IMG/VR virus record: IMGVR_UViG_3300037882_002000
Span: 1 to 59,960 of that record
Strand: one strand, 5' to 3'
From: a virus
DNA: 59,960 nt
Positions within the stretch are counted from its first letter, which is position 1, and the number at the start of each line of letters is the position of its first letter. The notes under the pieces are model-generated. The model saw nothing but the letters and a program-made list of their open reading frames with translations. It did no database searches and was not told the origin of the DNA. The translations under genes were made by a program, and so were the position numbers. Positions 1-59,960 of this stretch are shown one piece after another.

Positions 1-39
1 GCGGACGCTTCAGCAACCAAAGGAAGCGCAAACGTAAAC
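1..39. repeat. 39-nt exact copy of 59922..59960 (terminal overlap of a circularly closed contig)
   Basis: Bases 1-39 (GCGGACGCTTCAGCAACCAAAGGAAGCGCAAACGTAAAC) are identical to the last 39 bases of the window. One reading frame runs in phase through both copies. Confidence 0.95.
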
Positions 40-231
40 CTTTATGCAAATGCGAGTAACACCAAGGCTGAAGGTGATACCATCGGGAAGCTCGCTAACG
101 CAGTGAGTAACGCGATAAAGACAGGCAGCCAAGGCACACCCGCCACTGGTGGGGCCGTCACCGCACCGTGGAAAGCCAACAGTAATGCCTCGTCCAGTAC
201 ATACAACGGCAACACATATTACGATTATTAG
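1..231 (+). CDS. C-terminal part of a junction-spanning ejection-module protein (same gene as 58941..59960; bases 1-39 are the duplicated overlap)
   Basis: Frame 1 is open from base 1 to TAG at 229-231. It continues exactly the frame of the ORF that starts at ATG 58941 and is still open at 59960. The joined gene is 1,212 nt (403 aa). It is absent from the ORF track because it is split by the window edge. Confidence 0.8.
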   Translation, partial: ADASATKGSANVNLYANASNTKAEGDTIGKLANAVSNAIKTGSQGTPATGGAVTAPWKANSNASSSTYNGNTYYDY

Positions 232-239
232 GAGCCGCC

Positions 240-1136
240 ATGACTTCCTCCCTCATGAAAATCGCCACCGTAAACCCTCAGTTTCTTGCGAACACCCCCA
301 ACCCTGGCTTCGCTGATAACAACATCGCTGCGAATAGTATGTACGACCGGAGCGATAAAGACCGGCAGTTCGGTGCGCAGCAGGACCAACGGGAGTCCGA
401 AAAAGAGATAAAGGCCATGGAGGCGATGCTGAAGAACCCGCAGCAGGCGCAGGCTATTGCCCAGTCCTACGGCGTGCAGATCACCCCTGAGATCGAAGAT
501 ATGCTGACCCAGCCGCAGGTTGCGCAGCAGATGAGCGAAGCCTTAAAGCTGGCCAAGGATGCGGGACTTGACCGTTATCAAAGTATTCAGGAATTCGTGA
601 CAGGTTATATGCAAAGCGGTGGAGACCCGATGCAGGCCATGGAAGCGGTAACTGACAAAAGTTCACTAAAAGAGGTGTACTACAATACCATCGCCAACCG
701 TCCGGGTAGAGGTGGAACTTCAAACCCATTCGGTCCTGGCAGAGTACAGCAGCCTGACGGAAGTGTAATCGACTACACCAAGGGTATCGTATATGATACT
801 AAGGGCGGCGCCAAACACATAACAGGCCCAAACGGTAAACCGATTATCCCACCAAAGGCTGGTAATTCATTGGCGGATGTACTGGGTGATGGCGGTGCAG
901 CCCCAGAAGCTGGTGGTGACCTAGATGGTACGCAGCAGCCAGAATTATCACCGGAAGCGCTGGAGGCTCTCGTCAAGAAGCACACTGGTAAATCCATTCA
1001 GATGCTCCAACTGGAGCGTGATAGAGCGGCTGGGGGCGTACAAACCCCCGCCCCAGATATAGCAAGCCCACCCGAAGGGTTGTTGCAGCACGAAACCCAG
1101 CCGTATGTTCCCGATGATTATGATTATGGAGATTAA
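240..1136 (+). CDS. hypothetical internal virion / ejection-module protein (298 aa, Gln/Gly/Pro-rich)
   Basis: ATG follows AGGAG by 5 nt. The gene is tightly packed between two other ejection-module genes and directly upstream of the giant gene. No recognisable catalytic motif. Confidence 0.75.
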   Translation: MTSSLMKIATVNPQFLANTPNPGFADNNIAANSMYDRSDKDRQFGAQQDQRESEKEIKAMEAMLKNPQQAQAIAQSYGVQITPEIEDMLTQPQVAQQMSEALKLAKDAGLDRYQSIQEFVTGYMQSGGDPMQAMEAVTDKSSLKEVYYNTIANRPGRGGTSNPFGPGRVQQPDGSVIDYTKGIVYDTKGGAKHITGPNGKPIIPPKAGNSLADVLGDGGAAPEAGGDLDGTQQPELSPEALEALVKKHTGKSIQMLQLERDRAAGGVQTPAPDIASPPEGLLQHETQPYVPDDYDYGD

Positions 1137-1144
1137 TAAATCCC

Positions 1145-4100
1145 ATGGTAAGCACCAATAATCCCACAGAGGACATGATAAAGGAGCTTATTGCTTCTGG
1201 TGACCTCGATCCCGCTACCCTGGAGCAGGACTCACCATTCACTGACCTCAATACCTCCCCTGATATTGTAAGTTATCGGATTCCTTCCGAGACTGCGCGA
1301 AAGATCGCGCCTACGCAGGACACCGCGCCTGCCTTCCCCCCTTCTTTTGAACTCGCTGACAACTCCCTCAGGCAGCAAACCGCTGTTTCTCCGTCGGTTA
1401 CTCCTCCTGTTGAAGATGAATACGGGAAAGTCAGAAGACTTGTCAAAGCCCGTTACGGCGTTGATCTTCCTGATGCTCCCGCCGCAACCGAGCAACCACC
1501 CGAAGAGCCGGAAGTTGATTACGAGGTGGTCCGTCAGCAGGCGAAACAAAAGTACGGTATTGATCTCCCACCACTTTCCAGCAGCTTCACCTCCAGCGCG
1601 AAGGCTTTTGGCCGTAGCGTGGTAGAGAGTAGTGCTGAATCACTTCTGAAGGGTCCAGCTGAGGTTGGTACGTTTGTAGCGAACTCAGGTGATATAAACA
1701 CAGTCTCTAGGGCGCAGTCGGTTCTGGATGCCTTTGACAAACTCGATGAAGACCGTCTACCAGAGGGCACCGGCGATCTCTCGTTTGAGGCGCAGAACGC
1801 CATCTATTACTACAATAAACTCTTGAATGATCCGTCCGTTCCACTTGAAGACCGTATCAGTAAGAAAGAGCAGCTACGGGAAAAATGGGCGGGGAAACTC
1901 TTATCATCCACCTCATCCGTAGAAGGCGCGGCGGAGAGGCTACAAGAAAATCCCTTGATGCAGGCTGGTGAGCGAGTTGATGAGTGGAAAGAAAGCTCCA
2001 TGCCGATGACGGAGGAGGAACAGGGTAGAACTTCCAGTAAACTCGCTGGCGCTATCGGTTCAGCAGTTCCAATGTTGGCGACTGGAGTTGCAGGGAGCGC
2101 CACGCGCATTCTTGGAAAATCCGCGATTACTCGCGGTGCTGGTAGCCTTCTTCAGAAATCCATGGTGCCGCAAGGTATGGTGAGTCAGGCTTCTATCGGG
2201 TATGATGACGCTATAGAATCTGGCGCGAGTCCATCCCAGGCGCTTACTTCTTCCGGTGCAAACTTCCTTATCGGTGCCAGTGAAGGTGTCCCTATTGGTA
2301 GAGGTATCGAGCGCGGGCTTGACGCAGCGAAGGATTACTTCCGTATGGCACGCAGTGCAGGCTTGAGCGTTGAAGAATCTCTTCCTGGTGCGATTAGTTA
2401 TTACGGAAAAGCAATAGCCTTACAGGCCGCCGAGGAAGGCGCGCAGGAAGGTGGTAGCCAGGCTGCTTCAAATTATGTGGCTTCAGATATCGCCGGGTAC
2501 GATCCAGATAGGAATATACTGGAAGGCACCGGTGAGGGCGCGGCTACTGGCGGCGCGGTAGGCGGTCTATTCGGTGCAGTTGGTGCTTTCGCTGGCCGTA
2601 GAATTCATAAAGCGCGCACCCACGCACAAACTGGGCAGCCACTACCAGGCGAGGAATCCGAAGATCCCGCCACTCCACCGCCACCGCCTGGTGCCCCAGG
2701 ACAATCCCCAGCAGCTTCAGTGGATATCATCCCAGAAGACCAACTAGAGCCTGATGTGCAGGATAAGATTCAGAGCATCGACGATGTGATTAACCCACCG
2801 AGTGAGAAGTACCCCACGAAGGTCACCATCCCGAACCCTGAGGTTAAGTTGCCGCCGGTGACGCAGCAGGAGATCGATGATCTGGTGTTTGACGAGATAC
2901 CGTCGGAAGCACCCACTGCCCCTGAAGAGCCGCAGGTTATACCGCAGATCGACGCTGAAGGTAATACAGTAGGACAATCATACTTTGAGCCGGACACTCA
3001 GTACAGTGAGCCGATTACACCGGAGCGCACCCTCCAGGATATCATAGCCAGCAGGAAGCCAGTCCGTGCTAACACAGCAGAAGATGTGGCGATTGCAGGC
3101 GTGCGCGCGGCCACATCCCCCCTCAACGATCAAGCCGAACCCACTGAAGCACAGAAGCGCGAAGGAAATTATAAAAAGGCGCACATCAACGTCCAGGGTT
3201 TAAACATCACCCTTGAGAATCCGCGCGGCAGCACTCGCTCAGGAATGGATGAGGCTGGTAACCCATGGTCAACCACTATGGAGCACGACTACGGCTACAT
3301 CAAAGGCACCACCGGCAAGGACGGGGAGCACGTTGATACCTATATCGGGCCAGAGCCGCAAGCCACCACCGTGTATGTATTCGACACCAAGAACCCCACT
3401 ACTGGTAAATTCGACGAAGCAAAAGTCTTTATAGGATTCAAGAGCCGTGAAGAAGCTGATGTGGCCTTCGGTAAAGCGTACCCCGGCCAGGCAGCCGAGA
3501 GATTCATGGGTGCTGCTGAGATGGATATGCCACAGTTCAAACGGTGGGTGAAGTCAGGCCGTGCACGTCAACCAATAACTAAGCAGCCAAAACCTACGGC
3601 AGCTGCACCAAATGTAGCTGTAAATGCACCAGTAGGTCAGCAAACTGCACAAGTAACCACCCAAAAGCCCCAAGTAGCTCCACCTTCGTCAACCGCCCCA
3701 GCCATCGAGCAGGGGCAGCAGAAGTCACTTGAAGTGATGAAGCAAGCGGTAGAGCCGCAGACCCCCGGCCCAGTGATCGAGATGAAGCAGAGGAAGCGGC
3801 CAACCGGCAAAGGAAAGCCGAAAGACCTCCTCCGGTTCATTGCTTCCATCGGCGGCATCCAGGATGAACGTGGAGACCTCAGAGACCTCAGGGATGTGTT
3901 TATCCCAGGCCATGGCAAGTTGATCCGCGATAATGGCGTGCAGGCGGACTACGCACGCGAGGCAGCGCAGGAAGCTGGATATGAAGGCGCGGAGGAACTC
4001 AGTACATTCTACGAAGCCCTATATGAAGCCCGGCGTGGTAAGGCCCACTACTCCAGCCGCGATCAAGGTCGCGGTGTCGAGCAGGACGTTACCAAGATGG

Positions 4101-7100
4101 AAGCAGCAAAGTCCAATCCACTCAGAGAGGCCGTTTATCAGCAGGCTGAAAACCTTGGTATTGATGCGGTAGGTAAGTCAGCGGAGGATCTTGCTGTTGA
4201 GATTGCTGAACGCGAATCAATACAGGCTGATGGCGCACATTCAGAAGAAGCCATGGAGGAAATCGCCTCACAGGCGCAGGATTATCTCCATGCCTACTTA
4301 GAGGAAACCGCCACCGAGTACGATAGTATTGAAGTTGCAGAAGAAAGTGATATACCATGGGGTGATGAAAATGGACGTGAAACAGAAACTCGATCTTCAG
4401 ATCAAGAGGAAGGAATTTCTCGAAGCGAAGGCGAAGGACAAGAACCTGACGGAGGAGCAGAAGAAGCACTTCCAGAACGCGATCAAGATACAGGGGTTCG
4501 CAGTAGTGGCGGGGAAGAAAGCGGTGCGGTACGCCAACAGCCAGAAGGCGAAATAGAGCAGACCGCAGCCGGTGAGCAGCGAGTGATCGCAGGTGCATCA
4601 AAGATCACCCAAAAAGAACAAGCCGCCAGAGGCGCAGAGAAGCCGCTGAAAGCGAAAGTAGCCCAGAAGGGTATGCAGGGGGCGACCAACCTCTTTGACC
4701 AGTCTGAGAACCAGGAGCAAGACCTTTTTCGTGAGCCTACGAAAATGGTATCCGATGCAACCACCACGCCTGCAACACCAGCCCCTGTAGAGCCTAGTGT
4801 TTCTGAAAGCCAAACTCCTTACTCCCTGGAAGAGCATAAGCGGAATCGCTCAAAGTTAGACACCGGGGAGTTCTCTGCTGAGGAAGTCCGAGGCCTGTTC
4901 GCTCGTGCGATGGAGGGCCGTGCCGCTATCATGGAGTCAATGAAGAAGCTCACCAAAGAGCAAATCGGAAAAGAGTACGGGGTTCATAATGGTGCGTATG
5001 GCCGTAGCTCAACCAAAGAATGGTTGATGAAACAGGCATTCGACAGGATGCTCTCAGACTTCTACTACGGCGAGTCCTTTATGTGGTCACCACTCACCGA
5101 GACAGTGCAGACTGCTTATGAGCGGCTTATAGCCGCACAAACGGATGCGGATATAGCGGAAGGGGTTAAGAGCCGAGAAGCTGCAACTACACGGGCAAAA
5201 GAGATAGTTGAATCCGTAAAACGTAGCCACACCGACCCCCAGACATTGGGCGAGTATCATGCCTTTATTCGTGAATATGGTATTGGGAAACTAAGTGATG
5301 AGCAGTTGGCGAAGTATGATACCCTTTCCACAAGTGCCTCCCTGGAAGCTAAGAAACAGAAGAAACAGCAGCAGGCGGTGGTAAAAGGTGTTGAGACTCC
5401 AGCCGATATCAGCACCGAAATAATTGAGACCAAGCACACCAAAAAAGGCACAGACCTCTTTGTTGTACGCCTGAGTGATAGAGTTGAGCGCGATGTTTAT
5501 AATACCCTGAATTCCACTGCCAAAAGGCTTGGTGGGTATTACTCTTCATTCCGTGGTGCAGGTGCTACCCCTGGGTTTCAGTTCCCCACAAAGTCTTCTG
5601 CCGAATCCTTTGTCGCCGCCAGTAAAGGCGAAACCGTCACCTCCGAGAAAGGCCAGAAACCAGAAACCCGCGCCGAGAAGCTCCGTGCTACTGGTCAGGC
5701 GATGATTGATCGAGGTGAAGAATCTCTTGGGCGCGACCGCCAACAGAACACCGCCCGCCGCGCAACAATGGCGGCTGGTGCAGAAGCCAACGCAGCTGCC
5801 GAGATTGCTATGGGTAGAACCTTGCAGGCCATCGGGCAGCGAATAGAAGAAGGCACCGCCGGAGTGCTGGAGGATATTTCGGCTAGGACAGAAGTTGAGA
5901 CACTTAATGGCCTGATGCGTCAGGCGATGTACTCTTCAGACCGCTCCAAGACTGGTTTAAACCACGACGAGCGCGAGAAGCTGCGTAACCGACGATTCGA
6001 TGAATCTGACTCGCGGCAGGTGAAATACCCATACCCAAGTTTCCACGTTGATAATATTCCAAGAATCGCCGGTGAACTAGAGAAGAAGGCTGGCTATAAG
6101 CTGCTGGCACAGCACCTGATGAAGCTGCGTAAAGAGGCTCTAGCTAAAAAAGAGAATGACGTGCAGGTGCGCGATCCTAAGTACATCCTTAAGGTCAAGG
6201 AAGCTGCGGAGCAATTTGAACATACGATGGGCTGGGTGGCCGAGCAGGGAGTTGCAGACTATCTGCGCGTCCAGCGTCTGGGTCTCACCAACCTTCCATT
6301 ACTCCGCCAGGCGGTAAGAGAATACGCCAATCTACTCGCGGGCAAACCAAAGGTAGATCCGATAAAAGAGGCTGAGAGAAAACTCGCTGGCGTGAAGTAT
6401 GATGGATACTTTCCTACCCCGCCAGCCCTTGCTGAACGTATGGCCGAGGAACTTGATATAAAGCCGTCACACCGTGTGCTTGAACCTTCAGCAGGTAAAG
6501 GTTCCCTCATCGAAGCTGCTATAGCTGGCGGAGCGCGGGTTGTGAATATCGACGCTTTGGAAGCGGTAGCCGCTCTTCAAGATATACTCCGCCTCAAAGG
6601 ATTTAATGTTGTGGGTAGAGACTTCCTGGAGCACGAAGGCCAGTACGACCGCATTATAATGAACCCGCCTTTTGAGAATGGTCAGGATATAGAGCACGTC
6701 CAGCACGCCTACACCCTTCTTCCTGAGGGCGGTAAGCTGGTTGCGATAATGTCCGAGGGGCCGTTCTTCCGTGGTGATAAAAAAGCCACAAGTTTCAGGG
6801 AGTGGCTGGATACTGTCGGCGGCACATCGGAGAAACTACCGGAGGGATCATTCAAAGATAGTGATCGCTCCACCGGGGTGGCCACGCGGCTGGTGGTGAT
6901 TGAGAAGCCTTCAACAGGCGAGGTGAGGTTCAATAAATCCACCAACGAGAAGATCGACACCACAGGCTTTGTGGCGGACAAGAAAAAGCTCTTCCAGTAC
7001 GATCCCTCCCAGGAGTTTAATGAGCAGCAGGAAGCTCTCATGGAGGAAGTGGAGAGTCTGGCGCAATCGATCTTTGGTAATAAACTCAACCTGCGCTTCC

Positions 7101-10100
7101 TTCGTAAAATGGCGACGATGGATAGTGAAGAGGTATTTGGAGCCTACACCAGGGAGAGGTTCTCCAATGCCCTTGCTCACTTTGCCTCAATTTCCCTATC
7201 GGATCAAAAGGACGGTAATATCTGGAAGACAATGGGGCATGAAGGCTTGCACTTCCTGAGGTGGACGGGTGCTATTCCCGACCATTTATGGCAGGTACTG
7301 GAGCAGAAGGCGAAGTCGGAGTGGATAAAGAATTTCAACATCAAAAAGCGATACGAGAAGCACTTCCGGGATCATGTAAAATCCGACGGGACTAAGCTCA
7401 CCGAGGCTGAAGTCCAGGAGGCTTTAATCGAGGAGGCTATCGCTGAGGCTTTAGGTGAACACGTTAATGGTAACCGTGCCAAAGGTGCGATTGCTATCCT
7501 ATTCGATAAGATAAAGCGGTTCTTTGATGGTGCCCGTAGGTGGTTGAACAAGGAGGGATTCCACACAGCCGATGATATTATAGCCAAAATAGGGCGCGGT
7601 GAATTCAAACAGGATGGCGGTGTCTCTGCGGTGGTAACGACTGAAGGTGATGAAGACTCCGCAAGTTTCCAGGCGGCGTATCATGGCTCTCCGTACAAAT
7701 TTGATAAATTCACCCTTGATCACATAGGTGAGGGAGAGGGCGCACAGGCTTACGGCTGGGGGCTGTACTTCGCAGGAAACAAAGAAGTTGCGGAATTCTA
7801 CAGGAGTAAGCTCGTTAAGGGATTTTATCCAACTATCAGTGAGCTAGAATCCTGGTTCAAACCTGGTCGCGTGATCAAGGGTATGGGTGGCTACGATAAG
7901 GTGATCTCTTTCAATAAAGTTGGGAAGGATGACTGGTCTGTTACGGTGATAAGAAGCGACAAGGATGGTAATCCCAGTAAGTTTGAGAAAGAGCGGACTC
8001 ATCACACCGTTCCGTTGGATGCCGACCTTGACGCATTTTTGGGAGGGAATCGTAAGCCCCGTGGAGAATTGTACAAGGTTGATATACCCGATGATAGCGA
8101 GCTCCTTCTTTGGGATAAGCCACTCAGTGAGCAGTCGGAAGCAGTAAAGGCAGCACTAGAAGCGGCTTCTGATCCCGTTGTGTCTGCGCGCATGAGTAAA
8201 ACACTGGGTAAGCCAGTTTACGCGATAGGAAGTGGGTATTTCGATCTCAACACAAAAGCCCGCAATTTTTACGATGAACTCTCACTTGATATGCACACCA
8301 AGCGAACGATGTCCTGGGGTGAGGAGGTGAAAGTTAAAAATGACAAGGCGGTTTCAGAGTTTCTGAATTCTCACGGCATCAAAGGCATTAAGTATCTTGA
8401 TGGTGCCAGCCGCACTAAAGGCGAAGGCCACCACAATTATGTAATCTTTGACGATGCTGCAATAAAGATCCTAGATACACACTCCAACGCCCAGGACTCC
8501 GGGGTGATGTTCCAGCGCGGCGGTGGTAAACTCACTCCGCAGGAGCAGAGGAAGAAGAAATACAGCGAAACAATCAGTGACAAGCGGCAGGAAAGCGCGA
8601 TAGACAACTCGTTCTCTTATCCTGACGAGAATATCATAGAGACTCTCTTCGACGAGAATAAGTCCATCTTTGACCCAGCTACATTCACCGGCGCGGTAAA
8701 GGGGAGTTTTTCTAACTTTAAGCGTAAGCTCCAGGAGCGGATGCAGGGCTTTAAGGATATCCAGACCGCGATTGAGAAGACTATCGGAGAGAAACTTCCT
8801 GAATCTGAGAATGTCTACCTCATTGAAGAACTCTACAGCAGCCGGGTTGGTGGCAAGTTTGATGTACTCGAACACAAAGTGAAAGAGCCTATCACAAAGC
8901 TCCTGGCGGATATTCAGTCAAAGATCAAAGACAAAGTAACGGACGGCAACGCTATCGACCAGGTGGAAGCCTTTATGATGGCACTGCACGCGCCAGAGCG
9001 GAACGCGCACATAGCCGAGAAGAACCCTAAATTTAAGGATGGCGGCGGCTCCGGTATAACCGACGCTGAAGCAGCCGCGATCATCGAAAAGGCAAAGGAG
9101 CAACCGTACTTTGAGCAGATGAAGGAAGCGGCGGCGATGGTGCGTAAGATGCTCGATCAATCTCATGAGTTAAGGTATAGCTCCGGGTTGATCTCAAAGG
9201 AATCCTACTTTGAAATAAAGGATATGTATAAGAACTACTTCCCGCTACGCGGCTTCCAGGAGGTTATTGGCAAGGACGACAACGACACCGGGCAGAGGCG
9301 CGGCAAGGGGTACGATGTACGAGGCGCGGAATACCGGCAGGCTTTCGGACGAAAGTCGCGTGCAGCGAACATCCTCACACACTCTTTCGCCATCGCTGAA
9401 GAAGTGATTATCCGCAGCGAGAAGAACCGGGTGGCCAACACTCTCCTCAACCTCGTGCTGAAGTACAAGAATCCCGATGTGTGGGAGGTGAACGAAATGG
9501 AGATGAAGCCGGTGGTGAACGCTGAAACCGGCCTCGTGGAATACCGCCCACAGATGGTGAACGACAAGCACCGCCCAGAAGATACCGTGCTCTATGCGAA
9601 GCGGAAGGGGAAAGCCTACCGTATTCACCTTAAGGATCATCGCCTGGGTAAGGCCATCCGCAACATGGATATGGACGACTCCGGTGCATTTATCAACATG
9701 ATGGGTATTGGAAGCCGATGGATCGCTTCAACCAATACCAGATATAACCCAGCTTTTGTGGTAACGAACGCGCAGCGTGACCTTATCGCCGCGTCGATCA
9801 ACCTTCAGCAATATGATATCCCTGGTCTTTCGACTAAGGTGCTAAAGACTTATCTCAAGGCGGCAGCTGGCGTGTATGGTGGCTTGCATGGTAAGGAAGC
9901 CACATACTGGCAGAAGATGCACCAGGAGTTCATTCTGGCTGGTGGTAAGGTGGCATTCAACGATATGGCAAGTATCCGGGACAGACAGAAGAAGCTCTTG
10001 AAAGAGATGAAACTACTCCAGGGTGGTGGCGTTAATAACACCCGTCGTGGATTCCGCGCTTTGATCAACTTAGTCGGTGATGCGAATGATACCGTGGAGA

Positions 10101-15592: not shown

Positions 15593-15624
15593 CCCACCAG
15601 GTTCAGCCCTTGGTGGGGGTTTTT
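15593..15624 (+). terminator. plus-strand-oriented intrinsic terminator inside the minus-strand operon
   Basis: CCCACCAGG / CC(T)TGGTGGG stem with a 6-nt loop, followed by GGTTTTT on the plus strand only. On the minus strand no U-tract follows the hairpin. Confidence 0.45.
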
Positions 15625-15626
15625 GC

Positions 15627-16364
15627 TTATATCCCCTGCGAAGGGGAATTTCTGAGTAAACGAATTCTGTCCTCTATCGCCATTTCTACGATCTCCACGT
15701 CCTGGCTACTGATTTGGTGTTTCCAGTTACGGATGGAAAAGTACAATTCCATCAACCAAGTGAGTTCAGATTCGTCGATTACTTCCGATCTTGGCTCCGG
15801 TACCTTAGAAGTTTCTGAGGCAGGTTGGTTGATTCCGTAATCAAACGTTAACCGCTCCACCACCTCCTCAACTTTATCATCACACTTAAGTTGCGGGCTC
15901 TCTATCAATAGACGCTTCACTTGATCGAGAGTGTAGAGCTTCCGGTTTCCTGCCTTCTGTTTTGGTTTGATACCTAATAAAGACAAACCCCTTGAGACAC
16001 TTGAGGCAGTCATTCCTATCGCGTTTGCGATCTCAGTTTGGGTATATCCGACCATAGCCACTAACTCCTCGCCATCATCCTGGGTGAGTTCATCACGTAG
16101 TTCACTTGCTAATGGCGGTAGATCCGTGATCACCTCAATGAAATCCTCCTGCTGCCCTTCAGTGAGTGAATCAGTTACAATACCACTTCGCGCGTTCACT
16201 GTGAATTTTTGGCCTTTCCACCCACCAGCGGTTACCCTCACGGTGGCGACCTCGCCAAATGACGGCCCATGCACATACTCCACTATACAGGGCGTATCCT
16301 CGTGCCGTAACTTACCTATCACCCCTACTCTTAGAGGTTCACCTTCCAGCCAATTCTTTATCAT
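15627..16364 (-). CDS. HTH DNA-binding protein (245 aa)
   Basis: The central segment GYTQTEIANAIGMTASSVSRGLSLLGIK is a clear helix-turn-helix. The flanking domains are unknown. Confidence 0.65.
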   Translation of the reverse strand: MIKNWLEGEPLRVGVIGKLRHEDTPCIVEYVHGPSFGEVATVRVTAGGWKGQKFTVNARSGIVTDSLTEGQQEDFIEVITDLPPLASELRDELTQDDGEELVAMVGYTQTEIANAIGMTASSVSRGLSLLGIKPKQKAGNRKLYTLDQVKRLLIESPQLKCDDKVEEVVERLTFDYGINQPASETSKVPEPRSEVIDESELTWLMELYFSIRNWKHQISSQDVEIVEMAIEDRIRLLRNSPSQGI

Positions 16365-16384
16365 AATCTACTCCACGTTTTTGA

Positions 16385-17638
16385 TTAAGGGTGTTCCGCC
16401 TCACACTCAATGGCGTGGGCTTGCTCGATGATCTTGATGGCTTCCTTTTTGTCGGACTTCAGTAAGGCCCCAAAAAGCTCCTTGTTTGCTTCAATGGTCT
16501 CTGTCCGCTCCTTCCGGCTGTCGGTAGAGGCGAGTACATTCAGAAGCTCCTGGCCAGCTTCCACTGCATTATCGAACGTCATTAGGTTCTGCATTTCCTC
16601 GGCGGGCATGAATGGAATAGCTAACTGGCCACTCCACTCACCCATCCCGCCTGGTTTCTCCTCCTCATTTGAGGTCGAAGAAACTGACATATCCCCACCA
16701 TCAGACGGAATATCGTTGGTTTCAACTACAGTAGCCTCACCGTCTACGGTCTTGCCCTCCTTGGCTTCCCGCTCGGCTTTTAGCGCATCATCCCAGGCTT
16801 TGCCCTTCTCTTGATCGGCGGGTTTCTGGTTGAGGTCGTAGCTCTCGTTGTCAATAGCGTCCAGGGAAGCCACCACAGAGGCGAAAGGTATCTTGGTGGA
16901 GCGGCGCACTACCGTCTTGATGATTTGCTCTGAGAGCCACTCATTCCAGACGCTATCGGTGCGGGCTTTGGAGCGGATCTTATTGATATCCTCCGTGGAT
17001 ATCCTTTCCAGCTTGGCGTAGTACCTTCCGCCCTTAGTGTAGCTCAGGTAACAGTAAGCTCCGATCAGCCTAGCTTTGTAATCGACACCTTGTGGGAACG
17101 GGGTGTTGACGTTGTGGTGGTAACTGTCAACTCCATTTTCTCTACTTACAGAGAACTCTTCCCCCTCAAATACCATACCCACCTGAAAGTCAGCGGTAGA
17201 GTTGAACTCACACACCCGGTTGATATACCCTTTGTATCCTGGAGTGAACCGCGCCTCAAATTTCTCGCGCACCAAGTACGCAAGCCCGCGACCGTCAATG
17301 GGAATCCCGTGCTGGATACTGTCTCTGATCGCATTAGCGATACTGCGCGGCGTGCAATCCCATAGCGCCACCCCACTCTTCTTATCGCGGTCGGACTTCT
17401 GGAGGATGGAGACCACCCCGGAAATACAGGCTTCAACGGTGCCTTGGCGATCTTTCCCCACAATCTTCAATATCCGTGAGATAGTGCCGTCGGCCAGTAG
17501 GAACTTGTGAATAGCCGCTATCGCGTCTTCCTTCTTCACCGTCGCATCGAACGACCTTTTGTTGTCCTGCGCCTGGTTCTCTTCCCTGCGCGCTTTCTCT
17601 TCGGGAGTTTCCGGCTTATACTTTGGTTTGGCGTTCAT
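16385..17638 (-). CDS. recT: RecT-family single-strand annealing protein with an acidic C-terminal extension
   Basis: CTPRSIANAIRDSIQHGIPIDGRGLAYLVREKFEARFTPGYKGYINRV...GAYCYL matches the RecT family pattern. ATG 17638 lies 2 nt after the exonuclease stop. The track ORF start at 17689 lies inside the upstream gene. Confidence 0.75.
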   Translation of the reverse strand: MNAKPKYKPETPEEKARREENQAQDNKRSFDATVKKEDAIAAIHKFLLADGTISRILKIVGKDRQGTVEACISGVVSILQKSDRDKKSGVALWDCTPRSIANAIRDSIQHGIPIDGRGLAYLVREKFEARFTPGYKGYINRVCEFNSTADFQVGMVFEGEEFSVSRENGVDSYHHNVNTPFPQGVDYKARLIGAYCYLSYTKGGRYYAKLERISTEDINKIRSKARTDSVWNEWLSEQIIKTVVRRSTKIPFASVVASLDAIDNESYDLNQKPADQEKGKAWDDALKAEREAKEGKTVDGEATVVETNDIPSDGGDMSVSSTSNEEEKPGGMGEWSGQLAIPFMPAEEMQNLMTFDNAVEAGQELLNVLASTDSRKERTETIEANKELFGALLKSDKKEAIKIIEQAHAIECEAEHP

Positions 17639-17640
17639 GA

Positions 17641-18528
17641 TTATCCCCTGAAGCGGCTTAATACAACGTGATCGTCCTGCGGCATCCAATCTTTGTCAGT
17701 GCCGTATTGTTTCATGCAGCGCAGGTACTCCGCTTGGGCGTGGCGGATAATACCAGCAGCTTCCGCTCTGTCTTCGTCATCGATCTCAGCGGCAGTCACT
17801 GCGTGTGGAAACCTGGAAAGCTGGAACACAAACTTTACCGGCAGGTAGGTGTCTGAGGCCAGGTAGGTTTTGACAAATTCCTTATCAAAAGAGCCGTACA
17901 CCCCAGCTTCTTTCTTCTTTATCGCCTCCCTCAAGGTAGTAAACCCGTCGGCGTACAGAGCGTCCTGAACGTGGTAGCCGTACTGCTTTACTTCCCGGTA
18001 AAGGGCTTGGTTGGAAAGCCCCCGGCTGGTGGTCTTGTAGTCAGTCACTCCGAAGGACTTCATGTAGTCCGCCTTGCTCCGCATCATCAAGCCGCTGTCT
18101 TTATCCCGCCACACCATCACCACTTCGGGCGCACCGTACTGGAATAGTTGGTGGATCTTCGGGCTGCGCTTTAGAATCTCGATGCTGTCCACCATTTTGT
18201 CGTAGTCAGGCCGCTTTATCATTTCCGCGCCCTTCTTCCACGGCTCACCCGGCTGCACGGTGTACCGCTCTTTGAATTGTTCCGGCTGGAGGAATAGAGT
18301 ATGGAAGGCCGTCCCCTCCCTCATCGCTGGCGTGGGCTTCTTTAGTCTGCGCTTCGGTGACATCCAGCTTGCGTACCAGTATTCCGCCGGTGATTCAGCC
18401 AGAGCCAGAATATCGGTGCGAGAGAGCGCTGGATCGTTGAAATAAAGCTCATCCCGCAAGCCGAAGTATAACCCAGCCTTTAGCGGCTTCCCGTCCTTGG
18501 TAAAGGGATTTTCTGGCTCACTCATCAC
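17641..18528 (-). CDS. PD-(D/E)XK exonuclease (RecE / exodeoxyribonuclease VIII C-terminal-domain type)
   Basis: GTAFHTLFLQPEQFKERY...PEVVMVWRDKDSGLMMRSKADYM...VTDYKTT...YGYHVQDALYADG matches the PDDEXK exonuclease VIII-like family. It is paired with recT immediately downstream. Confidence 0.8.
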   Translation of the reverse strand: MMSEPENPFTKDGKPLKAGLYFGLRDELYFNDPALSRTDILALAESPAEYWYASWMSPKRRLKKPTPAMREGTAFHTLFLQPEQFKERYTVQPGEPWKKGAEMIKRPDYDKMVDSIEILKRSPKIHQLFQYGAPEVVMVWRDKDSGLMMRSKADYMKSFGVTDYKTTSRGLSNQALYREVKQYGYHVQDALYADGFTTLREAIKKKEAGVYGSFDKEFVKTYLASDTYLPVKFVFQLSRFPHAVTAAEIDDEDRAEAAGIIRHAQAEYLRCMKQYGTDKDWMPQDDHVVLSRFRG

Positions 18529-18836
18529 GACCTCAGGAGATCGAGGTACTTCGGGAGTTTATCCTTCCACTTCTCACTAATTTCAAGGATCACGCCCTCA
18601 ATACTCCCACTACGCGGCCATGACACCTTCACCTCTACAACATCAGCGGTGGTGCCATTAGCCACTTTATTCCCGATCTTGTGTAGCGCGGCTTCAGCAG
18701 CGATCTTAAAAAGGGTATCGGTAGGCGGCACCGTACCCTCACCATCATTCACCTCTATCATCTCCTCCACCTGCGCTTTGGTGAAGATGAGAAATCTGTG
18801 CTTCAGAGAATTGTGGGAGATTGTATTATTGGTCAT
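18525..18836 (-). CDS. hypothetical protein, first gene of the leftward early operon (103 aa from ATG 18836)
   Basis: The track ORF begins at a TTG (18902). ATG 18836 leaves a 125-bp AT-rich divergent control region. Confidence 0.6.
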   Translation of the reverse strand: MTNNTISHNSLKHRFLIFTKAQVEEMIEVNDGEGTVPPTDTLFKIAAEAALHKIGNKVANGTTADVVEVKVSWPRSGSIEGVILEISEKWKDKLPKYLDLLRS

Positions 18837-18961
18837 TTGCTGCCTGCCATTTAAAAGTTTTCCACCATCTTTGTAAATAATTGCATTCCTAACGAATAAC
18901 AAGTAGAAAATTTTCTGTGGATATATTGTAAATCATCAACACCTTAAAAGAGGAATCTACC
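18837..18961. promoter_or_regulatory. divergent early promoter/operator region
   Basis: AT-rich 125-bp gap between oppositely oriented operons. A leftward sigma70-like candidate reads TTGTTA-17-TATTTA (plus coordinates 18874..18902). The octamer TTGTAAAT occurs twice (18871..18878 and 18926..18933). Confidence 0.5.
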
Positions 18962-19552
18962 ATGCCAAATACAATCCCAGAAGATAACGACGATGACTTT
19001 GTGAGTGGAGACCTTCCATCAGTCACCCCGCCCCTGCCAGAAGGCGCAGGAGAAGGAGAAGGCGGCACCGTGATCAGTAAGGTTACCCATCAGTCAGATG
19101 CTACCCTGTTGAAGCTCCAGGAGGATTCTCCCGCCGGTACTCATGCCGTCATCAGGAAGGCTATAGCGGAGATTGAGGGTTACATCCTACAGAGGAAAGC
19201 CATTAACGCTTCCATTAAAGCTGTGTTCAATAAACTGAAAGAGCACAAGATCGATGCCGGTCCAGTGAAGTTCGTGATCAAGCAGCGTGCGCTGGAACTC
19301 GAATACCGGAACGCATTTGATATGACTGTGCGCCTGGTGCGGAATGCTCTTGGCGAGGCTCAACTGTGGTTGCTTGGCGATGATAAGAAAGACCCTGATA
19401 GCAACGTGGAGCCACTCCCAGAAAAGGCGAAAAAGTCTAAAGGTAAGATCCTTGGTGCTGCTACTGGTAATCCAGAAGCGAAGAAGGCGGCACTAGCGAA
19501 GGGTAAAGGTAGGGCTGTAAAGCTCTCCCAGTTCGCCTCTCGCGCTCACTAA
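18962..19552 (+). CDS. GapR/DUF2312-like DNA-binding protein with acidic N-terminal and Lys-rich C-terminal tails
   Basis: IRKAIAEIEGYILQRKAINASIKAVFNKLKEHKIDAGPVKFVIKQRALE...VRLVRNALGE follows the GapR pattern I recall (LKSIIDRVERLE..IKEVYAEAKGNGFDVK.LKKVV..R...LDLYL.ALG). Confidence 0.5.
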   Translation: MPNTIPEDNDDDFVSGDLPSVTPPLPEGAGEGEGGTVISKVTHQSDATLLKLQEDSPAGTHAVIRKAIAEIEGYILQRKAINASIKAVFNKLKEHKIDAGPVKFVIKQRALELEYRNAFDMTVRLVRNALGEAQLWLLGDDKKDPDSNVEPLPEKAKKSKGKILGAATGNPEAKKAALAKGKGRAVKLSQFASRAH

Positions 19553-20137
19553 ATGACACTGATACCGACCAGGACGATCTCACTGGATATCGGCACTCAC
19601 CTCGGTTGGGCTGAAGCCCTTGACGGTGTGATTGTCCGGTCGGGCACGATACTCGTAAAAGACACCAACGATCGGTGGGGAAAGGCCATGGTGAACCTAT
19701 GGGACTTCCTCACCCGCCTGGTCTACGACTCCGACCGTGCGAACTACACCCTGGAATTCGCATACGAAATAGTCAACTTCCACAAAAGCGTACACTCTGC
19801 TCACGCCTACGGGCGTATTCTCGGCCAGATAGAGAAGTTCACTGAGGTAGGCGGCTGGGCGTTCACCAGTTATAATGTAGGAAAGATTAAGCAGATATTT
19901 ACCGGTCGCGGTAATGCTAAGAAACTCGATATCTGCCAGCGGTGCCACGAGTTAGGGTGGCAGGGCGGTAAGGTCGGGACTGATAACGATAACGACGAGG
20001 CCGACGCGGTGGCCATCTTGTTTGTTCACCTCGAAGCGCGCAACGAAACCGCTACTTTCGCAGAGGAACAAAAGCATGACTACGAGTGGGGAAGGTCAAA
20101 GCCTGGAGGCCTCGAAGCCTACGGCGGTACTTGGTAA
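19553..20137 (+). CDS. RuvC-like Holliday junction resolvase
   Basis: ISLDIGTHLGWA (first Asp), FAYEIV (Glu) and DNDEADAVAILFVHLE (terminal acidic pair) fit the RuvC-fold catalytic arrangement. Confidence 0.65.
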   Translation: MTLIPTRTISLDIGTHLGWAEALDGVIVRSGTILVKDTNDRWGKAMVNLWDFLTRLVYDSDRANYTLEFAYEIVNFHKSVHSAHAYGRILGQIEKFTEVGGWAFTSYNVGKIKQIFTGRGNAKKLDICQRCHELGWQGGKVGTDNDNDEADAVAILFVHLEARNETATFAEEQKHDYEWGRSKPGGLEAYGGTW

Positions 20138-20267
20138 ACTAACATTCGCATTCCCGGACAATCTCGTGATGTCCATGACTTCCCACGCTGAGGACGGAGT
20201 TAAATACGTCACCATCAACTTCGTACCCGCTTCAGGTGCACCACCTGAGGATAACCTGAAAAATTAG
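20076..20267 (+). CDS. possible small protein (63 aa) overlapping the resolvase 3' end
   Basis: ATG 20076 is preceded by GAGGA. It overlaps the resolvase gene by 62 nt in another frame. Confidence 0.3.
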   Translation: MTTSGEGQSLEASKPTAVLGKLTFAFPDNLVMSMTSHAEDGVKYVTINFVPASGAPPEDNLKN

Positions 20268-20316
20268 CGAAGATGATGCTTGAGTTGTCATAATTTAATG
20301 TTAAATTCCTCCACAT

Positions 20317-20422
20317 GAAGGGCGAGTCGGATTGCTGCCGATGGCCAAAAGCCTCTAGGAATGTTATAGCTGTTTTGTTCATCCACGTTCAATGCACCTT
20401 CCTGGCACCTAGATCGCCCTTC
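20317..20422 (+). other. structured intergenic element (candidate ncRNA, leader or origin)
   Basis: GAAGGGCGA (20317..20325) pairs perfectly with TCGCCCTTC (20414..20422). TCTAGG (20354..20359) pairs with CCTAGA (20408..20413) and stacks directly on the first helix. Small hairpins TCGG-N7-CCGA and GGC-N5-GCC lie between them. Confidence 0.4.
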
Positions 20423-20459
20423 TACAAATTAAACGTGGAATCAAAAACGTGGAGATCAC

Positions 20460-20804
20460 ATGATAAAACTTACCTTAGCCCAATACCGCACTCTTACGCG
20501 CACCGAGAAGAACAGCTACATCGATCGCGCGATCTTTGATAAACCCCCTTCCGGTGTAGATTACGCTGTCCAGGTAGCCACCGCCATGACACTCCTACGG
20601 GATCTCCATGATAAGGCGACTGAACGCCCAGGGCAGCGACGAGAGCAGTGGATGAGCCTTGTCCGCTACCTCTTCAACCCCTTTGAGAGGAACTCGCGTG
20701 TATCGCGTCTGGAGCAGGCTTTCACTAAAAACCCCGCCTCCATAGCGGCTGTAATCTTCGAGGCGTACCTGATTGTGACGGAAGGAGTGATTAACAATGG
20801 ATAA
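20460..20804 (+). CDS. hypothetical protein (114 aa)
   Basis: ATG is preceded by GGAG. It is the first gene after the structured spacer. Confidence 0.7.
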   Translation: MIKLTLAQYRTLTRTEKNSYIDRAIFDKPPSGVDYAVQVATAMTLLRDLHDKATERPGQRREQWMSLVRYLFNPFERNSRVSRLEQAFTKNPASIAAVIFEAYLIVTEGVINNG

Positions 20805-21786
20805 TATTCCCGGAGTTATCCACAGTCACGATATTTTAAAATCTCTTTTGAGCGAAAATATCTTCCAGAAGCGCGGAGATTGGTTGGCCGCGTACATAGA
20901 TTTTATTGTTCTAGCATCGCCGGATGGTAGGCTTGAGGTGTCGAGTGCAAAGATGAAATATATATGGGAGAGGTGGGGCCTCACTCATAAAATGACCTAC
21001 AAACTCTTCACGGATTTAATAGAAAATAAATTACTAACGGTAGTTAGTAAAAAAAGCCGTAATGGAGTATGGGTGTTAATAATTCCCGAAATATATCGAG
21101 GAAAGAAAATATCCGAAGTAGGAATAAACAAAACACAACCACTTCCGCGCTCCGCCTCGAATATGAACGGAGGCGTATATAACACGGAACAAAGCGGCGG
21201 TAAACCAGGTGGCTACTCCAAATCTCAAAAACCCTCTAAGAGCCGCACCACTCCTAAGGTTGAACTGATAGTTAATGAGGAACCACCCGCGCGACCCCCC
21301 TCAAGCCCGCAGAAACTGGTAGATGAATTCTTGGTGTTATTCACAGGTTTACCAACAGACTTATCCCCTACTAAGGTATTGAAAGAGGGGGGGAGTAAGA
21401 GGGGGGGAGTCTTCTTCGGAGAGAATAACCTTCCTACAGAGATAGATGGAACTGAGGTAGAAGATCTACAACAACCTAAAATTAAAAATAAAAAATCCAA
21501 ATACGAGTTCGTACATCCAGAGACCGGTCAAACAAGATTTCTGATGCACCCGCCGCAGGAGTACCAATTCATCGGCAAGAAAATAAATATTTTATATCGT
21601 GACTACATGGAAAACTTCGTGCAAGTTTACCCATACTTTGAACGTGGGGACCAGATGATGCAGTTTATAAAATGGTTTGACGACCAGCTAACCAAGCGGC
21701 CAGAAGACAAGCAAAAGAACTGGTGGAATGAGCTTCACGCGATTTTGAAAAAGAAGAACATGGCGGCGTTTTCCGACCATGGTTGA
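20797..21786 (+). CDS. hypothetical protein (329 aa), possible replication-initiation/DNA-binding protein
   Basis: AAGGAG RBS. It has a winged-helix-like N-terminal third and a low-complexity Pro/Ser/Lys linker, and sits directly upstream of the primase-helicase. The function is assigned by position only. Confidence 0.7.
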   Translation: MDNIPGVIHSHDILKSLLSENIFQKRGDWLAAYIDFIVLASPDGRLEVSSAKMKYIWERWGLTHKMTYKLFTDLIENKLLTVVSKKSRNGVWVLIIPEIYRGKKISEVGINKTQPLPRSASNMNGGVYNTEQSGGKPGGYSKSQKPSKSRTTPKVELIVNEEPPARPPSSPQKLVDEFLVLFTGLPTDLSPTKVLKEGGSKRGGVFFGENNLPTEIDGTEVEDLQQPKIKNKKSKYEFVHPETGQTRFLMHPPQEYQFIGKKINILYRDYMENFVQVYPYFERGDQMMQFIKWFDDQLTKRPEDKQKNWWNELHAILKKKNMAAFSDHG

Positions 21787-21813
21787 ATCAAAAAAATATA
21801 ACGCGGGGACTTC

Positions 21814-23577
21814 ATGCCTTTGGCTCTCGAACTTCAAGAACTCGGTATCCAACTCAATTCCACAGGGTACGGCTCCCATAAATCCAAATGCCCAAAGTGC
21901 TGGGAAAGCCGGAAGAATAAGGCGGACGAGAGTCTTTACGTCAACATCAAGATCGAGGACAACAAGGATCGCGCTGCTGTTCGCTGCTACAACTGCGGCT
22001 GGACTGCTGCGGTGCCTAAGGTCTTTCAAGCTACCACCAAATCTGCACCCAAGAAAGTCGCTCAGAAGCCCTACAAGAAGCCGGAGTACGTTCCGCCTAC
22101 TGGAATGGCACAAGTTGCTCTGGATTGGTTCCAGGAGCGCGCTATACCGCCTGCAATCGTGGCCAAGAACAAAATTAAGTATGACACTGCCACCAAAGAA
22201 ATCCAGTTCCCGTATTTCAGCCCCACTGGCGAAGTGGTCAACATCAAGTATCGCAAGCTGGACGAGAAGAAGTTCCGAATGTTCGCAGGGGGGAAGCTGA
22301 TGCTTTATGGGCTTCAGAACCTAAATCCCGACTACGGAACGTGCATTCTCACGGAAGGTGAAAATGATGCTCTAGCCCTTCAGGCCTGCGGCTTCGAGAA
22401 TGTGTTCTCCGTGCCCAACGGTGCAGCGGTTACTGACGGCGATAGCGCACCTAAATTGGAATACTTGGCGAACAGCGAGGATATGCTGAAGGGCTTCAAC
22501 AAGATCTTCCTTTGCTGCGATATGGATGAAGCCGGGCAGTCTCTGGAGTATGAGCTTGCACGCCGCCTGGGTTTTGGTCGTTGTCTACGGGTAGAGCTTC
22601 CCCTCAAGGATGCCAACGAGGTTCTTATGAAGCGCGGTGTCGATGAACTTTGCGCGTACATCCATGAAGCCCAGCCCTTTCCTTTGAGCGGAATCAGTAC
22701 CTGGGCGGATCTGGAGCGTGATGTATTCGCGTTCTACGACGGCGGCGCGCGGCCTGGTCATCCCACCGGCTGGGACAACGTGGACAACTACTACACCGTC
22801 CGCGAAGGTGAGCTTACGGTGGTCACCGGCGTACCGAGTTCGGGTAAATCGGAATTCATTGACGCGCTACTGGTCAACCTCGCAAAGTCTCAAGGCTGGT
22901 GCTTTGGTATCTTCTCCCCGGAGAATATGCCGCTTACCGAGCATATCTCGAAACTATGCTCCAAGTACCTGGAAAAGCCGTACACCAAGAGTTCGTACAC
23001 GCGATTCACCCGCACAGATCTCGCTGAGGCAATGGCATGGGGGCACAGCCACTTCTACCACATCATCCAGCAACAGGTGGAAGACAAGGCCACCATCGAA
23101 TGGATACTGGAGAAAGCCCAGGGGCTGGTCTACCGCTATGGAATCAAGGGACTGGTCATCGACCCTTACAACGAGATCGAGCACAACCGGAAGGGCGGCC
23201 AGAGCGAGACTGAGTACATTTCCGAGATGCTGGCCAAGGTGAAGCGGTTCGCGCGCAGTTTGGATATCCACGTCTGGGTGATCGCCCACCCGGCCAAACC
23301 AAATCACGTTAAGAACACCAAGAACTGGGTGCCGAACCTTTACGATATCTCCGGTGGTGCAAACTGGCGCAACAAGTGCGATGCCGGTATCATCATCCAC
23401 CGGAACGAGAAGAGCGACAACGACCGTGAAGTGAGGGTTATTATCGACAAGATTCGCTTCCGCCAAGTTGGTAAGCGTGGAGAAACTAAGCTGTACTACG
23501 ACCCCTACACCGGCGTTTACAAGGTGCCCGCTGATGAGGGTGTAGTCCGCGACTTTTATGAACCGCAGGAGGATTGA
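21814..23577 (+). CDS. bifunctional DNA primase / DnaB-type replicative helicase (T7 gp4-like organisation)
   Basis: N-terminal zinc finger CPKCW...RCYNCGW, TOPRIM ILTEGENDALAL...DMDEAG, and Walker A VVTGVPSSGKSEF with the DnaB/RecA-type C-terminal motifs (LVIDPYNE, HPAKP). Confidence 0.88.
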   Translation: MPLALELQELGIQLNSTGYGSHKSKCPKCWESRKNKADESLYVNIKIEDNKDRAAVRCYNCGWTAAVPKVFQATTKSAPKKVAQKPYKKPEYVPPTGMAQVALDWFQERAIPPAIVAKNKIKYDTATKEIQFPYFSPTGEVVNIKYRKLDEKKFRMFAGGKLMLYGLQNLNPDYGTCILTEGENDALALQACGFENVFSVPNGAAVTDGDSAPKLEYLANSEDMLKGFNKIFLCCDMDEAGQSLEYELARRLGFGRCLRVELPLKDANEVLMKRGVDELCAYIHEAQPFPLSGISTWADLERDVFAFYDGGARPGHPTGWDNVDNYYTVREGELTVVTGVPSSGKSEFIDALLVNLAKSQGWCFGIFSPENMPLTEHISKLCSKYLEKPYTKSSYTRFTRTDLAEAMAWGHSHFYHIIQQQVEDKATIEWILEKAQGLVYRYGIKGLVIDPYNEIEHNRKGGQSETEYISEMLAKVKRFARSLDIHVWVIAHPAKPNHVKNTKNWVPNLYDISGGANWRNKCDAGIIIHRNEKSDNDREVRVIIDKIRFRQVGKRGETKLYYDPYTGVYKVPADEGVVRDFYEPQED

Positions 23578-23578
23578 T

Positions 23579-23755
23579 ATGGCCGACCCAAAAAAGGAAT
23601 TCACCGAAGGAACCACATGGAGCGACGGTAATGGCCTACTGACCATCACCGCTCCACCGGACGAGAAAGGGTTCGCGTCGTACACCAGGACTGGAAAGTT
23701 CCAGGTAGACAGCCCTTATGGTAAAAAACTTAAACCGTTCAAAAGAAAGGACTAA
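23579..23755 (+). CDS. hypothetical protein (58 aa)
   Basis: ATG 23579 follows AGGAGG and the primase-helicase stop. I judged the longer track ORF (23558) over-extended. Confidence 0.55.
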   Translation: MADPKKEFTEGTTWSDGNGLLTITAPPDEKGFASYTRTGKFQVDSPYGKKLKPFKRKD

Positions 23756-23758
23756 AAC

Positions 23759-23992
23759 GTGGATAAATTACTACAGCACGTCCGGGCGAAAATCGACCTT
23801 CTAAAGATCAAGGAAGGCCGGATTACCACCGCTGCAATGGAGGCGGAACTGAAGCTACCAAAGGCGGAGATCGAGAGGATGCTCACCAAGCTAGGGTATG
23901 AGGAGATCTACATAAAAGCGAGTCCCAGGATAGTTCACAGAATTTGGGTGCCAATCACCCAGGAAAGGCAGGCAGCAAGTGTCAAACGATAA
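23759..23992 (+). CDS. hypothetical protein (77 aa), possible winged-helix DNA-binding protein
   Basis: GTG start embedded in the ACTAAAACGTGGA motif. ITTAAMEAELKLPKAEIERMLTKLG looks HTH-like. Confidence 0.55.
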   Translation: MDKLLQHVRAKIDLLKIKEGRITTAAMEAELKLPKAEIERMLTKLGYEEIYIKASPRIVHRIWVPITQERQAASVKR

Positions 23993-24167
23993 CGTGAGGA
24001 GCCTCAGCAGCGCGCAGCAGCACCGAAAAAAGGAGTCCTTACTCCAAGTCATCCGCGCTATGGGTGCAACCGAGGTAACGGTGACTGACAAACCAACAAA
24101 AGAGGGCGACCGCGATATCCGTAGTCGCCGGATCGAGATGCAACTGAAGAATCGGGAGCGACTCTGA
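23979..24167 (+). CDS. hypothetical protein (62 aa)
   Basis: Operon-packed ORF with a GTG start. Confidence 0.5.
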   Translation: MSNDNVRSLSSAQQHRKKESLLQVIRAMGATEVTVTDKPTKEGDRDIRSRRIEMQLKNRERL

Positions 24168-24391
24168 TGACAGTTGATAACGTAAATCACCCCAAGCACT
24201 ACAACGCCCATCCTTCCGGTATCGAGTGTATCGAAGTGGTGGAGCACATGAACTTTAACCTTGGTAATGCCATCAAGTATTTATGGCGCACCGACCATAA
24301 GAATGGGGTTGAAGACCTCGAAAAAGCGATCTGGTACATCACCCGTGAAATCAAAAGGATCACAAAAAATGCAGAAGATAGACGTTCTTGA
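24167..24391 (+). CDS. DUF3310-family phage protein
   Basis: VNHPKHYNAHPSGIECIEVVEHMNFNLGNAIKYLWR is the characteristic DUF3310 signature. Confidence 0.75.
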   Translation: MTVDNVNHPKHYNAHPSGIECIEVVEHMNFNLGNAIKYLWRTDHKNGVEDLEKAIWYITREIKRITKNAEDRRS

Positions 24392-24794
24392 CCACGGCTT
24401 TGTCCGTCTAGTGGATAGTATGGGAAGCGATCTCAGCGTAGTGCGCGGTGAACAAGCCACCAACAATAAGCAGGGGCGGCAAGTTGGTGGCTGTATTGAG
24501 CAGCGTCAGGTTGACGTGAACCAATATTTTAAGACGTGCCGTGCATCGTTCCTCACCTATAAAGTCCTTCTGGACGCTGGCTGGCCGCGAGAACTTGCCC
24601 GTTCCGTTCTACCGGTCAGCACCTACTCGCATATGTTCTGTACGGTAAACCTCCTGAACCTACTTAAATTCCTGACGCTCCGATGTGATGCCCCCGCCCA
24701 GTACGAGATTCGCGTCTACGCCGATGCGATGCGAGAACTGATCCGCCCTGTCGTTCCGGTTTGCCTTGAAGCGTGGGAGGCCGGGAATGGTTAG
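24369..24794 (+). CDS. thyX: internally deleted flavin-dependent thymidylate synthase (ThyX) remnant, 141 aa, open frame but lacking the RHR...S...S.R motif region
   Basis: The N-terminus KIDVLDHGFVRLVDSMGSDLSVVRG and the C-terminus PRELARSVLPVSTYSHMFCTVNLLNLLKFLTLRCDAPAQYEIRVYADAM match both ends of ThyX as I recall T. maritima ThyX. About 75-100 central residues are missing, including the ThyX signature. Confidence 0.7.
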   Translation: MQKIDVLDHGFVRLVDSMGSDLSVVRGEQATNNKQGRQVGGCIEQRQVDVNQYFKTCRASFLTYKVLLDAGWPRELARSVLPVSTYSHMFCTVNLLNLLKFLTLRCDAPAQYEIRVYADAMRELIRPVVPVCLEAWEAGNG

Positions 24795-25224
24795 CACAAC
24801 CTTTGGTGCTGGTGGTAACTACGTTCAACCGCCACCGCTTGATGAAACGATCATCACCGATCCTGCTGGCTACTCAGTAGCGGCTTGGCAGTTAGAGCGG
24901 AAAAGAAAGGATTATCTGGATGTATTTAACCGTTGGAATCGGTGGAGGCGGTTAGCCCCAATGTACGGGATATCCGATGATGTCTTTAGCGGAATATTAG
25001 ACAGCGTTGAATTACTTGAGGGCTATCCCACGAGGTGGTCGATTACCAGTATAACAAACACCCAGATGCGGAATGAGGCGCGGATAGAGAAATCCTATTG
25101 CTGGTATGTTGCTTATGAACACAAATACCGCGTAATGCTGATTGCTATCTCATCAAGAATAAGGGCCGCCCAGGATGATTATTTATCAGATTGTGAGAGA
25201 ATATTCTTAGAAACACACGGATGA
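24787..25224 (+). CDS. hypothetical protein (145 aa from ATG 24787)
   Basis: ATG follows GGGAGG by 6 nt and overlaps the thyX-remnant stop. Confidence 0.65.
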   Translation: MVSTTFGAGGNYVQPPPLDETIITDPAGYSVAAWQLERKRKDYLDVFNRWNRWRRLAPMYGISDDVFSGILDSVELLEGYPTRWSITSITNTQMRNEARIEKSYCWYVAYEHKYRVMLIAISSRIRAAQDDYLSDCERIFLETHG

Positions 25225-25264
25225 TTATGGCTAAATCCAACAACAGCAATGACGGGGGCGCGGG

Positions 25265-25408
25265 GTGAGTGATAAATTAGCCTCTAAATGCGCTCATTGG
25301 AAAGATGGCAGATGCGAATCATGTGGGGTTCCGTGGCAGTTCTTTGAGGTATCACCTACCTATAAATGCAAGTATTTCAAACCACAAATCGAGGCCACCG
25401 ATGAATAA
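25265..25408 (+). CDS. possible Cys-rich small protein (47 aa)
   Basis: GTG start. My translation is VSDKLASKCAHWKDGRCESCGVPWQFFEVSPTYKCKYFKPQIEATDE, with four Cys in zinc-ribbon-like spacing. It fills an otherwise empty 200-nt gap. Confidence 0.3.
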   Translation: MSDKLASKCAHWKDGRCESCGVPWQFFEVSPTYKCKYFKPQIEATDE

Positions 25409-25428
25409 CCTAATTAAAGGGGTATAGG

Positions 25429-25653
25429 ATGGGTAAAGTAGTTAAACTTCCAAATCTTATGACGAGGCACGATATATCCGCGCCGTCTATGCTTCGTGAG
25501 ATCGCAAAAGAGAAGCCAAAGCACTGCTTTGTTATCTGTTGGCCGGAAGATGGGAGTATGCCGACCTATCACTCAACTACTAGCGATATGCCTACAGTGC
25601 TGATGAGGCTTAGAGAGTTTGAACATAAGTATTTCGATGGAGATTTCACATGA
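25429..25653 (+). CDS. hypothetical protein (74 aa)
   Basis: AAGGGG RBS and operon packing. Confidence 0.65.
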   Translation: MGKVVKLPNLMTRHDISAPSMLREIAKEKPKHCFVICWPEDGSMPTYHSTTSDMPTVLMRLREFEHKYFDGDFT

Positions 25654-25961
25654 CAAATAAACTAACAGGCGATGCGTTGAAGGCGGAGATTGAGCGGTTG
25701 CGGAATATGCCATGCACCACATTTCCAAGCGATTACGAAGCAGGGTTATGGCAAATAATTGACTCCCTCCTCGCTGAGAACGAACGCCAAGCGCGGGTAA
25801 TTGAGGGATTCAGGGGGCATCTACAATTCATACATAGCAAGGTATATTGTATAGATGGCAATGGCCAGTTGGATAGAGCTTTTATCGAAGAAACATTTGC
25901 CGCAATTAAAGAAGCTCTAGCAGCAATCGAATCCGAATCTAAACCACAAACTGAAGGGTAA
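25650..25961 (+). CDS. hypothetical coiled-coil protein (103 aa)
   Basis: The start overlaps the upstream stop (ATGA). Confidence 0.65.
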   Translation: MTNKLTGDALKAEIERLRNMPCTTFPSDYEAGLWQIIDSLLAENERQARVIEGFRGHLQFIHSKVYCIDGNGQLDRAFIEETFAAIKEALAAIESESKPQTEG

Positions 25962-25966
25962 GGGTA

Positions 25967-26275
25967 ATGGTCAAACCATTATTCATACCATTGAAAGCTA
26001 AATACTACGAAGCCTTCCTAAGTGGTGTGAAGGATACTGAGTATCGGGCTTTTGGTAAAAGGTGGAACCACAAAACCTGCTACGCTGGTAGGGCGGTAGT
26101 TTTGTCGAAAGGATATGGTAAAGGCAATCGAATCAACGCCATTATCTCAAGTGCCTCAATCGGAATTCCTGGTGAGGAGTTTAAAGAAATTTACGGCGCG
26201 GGCATTCCGGTACTTGAAATAAAATTAATTGATTTAATACCTCAAAAACCAAACAAACCAGATGGGGATGGGTGA
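25967..26275 (+). CDS. hypothetical protein, possible ASCH/PUA-like beta-barrel (102 aa)
   Basis: LFIPLKAKYYEAFLSGVKDTEYRAFGKRW resembles the N-terminal ASCH pattern (hydrophobic strand, G-x-K-x-x-E-x-R). Tentative. Confidence 0.6.
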   Translation: MVKPLFIPLKAKYYEAFLSGVKDTEYRAFGKRWNHKTCYAGRAVVLSKGYGKGNRINAIISSASIGIPGEEFKEIYGAGIPVLEIKLIDLIPQKPNKPDGDG

Positions 26276-26388
26276 TGGGATGGATTAGCGAGGAATCCGA
26301 AAGGCACTTAGAGCAATGCCGCAAAGAGCAATACGAACTAACTAAATATATTATTGAGGCAAAACAAAGGAACAACCCCCATGAATAA
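26275..26388 (+). CDS. possible small protein (37 aa)
   Basis: ATG overlaps the upstream stop (TGATG). My translation is MGWISEESERHLEQCRKEQYELTKYIIEAKQRNNPHE. Confidence 0.3.
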   Translation: MGWISEESERHLEQCRKEQYELTKYIIEAKQRNNPHE

Positions 26389-26421
26389 AATCAACAACAT
26401 CGAGAGCAAGAGGGGGGCGGG

Positions 26422-26808
26422 ATGGTAGCTCTTAACTTCCAGCCGATATTTGAAGGGGATATAGTAGCAGGGCGGAAACGCAGCACTATACGAAGAACCA
26501 TGCGCTGTAAGATTGGTGATAAATTACAATTCTACATAGCGCAGAGGACAGAGGATTGTAGGAAAATCGGAGAAGGCATTTGCATAGGTATTGCGGATAT
26601 TACAGTGAATCTATCAGATGGAACGCCGTGGGCAGTCGAGGGAAGAATCGGAAATGTGTTTGTGACGAAGCGGCTGGCTAACCAAGAAGGCTTTATGAAC
26701 GAGAAGGATTTTTGTGATTTTTTTAAATACAAGTATGGGCATAAACCATTCAGGGGATATATGCACACTTGGGAATTATTCAACCCCCAGCCAGCAAAGG
26801 ACGTGTGA
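26422..26808 (+). CDS. ASCH-domain protein (128 aa)
   Basis: FQPIFEGDIVAGRKRSTIRRTMRCKIGDKLQFY fits the ASCH motif (I..G.K..TiR....k.GD.l.f). Confidence 0.6.
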   Translation: MVALNFQPIFEGDIVAGRKRSTIRRTMRCKIGDKLQFYIAQRTEDCRKIGEGICIGIADITVNLSDGTPWAVEGRIGNVFVTKRLANQEGFMNEKDFCDFFKYKYGHKPFRGYMHTWELFNPQPAKDV

Positions 26809-27062
26809 TGAGAGAGGGTGTAATATATATTCAGGGTTACAATGCAGAACCTGCATTTAAAGAAAATGATGGTAGGGCACTTCATTTAGAAGACCTGCGT
26901 TTAAAACTTACGGCAAAACATGGAGGCCAGCAAGTTTCCATACAATTAGGTGAAAATGAAGTGCTTATAGATATTAATACCCTTCGGAACGCATTAGTTG
27001 ACATGAATAGATACGGGTTAGGATTGCCCGTTGTACCTCTTAAGCAGAAGGACACACGATGA
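26808..27062 (+). CDS. hypothetical protein (84 aa from ATG 26808)
   Basis: ATG overlaps the upstream TGA (TGATG). The track ORF start at 26769 lies inside the upstream gene. Confidence 0.6.
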   Translation: MREGVIYIQGYNAEPAFKENDGRALHLEDLRLKLTAKHGGQQVSIQLGENEVLIDINTLRNALVDMNRYGLGLPVVPLKQKDTR

Positions 27063-27676
27063 CCCCTAGCAAAGAAATAACTGAGATGCGGGCGGCGTTT
27101 GAAGCTGAATTGCTCAAAAAATATGACAGAAAACCAAGGCTTTATGCGAACGGAAAATACTATGGAAGTATCGAAACTTCATTTGAATACTTCCAAGCCG
27201 GAGCAGCCTATCAAGCAGCGCAGCAAAATGAATCCATAAATATGGCATCACTGCGTTTGGCTATGGATTATTTATCCGGTGCAATGCGGGTTTTGAAGAA
27301 GCCATCTATCTTCCTAACGAGCGGCGGGAATATCCGTGCAGAATGGCAGATGGATAAGGGTAAATTTCTCGGTGTTGAGTTTGTTGCCCAACCTGAACAT
27401 TTCGATGTTGTGCTTTTCTCGCCATCAGGAAACTTAACCAAGATATGCACTTCGGAAGAAGTGAGCGAGATAGTAGAGCAACACGATTGGCTTAAAGCAG
27501 CGCAGCCGGTGCAGGTGAGCGATATAGAGAGGGGCGCAAAAGCTGCCTATGAGTACGAAGTATGTGAAGATGCAAAAGCTCCAGCTTGGGAGTATTATAT
27601 GGGTAAGCAAGCCTATCGAGATTTAGTGTCCGCCGCACTCACAGCAATTCAAGCAAACAAGGAGAATCGGGGATGA
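27059..27676 (+). CDS. hypothetical protein (205 aa)
   Basis: Operon-packed ORF whose start overlaps the upstream stop. Confidence 0.7.
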   Translation: MTPSKEITEMRAAFEAELLKKYDRKPRLYANGKYYGSIETSFEYFQAGAAYQAAQQNESINMASLRLAMDYLSGAMRVLKKPSIFLTSGGNIRAEWQMDKGKFLGVEFVAQPEHFDVVLFSPSGNLTKICTSEEVSEIVEQHDWLKAAQPVQVSDIERGAKAAYEYEVCEDAKAPAWEYYMGKQAYRDLVSAALTAIQANKENRG

Positions 27677-27822
27677 AAATTGACCCATTATATTATGTGT
27701 ATCTCAACATCATTTTCGCAACTGACTCTATTCCTCATTTGCAAGTCTGGGATGAAATTAAGAAACAGCATATTTACACCGCACTCAAAAACAGCGCACA
27801 TGGAGGGGTGAATGGCGCATAA
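27673..27822 (+). CDS. possible small protein (49 aa)
   Basis: ATGA overlap with the upstream stop. My translation begins MKIDPLYYVYLNIIFATDSIPHLQVWDEIKK. It fills the gap to the next gene. Confidence 0.35.
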   Translation: MKIDPLYYVYLNIIFATDSIPHLQVWDEIKKQHIYTALKNSAHGGVNGA

Positions 27823-28000
27823 TTTTCGCGTTCTCAATGATCAATGTCCAAGGTGCGGTGATAGACTAATCTGGAACCACAAGGGGGTTGAATGCGGGGC
27901 TATGTATTGCAATTATTTGCAAAGCGGTTCACCTCCTTTAGTACCTGAAATTAAACGTAAACCCCACCACAGAGAAAGGACTGACCATGGAGGACGATAA
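27812..28000 (+). CDS. zinc-ribbon protein (62 aa)
   Basis: CPRCGDRLIWNHKGVECGAMYCNY has CxxC...C...C spacing. Confidence 0.55.
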   Translation: MAHNFRVLNDQCPRCGDRLIWNHKGVECGAMYCNYLQSGSPPLVPEIKRKPHHRERTDHGGR

Positions 28001-28265
28001 GCGACAGATTATAATGGGAATTGATCCTGCAAGGCCAGGCAGTGACAGGAGTGGGGTATTGTTGGATTTCAAGACTTATGAGGATATAGCCCACCGCGCC
28101 GCTCTCTGGGACGCGCTACAGAAAGTGGTGGTGGATGATGGGTTATCCAGCCACCTAAACGACTGTACGGCTACATGGTTAGCTATAGAATCTGAGCAAT
28201 GGCAAGCCGTGATTACTTATCTCATCGCCCGCGCAGAGAAGGAGGTGTCGGATGGTGGAATTTGA
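27987..28265 (+). CDS. hypothetical protein (92 aa)
   Basis: AAAGGA RBS and operon packing. Confidence 0.6.
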   Translation: MEDDKRQIIMGIDPARPGSDRSGVLLDFKTYEDIAHRAALWDALQKVVVDDGLSSHLNDCTATWLAIESEQWQAVITYLIARAEKEVSDGGI

Positions 28266-28659
28266 TGAAACCTGGTTACGGAATGAAAATGCTAAATGGC
28301 GTGCAAACCCCGATAACGCTTATAGCGATAAAGACCGGGTCTGGCTCGAAAGGTATCTCCAAGCCCTCCGCGATGTTCTAGATCATCATGAGCCGGTTAA
28401 GCAGAGCCATACAGTAACTATGTCTGACGAAGTAATTATACAAGGCCAGACGTTTAAGAAAGGCGATGAGATTATATTAGATGTGGCGACTGGGAAGGTT
28501 TCTAAACAACAACCCGACAAGCTGGCGGAGATGATTGATGAGCACGAGCGAAATCTAATTAAGTGGGCTGGCTGCCTTCCTGTTCCACCAGAGATACTTC
28601 TCACCCCGGTATTAATACCGAGAGAAATCAACCGTCGTATCATGGAGTTGGAGAAGTGA
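28252..28659 (+). CDS. hypothetical protein (135 aa)
   Basis: GGAGG RBS and operon packing. Confidence 0.65.
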   Translation: MVEFDETWLRNENAKWRANPDNAYSDKDRVWLERYLQALRDVLDHHEPVKQSHTVTMSDEVIIQGQTFKKGDEIILDVATGKVSKQQPDKLAEMIDEHERNLIKWAGCLPVPPEILLTPVLIPREINRRIMELEK

Positions 28660-28943
28660 CGACGAAAGCCGAAAAAGAGCATCTTTCTAGGGTAGCCGCA
28701 CTGGGCTGCATCGTGTGTAAGCGCGCAGGGTATGGCTACAGTGAAGCACAGATCCACCACCTCAAGGACGGCCACGGCAGCACTCGCGCCAGTCATTTTG
28801 AGACAATTCCTTTGTGCTACAAGCACCACCTTGGTGGTGGTCCTGGTGTGGCTTTCCATTCTGGTAAACAAACATGGGAAGGTAAATACGGGACTCAGAG
28901 AGATCTTTTGGCAATCATAATGAAGGAGTTGAGTTCGTTTTGA
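28656..28943 (+). CDS. Ref-type (RecA-dependent) HNH-like nuclease (95 aa from GTG 28656)
   Basis: EHLSRVAALGCIVCKRAGYGYSEAQIHHLKDGHG...ASHFETIPLCYKHHLGGGPGVAFHSGKQTWEGKYGTQRDLL matches the P1 Ref-like family pattern (CxxC, HH, CxxHH). Confidence 0.65.
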   Translation: MTTKAEKEHLSRVAALGCIVCKRAGYGYSEAQIHHLKDGHGSTRASHFETIPLCYKHHLGGGPGVAFHSGKQTWEGKYGTQRDLLAIIMKELSSF

Positions 28944-29206
28944 AAGTCCTTAAGTTACATCGCCTACCGCTACCCTCCAAGGAGTGCTTGGAATTTCTAG
29001 CGAATGAAGTTGGTGGCGGGTATGGCCTGATGAAGATAAAACTAATGACGCGCAAGGAGCTTGAAGAATATTATGGGCCACAACTATCCAAGAAGGCCAT
29101 TAAACAGCCTCAGGCTGCACTTTGCGCTTCGGATAAACGTAGTGATACTTCTGCATCCCGTAGAAGTCACCTAGCCGATCCAGTACCTCCCTCAGACGAG
29201 CCATAG
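28940..29206 (+). CDS. questionable ORF (88 aa, TTG start), last rightward ORF before a convergent gene
   Basis: The TTG start overlaps the Ref stop. The C-terminal 35 codons run antisense to the 3' end of the 29100..29678 gene and look low-complexity. Confidence 0.3.
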   Translation: MKVLKLHRLPLPSKECLEFLANEVGGGYGLMKIKLMTRKELEEYYGPQLSKKAIKQPQAALCASDKRSDTSASRRSHLADPVPPSDEP

Positions 29207-29678
29207 ACTGGTTGGTGCTCTCGTAGTACGGTATAGTGATATCCTTCATGAATAACCCGAAGCAGCAAACGCTGATCGCAATCTCAATAGAGATATCATC
29301 CGCCAGGAACTTCATTGCTTTAGTGAGTCTCTGCCGGGCATCTTCCTGGGTGTCACTGAGTCCCACACCACTTTGAGCGCAATCCACCTTCTCACGAGCG
29401 TAAGAGGCTACACCATACCTGAGGTAGCAGCCCTTGTCGAAATCACGCTGTAGCGCGTTCCCAGCGTCTTTTTGTCTTTGGTTGATTAAAGGCCTGTCCT
29501 TCTGCCTCTTCCGGTAGTAGAAGTCCAGGGGGTGACTATACACCCTGACCGCCTTCGTGCCGTAGTTGTCTGTCTCCTCTACAGCAAACTCGAATCTCTT
29601 TCGTAATTCCGGGGTTCCAAAGTCGAACTTCAGTTTGGGCTTCACATCACCTTTGCCCGCGCCCACCGTATTTCTCAT
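29100..29678 (-). CDS. hypothetical protein (192 aa), possible regulator with a C-terminal HTH / sigma region-4-like segment
   Basis: Lone leftward gene with its own upstream control region. The C-terminal segment TNQSMARLREVLDRLGDFYG resembles DNA-binding helices. Function unverified. Confidence 0.65.
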   Translation of the reverse strand: MRNTVGAGKGDVKPKLKFDFGTPELRKRFEFAVEETDNYGTKAVRVYSHPLDFYYRKRQKDRPLINQRQKDAGNALQRDFDKGCYLRYGVASYAREKVDCAQSGVGLSDTQEDARQRLTKAMKFLADDISIEIAISVCCFGLFMKDITIPYYESTNQSMARLREVLDRLGDFYGMQKYHYVYPKRKVQPEAV

Positions 29679-29691
29679 ATTCCACCACCCT

Positions 29692-29719
29692 TTAAGGTTT
29701 TATCAACTATAAACCTTAA
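29692..29719. promoter_or_regulatory. 9-bp inverted repeat TTAAGGTTT-N10-AAACCTTAA just upstream of the leftward gene's RBS
   Basis: Perfect arms at 29692..29700 and 29711..29719, 14 nt from the start codon at 29678. Either an operator or a 5'-leader hairpin. Confidence 0.45.
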
Positions 29720-29848
29720 TGTTTGATGAATTATTACCCTGCGTATTACAGTGCATTCCGTATTGACTTCTCACGGAATAGCGAGGAGACTCCCCCCATG
29801 ATGATAGTATTGATTACAAAAAACACTTTAACCGAATGGAGAAAATTC

Positions 29849-30088
29849 ATGTCTGAATATGGCGATAAGTTCCTTGCTGCGCTTGAGAAGGTTGCTGCTG
29901 GTGGTCCAGGTGATCCTTCAATAAAGGCAGATATTGCAAAGCTGCTTGAAGCACAAACCGCTCTGATCGAGCGTGCCAATAACAACGACCTAACCGATGC
30001 TGAGCAGAAAGCTGCTATCCTGGAACTCCAGGAGACCAACCTAGCTTTCGTAAATAAACTTGCGGTGTCTACTCCGCCTACTACCTAA
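29849..30088 (+). CDS. hypothetical helical protein (79 aa from ATG 29849)
   Basis: ATG follows GGAG by 8 nt. The longer track ORF (29723) would start inside the control region. Confidence 0.6.
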   Translation: MSEYGDKFLAALEKVAAGGPGDPSIKADIAKLLEAQTALIERANNNDLTDAEQKAAILELQETNLAFVNKLAVSTPPTT

Positions 30089-30093
30089 AGTAT

Positions 30094-30119
30094 GTCGCTG
30101 GGTACTCACCCCCAGCGAC
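30094..30119 (+). terminator. stem-loop (9-bp stem) after the 79-aa gene, weak U-tract
   Basis: GTCGCTGGG / CCCAGCGAC with an 8-nt loop, followed by TCCCCCTTCTTCC. Confidence 0.4.
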
Positions 30120-30164
30120 TCCCCCTTCTTCCGGTCGTAGTTCCATAAATTATCCACAGGGGGC

Positions 30165-30193
30165 TTGCGGAAGTAAAAAAATCATACTATGGT
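30165..30193 (+). promoter_or_regulatory. sigma70-like promoter candidate for the small-ORF island
   Basis: TTGCGG-17 nt-TATGGT, located 38 nt upstream of ATG 30231. Confidence 0.35.
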
Positions 30194-30230
30194 TGAAAGT
30201 ACAGCAAACAACTAAAACGTGGAGTTCATC

Positions 30231-30500
30231 ATGCGACATCTAAACCTACAACAGAATGGCCGTAGCCTCTTGCCAGTGCAGAAGGTTGGCTACCGTACTG
30301 AGTGCGATAATGACGAGGAAGCCTATTACAAGGCTGGCCGCCTTGAAGCTAATCTCGCTTTCGAGCAGGCGGTGGCTTCCAGGCGATTGTCAGATAAACC
30401 TTCCGACGCGAACTACCTTGGGAATTATATGTACATGGGCAAGGGTGCGAACGGCAGAAGCCTGTTCAAGCACATCCTCACCCGTAAATATCTCGATTAG
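30231..30500 (+). CDS. hypothetical protein (89 aa from ATG 30231)
   Basis: ATG lies 6 nt after GGAG, within the ACTAAAACGTGGAG motif. GTG 30219 is the alternative start used by the track. Confidence 0.65.
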   Translation: MRHLNLQQNGRSLLPVQKVGYRTECDNDEEAYYKAGRLEANLAFEQAVASRRLSDKPSDANYLGNYMYMGKGANGRSLFKHILTRKYLD

Positions 30501-30529
30501 TACAACCCATAATCCAAAGGATCAAAATT

Positions 30530-30688
30530 ATGACTTACACACTCGAAGCATCAGAGGAAGGCACGTTAGTTTTGGAGGGCGAAGAAATAGTTGCAACTAT
30601 AGTTGGTAGTACGCCTGAGTTTCTAATATTTATCGCTGGTGAGACCGCCGCCCGCGCACTGCTGGCAGCGATTGAGGTGCTACCATGA
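30530..30688 (+). CDS. possible small protein (52 aa)
   Basis: AAAGGA RBS. The stop overlaps the next ATG (ATGA). My translation begins MTYTLEASEEGTLVLEGEEIVATIVGSTPEF. Confidence 0.45.
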   Translation: MTYTLEASEEGTLVLEGEEIVATIVGSTPEFLIFIAGETAARALLAAIEVLP

Positions 30689-30894
30689 AGCACTTTCTCA
30701 CCGGCGCACTTGCCATCGTGGTCCTCGCCAATCTCGCTGTCGGCTACTTCAACATCAGAATGCTCTACAACCAGCAGCACTTCGTATTCCTCAAGGCCGA
30801 CGCTGCGTGTAATCTCGTAGATCATCAAACCAGTGAATACCTGGAAGTCACCGCTGACTTTCCGGCACCACTACCAACCAGGAAGGGTAAGTAA
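30685..30894 (+). CDS. small membrane protein (69 aa)
   Basis: N-terminal TM helix LTGALAIVVLANLAVGYF. Confidence 0.6.
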   Translation: MKHFLTGALAIVVLANLAVGYFNIRMLYNQQHFVFLKADAACNLVDHQTSEYLEVTADFPAPLPTRKGK

Positions 30895-30895
30895 T

Positions 30896-31207
30896 ATGAC
30901 AGGTATATACCACATCCATGCGGGTAATGAGTTCCAGCGTGCTACCGTAGCAGAGGATCTTTTTACTATTACGGTGTCAAATCATATTGATGATTACCGT
31001 AAAAAGACTTCGTTCATCCTGCACTTCGCCTGGCGGTGTGGAATAGTTGAGGAATTTGAGTTCACTGATCGTGAGGAGCGAGATCTAATCTTTAACTACG
31101 CTCTAAATGCCTGGAGGGAGGCAAAACTAGGGGCTGTAGCGTGCCTCGCTATCCCAGATGGTATATTCACCCACCAGTACCTACAGAGGGGTTCTGCCCG
31201 TGAATAA
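30896..31207 (+). CDS. hypothetical protein (103 aa from ATG 30896)
   Basis: ATG lies 1 nt after the upstream stop. Confidence 0.6.
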   Translation: MTGIYHIHAGNEFQRATVAEDLFTITVSNHIDDYRKKTSFILHFAWRCGIVEEFEFTDREERDLIFNYALNAWREAKLGAVACLAIPDGIFTHQYLQRGSARE

Positions 31208-31442
31208 GCTGCACATAACAATCCGTGGCGATAAGGGGTCCACCTTCTCTAAGGTGAAGGATATAGAATACCCACTGGATGGGATGCGTTTTGTTAATGA
31301 ACTCACAGAGCGTGTCTACTGGTTCTTTTATGGAAGCGAAAAGCCTTATATCCATATTGATCTCCCAAAGGACGATCGGGAACTACCGCCCCCAGAAGAG
31401 AATATAAACCTCATATCCCTCTCGTGGCGTGCCGATGATTAA
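31200..31442 (+). CDS. hypothetical protein (80 aa from GTG 31200)
   Basis: GTG overlaps the upstream stop by 8 nt. The track start (31158) lies deep in the upstream gene. Confidence 0.5.
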   Translation: MNKLHITIRGDKGSTFSKVKDIEYPLDGMRFVNELTERVYWFFYGSEKPYIHIDLPKDDRELPPPEENINLISLSWRADD

Positions 31443-31746
31443 ATACTACCGCATCTTCAACGATGGCATCACCAACCACTTCCGTATCGGTAGCAGGATG
31501 GTAATCGGCCACATCGTTGACCAGAATGTGTGGGTAGTAGAGCCTACCACCCTGGATTATGGCCACATCACCATTCACCAGTGGAAGGCACTCAACCCGC
31601 AGGCAATAAAACACGATCCCGTGGCGCTGCTTAACACTATCGAAAGAAATCTAAAGCATAGTCGTCAGGTGAGCTTCATCGTCTGGTGTCGTGATCAACT
31701 AATGTTAGAGGTAAACCATGCTAAGACATTTAAAACAGCTAAGTAA
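31429..31746 (+). CDS. hypothetical protein (105 aa)
   Basis: Operon-packed ORF. Confidence 0.6.
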   Translation: MPMIKYYRIFNDGITNHFRIGSRMVIGHIVDQNVWVVEPTTLDYGHITIHQWKALNPQAIKHDPVALLNTIERNLKHSRQVSFIVWCRDQLMLEVNHAKTFKTAK

Positions 31747-31855
31747 AGACGAGCAGTACGCGCTGGTAATGATGCTGCTTTCAATCACGGTTGTCATCAT
31801 CACCCAAGTGGCGCTCATTCACCTCGAACAAGGAATGGCGTGCATACCATGCTAG
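31718..31855 (+). CDS. possible small membrane protein (45 aa)
   Basis: My translation is MLRHLKQLSKDEQYALVMMLLSITVVIITQVALIHLEQGMACIPC, with one TM helix. Confidence 0.35.
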   Translation: MLRHLKQLSKDEQYALVMMLLSITVVIITQVALIHLEQGMACIPC

Positions 31856-32352
31856 TAATCGACGACAGAATCACCGGAGAGCACACAGCTGCGTATCCTT
31901 ACGCTTCGATCAACAGGATATTCCCTACTATCGGCATCGTGACTAGGACTGGCCAATTCATCCAACTCAAGTCTGAGGTGGATACACCAGAAGGCCACAC
32001 AGCCAGTGATATGGTATATGCTATAACCATAGAACTCACCAATGGTGGACGGCACTTTATTCCATGCAGGGACAAGTCGCACCAGAAGACGATATTCCAA
32101 GAACTAACCGGCGGGAAGATCACCGCTATACTCAAGAACCAGCAACCTAGAAAGGAACCACCACATGACAAAGATACTGGAATTCAAGCTGAAGGAACAG
32201 CCAGCCCCGCCACCATCGATTCTGGAGATGGTGATCCTAGTGCAGATGGACTTCATCCAAAGCACGACAGCAGCCCTCCTGACAATAATGGAGACATTAT
32301 CACTTCAAAAGAAGACGATGGACAAACTCGACAAGAGACTCTCCCGGCTTGA
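31849..32352 (+). CDS. hypothetical protein (167 aa) with a disordered acidic/Pro-rich tail
   Basis: The first ~105 residues look globular. The tail is encoded by the segment that also encodes the 32165..32383 ORF in another frame. Confidence 0.55.
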   Translation: MLVIDDRITGEHTAAYPYASINRIFPTIGIVTRTGQFIQLKSEVDTPEGHTASDMVYAITIELTNGGRHFIPCRDKSHQKTIFQELTGGKITAILKNQQPRKEPPHDKDTGIQAEGTASPATIDSGDGDPSADGLHPKHDSSPPDNNGDIITSKEDDGQTRQETLPA

Positions 32353-32383
32353 AGACAAAGTTATTCACACCCAAGACGATTAG
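32165..32383 (+). CDS. hypothetical coiled-coil protein (72 aa), overlapping the previous gene by 188 nt in the +1 frame
   Basis: AAGGA lies 9 nt upstream of the ATG. The product has a helical/heptad character (DKLDKRLSRLEDKV). Confidence 0.5.
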   Translation: MTKILEFKLKEQPAPPPSILEMVILVQMDFIQSTTAALLTIMETLSLQKKTMDKLDKRLSRLEDKVIHTQDD

Positions 32384-32392
32384 GAGGCTACC

Positions 32393-32746
32393 TTGAAGTG
32401 GATACTGATAGCACTCACGCTCTGCGCGGCCACTGGTAGCTTTAAAAGCCAGTTGCAATATCAAGAGGTTACGGTACTATGCTCCCAGCAACATACCATT
32501 GGGGAGTTGGATCATGCTGTCAAAGAGAAGCGGGAGGCTTGCGTGAAGCCTGCCCAACGATGGATCGAGCAATTATCAACTTCTCTCAGCAACCCCCAGT
32601 CACGCCGGATTTACCTACAAATCGCTTCCGATGATTATGACGATAACGGAGATATAGAGGCTTTCTGCCGTGCGCTCGATACCGTAAAGGCATCAGTTCA
32701 CAGCCAAGAGCTTACTCCGCCCCTTCTGTCAGCGGCGTATGGGTGA
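32393..32746 (+). CDS. secreted/periplasmic protein with a signal peptide (117 aa, TTG start)
   Basis: AGGAGG lies 5 nt upstream of the TTG. The N-terminus is MKWILIALTLCAATGSF. Confidence 0.6.
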   Translation: MKWILIALTLCAATGSFKSQLQYQEVTVLCSQQHTIGELDHAVKEKREACVKPAQRWIEQLSTSLSNPQSRRIYLQIASDDYDDNGDIEAFCRALDTVKASVHSQELTPPLLSAAYG

Positions 32747-32757
32747 GCGTCACCCAC

Positions 32758-32791
32758 GGGTGGTAGGTTGACTCAACCCAGTCTACCACCC
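32758..32791 (+). terminator. stem-loop (perfect 9-bp stem) downstream of the secreted-protein gene, poor U-tract
   Basis: GGGTGGTAG / CTACCACCC with a 16-nt loop containing an inner GGTT/AACC pairing. AAATAAGGTCTTTCTT follows. Confidence 0.3.
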
Positions 32792-32862
32792 AAATAAGGT
32801 CTTTCTTGGTGAGGGTGCCCGACTTCATCCTCAACAGTAAAAACCTAAAACACGGGGAAGTA

Positions 32863-33234
32863 ATGGGATTTCGTTCAGCAAAGCGCGGGTACTCGCTCCG
32901 CGATAAGAATGCAGGCGTGAACAACGTAGGTAGTATAGTAGCACCGGTAGTTGCTGCCCTCACCGGCGCACTAGGTTTAGGTGATACAGCCAAGCTACCA
33001 CCAGTGGCACGTCGTAACCGGTACGAGTACCTTGGAGAGAAAGAAGAGCCTCACTTCCATAAACGCTTCAACCAGAAGAAGGGTGAACCCCCTAAAGTGG
33101 TGATGGTCACAGTAAAACGCTATACGGAGCTCCCACAGGGGCGAAACTGGCCTGGTGAGGGCTCAGGTGCGCCAGCTAGGAGAATGCGTCAGGCTGAGAA
33201 GCTGGCTGCCAAGAATGCCAACGGCTCCCAGTAG
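32863..33234 (+). CDS. hypothetical basic protein (123 aa from ATG 32863)
   Basis: ATG follows GGGGAAG. The track start (32806, TTG) lies in the hairpin-containing spacer. Confidence 0.5.
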   Translation: MGFRSAKRGYSLRDKNAGVNNVGSIVAPVVAALTGALGLGDTAKLPPVARRNRYEYLGEKEEPHFHKRFNQKKGEPPKVVMVTVKRYTELPQGRNWPGEGSGAPARRMRQAEKLAAKNANGSQ

Positions 33235-33356
33235 CCACTTATGGTGGTGAAGGCGAAGTGGAGGTGCCCCACAAAACTGGATGGTGGCCTGGATCAGGAC
33301 AGATCAGTGACAGCTTGGAGAGACAGCGCTAACAATTTACTGTAGGATTTACTTAA

Positions 33357-33524
33357 ATGAAAGAATACACCATAGACGAGCTTATCACCTTCCAGGAGCG
33401 CGAACTCTCAGAGAAAGAGAAGCGGCTTGCCATAGTGGTAGAATCTGGTAAGATGAAGCAGGAAACCGCCGATATGCTGATAGGTAAGGCCCAGGCAATA
33501 CTTGATCATTTAAAGGATATGTGA
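33357..33524 (+). CDS. possible small helical protein (55 aa)
   Basis: My translation begins MKEYTIDELITFQERELSEKEKRLAIVVESGKMKQETADML. The stop overlaps the next start. Confidence 0.45.
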   Translation: MKEYTIDELITFQERELSEKEKRLAIVVESGKMKQETADMLIGKAQAILDHLKDM

Positions 33525-33526
33525 GG

Positions 33527-34153
33527 ATGGAGTGGAAACCATATTTAGGATCATTAAAAGCCGCGCAAGTATGGATGGAGTCCATGTTAAAGCTGGGACC
33601 TTCATCTGCTCATTCTGGAATCCAGCCCCTACGCGATGGGGGGGAGGATGTCTCGACCAATTCGTTGGAGAAAGAACTAAGGCAGATGCCAAATCCCTCC
33701 CTCCAGAGTGTAGACCTATCCTCTACGCCGATAGAGCGTTCTAAGGTAGGAAGTATGCGCCCGCCAACAGTATTTAAAGTCTTCCCCGGGGAGCCTCCCA
33801 CTTTGCACGAGTCAGCTGATCGTATCCTCCAAGGTACCTCAGATACACGGATGGAGGTTGGTAATGAGATCGTGCACCGCCTCATGGTGCACAAGGGTTA
33901 TATGAAATCGTGCAGCACTGATGGTTATGATATTTATTCCACCATACCAGGAAAATATAATCGTCCGCGCTTCGTGGTAGTCACGACTGAGGACGCACTG
34001 GCTCAGTTTCCCCTGAAGCCTTCGTGGTTTCCGAGTTGTGATGAGGCGCTACGGGCTGTGTGGCTTTTTGCCGCGCTCGAACCAGCTTCGCGTGCTCAAC
34101 GTTTTCATAGAGACCTTTTGAATATTCTTCCACCCGAATCATCGCCGCTATAA
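33527..34153 (+). CDS. questionable ORF (208 aa), Ser/Pro-rich
   Basis: An open frame whose composition is atypical for this genome. Its last 173 nt run antisense to the 3' end of the leftward HTH gene. Confidence 0.35.
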   Translation: MEWKPYLGSLKAAQVWMESMLKLGPSSAHSGIQPLRDGGEDVSTNSLEKELRQMPNPSLQSVDLSSTPIERSKVGSMRPPTVFKVFPGEPPTLHESADRILQGTSDTRMEVGNEIVHRLMVHKGYMKSCSTDGYDIYSTIPGKYNRPRFVVVTTEDALAQFPLKPSWFPSCDEALRAVWLFAALEPASRAQRFHRDLLNILPPESSPL

Positions 34154-34430
34154 ACTGATCGAAGGCCCCAGGCGACTCCCTTCTCATTTCATATATACAA
34201 TCAATCGTCCTTGCGAACAGTATAGGCGTGAGAGAGGAGGCCACCCCAGTCTCTTCCCACTCTATGTACATTCTATAACTTGCACCCAGGAAGAAAGCAG
34301 CTTCCCCCACCGATAGCTTCTGGTTCAATCGCCACTTCTTGAAATTAAAATTCAGCGCTCTTGATGTGAGTCTGTAATTACCTGGCTGAAAATTTACGTC
34401 AATCTTGGGTCGCTTGGCTGTTTTTTTCAT
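33981..34430 (-). CDS. XRE-like HTH regulator (149 aa from ATG 34430), divergent from the late operon
   Basis: WRLNQKLSVGEAAFFLGASYRMYIEWEETG is HTH-like. The start codon faces the late promoter/operator region. Confidence 0.65.
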   Translation of the reverse strand: MKKTAKRPKIDVNFQPGNYRLTSRALNFNFKKWRLNQKLSVGEAAFFLGASYRMYIEWEETGVASSLTPILFARTIDCIYEMRRESPGAFDQFIAAMIRVEEYSKGLYENVEHAKLVRARQKATQPVAPHHNSETTKASGETEPVRPQS

Positions 34431-34440
34431 AAAATATTCA

Positions 34441-34483
34441 TTGTTTATTAAGCTAATCACATCTACACTCTAATCCTTAGAGT
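34441..34483 (+). promoter_or_regulatory. late-operon promoter candidate with an overlapping palindromic operator
   Basis: TTGTTT (34441..34446)-17 nt-TACACT (34464..34469). The perfect palindrome ACTCTAA-TCC-TTAGAGT (34467..34483) overlaps the -10 element and the start site. Confidence 0.45.
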
Positions 34484-34521
34484 AGTAATAATATCTCTAC
34501 AGATAATTAACGGCGGCGAGA

Positions 34522-35145
34522 ATGAGTGAAACGCCAGAGAAATCAACCCTTCCAGTAACTATGCCACCCAGAGTCAATCTCTCTGAGAGTCCTCCTATTG
34601 GAGTCCAGATGGAGAGGGTGGAAATATGGCGAAACCGGCAGATGATGCGGCTTCAAGCATGGAACGGGGTACTTGATTACCACGCGGAGATGTCAACTAT
34701 CGATCCAGATAGATACTCCCCGCGCGAAATAATTGGTTTGATGCGGGATTCCTCAGAGTTTCAAGCTGACTTATCGACCGGTAAGATACCACTGGTGCTG
34801 AACGCGAAGGGTAGAGCGGACGAAGAGCCTGGTATGGATTACGCTGAGACAGAAGCGGAAGGTGATAAGGTATTCGATGCCATATTCCAGGAAGTCACCG
34901 CAGGTGCGCCTGAGCAAGTTAAGGGGGTAACTTCCCGTGAATACGTCCCTAGCGCCAGAAAACGACCTCTTCAGGAGCCGCTACAAGCGAAAGTCAGGGG
35001 CAGGCCAAGGCGCAGTACCCCCCCTGAATCAACGGATAACCAAGTAACACCGGAACAACAGGTGGGGAAAGATTTGAGTGGAAGTCCAGCAGGTCAGAAG
35101 CGAACAGTCAAGGTACGGCGAGTGGTTAAACCTTCCGCTACGTGA
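34522..35145 (+). CDS. small terminase subunit candidate (207 aa)
   Basis: First gene of the late operon, immediately upstream of and overlapping the large terminase. It has a basic C-terminus. The call is positional only. Confidence 0.35.
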   Translation: MSETPEKSTLPVTMPPRVNLSESPPIGVQMERVEIWRNRQMMRLQAWNGVLDYHAEMSTIDPDRYSPREIIGLMRDSSEFQADLSTGKIPLVLNAKGRADEEPGMDYAETEAEGDKVFDAIFQEVTAGAPEQVKGVTSREYVPSARKRPLQEPLQAKVRGRPRRSTPPESTDNQVTPEQQVGKDLSGSPAGQKRTVKVRRVVKPSAT

Positions 35146-36694
35146 AGTCCTTAAATTCTACGATAAAATAGAAGCCATACCGAACGAGGGTATACGCCGG
35201 AACAACCGGCGCAGGCTTATACTGAATGATGTGTTCTACCTTTTGGTCAGAGTATGTGGCCGTAAGGATATGATCCACCCCTGGCTTTACGACAGGTGCC
35301 GGGAAGTGCAGAAGAGTCCAGACGGGCACTTAGATCTTTGGGCAAGAGATTCATATAAATCCACAATCATTACTTTCGGGATGACGATCCAGGATGTTCT
35401 CAGTGATCCAGAGACCACTATCCTGCTGTTCAGCCACACCAAGGATATCGCGCAGACATTCTTGAAGCAGATAATGAACGAACTCGACAGCAACGAGGAA
35501 CTCAAGAGCCACTTTCCCAACGTCCTATGGCAGAGCGCTAGGGACAGAAATATGCAGAAGCGGAAGATTAAGTGGTCTGAGAAAGACGGGCTGGTAGTCA
35601 GAAGACTCTCCAACCCACGAGAACCAACTATATTCGCCTCAGGCTTGGTGGATGGTATGCCAACCTCCTTCCACGTTCAGAGACTCGTGTACGATGATAC
35701 AGTGACCCCGGCTTCCGTCAGTACACCAGAGCAGATAAAGAAAACCACCTCGATGTTGGAGCTTTCAGATAACCTGGGTTCCGGCGCACGAACGATAAAG
35801 AGAATGATTGGTACTCGGTATCACCTATTCGATACCTACCACGATGTTATAGAGCGTGGATTGTTTAAGGTACGCTGCTACCCGGCTACGAGTGACGGCA
35901 GTGATGACTGCTCTAAGTCCGTGCTTCTCCCCCCGGAAGTGCTGGCAAAGAAGAAGATCACCCAAGGCCACAACTTCTACGCGCAGATGCTTCTCAACCC
36001 GCGCGCCGACTCTATAGCGGGCTTTGATGCAAAGAACCTGAGATACTGGCCAGCCGTACACTTCAAGAACCTGAACCGCATTATCCTGGTTGACCCTTCC
36101 TCCGGTAAGCACCGTGAGCAGAACAAGGGTGACTTCACCGCGATGTGGTGCATGGGTAAGGGTGCCGACGAGAAGAAGTACGGCATCAAACTGATACGGG
36201 ACAGGCTAACCGGTCCGCAAAGGATCGAGGCGCTGTTCCAGATGGTTGCCGATTACCGCGTGCGCCTGGTGTTCTATGAAGAAACCGGCTCCTATGCTGA
36301 TATCGAGAATATCAGGCTTGAACAGAATAGACGCAACTTCCGCTTTGACCTGATACCCATCGGTGTGAAGGGCGTGAAGAAGAAAGAGCGTATCCTGCGA
36401 TTACAGTCAGGGTTCGCCAGCGGAGATATCTACCTGCCGGAGCGCGACATCTACATAAACCAAGAGGGCGTGGCTGTAGACGTGATCAAGCAGTTTGTGC
36501 AGGACGAATACATCCCTTACCCGGTTGTGTCGCATGACGATGCTCTGGATGCTTTGGCGATGATGGAGCACGAAGATGTGGTGCGTAGGTGGATTACGCC
36601 ACTATCGGAGCACATCGATGAGAACCCGATGCTGGTGAAGGCCAGAAGAGAGGCGCGAAGGGCGCGAAGGCCAGACTCCTGGATGGCTGGGTGA
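35078..36694 (+). CDS. terminase large subunit
   Basis: 538 aa. HLDLWARDSYKSTIITF and LVYDD lie in the ATPase half. ILVDPSSGKHREQNKGDFTAMWCMG and SHDDALDAL lie in the RNase-H-like nuclease half. GTG 35078 is the only in-frame start upstream of these motifs. Confidence 0.85.
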   Translation: MEVQQVRSEQSRYGEWLNLPLREVLKFYDKIEAIPNEGIRRNNRRRLILNDVFYLLVRVCGRKDMIHPWLYDRCREVQKSPDGHLDLWARDSYKSTIITFGMTIQDVLSDPETTILLFSHTKDIAQTFLKQIMNELDSNEELKSHFPNVLWQSARDRNMQKRKIKWSEKDGLVVRRLSNPREPTIFASGLVDGMPTSFHVQRLVYDDTVTPASVSTPEQIKKTTSMLELSDNLGSGARTIKRMIGTRYHLFDTYHDVIERGLFKVRCYPATSDGSDDCSKSVLLPPEVLAKKKITQGHNFYAQMLLNPRADSIAGFDAKNLRYWPAVHFKNLNRIILVDPSSGKHREQNKGDFTAMWCMGKGADEKKYGIKLIRDRLTGPQRIEALFQMVADYRVRLVFYEETGSYADIENIRLEQNRRNFRFDLIPIGVKGVKKKERILRLQSGFASGDIYLPERDIYINQEGVAVDVIKQFVQDEYIPYPVVSHDDALDALAMMEHEDVVRRWITPLSEHIDENPMLVKARREARRARRPDSWMAG

Positions 36695-36695
36695 G

Positions 36696-36890
36696 ATGGC
36701 AATCAAGATTGGCGATATCTGCCAGATCAATCAGAGAGTGATTGGCACGGTAAGCAGTATTATATACTGCGACCATGACATGGTGCGGATGTTGGTGGAA
36801 GTGATCCTCGAATCTGATGAGGTAGCTACTCTGACCGTCACCCTGGGTGAGGACGCTATCAAGAACTGGAATCAACCAACAATTCATTGA
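36696..36890 (+). CDS. hypothetical protein (64 aa)
   Basis: ATG lies 1 nt after the terminase stop. The tRNA begins at the base after its own stop. Confidence 0.55.
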   Translation: MAIKIGDICQINQRVIGTVSSIIYCDHDMVRMLVEVILESDEVATLTVTLGEDAIKNWNQPTIH

Positions 36891-36968
36891 CGCAGGGAAG
36901 AGCAGTCTGGTTCGCTCGTCGGTTTCATAATCCGAAGGTCGTAGGTTCAAATCCTGCCCCTGCAACCA
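36891..36968 (+). tRNA. tRNA-Met (anticodon CAU, 36926..36928), initiator (fMet)-type with atypical A8 and a U31-U39 mismatch; CCA encoded
   Basis: Hand-folded cloverleaf. Acceptor CGCAGGG/CCCTGCA with a C1xA72 mismatch. D-arm GAGC-AGTCTGGTTC-GCTC. Anticodon arm TCGGT-TTCATAA-TCCGA. Variable loop AGGTC. T-arm GTAGG-TTCAAAT-CCTGC. Discriminator A plus CCA. It is almost colinear with E. coli tRNA-fMet as I recall it. Confidence 0.85.
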
Positions 36969-36983
36969 ATATTCAAGGGGCAC

Positions 36984-39185
36984 ATGGAATTAGATAACCT
37001 CAAAGAAGAGAGCTTACTTGAGCTACCCACGGGCGGTGCGATAGTGGAGGCAAACCACGACCGTTATCGCCGTGATGCTATCGGACACGAGAAGTACGCC
37101 CAACTTGCTACACTGGCCACCAACTTCCTGGAAGGTACTCAGTACACCCAAGAAGAGATCACGGCATTCAAAGACCAAGGCCGCCCATATCTGACCAAGA
37201 ATAAGATCGCTCCTCTCCACCGCCTGATGATGGGCTTCATGGAAGAGAATAACTACGAGATCAAGTTCCTGCCCGGTAATGATGGCACCGGCAGCCAAGA
37301 GATTGCAGACACGCTCTCCGCCACCCACAAGCAGGTAGAGGAAAGCAACGACGCTGAATGGAAGGACACCGATGTATTCCAGGATGGTATTACCACCGGG
37401 CGCGGCTTCCTCGATCAGCGTATCAGCTTTGTCTACAACAAGATGGGTGATATCAAGCAGTCAGTCCTTAATCCCCTTGAGGTGCTGATCGACGCAGATG
37501 CCACCACCTACGACCCCAACGATGAAGACGGCGGCTGGGACCACTGGGAATATAACCGATGGATGTCAATTTCCGATATCTACACCCTGTATGGCCCGAT
37601 GGCCTTCAGGAAGATCGGGGATATGAAGCGCAGTATCCCGCTGCTCGATGGCGATTACTACGGCACTAGCCGTGCTTATGACTCGCCAGGCGCAGGCTTC
37701 GGGCTTGATCAGGATATGAGACTTGATTACGAGTGGACCAACTTCGTTACCACCCAGTATTCGGACTTCTTCCTCCAGAACCGCAGGTTGATTCGCGTTA
37801 TCGACTGCCAGCACAAGGTTTTGAAGCGATGCAACTACTTCGTGGACACGGAGACCGGCCAGCAGAAGGTAATCCCTGAGGGCTGGGATGAGGCAAAGAT
37901 CCGTAGGGTGATGCAGTTTGTCACCGAGCGGCAGTTGCCCGTGTCTATTGAGACCGGAATCAAGAAGCGGATACGCTGGACTATCACCGCAGCAGACCGT
38001 TTGATCTGGGATGAGTGGTCACCATACGACCAGTACACGATCATTCCATACTTCCCGTATTTCCGTCGTGGAGCTACCAGGGGTATGATCGACGACCTGA
38101 TCGACCCACAGAGAGAGCTTAACAAGCGAAGTTCTGCCCTCCTGCATATCGTGATGGCCACCGCAAATTCTGGATGGATGTGGGAAGAAGGCGCTCTTTC
38201 TGAGGATATGGAGACCGCGCTTGAAGAAGAGGGTGCCCGCCCAGGTATCCACCTCAAGTATCGGATGGGCTACAATGCACCGGCGAGGATCGAGCCAGCC
38301 GCGCTACCGAGTAACGTGAAGATACTGGAAGACCAAGCCACCGTTGATCTGAGGGAAATCTCCGGTATCAATGAAAGCTCCCTTGGTCAGAAAGACCCAA
38401 CAGCGAATTCAGGCCGCGCTGTACTTGCCAAGCAGAAGCAGGCAGTAATCGGCGCGCAGACATACTTTAAGAATTTTAGCCGCTATCGTCAGATTAAAGG
38501 CAAGAACCAGCTGAGTCTGATTCAGAACTTCTACACCGAGCCAAGGTTGATACGCAGCCGCGCGGCTGAGAAGGGCGATCAGATGCTCTGGATCAACAGC
38601 CGTGACGCAGCCGGTGAGATAGTGAACAACGTGGCCTTTGGCCGTTACAACGTGACCGTAGCTGAGGCTCCAGTCTCCGCTTCCTTTATGCAAGGTCAAT
38701 TCCAGGAGATGTTGGAGCTTATCGAGAAGGGCGCGCCTATACCTTGGGATATCGCAATCAAGCTGTCCTCCGCTCCTAACAAGGAAGAGATCCTCCAGCG
38801 GATGCGTGAAGAGCGCCAGCTGCAAGAAGAGTCCATCAGGATGCAAACCCTCGCGGGTAAAGCCTCGATGGGGATACCACCGGATATGCCAACACCACCG
38901 ATTACGGTTGATGGTGGTCCGGCGGTGATACAGGCGCAGCCGCCGGGTGCCGGTATTCCGCCAACTGCCATACCTGGTGGTCCAGCGGCTGCACCTATGT
39001 TACCGCCTCCAATGCGGGGTGGTGGAAGCCCGATACCTGCTGGCCCAGACGCAGGCGCAATACCACAAGGTGGAGGCGATATAGCTTCCCTGGTGGCTAT
39101 GCTTGGCCAACTGAACCAGACACTGCAACGCCCGCGCGACCTTAAGAGAGACCCAGCAACCCAAGCTATAATCGGCTTTCAATAG
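36984..39185 (+). CDS. portal protein (733 aa) with a Pro/Gly-rich C-terminal tail
   Basis: Its size, its position after the large terminase and the acidic stretches are typical of podovirus portals. Confidence 0.8.
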   Translation: MELDNLKEESLLELPTGGAIVEANHDRYRRDAIGHEKYAQLATLATNFLEGTQYTQEEITAFKDQGRPYLTKNKIAPLHRLMMGFMEENNYEIKFLPGNDGTGSQEIADTLSATHKQVEESNDAEWKDTDVFQDGITTGRGFLDQRISFVYNKMGDIKQSVLNPLEVLIDADATTYDPNDEDGGWDHWEYNRWMSISDIYTLYGPMAFRKIGDMKRSIPLLDGDYYGTSRAYDSPGAGFGLDQDMRLDYEWTNFVTTQYSDFFLQNRRLIRVIDCQHKVLKRCNYFVDTETGQQKVIPEGWDEAKIRRVMQFVTERQLPVSIETGIKKRIRWTITAADRLIWDEWSPYDQYTIIPYFPYFRRGATRGMIDDLIDPQRELNKRSSALLHIVMATANSGWMWEEGALSEDMETALEEEGARPGIHLKYRMGYNAPARIEPAALPSNVKILEDQATVDLREISGINESSLGQKDPTANSGRAVLAKQKQAVIGAQTYFKNFSRYRQIKGKNQLSLIQNFYTEPRLIRSRAAEKGDQMLWINSRDAAGEIVNNVAFGRYNVTVAEAPVSASFMQGQFQEMLELIEKGAPIPWDIAIKLSSAPNKEEILQRMREERQLQEESIRMQTLAGKASMGIPPDMPTPPITVDGGPAVIQAQPPGAGIPPTAIPGGPAAAPMLPPPMRGGGSPIPAGPDAGAIPQGGGDIASLVAMLGQLNQTLQRPRDLKRDPATQAIIGFQ

Positions 39186-39194
39186 GAGAAGATC

Positions 39195-39563
39195 ATGACT
39201 GAACCACAAGAATTCATTCAGGTTGGCGAATTCACCCCTGAGTACGAGCAGCAAGTCCGAGACTTGGTGAATTCCCAGACCGGCGGGCACAATATGAACC
39301 CAGAAGCGCACCGCGTACCACAGGATAGATTACTCAGGAAGCGCACTATCGTTCGCGGTAACTGCGGTGTGGCCATTGAATTCGTTTGGGCATCTGGCCG
39401 ACAGGATGCTTACGCCATGGTGGACTTTGACGACAGCGAGATTGCACTCCGCCGCTTCACTGACCCTGAAGGCACTCAACTGATACTGGATAATCACCAG
39501 AAGTTAATCGCTAAACTTAAAGAAAGACAGGCATATGACGCAAATATCAAAGAAGCAGCTTGA
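39195..39563 (+). CDS. hypothetical head-module protein (122 aa)
   Basis: AGGAG RBS, directly after the portal gene. Confidence 0.65.
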   Translation: MTEPQEFIQVGEFTPEYEQQVRDLVNSQTGGHNMNPEAHRVPQDRLLRKRTIVRGNCGVAIEFVWASGRQDAYAMVDFDDSEIALRRFTDPEGTQLILDNHQKLIAKLKERQAYDANIKEAA

Positions 39564-39846
39564 AGCACTAGCTTCGGCGGTGTTTGACCTCCCAGAAGAT
39601 GAGCGTGGATATGCAGCGCGCTTTGTAGGGAAGAACCACCATCTTGGCCTGAAGGAACTCCTGCGGCGCTGGGAGGCAGACGCTGGCGATAGAGATGTTA
39701 GAGCCAAACTACAGGCGGCTCATATAGAGCGCGTCACTAAAGAATACGAAGATCTACCCACCCTCAAGGGTAGCGCAACAGCGAAAGTCGGCGGCATTGC
39801 TCTTACTGGCGGTATCGCGGCTGGTCACGCAGAAACAAAGGAGTAA
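39535..39846 (+). CDS. hypothetical head-module protein (103 aa)
   Basis: The ORF overlaps the upstream gene by 29 nt. Confidence 0.55.
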   Translation: MTQISKKQLEALASAVFDLPEDERGYAARFVGKNHHLGLKELLRRWEADAGDRDVRAKLQAAHIERVTKEYEDLPTLKGSATAKVGGIALTGGIAAGHAETKE

Positions 39847-39852
39847 TTTTCA

Positions 39853-40281
39853 ATGGCAATCACCACATCAATGGCGACCAGCTTCAAACAGGAGCTTATG
39901 GTCGGCACGCACAATTTCACCAACACCACTGGTGATACCTTCAAAATCGCACTCTACACCAGTTCTGCCACCCTGTCTGCGGCCACCACCGCGTACTCCG
40001 CAATCAATGAAGCATCTGGTACAAACTACACGGCTGGCGGCGCAACGCTTGTAAATGCCACCCCAACCACATCTGGCACGACCGCTTACGCTGACTTCAC
40101 TGACGCGGCTTGGGCTACCAGCACGGTAACCGCGCGTGGTTGTGGTATCTATAATTCAACGGATTCCAATAAGTGGGTGTCCGCTCACGACTTCGGTGGC
40201 GATGTAAGCACCACTGCTGGTACGTTTACCATAGTATTCCCAGCTGCTGACGCAAGTAACGCTATCCTCCGAATTGCATAA
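39853..40281 (+). CDS. hypothetical structural protein (142 aa, Thr/Ala-rich, beta-rich)
   Basis: AAGGAG RBS. The composition is typical of capsid decoration or fibre proteins. Confidence 0.65.
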   Translation: MAITTSMATSFKQELMVGTHNFTNTTGDTFKIALYTSSATLSAATTAYSAINEASGTNYTAGGATLVNATPTTSGTTAYADFTDAAWATSTVTARGCGIYNSTDSNKWVSAHDFGGDVSTTAGTFTIVFPAADASNAILRIA

Positions 40282-40293
40282 AGGGGTTGGGAT

Positions 40294-42411
40294 GTGGCCG
40301 CTAGAAGCACAGAGTATAATGAGAGTTTAGGCGAAGACAGCACTACTAGCGCGACGTACCAGGATAAGGTAGCGGTTACATTCACACCGGATGCGTCAAG
40401 TGATTATTACCTGTTTTGGTCTTGCCTAATTATCGGTGGCAGTACTTCTGAGGATGTATTCACCAGGCTGTATAATAGCACTGATGCGGTAGTCTTAGCG
40501 GAGCAAAATCAGGAGCACCGAACTACCGGTGGCACGCCATATCGTACCGCGCACGGTATAGCGAAGTTTACATCCAGTGGTTCGCCTGGCTCTACAACCT
40601 TTAAGATCCAGTACGCCAGTGAGGTTGGCGGAACTAGCTCTTTTATCAAGCAAGCACGCCTTCTCATAGTCAAGGCCCACGCCGATGATGAATATGCTGA
40701 GTATCTAACGGCGGAGACAACCACCAGTAACAGTTACGTTGACACCTCGTGCGCCCTAACATTTACGCCAGCCACCACTGGCGATTACCTGATATTTTCC
40801 AGTGCTGATCTCAAGAGTAGTTCATCTGGTGACAACTACTTTCTAAAGCTTCTCGACCCCGCCGGCGCGGCTATCGGTGAGATGAGTTGCGTCAATCGTG
40901 ATGGAACAAACTTTAATCCTTGGACGACTATGGTGAGGCAAAACCTCACTAATTCGTCAAAGACTTTCAAACTCCAGTGGCATCGAACAGCCGCAGGTAC
41001 GCTCACTCTGCAAAACCAGAGGATACTCGCTCTTCGGCTAGACACCTTTGATAACGAATATTACGCGGAAGATAGGACGCGGGCGACAACTACAAGCACC
41101 TCCTACGTCACCGATGTTACTCTGACGGCAACGCCGGAAGCCAAAGAACACATCGTTTTCAATAGTGCTTTGGTGGATAACAGTACCACGTCTGTAAGCA
41201 CGGTTTACCAGTTCTATGAGGATTCCACCGGCACTGGTGAGTTTAATCATCGGGTTAACACTGGCGAAACCTCATCAGGGCAACGCGCTCTCTTTGTCGC
41301 CTATCGAAAAACCCTGCCAGCGCAGAGTATTTCATGGACGCGCCAACACCTGGTTATCACCGGCGCGACATCGGGTATTGACGAAGATGCGATCTCAGTC
41401 ATCCAAACCGAGGCTTCAGGAGGCGGCACTGATGCAACCGGCACGTGCACTGGGGTTGCAGCCACCGGCAGTCCGGGCACAGCGACGGCCAGCGCATTCT
41501 CCCAGATCACTCTAGCGGGAGTTACTGCTACTGGTGCGCCTGGGTCGGTAACTGCGACAGCTTCTTCTCAGACCACCCTCGCTGGTGTTGCTGGGTTAGG
41601 CACCGCAGGCACAGTCACAGCGGATATTATCAAGACCCCGACTGGGGTTGAGGCCACCGGCCAGGTTGGCACGCTAACCGCCACCGCCAGCAGCCAGATA
41701 ACCCTTACTGGTGTCGCTGGTACGGGTGCAGCAGGTACAACGGCGGCCACAGCTGATGCTCCAGTAGTGATATCGGGTGTCGCTGGTACGACCGCCCTCG
41801 GCACGGTTGCCCCTACCGCGTCGTCACAGCAGGCGGTTACTGGGGTTGGTGGCACGAGTGGGGTCGGAGATGTAACGACCGATGCTTCTACTGATGCGGC
41901 GATATCGGGGGTTGGTGCGGCAGGTACACCAGGCACGATACAATCTACCGCCACCGCGAATATCACTGGTACTGGTGTGTCAGGAGATGCAGGCGCTGGC
42001 ACAGTAACCGCAGATAATGGGGTGCAAGCCCTCTACTTCGGTGGTGAGAATGAGGACTATGTTTACCGCGACCCAGACGCTGAAAGACAGCTTCTATGGG
42101 ACCGCCGCGCGCAGCTTCTGGAGACACTCTCAACTACGGTTGAGGCACTGCCTGCGTCTAAGAATGAGCCTGAGATAGCCAACTTACTGGCGTTTATCCA
42201 GGATGAGGCATCCCGTCCTTTGGTGAACTTTGAGAAAGTCAACCAGGGGATCGCCGAGCTTCATGAAAGGATCGGGTTCTACAAGAAATTACGGGAAGAT
42301 GATGAAGCGGTAGCCGCGCTACTGCTGGAGGACGAACGCCAAACACGAGGTTTAATATGCCAAATCTGCCTAAAGATATCACAAAAGCTATCGCAGCAAC
42401 CAACGATGTAA
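40294..42411 (+). CDS. fibre-like structural protein (705 aa): three tandem ~125-aa domains, nine 20-22-aa repeats, coiled-coil tail
   Basis: Three internally similar domains begin TSATYQDKVAVTFTPDASSDYYLFWS, TSNSYVDTSCALTFTPATTGDYLIFSS and TSTSYVTDVTLTATPEAKEHIVFNS. They are followed by G-V-x-G-T-G-x-x-G-T-V-T-A-x-A-S-S-Q-x-T-L repeats. Confidence 0.75.
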   Translation: MAARSTEYNESLGEDSTTSATYQDKVAVTFTPDASSDYYLFWSCLIIGGSTSEDVFTRLYNSTDAVVLAEQNQEHRTTGGTPYRTAHGIAKFTSSGSPGSTTFKIQYASEVGGTSSFIKQARLLIVKAHADDEYAEYLTAETTTSNSYVDTSCALTFTPATTGDYLIFSSADLKSSSSGDNYFLKLLDPAGAAIGEMSCVNRDGTNFNPWTTMVRQNLTNSSKTFKLQWHRTAAGTLTLQNQRILALRLDTFDNEYYAEDRTRATTTSTSYVTDVTLTATPEAKEHIVFNSALVDNSTTSVSTVYQFYEDSTGTGEFNHRVNTGETSSGQRALFVAYRKTLPAQSISWTRQHLVITGATSGIDEDAISVIQTEASGGGTDATGTCTGVAATGSPGTATASAFSQITLAGVTATGAPGSVTATASSQTTLAGVAGLGTAGTVTADIIKTPTGVEATGQVGTLTATASSQITLTGVAGTGAAGTTAATADAPVVISGVAGTTALGTVAPTASSQQAVTGVGGTSGVGDVTTDASTDAAISGVGAAGTPGTIQSTATANITGTGVSGDAGAGTVTADNGVQALYFGGENEDYVYRDPDAERQLLWDRRAQLLETLSTTVEALPASKNEPEIANLLAFIQDEASRPLVNFEKVNQGIAELHERIGFYKKLREDDEAVAALLLEDERQTRGLICQICLKISQKLSQQPTM
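41452..42015 (+). repeat. about nine diverged tandem repeats of 60-66 nt (coding, 20-22 aa each)
   Basis: Successive units start GTTGCAGCCACCGGC, GTTACTGCTACTGGT, GTTGCTGGGTTAGGC, GTTGAGGCCACCGGC, GTCGCTGGTACGGGT, GTCGCTGGTACGACC, GTTGGTGGCACGAGT, GTTGGTGCGGCAGGT and GTGTCAGGAGATGCA. Confidence 0.8.
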
Positions 42412-42662
42412 GCGACTGGGTTGAGTTACAGCCTGGCGACGGCGTGCGTATCAGTATCCCAGCGGGGATCACTGGCACCGTGAACGTGGAGAGCAGTTTT
42501 GATGGTTCTACCGCTGAAGGAGTGATCGCTGCTGAGGACGGCTCAACCAACTTCGCGGCTGGCTACCAGCTTACATTCACCGCTGCCACCCGTGAATATC
42601 TCAGGGTGAAGGGTACGTTGGTGACTAGCGGTAGTGCCACGGTCAAGATCAGGAGGAATTAA
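42357..42662 (+). CDS. hypothetical structural-module protein (101 aa)
   Basis: GAGG RBS. It overlaps the 3' end of the fibre gene by 55 nt. Confidence 0.6.
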   Translation: MPNLPKDITKAIAATNDVSDWVELQPGDGVRISIPAGITGTVNVESSFDGSTAEGVIAAEDGSTNFAAGYQLTFTAATREYLRVKGTLVTSGSATVKIRRN

Positions 42663-43123
42663 TGTTAAGAAAAGGATTAATCGGTAAGGGGATTGGATTC
42701 GCTAGTGGCTATACATCGAGCAATGCCGCAGGGACTGCTTACGCGCTGACCAACACTCCTGCTGCTTTAGATTTTGGCACTACAGACCCCAGTATAGTAA
42801 TCCCTCAGGCGGGTACTTGGTTGATACTAGCCCGTGCCCGGCTTGACAATAATGCCGCCACCTTTGCTGCTGTACGAACAGCAACGCTCAAATTAAGGCG
42901 CACCAATAATACTGCTGCCGACCTAACGAATGGCAGTGTAGCCCTTTTAACGCAGATCATTACCGCGCTGACGTTCTCCATGCCCACCATTTCTTGGTGG
43001 ACTATCTACACCACCGCGAATAGTGACGATATAATCAAAATCTTTGGTGATATCTCTGTCGTCCCCACCGCCGGATCACTTGATGCGGTGGAAGCCTCAA
43101 TTATAGCGGTTCGTATAGGTTAA
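42662..43123 (+). CDS. hypothetical structural-module protein (153 aa, beta-rich)
   Basis: AGGAGG RBS. Its sequence logic resembles the repeated N-terminal domains of the 705-aa protein. Confidence 0.65.
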   Translation: MLRKGLIGKGIGFASGYTSSNAAGTAYALTNTPAALDFGTTDPSIVIPQAGTWLILARARLDNNAATFAAVRTATLKLRRTNNTAADLTNGSVALLTQIITALTFSMPTISWWTIYTTANSDDIIKIFGDISVVPTAGSLDAVEASIIAVRIG

Positions 43124-43143
43124 ACCAGCAAAGGGTATGCACT

Positions 43144-43494
43144 GTGTTCGGAATATTTAATGGTGCAGGTAACGACCCACACAAGCCGGATGTAATCAAG
43201 GTTATCCCAGCTGATCGGGAGCACATCCGAGAGATCGCTTACGAGATAACGCTTGAGGCGTTCAGGCGGCTTGACATCGCCACCGAGGAGGACTTCAAGG
43301 ATGCCCGCCGAGATCTGGAGTTCGCGCGTAAGTGGCGCACTAGGCTTGAAGTTATGACCGGGCAGATGATTAAGATCGTGTTCGCTTTCTGCTTACTGGG
43401 GCTACTGGCCTTCTGTAGCCAGGGAGTGATCAGGGAAATTAAACATGAAATATTAAGGGGTAGTGATGCAATTAGCCAACCTGCTGCTCGTTGA
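43144..43494 (+). CDS. membrane-anchored protein (116 aa, C-terminal TM helix)
   Basis: GTG start. TM helix IVFAFCLLGLLAFCSQGVI. First gene of the inserted cassette. Confidence 0.6.
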   Translation: MFGIFNGAGNDPHKPDVIKVIPADREHIREIAYEITLEAFRRLDIATEEDFKDARRDLEFARKWRTRLEVMTGQMIKIVFAFCLLGLLAFCSQGVIREIKHEILRGSDAISQPAAR

Positions 43495-43876
43495 AGATAA
43501 CGACGATGATGCAATTTTGTTCAAATACTTCTGCGACGAACACCGGATCTGCAACAAAATTACGCGCGTCAGGACAGCCGCAGAGGCGAAGGAGCGTATC
43601 GAAGAGGGCGGAGAGTACCAGTTCGTCGTGGTAGATATCAGTCTCCCAAGTAATGGCGGGTTCGACTTCATATACTGGCTGAAGAAGCAACCTAACTACG
43701 AGAACGTGTCCATCATGGTGCTGTCTGGCAGTGAGGCAGAAGCTGATGTGATGGAAGCACAGAGACTCAACGTATGCGTCTATATGTCAAAGCCGCTGGT
43801 GGTTGAGAAGTGGTGGGAGCTTATCAAGGTTTTAAAGCACCTGCATATTGGCTTAATGTTCAGAAAGGCGGCATAA
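43466..43876 (+). CDS. stand-alone CheY-like response-regulator receiver domain (136 aa)
   Basis: LLLVEDNDDDAILF (acidic pocket), FVVVDISLP (phospho-acceptor Asp), SIMVLSGS (Ser/Thr position) and YMSKP (Lys). It is colinear with single-domain receivers of the Rcp1 type as I recall them. No output domain. Confidence 0.85.
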   Translation: MQLANLLLVEDNDDDAILFKYFCDEHRICNKITRVRTAAEAKERIEEGGEYQFVVVDISLPSNGGFDFIYWLKKQPNYENVSIMVLSGSEAEADVMEAQRLNVCVYMSKPLVVEKWWELIKVLKHLHIGLMFRKAA

Positions 43877-43878
43877 TC

Positions 43879-44604
43879 ATGACGATAGATTTTTCACCGT
43901 GGAAACTTACTCTTCCGGTAGACGTAGACGGCGGTTACGACGGCGCACCGAGAGAGATAAAGCCTATTACTGATAATTTCGAGTACCCGCCGTACTTTGA
44001 TAGGGTGGTGGACGGGGTTATCTTCAGCGCGCCAGTTGACGGCGCACACACCTCCGGTTCGCTCCGGTCGCGTAGTGAACTCCGAGAACTTATTAAAGGC
44101 ACAGAAGCCGCATGGAACCCGACCACCTACAAATATAATAAGCTGGTTGGGACCGCGCAGATGCTGGAGCTGCCATCGAAGTTGGATAATAGCGGATTTT
44201 GGTCGGTTGTGATTGGGCAGATTCACGGAAAGGATAACGAGCTTTGCCGCCTGAATTACGGCACGGATGGGTCGCTGTATTATTACAACGACAAATCCGG
44301 CAGCGCGGGCAAAGAGTTGAAGTTTATTCTGAAAGACCCGGTAGGAAAACCTTCTATCATAAAACTCGGTGAAGAATTCACGTACTATATTGTCGTTGAG
44401 GCCGGGAAGTTAAAAGTATCCGCCCTCCACAACGGCGTTAAGTACAGTGCCAGCGAAGTGATAAGTTCCTACTTCAAGAAGGACAAACTATACTACAAGG
44501 CTGGTGTTTACCCTCAGTGCAGTAACCGTGCAGGTGACAGTAAGCAAGGCAAGGGACGGGCTACCGCAAAGTTCACAGATATCCGGGTGGTGCACACACA
44601 ATAA
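43879..44604 (+). CDS. polysaccharide lyase family 7 (alginate lyase) (241 aa from ATG 43879)
   Basis: SPWKLTLP, RSRSELRE, GQIHG and LYYKAGVYPQ reproduce the PL7 signatures (R-[ST]-E-L-R-E, Q-I-H, Y-F-K-A-G-x-Y-x-Q). ATG lies 2 nt after the receiver stop. Confidence 0.85.
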   Translation: MTIDFSPWKLTLPVDVDGGYDGAPREIKPITDNFEYPPYFDRVVDGVIFSAPVDGAHTSGSLRSRSELRELIKGTEAAWNPTTYKYNKLVGTAQMLELPSKLDNSGFWSVVIGQIHGKDNELCRLNYGTDGSLYYYNDKSGSAGKELKFILKDPVGKPSIIKLGEEFTYYIVVEAGKLKVSALHNGVKYSASEVISSYFKKDKLYYKAGVYPQCSNRAGDSKQGKGRATAKFTDIRVVHTQ

Positions 44605-44725
44605 CACTCTTATCAAGTTTGCTCTCCAGCGAAGCCGGAGCGAACGGTGCTGGTATTGGTACAGCCTCGTTCTCAGAACTTGATGTTTACCACCAATTAT
44701 CAATCAACAATCTAAGGAGACCACT

Positions 44726-44950
44726 ATGTTCACCACTAAAGAAGCAGCACTAACCGCCCTCGGTAGAGGTGATGGATTCGGGAAGGATGAACTCGCTGAG
44801 CACTTACTCGTGGCTGTTGGAGCAGGCACACCCACCGGCACCGCTACAGTGCCCACCTTTGTAGGCCAGATTTACGTTGATACCACCAACCACAAGATCT
44901 ACGTTGCGGAAGATATCGATGACGTAGATGGCTTCCTGATCCTCAACTAG
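44726..44950 (+). CDS. hypothetical protein (74 aa)
   Basis: TAAGGAG-N7-ATG context shared with the major structural genes. Confidence 0.65.
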   Translation: MFTTKEAALTALGRGDGFGKDELAEHLLVAVGAGTPTGTATVPTFVGQIYVDTTNHKIYVAEDIDDVDGFLILN

Positions 44951-44959
44951 GGCTGGATC

Positions 44960-45505
44960 ATGAGCGCGCAATCCCAACCACTATCAAAGCAACAGAAGAA
45001 GGCGTTACAGCTTGCGGCGAGAGTCTCACTGTACGCCAAGAAGTTCTTTATGGTGGACGGGGATGTGAAGTCGGAGGTGATCGGCATCTGTAACCCCATC
45101 CCAGAGCAATGGGTGATGGCGGAAGAGGTGCTCCGGTTACTTCACTCCAGGCGGAAGGAATGGGATGGCGGTACTTTCCGCGTCGTACTCCACCGCGTGA
45201 AGCCAGAAGTCCGCGACCCGGTAAACGGTATATGGAACCGGTATGTGCCTACCCTCATGGAGGTTCAGTTCCTCGATCGGGATGGTGATATCCAATTCCT
45301 TATCGAGTACCCGGACGACCCGGTAACCATAATGGACAATATCGGGTGCAGCCGTATCGGTGACGAGGCTGAAGAAGCCTACAATCACTGGAAGAAGTTC
45401 CACGGCACCGTCGATATCAAGCCTGAGCAGACCTACAAGGCCGCTCAGGGTGAAAAGCCCATCACTGGCATAGACGCTCCCTCCTCAATGGTGAGTGGTG
45501 CCTGA
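44960..45505 (+). CDS. hypothetical protein (181 aa)
   Basis: Operon-packed ORF. Confidence 0.65.
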   Translation: MSAQSQPLSKQQKKALQLAARVSLYAKKFFMVDGDVKSEVIGICNPIPEQWVMAEEVLRLLHSRRKEWDGGTFRVVLHRVKPEVRDPVNGIWNRYVPTLMEVQFLDRDGDIQFLIEYPDDPVTIMDNIGCSRIGDEAEEAYNHWKKFHGTVDIKPEQTYKAAQGEKPITGIDAPSSMVSGA

Positions 45506-45639
45506 TGTGGGCAATAGAATTCTTAGTGGGTGTCATCGTGATTTACGCGGTGCACCTGGGAATAGCCATAGTCTCGATAATCCTGTTCGCAGGGTTTCTT
45601 CAGACTCTTGGCTACTTGACTGCTATCGCAATTCGATAG
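45505..45639 (+). CDS. possible small membrane protein (44 aa)
   Basis: ATG overlaps the upstream TGA. My translation is MWAIEFLVGVIVIYAVHLGIAIVSIILFAGFLQTLGYLTAIAIR. Confidence 0.3.
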   Translation: MWAIEFLVGVIVIYAVHLGIAIVSIILFAGFLQTLGYLTAIAIR

Positions 45640-45750
45640 TCCTGCCGCCAAGGTAAAGGGCGTTGATCGTGGAACCTACCCACGGAAAAAGAGGTCATGC
45701 CGCCGATGTTCGGGCGTAACCGTAAATCCTAACGATAAAAGGAAACCACT

Positions 45751-46914
45751 ATGACTGATACTACAAATCAGTCCGTCCAGAGTGCTGAGGACGGAGCGCA
45801 GCCACATACTGTCGATAAGGCAGTCGAAGCAGCGGAGGCAGTAGAAGCACAAGAAGCCAACCCGACGATTAACGTAGAAGATACGTCGATCGATGATTTG
45901 GTGAAAATGGACCCGGAGAAGTTGAAGGCTTTGCTGGAGGACAAGAAGGAGGCCGCACCAGAAGGTGAGGCAGCTGATACTGTTCCAGCAGGGGCTGACA
46001 CTCAGGAAGGGGGAGAGCCTCATGGCGACACTAAGGTAACGATGATACCGAAGCCGCGCTTTGACGAAGTTCTCTCTGATCGTAACAAGCTGGCCGATAA
46101 GGTTGCTATCCTTGAAAAAGAGAAAGCATTCTTAAGCGGCGTGGCGGTGGGTGCGAAAGTGCCCGGCACACCTGATACTGCGCCTGCAACCGACCCCTTG
46201 AAAGAGGTGGATAAGAAGTTGCGGGAGCTTGATACCAGTGTGCAGGCGACGATTCTCAGTTTAACGGAGGCCTTCGACAAGGGGGATATCACTCTTACTG
46301 AGTTTAAGAAGAGGGAGTTTGACGCTAACCGGAACGCGAAGACCATTCAACACGGTCTAAAGAACCGGAGAGATAGGATTCTTTCTGATCGTAACAAGCC
46401 GTCACCAGAACAGCAGCTTCAGGATATCGAGAGCGATCCCGATCTCATTGAGGCCACAAAGGGGCTTATCCAAGCTAACCCTTGGTTTGCGAATGTACCG
46501 GACGAGAACTACGAAGAGCTGGCCCAGCTTGCTCAGATGAGACTCGTCAAGCAGGGTATCCCCATCGGAAACGATGCGGAAACCCAGTGGAACATTCGAT
46601 GGACCATGGCATCGATAGGCCAACAACTCGGTTACGATAAAGTTTATGGTGGAGGTGGTAACCCCCCATCAGCAAAACCTTCCGGTACACCTCCGGCGCA
46701 AAAACCCGGTTACACCCCAACACCGGAGCAGAAGGCCGCTAAACGCGATCTTGATAGGAATACGCCACCACCCCCTAACCTGGGCGGAGCGTCGCACCCT
46801 GTGAAGATAGATACCGCCGACCTCGACCTGGATACCATGTCAGTTGACGACCTATCGAAACTTCCAGCTGCAACCCTTCAAAGAATGGCAGAGAAGCCAG
46901 CCGCTTCCGGTTAA
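45751..46914 (+). CDS. scaffolding protein candidate (387 aa, acidic, helical, Pro-rich C-terminus)
   Basis: Immediately upstream of the major capsid gene. AAAGGA RBS. Glu/Ala/Lys-rich coiled regions. Confidence 0.6.
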   Translation: MTDTTNQSVQSAEDGAQPHTVDKAVEAAEAVEAQEANPTINVEDTSIDDLVKMDPEKLKALLEDKKEAAPEGEAADTVPAGADTQEGGEPHGDTKVTMIPKPRFDEVLSDRNKLADKVAILEKEKAFLSGVAVGAKVPGTPDTAPATDPLKEVDKKLRELDTSVQATILSLTEAFDKGDITLTEFKKREFDANRNAKTIQHGLKNRRDRILSDRNKPSPEQQLQDIESDPDLIEATKGLIQANPWFANVPDENYEELAQLAQMRLVKQGIPIGNDAETQWNIRWTMASIGQQLGYDKVYGGGGNPPSAKPSGTPPAQKPGYTPTPEQKAAKRDLDRNTPPPPNLGGASHPVKIDTADLDLDTMSVDDLSKLPAATLQRMAEKPAASG

Positions 46915-46973
46915 TCGCCCACATACCATTCCGGTGTGCGGGCAGTTTTAACTCAAATCTAAGGAGTAGAGCT

Positions 46974-48086
46974 ATGTACACCGATTTTGGTGCGCTAACT
47001 TCACAACAGAAGAAGGTTTGGTCCGCGCTTGCTTGGCAGGCCGGACGAGATCAGAGCTTCTTCCTGGGATCAAAGGGCTTCATGTCTGAAGGCCTTAAAG
47101 ATTCCTCGAAGCCGATTCACTATGTCAATGAGTTGACAGAGACCGAACGCGGCGCGAAGTGCGTTTTAACCCTCGTGCAAGACTTGCAGGGTGATGGCGT
47201 TGTTGACGACAACGACCTCGAAGGCAAAGAAGAGCAGATCACCGTCGATGATATTGAGATCCAGTTGTCTCAGCTTCGTCACGCGGTGAAGAACAAAGGT
47301 AAGTTTTCCGAACAGAAGACCGTCCTTAAGTTCCGCTCGATAGCAAAGGACAAACTCGCATACTGGATGTCATCCATTACTGACGAGATCTTGTTCCTCA
47401 CTGCTTCCGGCGTTGCTTACACGAAAGAACTGGACGGTTCGACCCGCTCTGCATCATCTGAGCTTCCACAGCTTCAGTTTGCTGCTGACGTGGCCGCGCC
47501 TTCCGCAGCCCGTAAACTCTACGGCGGCACTGCTACCGCAACCAGCAACTTGACCGCATCGGACAAGATGGCTTGGAACCTGCTGGTACGGTCGAAGGCC
47601 TATGCTGTTCGTAAGCGTATCAATCCTATCCGAATTAACGGCAAGCCTACCTACATCATCGTGATGTCGGCAGAGCAAGCCCGCGATCTGAAGTTGGATA
47701 ACGATTACAGAACCGCAGTGGCTCAGGCTGCTGAACGCGGCAAAGCAAACGAACTCTTCACCGGCGCGTTTGCAATGGTGGATGGCTTGGTGCTTTACGA
47801 GCACAACCGTGTCTACAATACCCTGGGTACTGCTACCAAGTACGGCTCAGGCAGCCTTGTAGAAGGCGCGCAGGCTCTTTTATTCGGGGCGCAGGCTCTT
47901 GGTTACGCCAAGATCAAAGACCCTGAGTGGAGTGAGTCCGATCAGCGCGACTACCAAAACCGCGTTGGTATTGGTTACGGATGCATGTTCGGCGTGATCA
48001 AGCCTCAGTTCCAGTCGATCTACGACGCGAACACCACTGAGGACTTCGCTATAATCTCCATCTACACTGCGGCAGCTGCTCAGTAA
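46974..48086 (+). CDS. major capsid protein (370 aa, HK97-fold, N4-like capsid family by pattern)
   Basis: TAAGGAG RBS and a terminator downstream. The N-terminus YTDFGALTSQQKKVWSA and the C-terminus GIGYGCMFGVIKPQF resemble N4-type capsid proteins as I recall them. Confidence 0.8.
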   Translation: MYTDFGALTSQQKKVWSALAWQAGRDQSFFLGSKGFMSEGLKDSSKPIHYVNELTETERGAKCVLTLVQDLQGDGVVDDNDLEGKEEQITVDDIEIQLSQLRHAVKNKGKFSEQKTVLKFRSIAKDKLAYWMSSITDEILFLTASGVAYTKELDGSTRSASSELPQLQFAADVAAPSAARKLYGGTATATSNLTASDKMAWNLLVRSKAYAVRKRINPIRINGKPTYIIVMSAEQARDLKLDNDYRTAVAQAAERGKANELFTGAFAMVDGLVLYEHNRVYNTLGTATKYGSGSLVEGAQALLFGAQALGYAKIKDPEWSESDQRDYQNRVGIGYGCMFGVIKPQFQSIYDANTTEDFAIISIYTAAAAQ

Positions 48087-48134
48087 GGATGGTAACTAAA
48101 TCTCCATGTACCGTTTACTGGTGGGTGGAGTTGT

Positions 48135-48175
48135 GGGGCGCGGTAACCCTTAACCGGAGAGCGCGCCCCTTTCTC
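48135..48175 (+). terminator. rho-independent terminator after the major capsid gene
   Basis: GGGGCGCG / CGCGCCCC GC-rich 8-bp stem (48135..48142 and 48162..48169), followed by TTTCTC. Confidence 0.6.
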
Positions 48176-48199
48176 AATCTCTGAATATGGAGAATTACA

Positions 48200-48982
48200 A
48201 TGGCTTTTAAAGAATACCAAATCCAACTTATTGATGCCTCCACCGGCCTCGCACTCAACCACTCTGGTTCAGTTCGAGTTACTGATATAGGCGTACCCAC
48301 CCGCGTGGTAACCTACGGGTTCACCACTGAGGCTGCGGATAGCTCCACTATTACCTTCAGTAATGGTCTGATTAAGTTCAAGACCGCTGATACAAAGAAT
48401 AGTGTTGATATCTATGGTATCACCGAGAAAGGTTATCCAATCATTCTCAAGGGTGCCAAGCCAGGCGGCAACACCAGTTACCGTATTGATGTGAACAACC
48501 GCCTTCAAACCCTCATTATCCCTTGGGATATTGTGGATAGCGATATCGCGGATGCCACTGAATTCGATACTGGCTTCGACCTCGCTACCAACCAGGTGGT
48601 ACTTTCTGCCGGTGTTGGTGTGTTGGTGGAGACTGCTGATAGCACCGAAACTATTGAGGTGGGTATTCTCTCCTCAGAGTCTGGCGGCGACGCTGACGGC
48701 TTTATTGACGTTCTGGCGCTCACAACTGCGGCGTTTGTGCTTGCGGATGTGACTGTAACTACTGGTTTAAACACCAAGTTCTTTGCTGCTTCACCAACCA
48801 AGGGTCCGCTCCTCGCTGACCACCAGGCTGGTACTGACTTAGACCAGGACGAGGGTTTGTGGCGTGAGAAGAACTATGTTTGCAACGGCACGGCAGAGTC
48901 CATCTCGTTGACCGTTACCACCGGCACCGATACTGGCGCAGGATATATCGTCCTTCCAACTTTGATTCCTAACCTCCTGTAG
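48200..48982 (+). CDS. abundant structural protein candidate (260 aa; decoration or tail component)
   Basis: GGAG RBS. The gene is bracketed by two intrinsic terminators. The composition is beta-rich and Thr/Gly/Asp-rich. Confidence 0.7.
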   Translation: MAFKEYQIQLIDASTGLALNHSGSVRVTDIGVPTRVVTYGFTTEAADSSTITFSNGLIKFKTADTKNSVDIYGITEKGYPIILKGAKPGGNTSYRIDVNNRLQTLIIPWDIVDSDIADATEFDTGFDLATNQVVLSAGVGVLVETADSTETIEVGILSSESGGDADGFIDVLALTTAAFVLADVTVTTGLNTKFFAASPTKGPLLADHQAGTDLDQDEGLWREKNYVCNGTAESISLTVTTGTDTGAGYIVLPTLIPNLL

Positions 48983-48996
48983 GGAAGGGACGCTAC

Positions 48997-49028
48997 CCCG
49001 CTCATAGGCCCAACTATGGGCGGGTTTT
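48997..49028 (+). terminator. strong rho-independent terminator
   Basis: CCCGCTCATAG / CTATGGGCGGG form an 11-bp stem (one G:U) with loop GCCCAA, followed by TTTT. Confidence 0.75.
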
Positions 49029-49053
49029 ACTTTAACGACTAACGGAGATTGTT

Positions 49054-49530
49054 ATGAATCAGGCAGTAGAATACACCGCACGGGATAAGAACGCTTATCG
49101 CGGCTCCCGCGCACATGACGTGGTACTGAACGATGGTACCGTCAAGAATTACGCATTTCCAAACGAGAGCACATTCATCCCGGTTCCTACCGAAGTGGCG
49201 ATGAAGCTCTCCAAGATACCAGGCTTTGAAGTCAAGGACACTCGCGGCCTTGTTGTGGTGCCGCAGCAGATCGAAGAGCAGACTGGCCTCAATGAGATCG
49301 TGAGTCTTTCCTCTGACCAGGTGATCGCAAACCTGAATGAACTCACCAAGGAAGCACTGATCGTCCGGGCGAACGCACCGGAACTTGGTGGGAAGTTCAA
49401 AAACAACGCCTCGAAAGAGTCTCTTGTGCAGTTCCTGACCGACTACAACCTAGCGAATCCAGCTAGTGCAGATGAGGCTGACTTGAATACCGAAGAAGAA
49501 TTGGAAGTAAGTGAAGAGGGTGGTGTATAA
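49054..49530 (+). CDS. hypothetical protein (158 aa) with a SAP/HeH-like motif and an acidic tail
   Basis: LNELTKEALIVRANAPELGGKFKNNASKESLVQFL resembles the HeH/Rho-N type helix-extension-helix motif. Confidence 0.65.
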   Translation: MNQAVEYTARDKNAYRGSRAHDVVLNDGTVKNYAFPNESTFIPVPTEVAMKLSKIPGFEVKDTRGLVVVPQQIEEQTGLNEIVSLSSDQVIANLNELTKEALIVRANAPELGGKFKNNASKESLVQFLTDYNLANPASADEADLNTEEELEVSEEGGV

Positions 49531-50232
49531 ATGCCACGCTCCTCAGCTGACATTGTAGAACTCGCGCTGGCGAAGATCGGGGTGTTCTCCACCTACGACA
49601 CCGGCGCGGATGCAAGCCAGTTTGCGAGGGCACTCGACTTCTTTGACACACTTCTCTCTGAGAAAGTAGGCACGGAGATCCTTTGGTGGTTCGTGCCTAC
49701 CACTCAGGTGATTCCTTTAACATTGGGCGTGGGCGCCTACGGATTAAACGCTCTCACCGCTACGGATTTACAGTACATCCACCGCGTATTCATCTCAGAT
49801 GAAAGCGGGGATGACACCTACCGACCACTGGAACTTATCAGAAAACCGGCTTTTGACCTGGGCCGCGACCAGATAGCCGAGGTGGGTAGGGTGGAACGGT
49901 GCTATGTAGAGCGGAACGAAACCCCGAATTTATACCTCCTCCGAGCTCCGGCCATCGCTGGGATGAGTTTGAGGATAGAAGGGCAGACTTACAGCCCAAA
50001 CGTGAAGAACGACCATGGCGAGACTCCCCACGGCTTTCCTGAAGCCTGGGAGCGCTATTTATACCATATCCTTGCCAGGGATATCGGGTCAGGCCCAGTA
50101 ACGACCCTGCCGAAGAGTGAGTTGGATGATATTGATAAGCAAGCCACGATAGCTAAACGGCTGCTTGATGCCCGGAATACACGGGAGAATGTAGATAAAT
50201 CTAAGGCGCGCGCAACGAAACCTTACCTTTAG
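49531..50232 (+). CDS. head-to-tail adaptor / tail tubular protein A-like (T7 gp11-type) candidate
   Basis: SADIVELALAKIGVFSTYDTGADASQFARALDFFDTLLSEK parallels the T7 gp11 N-terminus as I recall it ([40 protein letters not shown]). The size and position fit. Confidence 0.45.
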   Translation: MPRSSADIVELALAKIGVFSTYDTGADASQFARALDFFDTLLSEKVGTEILWWFVPTTQVIPLTLGVGAYGLNALTATDLQYIHRVFISDESGDDTYRPLELIRKPAFDLGRDQIAEVGRVERCYVERNETPNLYLLRAPAIAGMSLRIEGQTYSPNVKNDHGETPHGFPEAWERYLYHILARDIGSGPVTTLPKSELDDIDKQATIAKRLLDARNTRENVDKSKARATKPYL

Positions 50233-50241
50233 GATTTAAGA

Positions 50242-52086
50242 ATGTCATTCAGAAGAACAGTCATCACTCAGTTTAACCTGGGTAACCGTGCGTATCGGAA
50301 CGCTACCGTGGCCTTTTATGGCGTAGATGCCACGTCTTTTGAGAAAGAAGATACCCTGATCACCCTGTATGAGGGGCAGACAGGAAGTGGTGTATATGCT
50401 AACCCGTTGGCTCTGGACAGCGACGGTAAGTTCGCTGCGCCGGTGTACCACGATGAACCATTCATTGCGGTGGTATCGGATAGTGAGGTTGATAACCACG
50501 AGACCGGCGTGGTCTTCCCGCAAGGAAGTGGCTTCTCAGGCGACTGGGCGATGGACACACTGTATGCACCCGGTGATATAATCCGCGACGGACTGGTAGG
50601 TAACAACACCCAAAACCTCTACGTCAGCACGCAATACCAGACCAGTGGCGATGACTTCGACGATGATCTAACTGCCGGGCTATGGGATCTGGTATTCAAT
50701 TTTGAGACTCTGTACGGGAGTGCTGGTGTCCAGGCACTCGCCGCACTCACGCCTGCTGCGGATAAAGTTCCATACTTTACATCGAGTTCTGCGGCGGCAC
50801 TAGCTGATCTCACATCTTTGGGCAGGTCGTTGATTAGCCAGTCCGCTGCTTCTGCATTGAGGCAATTACTTGAAGTGGTGATTGGAATTAATGTCCAGGC
50901 ATGGGATGAGGATTTGGATGATTGGGCTACCAAGACAGCACCTGCGGGCGATGCGGTAGGAACAAGCGACACTCAGGTGCTGACAAATAAAACTATTGAT
51001 GCGGCATCGAATGCCATCACCAACCTCACTTTAGCTATGCTGGCCGCTAGCGTTGCTGATACTGACGCGACTCTTGCTGCGAACAGTGCAACAAGGGTCC
51101 CAGTTCAAAGCGCAGTAAAGTCTTATGTTGATAATGCAGCACTCGGCCTGAATTATAAGATTGAGGCACAAGCTGCAACTACCGCTGCGCTACCTGCGTG
51201 TACTTATGCCAACGGTGCGTCAGGGGTTGGTGCAACTCTTACCGGCGATGCTAATGGAGCGTTTCCGACAACTGATGGGGTGGCTGCCACTGTTAATAAT
51301 CGCTATGTAGTCAAGGATCAAGTTAGTGGCCTACAGAATGGTATCTATGCTCTGACGCAGGTTGGTACCGGCGGCACACCATTTATTTTAACCCGCGCGA
51401 CTGACTCCGACGCCAGTGCTGAGATCTTCCGTGCTACCGTGAATGTTGCAGCAGGCACTGCCAACCAAGGCACTTGGACGGTTAATAATGCGTCTGCCCC
51501 CACTATGGGCACCACCACAATTACCATTGTACGAGCTTCCAGTACGACTGCTTACACCGCAGGCACTGGCCTTACCGTTGCTGGCAACCAATTTTCCATA
51601 TCCGATATAGAGCTTCTCGCTATCGCAGGACTCACCTCAGCGGCTGACAGATTAGCATACTTTACTGGCTCTGGTACCGCCGCACTGGCGACACTCACAT
51701 CGGCAAGCCGCACTCTTCTCGCCCAAACAAGTATGACTTTCTGGCGGTATGAACTCAATGTGGCTTATAAGTTCCAGGATATAGGAGCGTCATTCTTGTT
51801 TCCGTCACCAGTGGATGGTGACGACAAGGTTATAGTAAAATCTCCATTCACCTGGCGAATAAACGAAGTAACCACTATCGCGGTAGCGGGGACTGGTACT
51901 GTCACCGTTAAGATCAACTCCACACCACTACCGGGCACAGCTAACTCTGTGTCCACTTTGGAGCAGTCACAGGCGCATACCGCTACCACTGTCACAGCGG
52001 GTGATGATATCATCATAACCTGGAGTAGTGTTTCAAGCCTGAGCGGGGTGAGTGTAACTCTCAAGGGTGAAAGGACTTTCGCGTAA
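50242..52086 (+). CDS. tail fibre protein (614 aa)
   Basis: Two copies of a fibre repeat (LAALTPAADKVPYFTSSSAAALADLTSLGRSLI and IAGLTSAADRLAYFTGSGTAALATLTSASRTLL). Ala/Thr/Gly-rich. Confidence 0.55.
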   Translation: MSFRRTVITQFNLGNRAYRNATVAFYGVDATSFEKEDTLITLYEGQTGSGVYANPLALDSDGKFAAPVYHDEPFIAVVSDSEVDNHETGVVFPQGSGFSGDWAMDTLYAPGDIIRDGLVGNNTQNLYVSTQYQTSGDDFDDDLTAGLWDLVFNFETLYGSAGVQALAALTPAADKVPYFTSSSAAALADLTSLGRSLISQSAASALRQLLEVVIGINVQAWDEDLDDWATKTAPAGDAVGTSDTQVLTNKTIDAASNAITNLTLAMLAASVADTDATLAANSATRVPVQSAVKSYVDNAALGLNYKIEAQAATTAALPACTYANGASGVGATLTGDANGAFPTTDGVAATVNNRYVVKDQVSGLQNGIYALTQVGTGGTPFILTRATDSDASAEIFRATVNVAAGTANQGTWTVNNASAPTMGTTTITIVRASSTTAYTAGTGLTVAGNQFSISDIELLAIAGLTSAADRLAYFTGSGTAALATLTSASRTLLAQTSMTFWRYELNVAYKFQDIGASFLFPSPVDGDDKVIVKSPFTWRINEVTTIAVAGTGTVTVKINSTPLPGTANSVSTLEQSQAHTATTVTAGDDIIITWSSVSSLSGVSVTLKGERTFA

Positions 52087-52790
52087 TGTTCGTGGCAACC
52101 GGAGTTATAGGGGGGAGGGTATTGGCGCCGAATCGCTCTCTGGATTTTGCCAATGGTATGAAATTATCGATGTCGGCAGCCGATTTTGGGGCGGTCGATA
52201 GTAATTTATTGAGTTTTAGTGCGTGGGCGCGGTATCAAGGAGTACCGTCAGGCGGTGGTGGCGCTTATTATTCGCCGCTCATTGAAAAGAGTAATTCGTT
52301 CAGAATAATGAGGATGAATTCCTACCTTCTGCGGGTTGAGTATTATTATCTTGGTGGTGTAAGGTATTTCTACACCACCAATTACTTGGCGGATGATATA
52401 TGGTATCGGCTGCGCGTTCACATAGACGCCGCTAACGCAGACTCTACTCAGAGAATAAAAGTCTGGCTCGATGGTGTGCCGGAATCACCGAGTTTGTACT
52501 CAGCGCCAGCAGGCGGTATTACCGATAGTGTTGATGACATCCAGATCGGTGGCGTAGGTTCCGCTGGTGATAATTACACCGTCGGCCAGATCTACCAACT
52601 TGGTGTCTATAACGGAGACCTTGTGGACGAAATTGAAGTATATTCAGGCGGTATAAAGGATATCAGGCAAATATCCTCCCTGTTCTCTACCATCCACACG
52701 GACAGTCCGAATATCACGGATGACTATATAAAGTCAGCAGCATGGACGAACACCGGTGGGGTGACTCTCTCTACCGCCATACCAACATAA
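52086..52790 (+). CDS. LamG/concanavalin-A-like lectin-fold tail protein (234 aa)
   Basis: LSFSAWARYQG...WYRLRVHID...IKVWLDGV...IQIGG...GQIYQLGVYNGDL follows the LamG-type jelly-roll pattern. TAATG coupling to the fibre gene. Confidence 0.55.
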   Translation: MFVATGVIGGRVLAPNRSLDFANGMKLSMSAADFGAVDSNLLSFSAWARYQGVPSGGGGAYYSPLIEKSNSFRIMRMNSYLLRVEYYYLGGVRYFYTTNYLADDIWYRLRVHIDAANADSTQRIKVWLDGVPESPSLYSAPAGGITDSVDDIQIGGVGSAGDNYTVGQIYQLGVYNGDLVDEIEVYSGGIKDIRQISSLFSTIHTDSPNITDDYIKSAAWTNTGGVTLSTAIPT

Positions 52791-52821
52791 CGAATTAACC
52801 AATAAATCTAAGGAGAAGATT

Positions 52822-53607
52822 ATGTCCTGCTTCGGAGGATTCCTAAAACTCAGCACCGCAGTAAAGGTGCCGGTCGGCCCGATGGTGGATGCCATTGACG
52901 GCTTTACCTTGGAAACGTCAATAGCTCTCGCCACTACGGAGGCGTATCTGTACAAGCATGACGCAGCCGCAGCGGTTGACCTCGGTACAGCCACCTTATC
53001 GGCGCACCTTGGCGGCGGTGTGTACAACCTCTCGCTGACGGCTTCCCATACTGATACCGTGGGGCTTCTCACCCTTGAGGTGCATGACACTGCTGCGCGG
53101 CCATTCCGCGTCAGCTTTATGGTGCTTCCGGCGATGATATACGACAGCTTGTTTGCTGCTGCTGCGACTGATTACCTTCAGGTGGATGTTACTCAGATTG
53201 GTGGTAATGCCATTGCGGGTTTCCTTTCTGGTACTACCCTACTGAACACCGATGTGATTAAAGTGAACGGCAACGTTTCAAGCGGGCTGCTCTCCGGCAC
53301 CACTGCGTTAAATGCTGATATCGCGAAGATCAGTGGAAGCTCGACCGCCGCTGATAACCTGGAGGCTTCGGCGCTGGGTATCAAGGCAGGCGGCGTGGTA
53401 TCTTCTGGAAGTTCCACCACGGTCATAAAAACCAACCTTACTGAGACCAACAACGATCATTGGAACGGTAGGGCGATAGTCTTTATCACGGGTGCTAATG
53501 CTCTAGTCGCCGCTTCCATCACGGATTACTCAGGTTCATCCAAGGATCTGACTATCACAGCGGTTCCAGTCGCACCGGCAGCAGCAGATACATTCATAAT
53601 CGTTTAA
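52822..53607 (+). CDS. hypothetical tail/fibre-associated protein (261 aa)
   Basis: TAAGGAG RBS. Internal duplicate GGNAIAGFLSGTTLLNTDVIKVNG / NVSSGLLSGTTALNADIAKISG. Confidence 0.65.
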   Translation: MSCFGGFLKLSTAVKVPVGPMVDAIDGFTLETSIALATTEAYLYKHDAAAAVDLGTATLSAHLGGGVYNLSLTASHTDTVGLLTLEVHDTAARPFRVSFMVLPAMIYDSLFAAAATDYLQVDVTQIGGNAIAGFLSGTTLLNTDVIKVNGNVSSGLLSGTTALNADIAKISGSSTAADNLEASALGIKAGGVVSSGSSTTVIKTNLTETNNDHWNGRAIVFITGANALVAASITDYSGSSKDLTITAVPVAPAAADTFIIV

Positions 53608-53622
53608 TCGAGGTTCCTGAAT

Positions 53623-55587
53623 ATGCCATACACTCATCTTGGCGTTGGTGGTCTTTCCTTCGGGCTTGACACCACTATTGCGGACAAGGCCCCTGCGGGC
53701 TACCCGGCGCTGGGTATCCTGATAACGGAGTTTGATCTTTGGGTGCAGGACTATGCTGGCGCGATAGTGAATGTTTTGAGGGCCGGAACTACCGATCTCT
53801 CGCCTGTTTACCGCGATATATTCCTGACTGAAACCGGTGACAACCCACACACCCTCTTAACGAGAGAAGATGATCTCGGGAATGTCTACGGGAAGTTCCG
53901 TTATTCTCTCTACACACCGTATTCCTATGAACTGGATATCGAGAACGTCCAGCAGACCGGCATTCAGCAAGTACCAATCACCACCCTGGATGGGGAAGAT
54001 GCCAGCCTAGCCACCGCCGCAGTACCAAACTCTACTCGCCTGCGCGCGTTGGAGGACAGGTTCGCTGATGTTATTCGCCTAGTGGACTACGGTGAGGTGG
54101 TGGATAATACCGACACCAACACCACCAACTTGGTTTCCGCTATCGCAGCAGCTTCTGCCCAGGGCGGCGGTGTAGTGCTTCTCCCTGCCGGAACTATAGC
54201 ATTCAACGTCCTGAGTCTCCCTGCGAAGGTGATTCTGAAGGGGGAGGGCAAGACCGTCACTATCCTCGAATCAGTGCTGGGTGACGATGTAATAACCCTC
54301 ACCGGTGACGCTTGCGGTCTCATGGATTTAACTCTTGACGGTGTGAGCGTGGTATCTGGCTCCACTGGTATCTACAGTAAGGCCAAGGATAACGTCATAT
54401 TCGAGCACGTTCTGGTGAAAAGATTCGACACCGGCTTGCTTTGGCGTGGCGGCCTGGACTTCATCTGGCGTGATTTTGATGTAACCAACTGCACTGATAA
54501 CGTCCGCTTAGTTGGAGACCAAGACACCACCGGCGACTCCGATGGGGATATGATCTCCGGCGGTGACTGGGATGGCGGCTTGGTAACTGAGTCCACCGGC
54601 GTTGGCCTGGAACTCTTTGTCCGCGACCGCGAGGTATCCCACGTCAAGATAACCAATGTGGACTTTATTGATAACGTCGGCACCGATGGTGCAATACTGA
54701 TTTACGGCGCGAGTTTCCTGGACTTCGACAATATCTACATGGAAGGCAACACCACAAATATCACCATAAGTGATAACCCTGATACCACGCTGACCGAAAC
54801 CCGCGAGGTAATATCCGTCCGGCTTAATGGCCGATTCATTGACGGCACAATGTCCTTTGATGGCCTTTGCCAGGACGTGTACTTCGAGCGGTCGTACTTC
54901 GACGGGGTGACCTTCGCCGCAAACGTACCAACCAACCCAGTTATCTTCAAAGACTGCACTGAGATTGAGACTCTATTTACTGGAGACACCACCAAGATTA
55001 ACCGCTTCCGCACCACCCAGGAAGGCACGGTATCCGGCTCTACTACCAGTGCCACGCCAGTTGTGGTGTACAAAACCAAGTTATCCCCGAATGAGGTAGT
55101 GGTACTGGAAGTTACCGCGACAGCAGAACGGGTGAATGGGGATGGATATGCCACCTTTATTGTGGCGATGCCTTTCAGGTGCGCTGGCGCGACTTTACTT
55201 TATGATGCCCAGACCGCTAACTTCACTGCTGGGAATAGCCTCCTGGGCGCTACATCAGGTGCGACTGCGGTTATTGTGGCGGATACTGACTCAGGCACCA
55301 CCGGTGTTCTGACGCTTGCCGAGGTGAATGGCGACTTTGTGGACAACGAAATTATAAGCGAGTCCGATGGTAGTGGTTCAGCGCGCACGAATGGTGTCCT
55401 TGCCTTGGGCAGTGTGACCGACGGAGTGGAGACCGATCTGCACCTTTGGGGGAGTAATACTAACTTACCACCAGCCGGTTGGGCTGTCGAGCCTCTGGCT
55501 TCTGGACAAGAGGCACAGGTGGCTGTCACCGGCGCGGCCAGCAATACGATAGCTTGGGCCGTTAAAATATCTGAGACGAGATTGTAA
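53623..55587 (+). CDS. tailspike with a right-handed beta-helix (pectate-lyase-fold) depolymerase domain (654 aa)
   Basis: RLVDYGEVVDNTDTNTTNLVSAIAAASAQGGGVVLLPAGTIAF is the typical start of pectate-lyase-3-type phage tailspikes. It is followed by repetitive beta-helix-like turns. Confidence 0.7.
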   Translation: MPYTHLGVGGLSFGLDTTIADKAPAGYPALGILITEFDLWVQDYAGAIVNVLRAGTTDLSPVYRDIFLTETGDNPHTLLTREDDLGNVYGKFRYSLYTPYSYELDIENVQQTGIQQVPITTLDGEDASLATAAVPNSTRLRALEDRFADVIRLVDYGEVVDNTDTNTTNLVSAIAAASAQGGGVVLLPAGTIAFNVLSLPAKVILKGEGKTVTILESVLGDDVITLTGDACGLMDLTLDGVSVVSGSTGIYSKAKDNVIFEHVLVKRFDTGLLWRGGLDFIWRDFDVTNCTDNVRLVGDQDTTGDSDGDMISGGDWDGGLVTESTGVGLELFVRDREVSHVKITNVDFIDNVGTDGAILIYGASFLDFDNIYMEGNTTNITISDNPDTTLTETREVISVRLNGRFIDGTMSFDGLCQDVYFERSYFDGVTFAANVPTNPVIFKDCTEIETLFTGDTTKINRFRTTQEGTVSGSTTSATPVVVYKTKLSPNEVVVLEVTATAERVNGDGYATFIVAMPFRCAGATLLYDAQTANFTAGNSLLGATSGATAVIVADTDSGTTGVLTLAEVNGDFVDNEIISESDGSGSARTNGVLALGSVTDGVETDLHLWGSNTNLPPAGWAVEPLASGQEAQVAVTGAASNTIAWAVKISETRL

Positions 55588-57020
55588 TGGCTGATAATTG
55601 GTTGAAGATACCCCTTGATTCCAAGGTGTTGGCGAAGGTATCTGATACGGTGTTGCAGAATCGCGTGGCGCGGCTGGAAAATGCCTACGTCGTAAGCGAG
55701 GAAGACACCAAGAAATATAAGGCGATAGCGCGCTTTCCTCACCTTGAGCCGTGGATCACCCTGCCGATCAAGAACAAAGTGTTTTTGAGTGAATGGCTTG
55801 ATGATCAAGTCGCGGTTTGCGGTGGCCGAATGTACCGCCTGGATAATTCTGGAAACATAACCGATGTCACCGGCGCGAGTGTCACGGGTGGCGGTCGTCC
55901 GGTGTTCAGTGAAACCGAGGACGAGAAGCTGGTTGCCGCAGGTGGGGCGATAATCAGCCTTAAGGGTAACCAGACCAAGATTTTAAGTGGGGACGCACCT
56001 GAGAGCACCCATGTGTTCTACACCGCCGGTTACGTTGGCGCGATTGAAATGGGTGTCGGAAGATTCAGAGTCACCAGCCCCGGCCAGTATGATGTATGGA
56101 ATCAGCTTGATACCTTCTCCGCTGAGGGTAAACCAGACAAACTGAATGCGGCTATAGTTACAGAGTTCGGTGAATTACTCCTTTGCGGGCCGAAAAGCAT
56201 CGAGCAGTTTGACGCAGCGCCGAGCGGCCAGCGTCCTTTCTTCAAGCGCTGGGGTATCGGGGCTGGGCTTTACGCACCATACGCTGTCACCTCAGTGGGC
56301 GCGGCAACATGGTTGGTGAACGATTCACTGGAATTCGTCAGCGTCGGCGGACAGGCGGCAAGGCCTGAGAGCGATGACGTTCAGTACACTTTAAGCCGGA
56401 TTGACGACTGGAAAGATGCCTGGGCGGATAATATCACAGTTGATGACCAGAGATTTATTATCCTTCAGGCACCGTATGCCACCAATACTTACGGCACGAA
56501 AGGGGTAACATTCCTCTTTGATTACCTGAAGCGCAGGTGGAGTTCATTGTACGGATGGGATAGCCAGAAAGGGCTACCCGCTAAATGGCCGGGTTGGAGC
56601 GTGAACCTCCATCGAGGGGAGGTCTTTATTGGTGGCGATAACGGGATTATCTACCGCTTAGGTGGTTACGGCACGCAGGACAGCACTAATCTTGAACGCA
56701 TGCTTATTCGTACTGGGCACATGGACTTTGACGGAAGTGTTGAAACTAGGATCGATAAAATAAGAATGCGCCTGAAGCGTGGCGATGAAGCGAACAGTAA
56801 CGACCCACGCCCACTGATATCTATTCGCGTGAACAAGGATAACAAGGGTTTTGGGAATTGGGTCCGCAGGGATCTTGGTGCACCAGGAGAACGAGAGATG
56901 GTGATTCAGTTCGGAGCTTTCGGCACCGCCCGCACTTGGCAGTTTGAGGTGGCGATTACTGACCGGTGCCCGGTGGAGATCGTTAAGGCAGAAGCTGATG
57001 TAACTCCAATGAGGATGTAA
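55587..57020 (+). CDS. tail hub / P22 gp10-like protein (477 aa)
   Basis: VCGGRMYRLDNSGNITDVTG, CGPKSIEQFDAAPSG and IDKIRMRLKRG echo the P22 gp10 motifs I recall (VCGGKLYKGE..VGDVAG, FGSSTIEYFSLTG, FKLRV). The sizes are similar (P22 gp10 is about 470 aa). Confidence 0.45.
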   Translation: MADNWLKIPLDSKVLAKVSDTVLQNRVARLENAYVVSEEDTKKYKAIARFPHLEPWITLPIKNKVFLSEWLDDQVAVCGGRMYRLDNSGNITDVTGASVTGGGRPVFSETEDEKLVAAGGAIISLKGNQTKILSGDAPESTHVFYTAGYVGAIEMGVGRFRVTSPGQYDVWNQLDTFSAEGKPDKLNAAIVTEFGELLLCGPKSIEQFDAAPSGQRPFFKRWGIGAGLYAPYAVTSVGAATWLVNDSLEFVSVGGQAARPESDDVQYTLSRIDDWKDAWADNITVDDQRFIILQAPYATNTYGTKGVTFLFDYLKRRWSSLYGWDSQKGLPAKWPGWSVNLHRGEVFIGGDNGIIYRLGGYGTQDSTNLERMLIRTGHMDFDGSVETRIDKIRMRLKRGDEANSNDPRPLISIRVNKDNKGFGNWVRRDLGAPGEREMVIQFGAFGTARTWQFEVAITDRCPVEIVKAEADVTPMRM

Positions 57021-57286
57021 TGGTCGTATCAATCGAAGACCTACAAAAGATAACGATCCCTACCCCGCCACGCCTGACAGGGGATTCGCGGACGGATTTA
57101 GATGCTTTCGTGAAATACAGCTACCAGCTTTATTCGGCGGTGGTTGTGCAAGGAAGGTTGCTTGAGCGGATAAACGCTCTTGCCGCCTTAGAGCCGGTTT
57201 CAGAGACAGTGAGTGGTTCACCAACACAGGCGGAAGTGGTGGCGATAGCTCAGAAGATTAACGCAATAATTAACGCAGCAGGGTAG
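57020..57286 (+). CDS. hypothetical tail/ejection-module protein (88 aa)
   Basis: TAATG coupling to the upstream gene. Confidence 0.65.
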   Translation: MVVSIEDLQKITIPTPPRLTGDSRTDLDAFVKYSYQLYSAVVVQGRLLERINALAALEPVSETVSGSPTQAEVVAIAQKINAIINAAG

Positions 57287-57288
57287 TC

Positions 57289-58929
57289 ATGATACAGAAA
57301 GAAGAGACCGGCACGCCGCAAGCACCAGGGAAGAAGTTTCCGCCTAAGGCACCACAAAAGGCGACAACCCCACCTCCAATGGAAGAAGCCGAGACTCCTG
57401 CCGTTGACGCAGCGGAGGACAGAACAATCACCACGGAAGACCCGACGTACCAGAAGCTGGCGAAAGCTGGCCGCTTCGGTGACACGGAGATGGCGCACAC
57501 CACCCCGGGTGAGGTAATTATCCCGCTTGATATCCAGGATGAGGAACTCATGGCCTTCCTGCAAGGGAAGTTCCAACAGTACGGTGTTCCGATGGACCAA
57601 TACACGGTACAGGATGAATCAGGTGGCAACCCCACCACCGGGGAGAACGAGTATTTCTCTTTCGGAAGTATCCTTAAAAGCGTCCTTCCAGCAGCTGCAA
57701 GTATGATCCCAGGTGTCGGCGCAATCGCCGGGCCGCTCGTGGGTGCTGCTATGAGTGGTATGGGTGGCGAAGAAGGCGGCGGCGGTGGCGGCGGTGGTGG
57801 TGGTGGCGGATATGCAACACAGGCAGCAGTCTCTGCGCTTCCAGCCCCAGTACAGGCCCAGGTATCCGCGAAGAAGGGTAACCCTTTCCGCGAGACTACC
57901 AAGTTCACACTCTCAGATAGCTCCGCGACCCCGAACACTTTCGGGAAAGCTCCCACACCACCTTTGTCCCAGGATGCTGGTGATGATAGGATCAACCCCA
58001 ACACCGGGATGAAGGAATACGCGAGTTACTCCACCAAGAACGATATGAGACCCACGCCAGCTGATAAAGGTATATTCGGGGGCGGACACTCACCGCGTCC
58101 TGGTAATGGTACGCCACCGCGTCTTGGAGATGTTCTTCGCGGTGCAATGCCAAAAGCCACACCCAGTAAATCAGGCCCGCCACCAATGCCACAAACAAAA
58201 GGCCAGAACAGCCCTCCTCCTATGAGGAAGGCAGGGCCGTCCTTCAATCCGCGTACCAACCGTCCTGAATTCGCCGGTGTAACTGGTTCTCCGATAAACC
58301 GTACTCCACCACCCAACGCCGCACTTGATCGCGCGCACGCTGCTAATACCGGAACCGGATACACACCATACGTTGGTAAGGATGCGGCTTCCAGGGGTAA
58401 CGGAATCACCTTCACCACCCCGACCGGTCAGGTAGGTTCATTCGTAGAGAAGCCGCCAGCTGCAACCCCAGCTCCAGTCGTGGAGCCACCGAAGACAGAG
58501 GTGGCAGCCACGCCAGCGGCCACCACCGCCGCTCCTGCCGCTACCTCTCCGTATGTGGACGAGCAGTATAGTGGTATAGGCCGAAACCAGCGAGAGCTGG
58601 ATATCCAGGGCTTAGGGTACAACGGTCCATTCGGACGAGGTGCAGCTGACCAATGGCTCACCGGTAAATATAACACCACTGATCTGAACCAGATCCCACG
58701 AGTCAGCACTCAGGCGACCGATAATAATCAAACAGCGACTCCAGATCCTTACCAGGCTTCACTCGATAAGCTGGACGCGCTGATAAAGCAATACACTACC
58801 GCAGCAACACCAGCTGCGCCTGCCGCGCCTACCACTGAGGCGGTGCAGCCACAAAGCACTCTAAGCCCTTACCGCCCTCCAAGGCTCAGGTCGCGCCGAT
58901 ACAGAGGAACCCAGGCGGCTAACTTTTAA
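57289..58929 (+). CDS. Pro/Gly-rich internal virion (ejection) protein (546 aa) with a Gly12 tract and NPxTGxxE[YF] repeats
   Basis: GDTEMAHTTPGEVIIP, then NPTTGENEYF, NPNTGMKEYA and NPRTNRPEFA. First of the four ejection-module genes. Confidence 0.75.
   Translation: MIQKEETGTPQAPGKKFPPKAPQKATTPPPMEEAETPAVDAAEDRTITTEDPTYQKLAKAGRFGDTEMAHTTPGEVIIPLDIQDEELMAFLQGKFQQYGVPMDQYTVQDESGGNPTTGENEYFSFGSILKSVLPAAASMIPGVGAIAGPLVGAAMSGMGGEEGGGGGGGGGGGGYATQAAVSALPAPVQAQVSAKKGNPFRETTKFTLSDSSATPNTFGKAPTPPLSQDAGDDRINPNTGMKEYASYSTKNDMRPTPADKGIFGGGHSPRPGNGTPPRLGDVLRGAMPKATPSKSGPPPMPQTKGQNSPPPMRKAGPSFNPRTNRPEFAGVTGSPINRTPPPNAALDRAHAANTGTGYTPYVGKDAASRGNGITFTTPTGQVGSFVEKPPAATPAPVVEPPKTEVAATPAATTAAPAATSPYVDEQYSGIGRNQRELDIQGLGYNGPFGRGAADQWLTGKYNTTDLNQIPRVSTQATDNNQTATPDPYQASLDKLDALIKQYTTAATPAAPAAPTTEAVQPQSTLSPYRPPRLRSRRYRGTQAANF
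57775..57810 (+). repeat. (GGN)12 simple-sequence tract encoding Gly12
   Basis: GGC GGC GGC GGT GGC GGC GGT GGT GGT GGT GGC GGA, in frame within the 546-aa gene. Confidence 0.9.
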
Positions 58930-58940
58930 GGATAAAACAA

Positions 58941-59960: not shown

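Follow-up and report, generated by a model that had tools for sequence, protein, structure and literature searches.

Between the terminase and portal genes of an uncultivated phage genome lies a tRNA gene with the marks of a bacterial initiator and an altered anticodon arm, and the question raised by this locus is whether the gene supplies the phage with an initiator tRNA and what the altered arm means. The window, by which we denote the whole 59,960-nt stretch analyzed (IMG/VR record IMGVR_UViG_3300037882_002000), contains this single tRNA, which ARAGORN calls as tRNA-Met(CAT) at 36891-36968 on the + strand. The features of the locus are as follows.

35078..36694, + strand: large terminase subunit (phrog_38, E = 4.6e-43; Terminase_6C, E = 1.7e-4, just short of the Pfam cut-off)
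36696..36890, + strand: conserved 64-aa ORF ending in QPTIH before its stop codon (from the ORF list, with homologues in relatives)
36891..36968, + strand: tRNA-Met(CAU), initiator-type, 78 nt with encoded CCA (ARAGORN, Rfam RF00005, fold, identity to E. coli tRNA-fMet)
36891..36897, + strand: 5' strand of the acceptor stem, CGCAGGG, with its partner at 36957-36963 (CCCUGCA), giving C1xA72, G2:C71, C3:G70, and A4:U69
36919..36935, + strand: anticodon arm (Sprinzl positions 27-43), UCGGU-UUCAUAA-UCCGA, read from the sequence and the ARAGORN bracket structure
36969..36983, + strand: 15-nt spacer AUAUUCAAGGGGCAC, holding the portal Shine-Dalgarno; the tRNA 3' trailer is the portal mRNA 5' leader
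36984..39185, + strand: P22-type portal protein (PF16510, E = 2.9e-90; phrog_156, E = 4e-88)

The first-pass annotation, made from the letters alone, had described a clean 78-nt cloverleaf and had proposed ARAGORN as a check. The resulting call, the Rfam score (51.9 bits, E = 2.8e-8, gathering score 29), which places the sequence in the Rfam tRNA family, and the predicted fold all agree with that description, the cloverleaf being both the minimum-energy structure and the centroid computed by RNAfold (-25 kcal/mol, z = -2.24). Every base that had been singled out was found: C1xA72, A11:U24, the CAU anticodon, the T loop TTCAAAT, A73 followed by the encoded CCA, A8 (at 36898), and U31, U32, and U39. 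U8 is near-universal in tRNAs, and among the syntenic copies described below, only those of the window and of phage L001 have A8 in its place; this base could weaken the tertiary core of the window tRNA, and we count it against a functional initiator.

The identity elements are those of an initiator. The gene is 84.6-85.9% identical to E. coli tRNA-fMet (84.6% to metZ of K-12), versus 61.3% to the elongator metU and 60.8% to ileX. It has the CAU anticodon and A73 discriminator that serve as MetRS identity elements, and the formyltransferase determinants G2:C71 and C3:G70 together with A11:U24. Positions 1 and 72 form no Watson-Crick pair, being C1xA72 in its own acceptor stem and either C-A or U-U in those of the syntenic relatives. 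C1xA72 and A11:U24 depart from the Watson-Crick 1:72 pair and Y11:R24 of elongator tRNA-Met, and these same features, with A4:U69 and G5:C68, depart from the G1:C72, C4:G69, C5:G68, and Y11:R24 of tRNA-Ile2. Alignment to metZ showed that the E. coli sequence used in the first-pass annotation was correct: G4:C69 and C51:G63 are each replaced by A:U, both changes being compensatory, and G31U, C32U, C39U, and U8A occur as named, in addition to G9A and D-loop changes that were missing from its list. The central claim, that the tRNA is genuine and carries the identity elements of a bacterial initiator, was borne out by these calls and this alignment. Like the E. coli initiators (metZ/W/V and metY), the window tRNA has C1xA72, G2:C71, C3:G70, A11:U24, G29:C41, G30:C40, the CAUAA of the anticodon loop, U50-G64 in the T arm, the UUCAAAU loop, and A73-CCA; unlike them, it has U31-U39, U rather than C at position 32, A8/A9 rather than U/G, A:U at 4:69 and 51:63, a longer D loop, and a C at the usual place of A21, and its gene is phage-borne, single-copy, and located inside a protein-coding late operon.

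A departure that bears on classification lies in the anticodon arm, where U31, U32, and U39 occupy 36923, 36924, and 36931, and the CAU anticodon 36926-36928. [quoted passage not shown] The window tRNA keeps G29:C41 and G30:C40, and because its 31:39 is U-U, not G:C, we file it as an initiator-like variant rather than a canonical tRNA-fMet member. To our knowledge, U-U at 31:39 has never been tested in an initiator. The ribosome makes its A-minor contacts to 30:40 and 29:41 (PMC11497404), and U31-U39 with U32 fall in the sole G:C pair without direct ribosome contact. E. coli is viable on initiators in which the third pair is AU, CG, or GU, G30 being essential (PMC5389676), and because the third G:C pair is the one that E. 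coli tolerates losing, relaxed constraint accounts for the 31:39 change about as well as does nuclease resistance (both discussed below). A 4-bp anticodon stem occurs in only 0.2% of bacterial tRNA-fMet (82/50,849; Fakih et al. 2026, NAR, PMC13092985). Variants from alpha-proteobacteria and some mycoplasmas (au/GC/GC, GC/GC/gu; PMC5389676) resemble the window tRNA in that they are not GC/GC/GC yet have the essential G30:C40 in the middle; however, these cellular variants retain a purine:pyrimidine combination (A:U, G-U), whereas the window has a pyrimidine-pyrimidine non-pair, and its carrier is a phage.

The surroundings of the gene are as initially described: base 1 of the tRNA directly abuts the TGA stop of the 64-aa ORF, the terminase gene lies upstream, and the portal ATG follows 15 nt after the tRNA, with a Shine-Dalgarno-like AAGGGG inside the spacer. 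The 64-aa ORF matched neither Pfam nor PHROG, and its homologues in L001, L003, L004, and L007 have the C-terminal motif QP(T/V)IH in common. Neither sigma-70-like promoters nor intrinsic terminators were predicted between 34.1 and 38.5 kb, in agreement with the gene being embedded in a late operon. A role as an integration site (attP) was considered and rejected: the reported families of the proteome include no integrase, and the tRNA is complete. The same phage encodes a 3431-aa DarB-like polyvalent protein.

Relatives were collected through the portal protein (protein database and contig look-ups) and the collection is hence unbiased by tRNA sequence. Phages L001 and L002 (portals 85% identical to that of the window), L003 (71%), and L007 and L008 (71%) all carry a tRNA in the identical slot, and in four syntenic phages the geometry is constant, with stop codon, tRNA, 13-15 nt spacer, and ATG in succession. 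The syntenic copies all hold the 1x72 mismatch, A11:U24, and an invariant core GGUUUCAUAAUCC, and all score 51-56 bits with Rfam, while compensatory changes distinguish them at 3:70, 4:69, 6:67, 7:66, 13:22, 27:43, 28:42, 49:65, 50:64, and 51:63. Selection on the fold, previously argued from the differences to tRNA-fMet, is thus upheld by compensatory changes in this clade as well as in the wider class described below. The 13-nt arm core GGTTTCATAATCC is identical in L001, L003, and L007; the remodelled 31/32/39 arm is a real feature and not a private mutation, because the relatives conserve it, although invariance at three positions is not statistically significant with four syntenic sequences. 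The slot is specific to a narrow clade, since neither L004 (portal 64% identical) nor L005 (53%) has a tRNA within 4 kb, the L004 junction consisting of an 8-nt gap, and since only 1/80 IMG/VR loci at 33-43% portal identity (L252) has an initiator-like tRNA. In the sister phage L006, an elongator-like CAU tRNA is found instead. A near-DNA search of the 3 kb around the tRNA against GenBank phages returned only a match of tRNA length, and hence no close cultured relatives; searches of IMG/VR with a single portal sequence for related loci and with the exact 28-nt arm found none. What has been observed directly is the gene together with its fold and identity elements, the way it is conserved and covaries, and where it lies in the operon.

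The same arm also occurs outside the clade: unrelated contigs, from phages or metagenomes, yielded no fewer than 18 distinct initiator-like tRNAs that have it. Most of them are the sole tRNA of their locus, and in L019 and L066, the tRNA lies directly 3' of the major head protein (major capsid) gene. Across the class of 18, 100% of stem cells are paired, both-sided changes affect 13/19 pairs, the covariation score was reached by 0/500 shuffles, and G2:C71 and C3:G70 are present in 17/18 and 16/18 members, respectively. The class was gathered with a pattern that fixed the arm, and A11:U24 was also a selection criterion, so that invariance of the arm within it is circular and that of A11:U24 is not independent evidence. 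U-U arms in IMG/VR comprise 15 matches with U32 and 59 with C32. When representative genomes of 185,579 species were scanned with the arm pattern, 2/21 matches were tRNAs, both on Bacteroidota MAG contigs, of which at least one is phage-like, L032 showing synteny to a phage contig of IMG/VR; the other 19 matched by chance within coding sequence, for the most part in a Bacteroidota gene, and were discarded. This species-level scan found the U-U/U32 arm in no bacterial chromosome, and a host initiator with the same 31/32/39 bases is therefore unlikely. Convergent origins of the U-U arm had seemed to follow from nearest-neighbour identity with positions 31, 32, and 39 left out, where the nearest neighbour of most U-U tRNAs is a canonical initiator; we rejected this as proof because the syntenic orthologues L003 and L007 also fail to cluster with the window tRNA, and about 60 nt offer too little resolution for origins. 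No window protein matched the other U-U loci (tblastn, E below 1e-6), so horizontal transfer and convergence may both be compatible with the distribution.

Initiator-like tRNAs as such are widespread in phages, and the initial view that a phage-borne initiator copy is uncommon was overstated: searching with initiator-like tRNA-Met sequences gave matches in 117-223 phage records of GenBank, including phi92, KVP40-like vibriophages, the phiCbK-like CcrSC (annotated tRNA-fMet), and Aeromonas AP1, and at least 27 canonical initiator-like tRNAs are found among the 120 IMG/VR matches listed. The copies of cultured phages (phi92, KVP40-like phages, Synechococcus S-CRM01, Caulobacter CcrSC, and Aeromonas AP1) share CAU, the 1x72 mismatch, and A11:U24 with the window. 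The arm of the E. coli phage phi92 is altered too (A29:U41, G30:C40, U31-G39, U32, U38), and phi-pp2 and S-CRM01 have U31-G39. Most of these cultured-phage copies come from large myoviruses, belong to multi-tRNA clusters, and retain wobble pairing at 31:39; by contrast, the window, a podovirus-like genome of 60 kb, has this one tRNA, which lies between packaging genes and has a true U-U. Over all phage initiator-like tRNAs, 31:39 is A:U, C:G, U-G, G-U, or U-U, a spread that, judged from these sequences, suggests that constraint was relaxed and not that a single solution was selected. Phage initiator tRNAs are themselves not rare.

We conclude that the window gene probably is a functional phage-encoded initiator-type tRNA, tRNA-fMet-like, made from the late operon. 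Its expression and charging, its formylation and use at the P site, and any resistance to nucleases are inferred. The tRNA would be co-transcribed in the late terminase, small ORF, and portal transcript, cut by RNase P at base 1, straight after the upstream stop codon, and its A/U-rich trailer would be trimmed by host 3' processing to the encoded CCA. Host MetRS would charge it through the CAU anticodon and A73, and host formyltransferase would use the missing Watson-Crick 1:72, G2:C71, C3:G70, and A11:U24. IF2 would then deliver it to the 30S P site, where A1339 and G1338 of 16S rRNA would read the retained G30:C40 and G29:C41. The outcome would be extra or replacement initiator capacity during bulk synthesis of structural proteins.

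What the altered arm contributes to such an initiator can be explained in several ways. The simplest account, a serious possibility if short of probable, is that the phage merely supplements the initiator pool late in infection and that the stem has drifted, the third G:C pair, dispensable in E. coli, having decayed in a tRNA that is needed for minutes. The growth of E. coli on third-pair mutants (PMC5389676), the range of 31:39 states in phages, the generally lower stability of phage tRNAs relative to host tRNAs (PMC12482277), and the finding of the tRNA in the late head operons of L019 and L066 as well as in that of the window are all consistent with this account. However, the phages have kept a non-pair, not a weaker pair, even where portals are only 71% identical, the identical three-base state recurs in unrelated phages, and bacteria have purged initiators with a 4-bp stem to 0.2% (PMC13092985).

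A second, more tentative account takes U31-U39 and U32 to be adaptive, in that they would destroy the A38^C39 context needed by VapC-type PIN toxins or another nuclease acting on the arm, making the tRNA a nuclease-resistant spare. Phage translation could then conceivably still initiate after the host initiator pool had been cleaved. The bond cut by the VapC toxins of Shigella and Salmonella is the one joining A38 to C39 (PMC4105405), a site that coincides with the altered position 39, and VapCs recognise the sequence of the anticodon stem-loop as well as its structure (PMC7180214). In the window, position 39, on the 3' side of the A38^C39 bond, is an unpaired U, whereas in every matched bacterial initiator, C39 is paired to G31. 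The arm is invariant in the four syntenic phages while adjacent pairs covary, U-U arms recur in unrelated phages, with U32 or C32, and are essentially absent from bacterial chromosomes (species scan; PMC13092985), and the phi92 tRNA is changed at both bases flanking the cut (U38 and G39). The phage also invests in counter-defence, as its DarB-like protein indicates. The general hypothesis has been published for elongator tRNAs (van den Berg et al. 2023, eLife, PMC10264068), and the window tRNA may resemble the nuclease-evading tRNAs of that study in being a phage copy of a nuclease-targeted species substituted at the cleavage position; unlike here, its cases are elongators, with no initiator described, and the resistance of the window tRNA is putative. 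According to the same study, phages generally avoid encoding tRNA-fMet. Against this account, 31:39 is also under less constraint than the other two G:C pairs, and the invariance of three positions over four syntenic sequences lacks statistical significance. It is conceivable, though we would not presume it, that a separate U-U class of initiators arose more than once in phages, or passed between them more than once, as a counter-defence against A38^C39-cutting VapC/PIN toxins. Such a class, as we provisionally picture it, might keep what MetRS, formyltransferase, IF2, and the 16S P site need and open 31:39 as U-U, often with U32.

Less probable still, and in our view rather improbable, is a re-tuned choice of start codon, in which the open bottom pair and a possible U32-A38 would let the initiator escape IF3 or start at non-AUG codons (AUA), favouring phage mRNAs. 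The window tRNA resembles the superwobble tRNAs with 4-bp stems (PMC13092985) in having the terminal anticodon-stem pair open, here at the bottom (31:39); such tRNAs read near-cognate codons, and 4-bp tRNA-fMet is predicted to read AUA, although phages lie outside that survey, and its functional data concern an A-site tRNA-Trp, superwobble having been demonstrated for A-site elongators rather than P-site initiators. Small changes in the anticodon stem do alter start-codon discrimination (PMC11497404). However, late genes of the phage with a clear Shine-Dalgarno overwhelmingly start with ATG, and no AUA or other unusual starts were identified.

That the gene is an elongation decoder, either an elongator reading Met/AUA or a lysidine-bearing tRNA-Ile2 that compensates for codon usage, is very unlikely. 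AUA makes up 27.7% of Ile codons in the window phage (16 per 1000), and this richness, with the elongator-like CAU tRNA of L006, keeps a decoding role alive; many phage "tRNA-Met" genes are in fact Ile2, which also counts for a decoder. Nevertheless, ATG codons are infrequent (17.8 per 1000), identity to the E. coli elongator Met or Ile2 is 61% as opposed to 85% to the initiator, all syntenic copies conserve the 1x72 mismatch, A11:U24 replaces Y11:R24, and G29 and G30 are retained. Ikeuchi and colleagues are said to have found in 2005 that E. coli TilS depends on C4:G69 and C5:G68, against the A:U and G:C of the window tRNA at these pairs, and the rules of the host may differ. Finally, a role chiefly in RNA processing, with RNase P splitting the terminase/small-ORF mRNA from the portal/structural mRNA and decoding secondary or absent, is scarcely credible: it would suit the geometry conserved in four phages, the lack of a predicted promoter or terminator nearby, and an L004 junction that works without a tRNA, but processing alone would not conserve CAU, A73, 1x72, G2:C71, C3:G70, A11:U24, and G29/G30, and the same tRNA type occurs at other genomic positions in unrelated phages.

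For a phage-supplied initiator, the reading that we prefer, the meaning of the arm depends on which account of it holds. If the change is neutral, nothing sets the gene apart from other phage tRNAs but a mismatch that is tolerated. If instead the arm does evade nucleases, the gene would become the first initiator tRNA with an anti-defence role, the "universal" three-G:C rule would have a natural exception, and the nuclease-evasion idea would reach a tRNA species that its authors said phages avoid (PMC10264068). The U-U arm gives a concrete test of whether initiator cleavage by VapC-type toxins is anti-phage immunity that phages counter, and with a phage lineage whose initiator-like tRNAs conserve and repeatedly show U-U at 31:39, nature itself has set up an experiment on the requirements that the ribosome and IF3 place on an initiator.

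The complete 59,960-bp metagenomic contig belongs to an uncultured tailed phage whose portal protein has its nearest cultured relatives in the Pseudomonas KPP25 group, at 33% identity only; no DNA-level relatives of the 3 kb around the tRNA were found among GenBank phages. ARAGORN called just one tRNA across the entire contig, in the following gene order:

35078-36694, large terminase
36696-36890, 64-aa ORF, with its TGA stop immediately 5' of tRNA base 1
36891-36968, + strand, tRNA-Met(CAT), called by ARAGORN
between tRNA and portal, 15-nt spacer with a Shine-Dalgarno sequence
36984-39185, P22-type portal

This order agrees with the first-pass annotation, which had the tRNA starting directly after a stop codon and ending 15 nt before the portal ATG. 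No promoter-like or terminator-like sites were predicted near the tRNA, so the simplest reading is that it shares a transcript with the late genes for packaging and head. The proteome includes Dam, ThyX, RecT/exonuclease VIII, a primase-helicase, an alginate lyase, and a lysozyme, integrase is absent from the families reported for it, and the phage looks like a virulent one investing in counter-defence. A single ORF (1145-11440, + strand) encodes a polyvalent protein of 3431 aa, classed as DarB-like, with InPase (aa 668-803), methyltransferase (approximately aa 1766-1887), and LPD38 (aa 3084-3283) domains and a weak ART-PolyVal match (aa 2178-2225); the matches across the whole proteome include a DarB-like antirestriction PHROG. 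This protein is probably delivered with the virion and serves in counter-defence. Weak hints of a Pseudomonas-like gammaproteobacterial host come from the alginate lyase and the AGUCUGG D-loop.

The tRNA scores 51.9 bits with the Rfam tRNA model (threshold 29) and its cloverleaf is the thermodynamic minimum-energy fold (z = -2.24), which, with the ARAGORN call, bears out the clean cloverleaf proposed earlier. Alignment with E. coli K-12 gene sequences gave 84.6% identity to the initiator metZ (85.9% by BLAST), 61.3% to the elongator metU, and 60.8% to ileX (Ile2). All initiator marks listed at first pass (C1xA72, A11:U24, CAU, the T loop UUCAAAU, and A73-CCA) are present, as are G2:C71 and C3:G70, which had not been listed. 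The differences from metZ were likewise recovered, namely, compensatory replacement of G4:C69 and C51:G63 by A:U, a U-U mismatch in place of G31:C39, U for C at position 32, and A for U at position 8; further differences are an A in place of G9 and a lengthened D loop. The observation is thus confirmed. Strictly, the phage tRNA has only two (G29:C41 and G30:C40) of the three consecutive G:C pairs used as a criterion for initiators. The near-universal U8, which takes part in the U8-A14 tertiary pair, is replaced by A8 (position 36898) only in the window and its relative L001, with U8 in L003 and L007.

Relatives were gathered through the portal protein rather than the tRNA and are therefore unbiased as to tRNA sequence. 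A tRNA-Met occupies the identical slot in L001/L002 (portal 85% identical), L003 (71%), and L007/L008 (71%), where the upstream ORF, ending in ...QPTIH*, is followed without a gap by the tRNA and then, after a 13-15-nt spacer, by the portal ATG. All four distinct sequences, scoring 51-56 bits with Rfam, keep a non-Watson-Crick 1:72 (C-A or U-U) and A11:U24, and the 13-nt core GGUUUCAUAAUCC, spanning G29, G30, U31, U32, the loop, U39, C40, and C41, is invariant among them, although four sequences are too few for statistical significance of this arm constancy. Ten other stem pairs (3:70, 4:69, 6:67, 7:66, 13:22, 27:43, 28:42, 49:65, 50:64, and 51:63) vary, nearly all compensatorily. In L003 (3913-3987), the T loop is UGCAAUU (G55) and the D loop AACAGUA is without the GG dinucleotide, changes that may represent covariation of D-loop/T-loop tertiary contacts. 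The large-terminase homologue of the closest relative (L001 1264-3714, L002 1075-3714) is longer (816-879 aa) than its 538-aa window counterpart and gives a faint LAGLIDADG_3 match, so that insertion of an intein or homing endonuclease is suspected.

In L004 (portal 64% identical), the portal comes straight after the small ORF and no tRNA intervenes; the tRNA therefore represents a precise insertion confined to a narrow clade. L006 (portal 75% identical) is without the initiator-type tRNA; both small ORF and tRNA are missing between terminase and portal, and an elongator-like tRNA-Met(CAU) lies approximately 3.7 kb upstream (233-307). The latter has the pairs U1:A72 and C11:G24, and its anticodon stem has a mismatch, G27-A43, at the top. 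An initiator-like tRNA near the portal is present in only one of 80 more distant IMG/VR relatives. This tRNA (L252 998-1073; portal approximately 38% identical), located approximately 2.4 kb upstream of the portal, combines C1xA72 and A11:U24 with U29:A41, G30:C40, and G31:C39; within the same broad group of phages, it departs independently from the three G:C pairs.

Formylation is determined by an unpaired 1:72 together with 2:71, 3:70, and 11:24. P-site selection relies on 16S A1339 and G1338, which make A-minor contacts with 30:40 and 29:41, and A790 contacts the position-38 backbone (PMC11497404); E. coli survives with AU, CG, or GU as the third pair but cannot dispense with G30 (PMC5389676). 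The phage tRNA keeps all elements for which a direct reader is known, and the one pair it alters has no such reader; we therefore take the tRNA to be a working initiator; its sequence supports the initiator-type assignment in the sense of “works like.” The tRNA would be transcribed with the late genes, cut out by RNase P where the stop codon ends, shortened by host 3' processing, which removes the A/U-rich trailer as far as the encoded CCA, charged by MetRS, and then formylated by Fmt, adding initiation capacity during structural protein synthesis. An Ile2 or elongator role was considered because AUA accounts for 27.7% of Ile codons in the window phage and the sister phage carries an elongator-like CAU tRNA, but the conserved 1x72 mismatch, A11:U24, G2:C71, C3:G70, and G29/G30 pairs, and the identity of only 61% to ileX and metU, speak against it. 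In window ORFs of at least 100 aa, AUA occurs 16 times per 1000 codons, high for a 51% G+C genome, and ATG only 17.8 times. A purely structural “punctuation” role leaves the conserved identity elements unexplained, and a decaying pseudogene is excluded by covariation.

Scanning for the arm pattern GGTTTCATAATCCNNAGNNNNNNGGT yielded 15 matches in IMG/VR, 67 in metagenome contigs, and 21 in genomes (one per species, 185,579 species). Nineteen of the 21 genome matches (L025-L044) are chance matches within coding sequence rather than tRNAs, many of them having the conserved context ...CCGGTTTCATAATCCTCAG... in Bacteroidota genomes; the other 2 are real tRNAs, both on contigs of Bacteroidota metagenome-assembled genomes, one of which (L032) shares synteny with a viral contig from IMG/VR. 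Hence, no bacterial chromosome in this collection uses the arm, which agrees with the rarity of 4-bp anticodon stems (82 of 50,849 bacterial tRNA-fMet genes; PMC13092985). The 1x72 mismatch and A11:U24 occur together in 19 of 44 distinct arm-bearing tRNAs, including that of the window, and G2:C71 and C3:G70 are nearly invariant among these 19. In an alignment of 18 such tRNAs, gathered with the arm fixed so that its constancy there is circular, pairing holds in all 342 stem cells, 13 of the 19 pairs have changes on both sides, and none of 500 shuffles reached the covariation score.

Most arm-bearing initiator-like tRNAs are the sole tRNA of their locus, and no proteins in common with the window phage were detected at the other arm-bearing loci. 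On 2 phage contigs unrelated to the window (L019 7135-7208 and L066 2196-2269), the gene for the major head protein is directly followed, on its own strand and after 20-85 nt, by a U31-U39 initiator-like tRNA, a placement that echoes the late-operon position of the window tRNA. On metagenomic contig L094 (506-11402), likely a jumbo-phage tRNA island with approximately 36 tRNA genes in 11 kb, such a tRNA adjoins a second tRNA-Met. The U31-U39 form with C32 (GGTCTCATAATCC) had 59 IMG/VR matches (L322-L380) versus 15 for the U32 form, approximately half of them initiator-like, with A11:U24 and a 1x72 mismatch or weak U1:A72 pair.

Initiator-like queries matched 117-223 GenBank phage records, so the earlier description of a phage initiator copy as uncommon was overstated. 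The 120 listed IMG/VR matches with G29/G30 arms include at least 27 canonical GGG/CUCAUAA/CCC tRNAs with the 1x72 mismatch and A11:U24, as well as A:U, C:G, and U-G variants of 31:39. Among cultured phages, Aeromonas AP1 has the canonical arm, whereas an annotated tRNA-fMet of Caulobacter CcrSC has U29:A41, G30:C40, and G31:C39, and KVP40-like phi-pp2 and Synechococcus S-CRM01 have U31-G39. The annotated tRNA-Met of Escherichia phage phi92 (L234 1498-1576; FR775895.2 54244-54322) is initiator-like, with C1-U72 and A11:U24; G30:C40 is the sole G:C pair of the three that it retains, beside A29:U41 and U31-G39, and its loop, UUCAUAU, has U32 and U38. A remodelled anticodon arm is thus a theme of phage initiator-like tRNAs, with the U-U non-pair as its extreme form.

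Nuclease resistance is a plausible reason for the altered arm, with a real positional argument. Enteric VapC cleaves between A38 and C39 (PMC4105405); position 39 of the phage tRNA is an unpaired U, and the phi92 tRNA is altered at both 38 and 39, so that both bases flanking the cut differ from the E. coli initiator. VapCs recognise sequence as well as structure (PMC7180214), and evasion has been hypothesised for elongator tRNAs by authors who state that phages generally avoid encoding tRNA-fMet (PMC10264068). However, the varied 31:39 states among phages and the dispensability of the third pair fit relaxed constraint equally well. Altered start-codon proofreading via a 4-bp stem (PMC13092985) is a further possibility, to which the start codons of the window phage lend no support. 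Phage-encoded initiator tRNAs are already known; what is new here is the recurrent U31-U39 class, and the value of the finding lies in this class and in the simple experiments it suggests.

Follow-up and report, generated by a model that had tools for sequence, protein, structure and literature searches.

Results

The three-gene locus and its surroundings

The window, by which we mean the whole stretch of 59,960 nucleotides that was analysed (IMG/VR record IMGVR_UViG_3300037882_002000), carries at 43144-44604 three consecutive genes for a small membrane protein (TM-A), a stand-alone receiver domain (REC) and an alginate lyase (PL7), listed in Table 1 together with the ordinary lysis genes of the phage. 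The open reading frames match those described in an earlier note made from the sequence alone, and the tight packing reported there was borne out as well, with a 29-nt overlap between TM-A and REC and a PL7 gene that starts 2 nt past the REC stop codon. The REC start is preceded at a distance of 7 nt by the Shine-Dalgarno sequence AAGGGG; an alternative GTG start at 43463 would extend the protein to 137 aa. No promoter or terminator belonging to the cassette itself was found, its genes being joined by overlaps to the flanking operon.

Table 1. Features of the TM-A/REC/PL7 cassette and of the ordinary lysis cassette in the window
Feature	Position	Strand	Description and basis
TM-A gene	43144..43494	+	GTG start, 116 aa; ORF call
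REC gene	43466..43876	+	ATG start, 136 aa, stand-alone receiver domain; Pfam, alignments and model
PL7 lyase gene	43879..44604	+	241 aa, catalytic domain only; Pfam PF08787
Intergenic spacer	44605..44725	.	121 nt
Holin candidate	11572..11946	+	124 aa, two hydrophobic stretches by eye; adjoins endolysin
Endolysin	11943..12473	+	GH24 phage lysozyme type, hydrophobic N-terminus; Pfam Phage_lysozyme, 3.2e-28
Spanin candidate	12889..13242	+	117 aa, N-terminal TM segment and coiled coil; position and architecture only

Two features of the surroundings to which the earlier note had drawn attention did not stand up. The upstream genes that it called fibre-type are without Pfam or PHROG match, and the spacer behind PL7, considered there as unusual, measures no more than 22 nt in the sister phage L002. 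A role of this spacer as terminator, promoter or RNA element was ruled out, as no terminator and no Rfam match were found and its folding was no better than that of shuffled sequences (z = -0.99); it is neither conserved nor counted as functional here and looks insignificant. A 153-aa upstream protein, considered as a truncated relative of the L002 SGNH esterase, showed no similarity to the latter. The portal-to-scaffold block (39195-45505) that houses the cassette is absent from the relative phiR18, and its part upstream of the cassette differs between the window and L002.

The region had no nucleotide match in INPHARED, IMG/VR scans with REC, PL7 and the REC profile yielded no relatives, and an exact look-up of the window proteins in the contig index returned no record. 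The IMG/VR scan with the major capsid protein (MCP) found one distant locus. Membership in a defence system was rejected, the PADLOC search having produced a single weak match (PDC-M60B at 3e-4).

The stand-alone receiver

REC matches the Pfam family Response_reg (PF00072) at 8.9e-12, with 45.6 bits against a cut-off of 30.2, and its AlphaFold model (pLDDT 84, pTM 0.80) adopts the (beta-alpha)5 flavodoxin-like fold of receiver domains, for which Foldseek returned a probability of 1.0 to many receivers. The phosphotransfer residues that had been read off the sequence are all in place: the acidic pair E10 and D11, the acceptor D57, S87, and K109 ahead of P110, accompanied by Y106. Across seven REC homologues no substitution affects E10, D57, S87 or K109; six retain both acidic residues, and L018 carries EQ for ED, so that conservation of the pocket holds for the acceptor Asp but not throughout for the second acidic residue. 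REC is clearly under purifying selection, as judged from these conserved catalytic residues and from a pN/pS of 0.21 against the L002 orthologue (73% amino-acid identity, synonymous sites saturated).

Several closer assignments were rejected. For CheY proper, the match to CheY chains (~1e-9) falls far behind that to the BphR/Rcp regulators (8.6e-20), and no che genes lie nearby; the label ‘CheY-like’ fits REC for the fold only. The protein ends with helix alpha5, lacking the winged-helix DNA-binding domain of the PhoB/OmpR type, and reaches 34 bits against the NCBIfam PhoB cut-off of 296. A match to cREC (PF20274) stayed below threshold (23.5 bits versus 27) and lies beneath the stronger PF00072 match; none of the NAD/ADP-ribose or RNA-repair neighbours expected for cREC was seen beside REC. 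Finally, a Pfam scan of all window ORFs of at least 50 aa, in a window that is perhaps a few kb short of the genome, revealed no HisKA, HATPase_c or Hpt domain. The absence of a kinase or Hpt domain stated in the earlier note thus holds for the window, which means that phosphorylation of REC, if any, must come from host donors.

The lyase

The domain assignment of PL7 is equally sound. Pfam Alginate_lyase2 (PF08787) is matched at 8.1e-39, with profile positions 1-225 of 225 aligned to residues 3-239 of 241, i.e. a full-length beta-jelly-roll domain, and the catalytic motifs RSELRE, QIH and YYKAGVYPQ are present in the translation, align with those of AlgAT5 and AlyPG and recur in the L002 lyase. 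Matches in the PDB were AlgAT5, AlyPG and PA1167. We take the protein for a polyuronate (alginate-type) lyase with a putative substrate. As noted before, it is devoid of a tail-attachment domain; neither a virion-attachment or carbohydrate-binding domain nor a signal peptide was detected (N-terminal hydropathy 0.19). Of the three genes, PL7 has diverged most (53% identity to L002), and small free homologues reside in unrelated phage contigs without receivers, near tail-fibre, SGNH-esterase or lysis genes.

The small membrane protein

TM-A has no Pfam family, and its relatives were recovered by profile search. It contains one hydrophobic segment (residues 78-96, Kyte-Doolittle 19-residue mean 2.34) whose N-flank has a net charge of +3, followed by a short charged C-terminal tail; the AF2 model places helices at 25-43 and 48-110, and a conserved motif, MFGIFNG.G..PHKP, marks the N-terminus. 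We predict a tail-anchored inner-membrane protein with N-in topology. A small protein with at least one TM segment and a charged tail corresponds to the general build of holins and antiholins, and relatives of TM-A also sit beside endolysin and spanin genes, either with REC (L018, L019, L026) or without it (L020, L022, BPP-1). In the window, TM-A adjoins no endolysin or spanin gene, having PL7 nearby and the lysis genes at 11572-13242. A phosphotransfer helix of the Hpt or DHp type was considered for TM-A and rejected: the conserved His13 lies in the proline-rich, low-confidence PHKP stretch, and no four-helix bundle is formed.

TM-A and REC form the conserved unit

The TM-A profile search covered 1.84 billion proteins and gave nine matches. 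All three matches between 1e-8 and 1e-16 (P0128, P0129, P0130) had an overlapping REC orthologue immediately downstream, and in the reverse search with the REC profile TM-A was found upstream at every locus for which upstream sequence was available. Three loci were used only for TM-A presence, namely L028, an apparent chimeric contig, and the frameshifted L025 and L029; many of the metagenomic loci are short or frameshifted. The overlap between the two genes amounts to 29 nt in four of the six loci measured (window, L002, L017 and L018), to 35 nt in L019 and to 38 nt in L026. Hence, the conserved unit is TM-A plus REC, which occur together in every locus that could be checked, and PL7 is not a conserved partner. 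The recurrence of the whole trio in homologous phages, suggested as a check on the earlier proposal, did not extend from the sister phage L002 to the more distant members: there TM-A and REC recur while PL7 is swapped, and free PL7 genes are found without receivers.

What follows REC in other members is instructive. In L018, the order is TM-A, REC, a Peptidase_M15_4 endolysin (phrog_465, 1e-56), a 65-aa membrane protein and spanin-like genes; in L019, a DUF5675 enzyme comes directly after REC. Small membrane proteins lie downstream of REC in L017, L026 and L031, with spanins and lysozyme thereafter. The complete series in L026, L027 and L031 consists of TM-A, REC, a small TM protein, a two-TM holin-like protein, i-/o-spanin-like genes and a GH24 lysozyme (9.1e-28 in L026), flanked by ordinary bacterial genes, and in L026/L027 we encounter an isolated cassette in a bacterial chromosome that retains TM-A and REC with spanins and lysozyme only. 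The link between a receiver and a matrix-degrading enzyme that the earlier note had put forward accordingly finds no support, as distant members with TM-A and REC carry an M15 endolysin, DUF5675 or membrane proteins instead of PL7. A bacterial relative, in L030, adjoins a histidine kinase.

Where relatives of TM-A lack REC, they stand immediately ahead of an endolysin gene, in the place of a holin. L020 and L021 show the order tailspike, 89-aa TM protein, endolysin (phrog_873, 3e-45) and Rz-like spanin, L022 has a 92-aa TM protein ahead of a GH108 endolysin, and in BPP-1 bbp3 lies upstream of the endolysin gene bbp2; a literature search on bbp3 of BPP-1 turned up no useful report. Profile-profile comparison of TM-A with these REC-less relatives gave an hhalign probability of 97.2% (E = 3.7e-11). 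The weak TM-A relative gp03 of RDJL Phi 1 has no annotated lysis genes adjoining.

The ordinary lysis genes of the window provide a further connection. The holin candidate is homologous to a 106-aa protein of L031 that follows TM-A, REC and TM-B (BLASTP E = 3e-10), and the endolysin shares 58% identity over 50 aa (E = 1e-17) with the lysozyme of the L026 TM-A/REC cassette. The spanin candidate, for which no family match was obtained, closes this lysis cassette. Because the TM-A/REC/PL7 cassette lies about 31 kb away, within the portal-to-scaffold block, its link to lysis is indirect in the window.

Receivers in Alteromonas phages

Stand-alone receivers of Alteromonas phages (V22 gp30, A5 gp11, P24, R8W gp48, H4/4, R9Y1-3, PB15 and XX1924) resemble REC in size (125-153 aa), in their intact pockets and in setting: they adjoin small single-pass membrane proteins and lie after tail-fibre genes, upstream of or beside an endolysin or holin gene. 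In six lineages the receiver is located in or beside lysis genes, in three of them with a cell-wall enzyme next. R9Y1 encodes a TM protein, REC and a GH108 endolysin, PB15 a tail-anchored TM protein, REC and an M15_3 peptidase, and XX1924 a tail-anchored TM protein, REC and DUF5675; in A5 the receiver lies two genes upstream of the endolysin, in R8W it follows the holin and gp47, a small protein with an N-terminal TM segment, and in V22 it comes one gene past a weakly matching C92 amidase, a candidate cell-wall enzyme. The slot directly upstream of a lytic enzyme, often with 4-nt overlaps, thus recurs in independent receiver lineages.

These proteins are separate sequence lineages: the window REC as query finds none below E = 0.03, and they are either only generically similar to it or undetected. 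Their membrane partners are not demonstrably homologous to TM-A (hhalign 42% for the tail-anchored partner of the PB15 receiver), and, unlike in the window, no PL7 lyase lies downstream in any. Most receiver matches in the ‘phages’ collection were left uncounted, as they reside in large or fragmentary unannotated records resembling bacterial DNA, including those of Listeria, Staphylococcus, Salmonella and Acinetobacter MD-2021a. The Alteromonas genes have been annotated as ‘AMG’, ‘PhoB’ or ‘CheY-like’ and read as ‘class II AMG’ or ‘PhoB for low phosphate’ (PMC10579305, PMC7289586, PMC8228385). The rarity of phage stand-alone receivers supposed earlier thus needs qualification: several have already been annotated in Alteromonas phages, although none has been characterised (PMC10579305, PMC7289586, PMC8228385).

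Discussion

The pairing of TM-A with REC, the lysis context in relatives and the holin slot held by REC-less TM-A kin together suggest that the cassette derives from a lysis (cell-exit) module of phages, with REC acting as a phospho-switch through TM-A, a reading to which we assign a probability of roughly 45%. Its mechanism, read wholly from gene order, could be pictured as follows. A receiver gene would have inserted into one branch of the TM-A family, overlapping the end of the TM-A gene; since the genes overlap, the two proteins are probably co-produced, and they may bind each other on the cytoplasmic side of the membrane. The complete pocket of REC, in a phage with no kinase found in its window, suggests that the phosphate would come from host histidine kinases or from small molecules such as acetyl phosphate. 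Through its phosphorylation state REC would signal the condition of the infected cell and would change the action of TM-A on membrane permeabilisation, as a holin or an antiholin-like regulator, such that the time of cell opening could be tuned through REC and TM-A. The enzyme slot after REC would be interchangeable, occupied by an M15 peptidase, DUF5675 or GH108 elsewhere and by PL7 here. As PL7 carries no export signal, it should reach extracellular polysaccharide only after the envelope has been breached; freed at that moment, it might clear the matrix around the released progeny.

Several observations run against this lysis-module derivation, among them the distance between cassette and lysis genes in the window, the surroundings of gp03 in RDJL Phi 1, the lack of demonstrable homology between TM-A and the membrane partners of the Alteromonas receivers, and the many short or frameshifted metagenomic loci. 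In addition, sites near tail-fibre and lysis genes are known hot spots of accessory genes (morons), where adjacency can mislead; other holin candidates are present in several loci, meaning that TM-A may not itself form holes; and the Q that replaces the second acidic residue in L018 means that phosphorylation may not be universal.

The model favoured by the earlier note would have the orphan receiver divert phosphate from a host two-component pathway (EPS, motility) as a decoy or sink, or else act on that pathway allosterically, with PL7 degrading the matrix and TM-A tethering REC near membrane kinases. The canonical conserved pocket without a kinase or Hpt domain in the window is in line with this idea, as is the fact that the nearest relatives of REC, namely Rcp1, BphR and DivK, are cellular single-domain regulators working by protein-protein contact, and that the bacterial relative in L030 adjoins a histidine kinase. 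There are precedents, too: EpsW, a single-domain regulator, switches on EPS synthesis by way of a membrane glycosyltransferase (PMC12802240), and PIT4 is a phage protein aimed at host two-component systems (PMC10714779). However, PL7 is not the conserved neighbour that a signalling takeover coupled to matrix degradation would call for, a peptidoglycan hydrolase or lysis membrane protein standing there in other members, and free PL7 genes do without receivers. Moreover, the position in a structural operon suggests late expression, a poor time for host reprogramming, and in the bacterial chromosome (L026/L027) the module persists with lysis genes only. We therefore consider the sink or effector model unlikely, and the derivation from a lysis module provides the best fit of the two. 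Variable regions are classically located beside tail-fibre and lysis genes, and TM-A and REC might have lodged in such a permissive site as a moron-type module apart from lysis, for superinfection exclusion, anti-defence or as a toxin-like membrane effector. The absence of the portal-to-scaffold block from phiR18, its divergence from L002 upstream of the cassette and the weak PADLOC match would agree with this, but overlaps tie the cassette tightly to the flanking operon, and it has neither a promoter nor a terminator to itself. The recurrence of the same slot upstream of a lytic enzyme in independent receiver lineages, the holin position of REC-less TM-A relatives and the isolated chromosomal cassette that keeps TM-A and REC with spanins and lysozyme only all weigh in the same direction, and render an independent moron quite unlikely.

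Two further readings appear much less probable. A signal-less lyase with an extracellular substrate could be let out before full lysis by a type-10-secretion-like exporter, in which wall enzymes cooperate with a REC-gated lesion made by TM-A in the inner membrane; holin/endolysin cassettes under response-regulator control that export signal-less enzymes are known (PMC10101115, PMC13284979), and the orphan TM-A/REC lysis cassette in a bacterial chromosome would suit such a function. Yet a lytic phage frees all cytoplasmic proteins at lysis anyway, an outer-membrane step is not evident, and known T10SS regulators are DNA-binding transcription factors rather than bare receivers, so that we regard an exporter as highly improbable. 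REC might, alternatively, be a structural adaptor independent of phosphorylation, that is, a functional pseudo-receiver of a kind that is common (PMC12632262), or the genes might be without current function, as the EQ of the L018 orthologue and the frameshifted metagenomic copies L025 and L029 could indicate. Given the invariance of D57, S87 and K109, an acidic pair intact in six of seven homologues and clear purifying selection, with frameshifts in short, low-coverage contigs that may be sequencing or assembly errors, this is the least probable of the explanations considered.

Extending the derivation from a lysis module beyond the TM-A family, several unrelated tailed-phage lineages may have wired a receiver and a single-pass membrane protein into their lysis machinery, encoded just ahead of the enzyme that degrades the envelope, so as to read host phospho-signalling or the level of acetyl phosphate and choose the moment of opening the cell; we offer this generalization tentatively, as a possibility that would more readily surprise us by being right than by being wrong. 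In the window phage, a matrix lyase may then have been joined to this same switch.

The timing of lysis weighs heavily on phage fitness, and the list of inputs known to regulate it is short, superinfection (T4, N4) and membrane energisation being examples. If the proposal is true, the receiver in the cassette would represent direct sensing of host physiology by the phage at its exit and a class of lysis-timing control that has so far gone unrecognised. It also offers an alternative function for the stand-alone genes of marine phages labelled ‘CheY-like’, ‘PhoB’ or ‘AMG’, which would then have to be reinterpreted. That a matrix depolymerase can fill the enzyme slot of such a cassette bears on phage spread in biofilms and on which depolymerases to choose for applications, and the occurrence of TM-A, REC, spanins and lysozyme as an orphan cassette in a bacterial chromosome gives a hint of a domesticated, signal-gated autolysis or secretion system.

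Comparison with known systems

Like TM-A and REC in their relatives’ loci, the antiholins and lysis regulators of model phages (T4 RI and RIII acting on holin T, lambda S107, and N4 gp62 acting on pinholin gp63; PMC12642591) are small membrane or cytoplasmic proteins whose genes lie among or next to those of the holin, endolysin and spanins. Upon a signal they determine when permeabilisation occurs, the role that we infer for TM-A and REC, but do so without a two-component receiver or phospho-acceptor, and the signals are unrelated; the term ‘receiver domain’ as used for N4 gp63 only denotes a cluster of mutations and does not refer to a CheY-like fold (PMC12642591). The best matches of REC are the phytochrome-linked regulators (D. 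radiodurans BphR 6xvu, Rcp1 1i3c, RcpA and RcpB; profile E = 8.6e-20, Foldseek E = 2e-10 and a TM-score of ~0.8 for BphR/Rcp against the REC model), which, like REC, begin with LLVEDN and have a long helix at the C-terminus. Their genes lie beside cognate histidine kinases and serve light signalling, whereas the partner gene of REC encodes a membrane protein and no kinase, and the REC family motifs ICNK and EKWW...H.G.MV..AA are absent from BphR/Rcp.

The solved PL7 lyases (AlgAT5 5zqi, AlyPG 1uai, PA1167 1vav) share with the window enzyme the full catalytic domain and the R, Q/H and Y motifs, at low identity (E = 1e-11 to 1e-14), and, as in other phage-like contigs and with free phage depolymerases, the latter has a small gene of its own in the vicinity of tail-fibre, SGNH-esterase or lysis genes. 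Cells, too, couple two-component signalling to holin-type proteins and to the discharge of enzymes without a signal peptide, in LytSR, which controls the holin-like CidAB/LrgAB, and in the T10SS with its PhoB-like regulator (PMC10101115). Those systems employ DNA-binding transcriptional regulators; REC, as a bare receiver within the cassette, must act protein to protein.

Results

The gene trio described in the earlier note proved real, and as tightly packed as claimed: the genes for the tail-anchored membrane protein TM-A, the stand-alone receiver REC and the alginate-lyase-type enzyme PL7 lie on the same strand (see table), with the REC ATG, preceded by AAGGGG, 29 nt inside the TM-A gene and a gap of 2 nt between the REC stop codon and the PL7 start. 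Profile searches supported Response_reg for REC (Pfam, 8.9e-12, 45.6 bits; cut-off 30.2) and Alginate_lyase2/PL7 for the enzyme (Pfam, 8.1e-39; residues 3–239), while TM-A matched no Pfam family and, among PHROGs, only phrog_6420, weakly. The phosphotransfer residues are indeed readable at the canonical positions in alignments (E10, D11, D57, S87, K109), and the AlphaFold model of REC is a confident (beta-alpha)5 fold (pLDDT 84, pTM 0.80). In PL7, the motifs RSELRE, QIH and YYKAGVYPQ are all present, and the sequence can be aligned with those of the solved lyases AlgAT5, AlyPG and PA1167; its N-terminus is non-hydrophobic and thus predicts no signal peptide. The single hydrophobic segment of TM-A (hydropathy, residues 78–96) has an N-flank of net charge +3 and a neutral C-flank, a pattern pointing to an N-terminus in the cytoplasm and a short tail outside; the AlphaFold model of TM-A shows a low-confidence N-terminus, a helix at 25–43 and a single long helix at 48–110.

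The phage has no nucleotide match in INPHARED. Its capsid protein shares 42% identity with the counterparts in Pseudomonas phages KPP25 and phiR18, Bcep22-like podophages being more distant. Scanning the ORFs of the whole window revealed replication and recombination genes, a P22-type portal, the capsid protein and an ordinary lysis cluster; no HisKA, HATPase_c or Hpt domain was found among all called ORFs, in agreement with the earlier statement that the phage encodes no histidine kinase or Hpt domain. Since in phiR18 scaffold and capsid come straight after the portal gene, the portal-to-scaffold block surrounding the trio is extra in the window lineage. The label 'fibre-type' for the genes upstream of the trio found no support in Pfam or PHROG matches; the block also encodes a 705-aa protein whose repeats are rich in Gly/Thr/Ala and which matches no family.

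Coordinates and gene contexts of the features discussed
Feature	Sequence	Position	Strand	Details
TM-A gene	window	43144–43494	+	ORF, 116 aa, GTG start
REC gene	window	43466–43876	+	ORF, 136 aa, ATG start
PL7 gene	window	43879–44604	+	ORF, 241 aa
Polyvalent protein	window	1145–11440	+	3431 aa; inorganic pyrophosphatase (6e-46), LPD38 (2e-39), methyltransferase and weak ADP-ribosyltransferase domains; resembles giant proteins of Bcep22-like podophages
Lysis cluster	window	11572–13242		membrane protein, GH24 lysozyme, Dam, spanin-like protein
Membrane protein of lysis cluster	window	11572–11946		124 aa
Dam-type N6-adenine methyltransferase	window	12474–12896	+	between lysozyme and spanin-like gene
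Transglutaminase-like cysteine protease	window	14400–14888	-	BTLCP, Peptidase_C93 (2.5e-10); leftward early region
tRNA-Met (CAT)	window	36891–36968	+	between terminase and portal; only RNA family match in window
Portal-to-scaffold block	window	39195–45505		~6.3 kb, no phiR18 counterpart
44-aa ORF	window	45505–45639	+	directly before scaffold gene; hydrophobic almost end to end
SGNH/GDSL esterase upstream of PL7	L002	8308–9612
SGNH/GDSL esterase upstream of PL7	L005	6566–8702
SGNH/GDSL esterase upstream of PL7	L006	3001–5137
Orphan TM-A/REC cassette	L026	1–3980
Orphan TM-A/REC cassette	L027	1–3234
DUF5675	L019	821–1177
DUF5675	L043	2438–2836
DUF5675	L005	5638–6036
REC fusion	L028	90–1037		in frame with ~200 aa of unrelated sequence
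Receiver context	R9Y1			tail fibre, N-TM protein, REC, GH108 endolysin
Receiver context	PB15			tail-anchored TM protein, REC, M15_3 peptidase
Receiver context	XX1924			tail-anchored TM protein, REC, DUF5675
Receiver context	A5			TM/coiled-coil protein, REC, TM/coiled-coil protein, 2-TM protein, endolysin
Receiver context	R8W			holin, TM protein, REC, 2-TM protein
Receiver context	V22			protein with weak C92 amidase match, TM protein, REC

The trio recurs at the corresponding place (115, 137 and 236 aa) in a sister phage, the 59.5-kb Logan contig L002. There it is preceded by an SGNH/GDSL esterase gene, and after it come, as in the window, the 74-aa and 179-aa genes, the scaffold and the capsid. 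With synonymous sites saturated, amino-acid identity is 60% for TM-A, 73% for REC (pN/pS = 0.21), 53% for PL7, 71% for scaffold and 89% for capsid; all three trio genes are under purifying selection, PL7 most loosely. The 121-nt spacer after PL7, singled out in the earlier note, is only 22 nt long in L002 and shows neither a terminator nor an unusual fold, and we therefore dismiss it. The first half of the portal-to-scaffold block is unlike between the two phages. In L002 the 44-aa ORF is conserved in both place and length, with 41% identity; a membrane peptide is odd in a head module. Gene order is kept despite the saturation, and G+C is roughly 51% in the window versus 45% in L002 (7990–14500), which suggests hosts of different base composition.

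By word-indexed search, just three TM-A proteins came up, all encoded on contigs that also carry a REC orthologue; more distant relatives emerged when 1.84 billion representatives were searched in full with HMMER, and their gene contexts were recovered. In L017, TM-A and REC precede a 70-aa membrane protein; in L018, they stand between tail-fibre-like genes and a Peptidase_M15_4 endolysin, a 65-aa membrane protein and an i-spanin-like gene in which a lipoprotein-like ORF is embedded; in L019, they precede DUF5675. The two genes overlap by 29 nt (window, L002, L017, L018), 35 nt (L019) or 38 nt (L026), orthology among the RECs is clear from their common LLVED, ICNK, D57, S87, KP and EKWW...H.G.MV..AA, and a reverse search of JGI metagenomes with a REC profile yielded further orthologues with TM-A upstream. 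The conserved unit, judged from these loci, is thus TM-A plus REC, and the trio did not hold as a linked set, other genes following REC in L017, L018 and L019. DUF5675 proteins, to which no function is assigned, occupy the endolysin position, in two loci following REC and in two more preceding Phage_holin_10, and are probably cell-wall hydrolases. The REC fusion in L028, its partner glycoside hydrolase-like by eye, is probably a chimeric metagenome assembly.

PL7 behaves differently: the nearest of 120 homologues include small free genes on unrelated phage-like contigs (L005/L006, L007, L008/L009), adjoining tailspike, SGNH-esterase and lysis genes, and none of these loci has a receiver gene. 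PL7 is accordingly an independent, mobile accessory gene, and the proposed receiver–matrix enzyme link gives way to TM-A as the constant partner of REC. An SGNH/GDSL esterase of ~431–434 aa lies 1–3 genes upstream of PL7 in three phage contigs of two unrelated lineages, suggesting a deacetylase and lyase pair acting on acetylated polyuronate.

The whole arrangement is displayed by two overlapping contigs, L026 and L027, where bacterial housekeeping genes are followed by TM-A, REC, a 53-aa membrane protein, a 2-TM holin-like gene (intact in a further contig, L031), i-/o-spanin-like genes and a GH24 lysozyme, then by bacterial genes again. At one end the flank comprises an alpha/beta hydrolase and an RlpA-like gene, at the other a PNPOx-like gene and YihY; in L026 the holin-like and lysozyme genes seem split. 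This is an orphan lysis cassette retaining TM-A and REC, and may represent a lysis or secretion module that has been domesticated and is gated by a signal. The 124-aa membrane protein of the window is homologous to the L031 holin-like protein (E = 3e-10), and the lysozymes of the window and L026 are likewise homologous (58% identity over 50 aa, E = 1e-17); the gene kinds of the window lysis cluster are thus contiguous with TM-A/REC elsewhere, but apart from them in the window phage.

TM-A relatives lacking REC occupy the holin slot. In L020/L021, P0133 (phrog_6420, 3e-8) has a tailspike on one side and an endolysin with an Rz-like spanin on the other; in L022, P0132 is encoded upstream of a GH108 endolysin, as is bbp3 of BPP-1 upstream of the endolysin bbp2. 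Profile–profile comparison joined the REC-linked and REC-less groups (97.2% probability, E = 3.7e-11), which share F..LG(I/V)D ... R.DL...RKWR ahead of the TM segment. RDJL Phi 1 gp03, a weak relative, lies outside an annotated lysis context.

Discussion

The observed gene order, homologies, conserved residues and purifying selection are best read as placing TM-A and REC in the cell-exit machinery. In this reading, REC would serve as a phospho-switch, chargeable only by host donors, and would act via its presumed membrane partner TM-A on the timing of permeabilisation; PL7 would be an exit enzyme in the slot usually held by an endolysin, freed at lysis to degrade a polyuronate matrix, its putative substrate. 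The interpretation in the earlier note is thus supported in part, and the emphasis moves from receiver plus alginate lyase to receiver plus membrane partner in lysis modules. The model proposed there, with the receiver as a phosphate sink on EPS or motility signalling, is a less favoured rival, supported by analogy with EpsW (PMC12802240), but leaves unexplained why the conserved neighbours are lysis genes and not PL7. The other rival readings are that TM-A/REC represents a hot-spot accessory module, that REC is a phosphorylation-independent adaptor, and that PL7 undergoes T10SS-like export.

Alteromonas phages with stand-alone receivers have been published as carrying signalling AMGs or PhoB (PMC10579305, PMC7289586, PMC8228385); their gene contexts repeat the pattern of a receiver in or beside lysis genes (see table). 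As the similarity of A5 gp11 and R8W gp48 to the window REC is generic only, and the other Alteromonas phage receivers were undetected with it as query, the arrangement has probably originated, or been retained, on more than one occasion. Phage proteins that match the REC model number no more than a handful in BFVD. Ordinary bacterial response regulators are encoded in many records of the 'phages' collection that are named as Listeria, Staphylococcus, Salmonella, Enterococcus or Acinetobacter phages and are without annotation, fragmentary or hundreds of kb in length; these records look like bacterial contamination and swell apparent phage receiver counts. Within the limits of the literature searched, we found no paper tying a receiver to a phage lysis cassette. 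Receiver-based control would be a novel mechanism, plausible but unproven, of a process, lysis regulation, that is itself already known.
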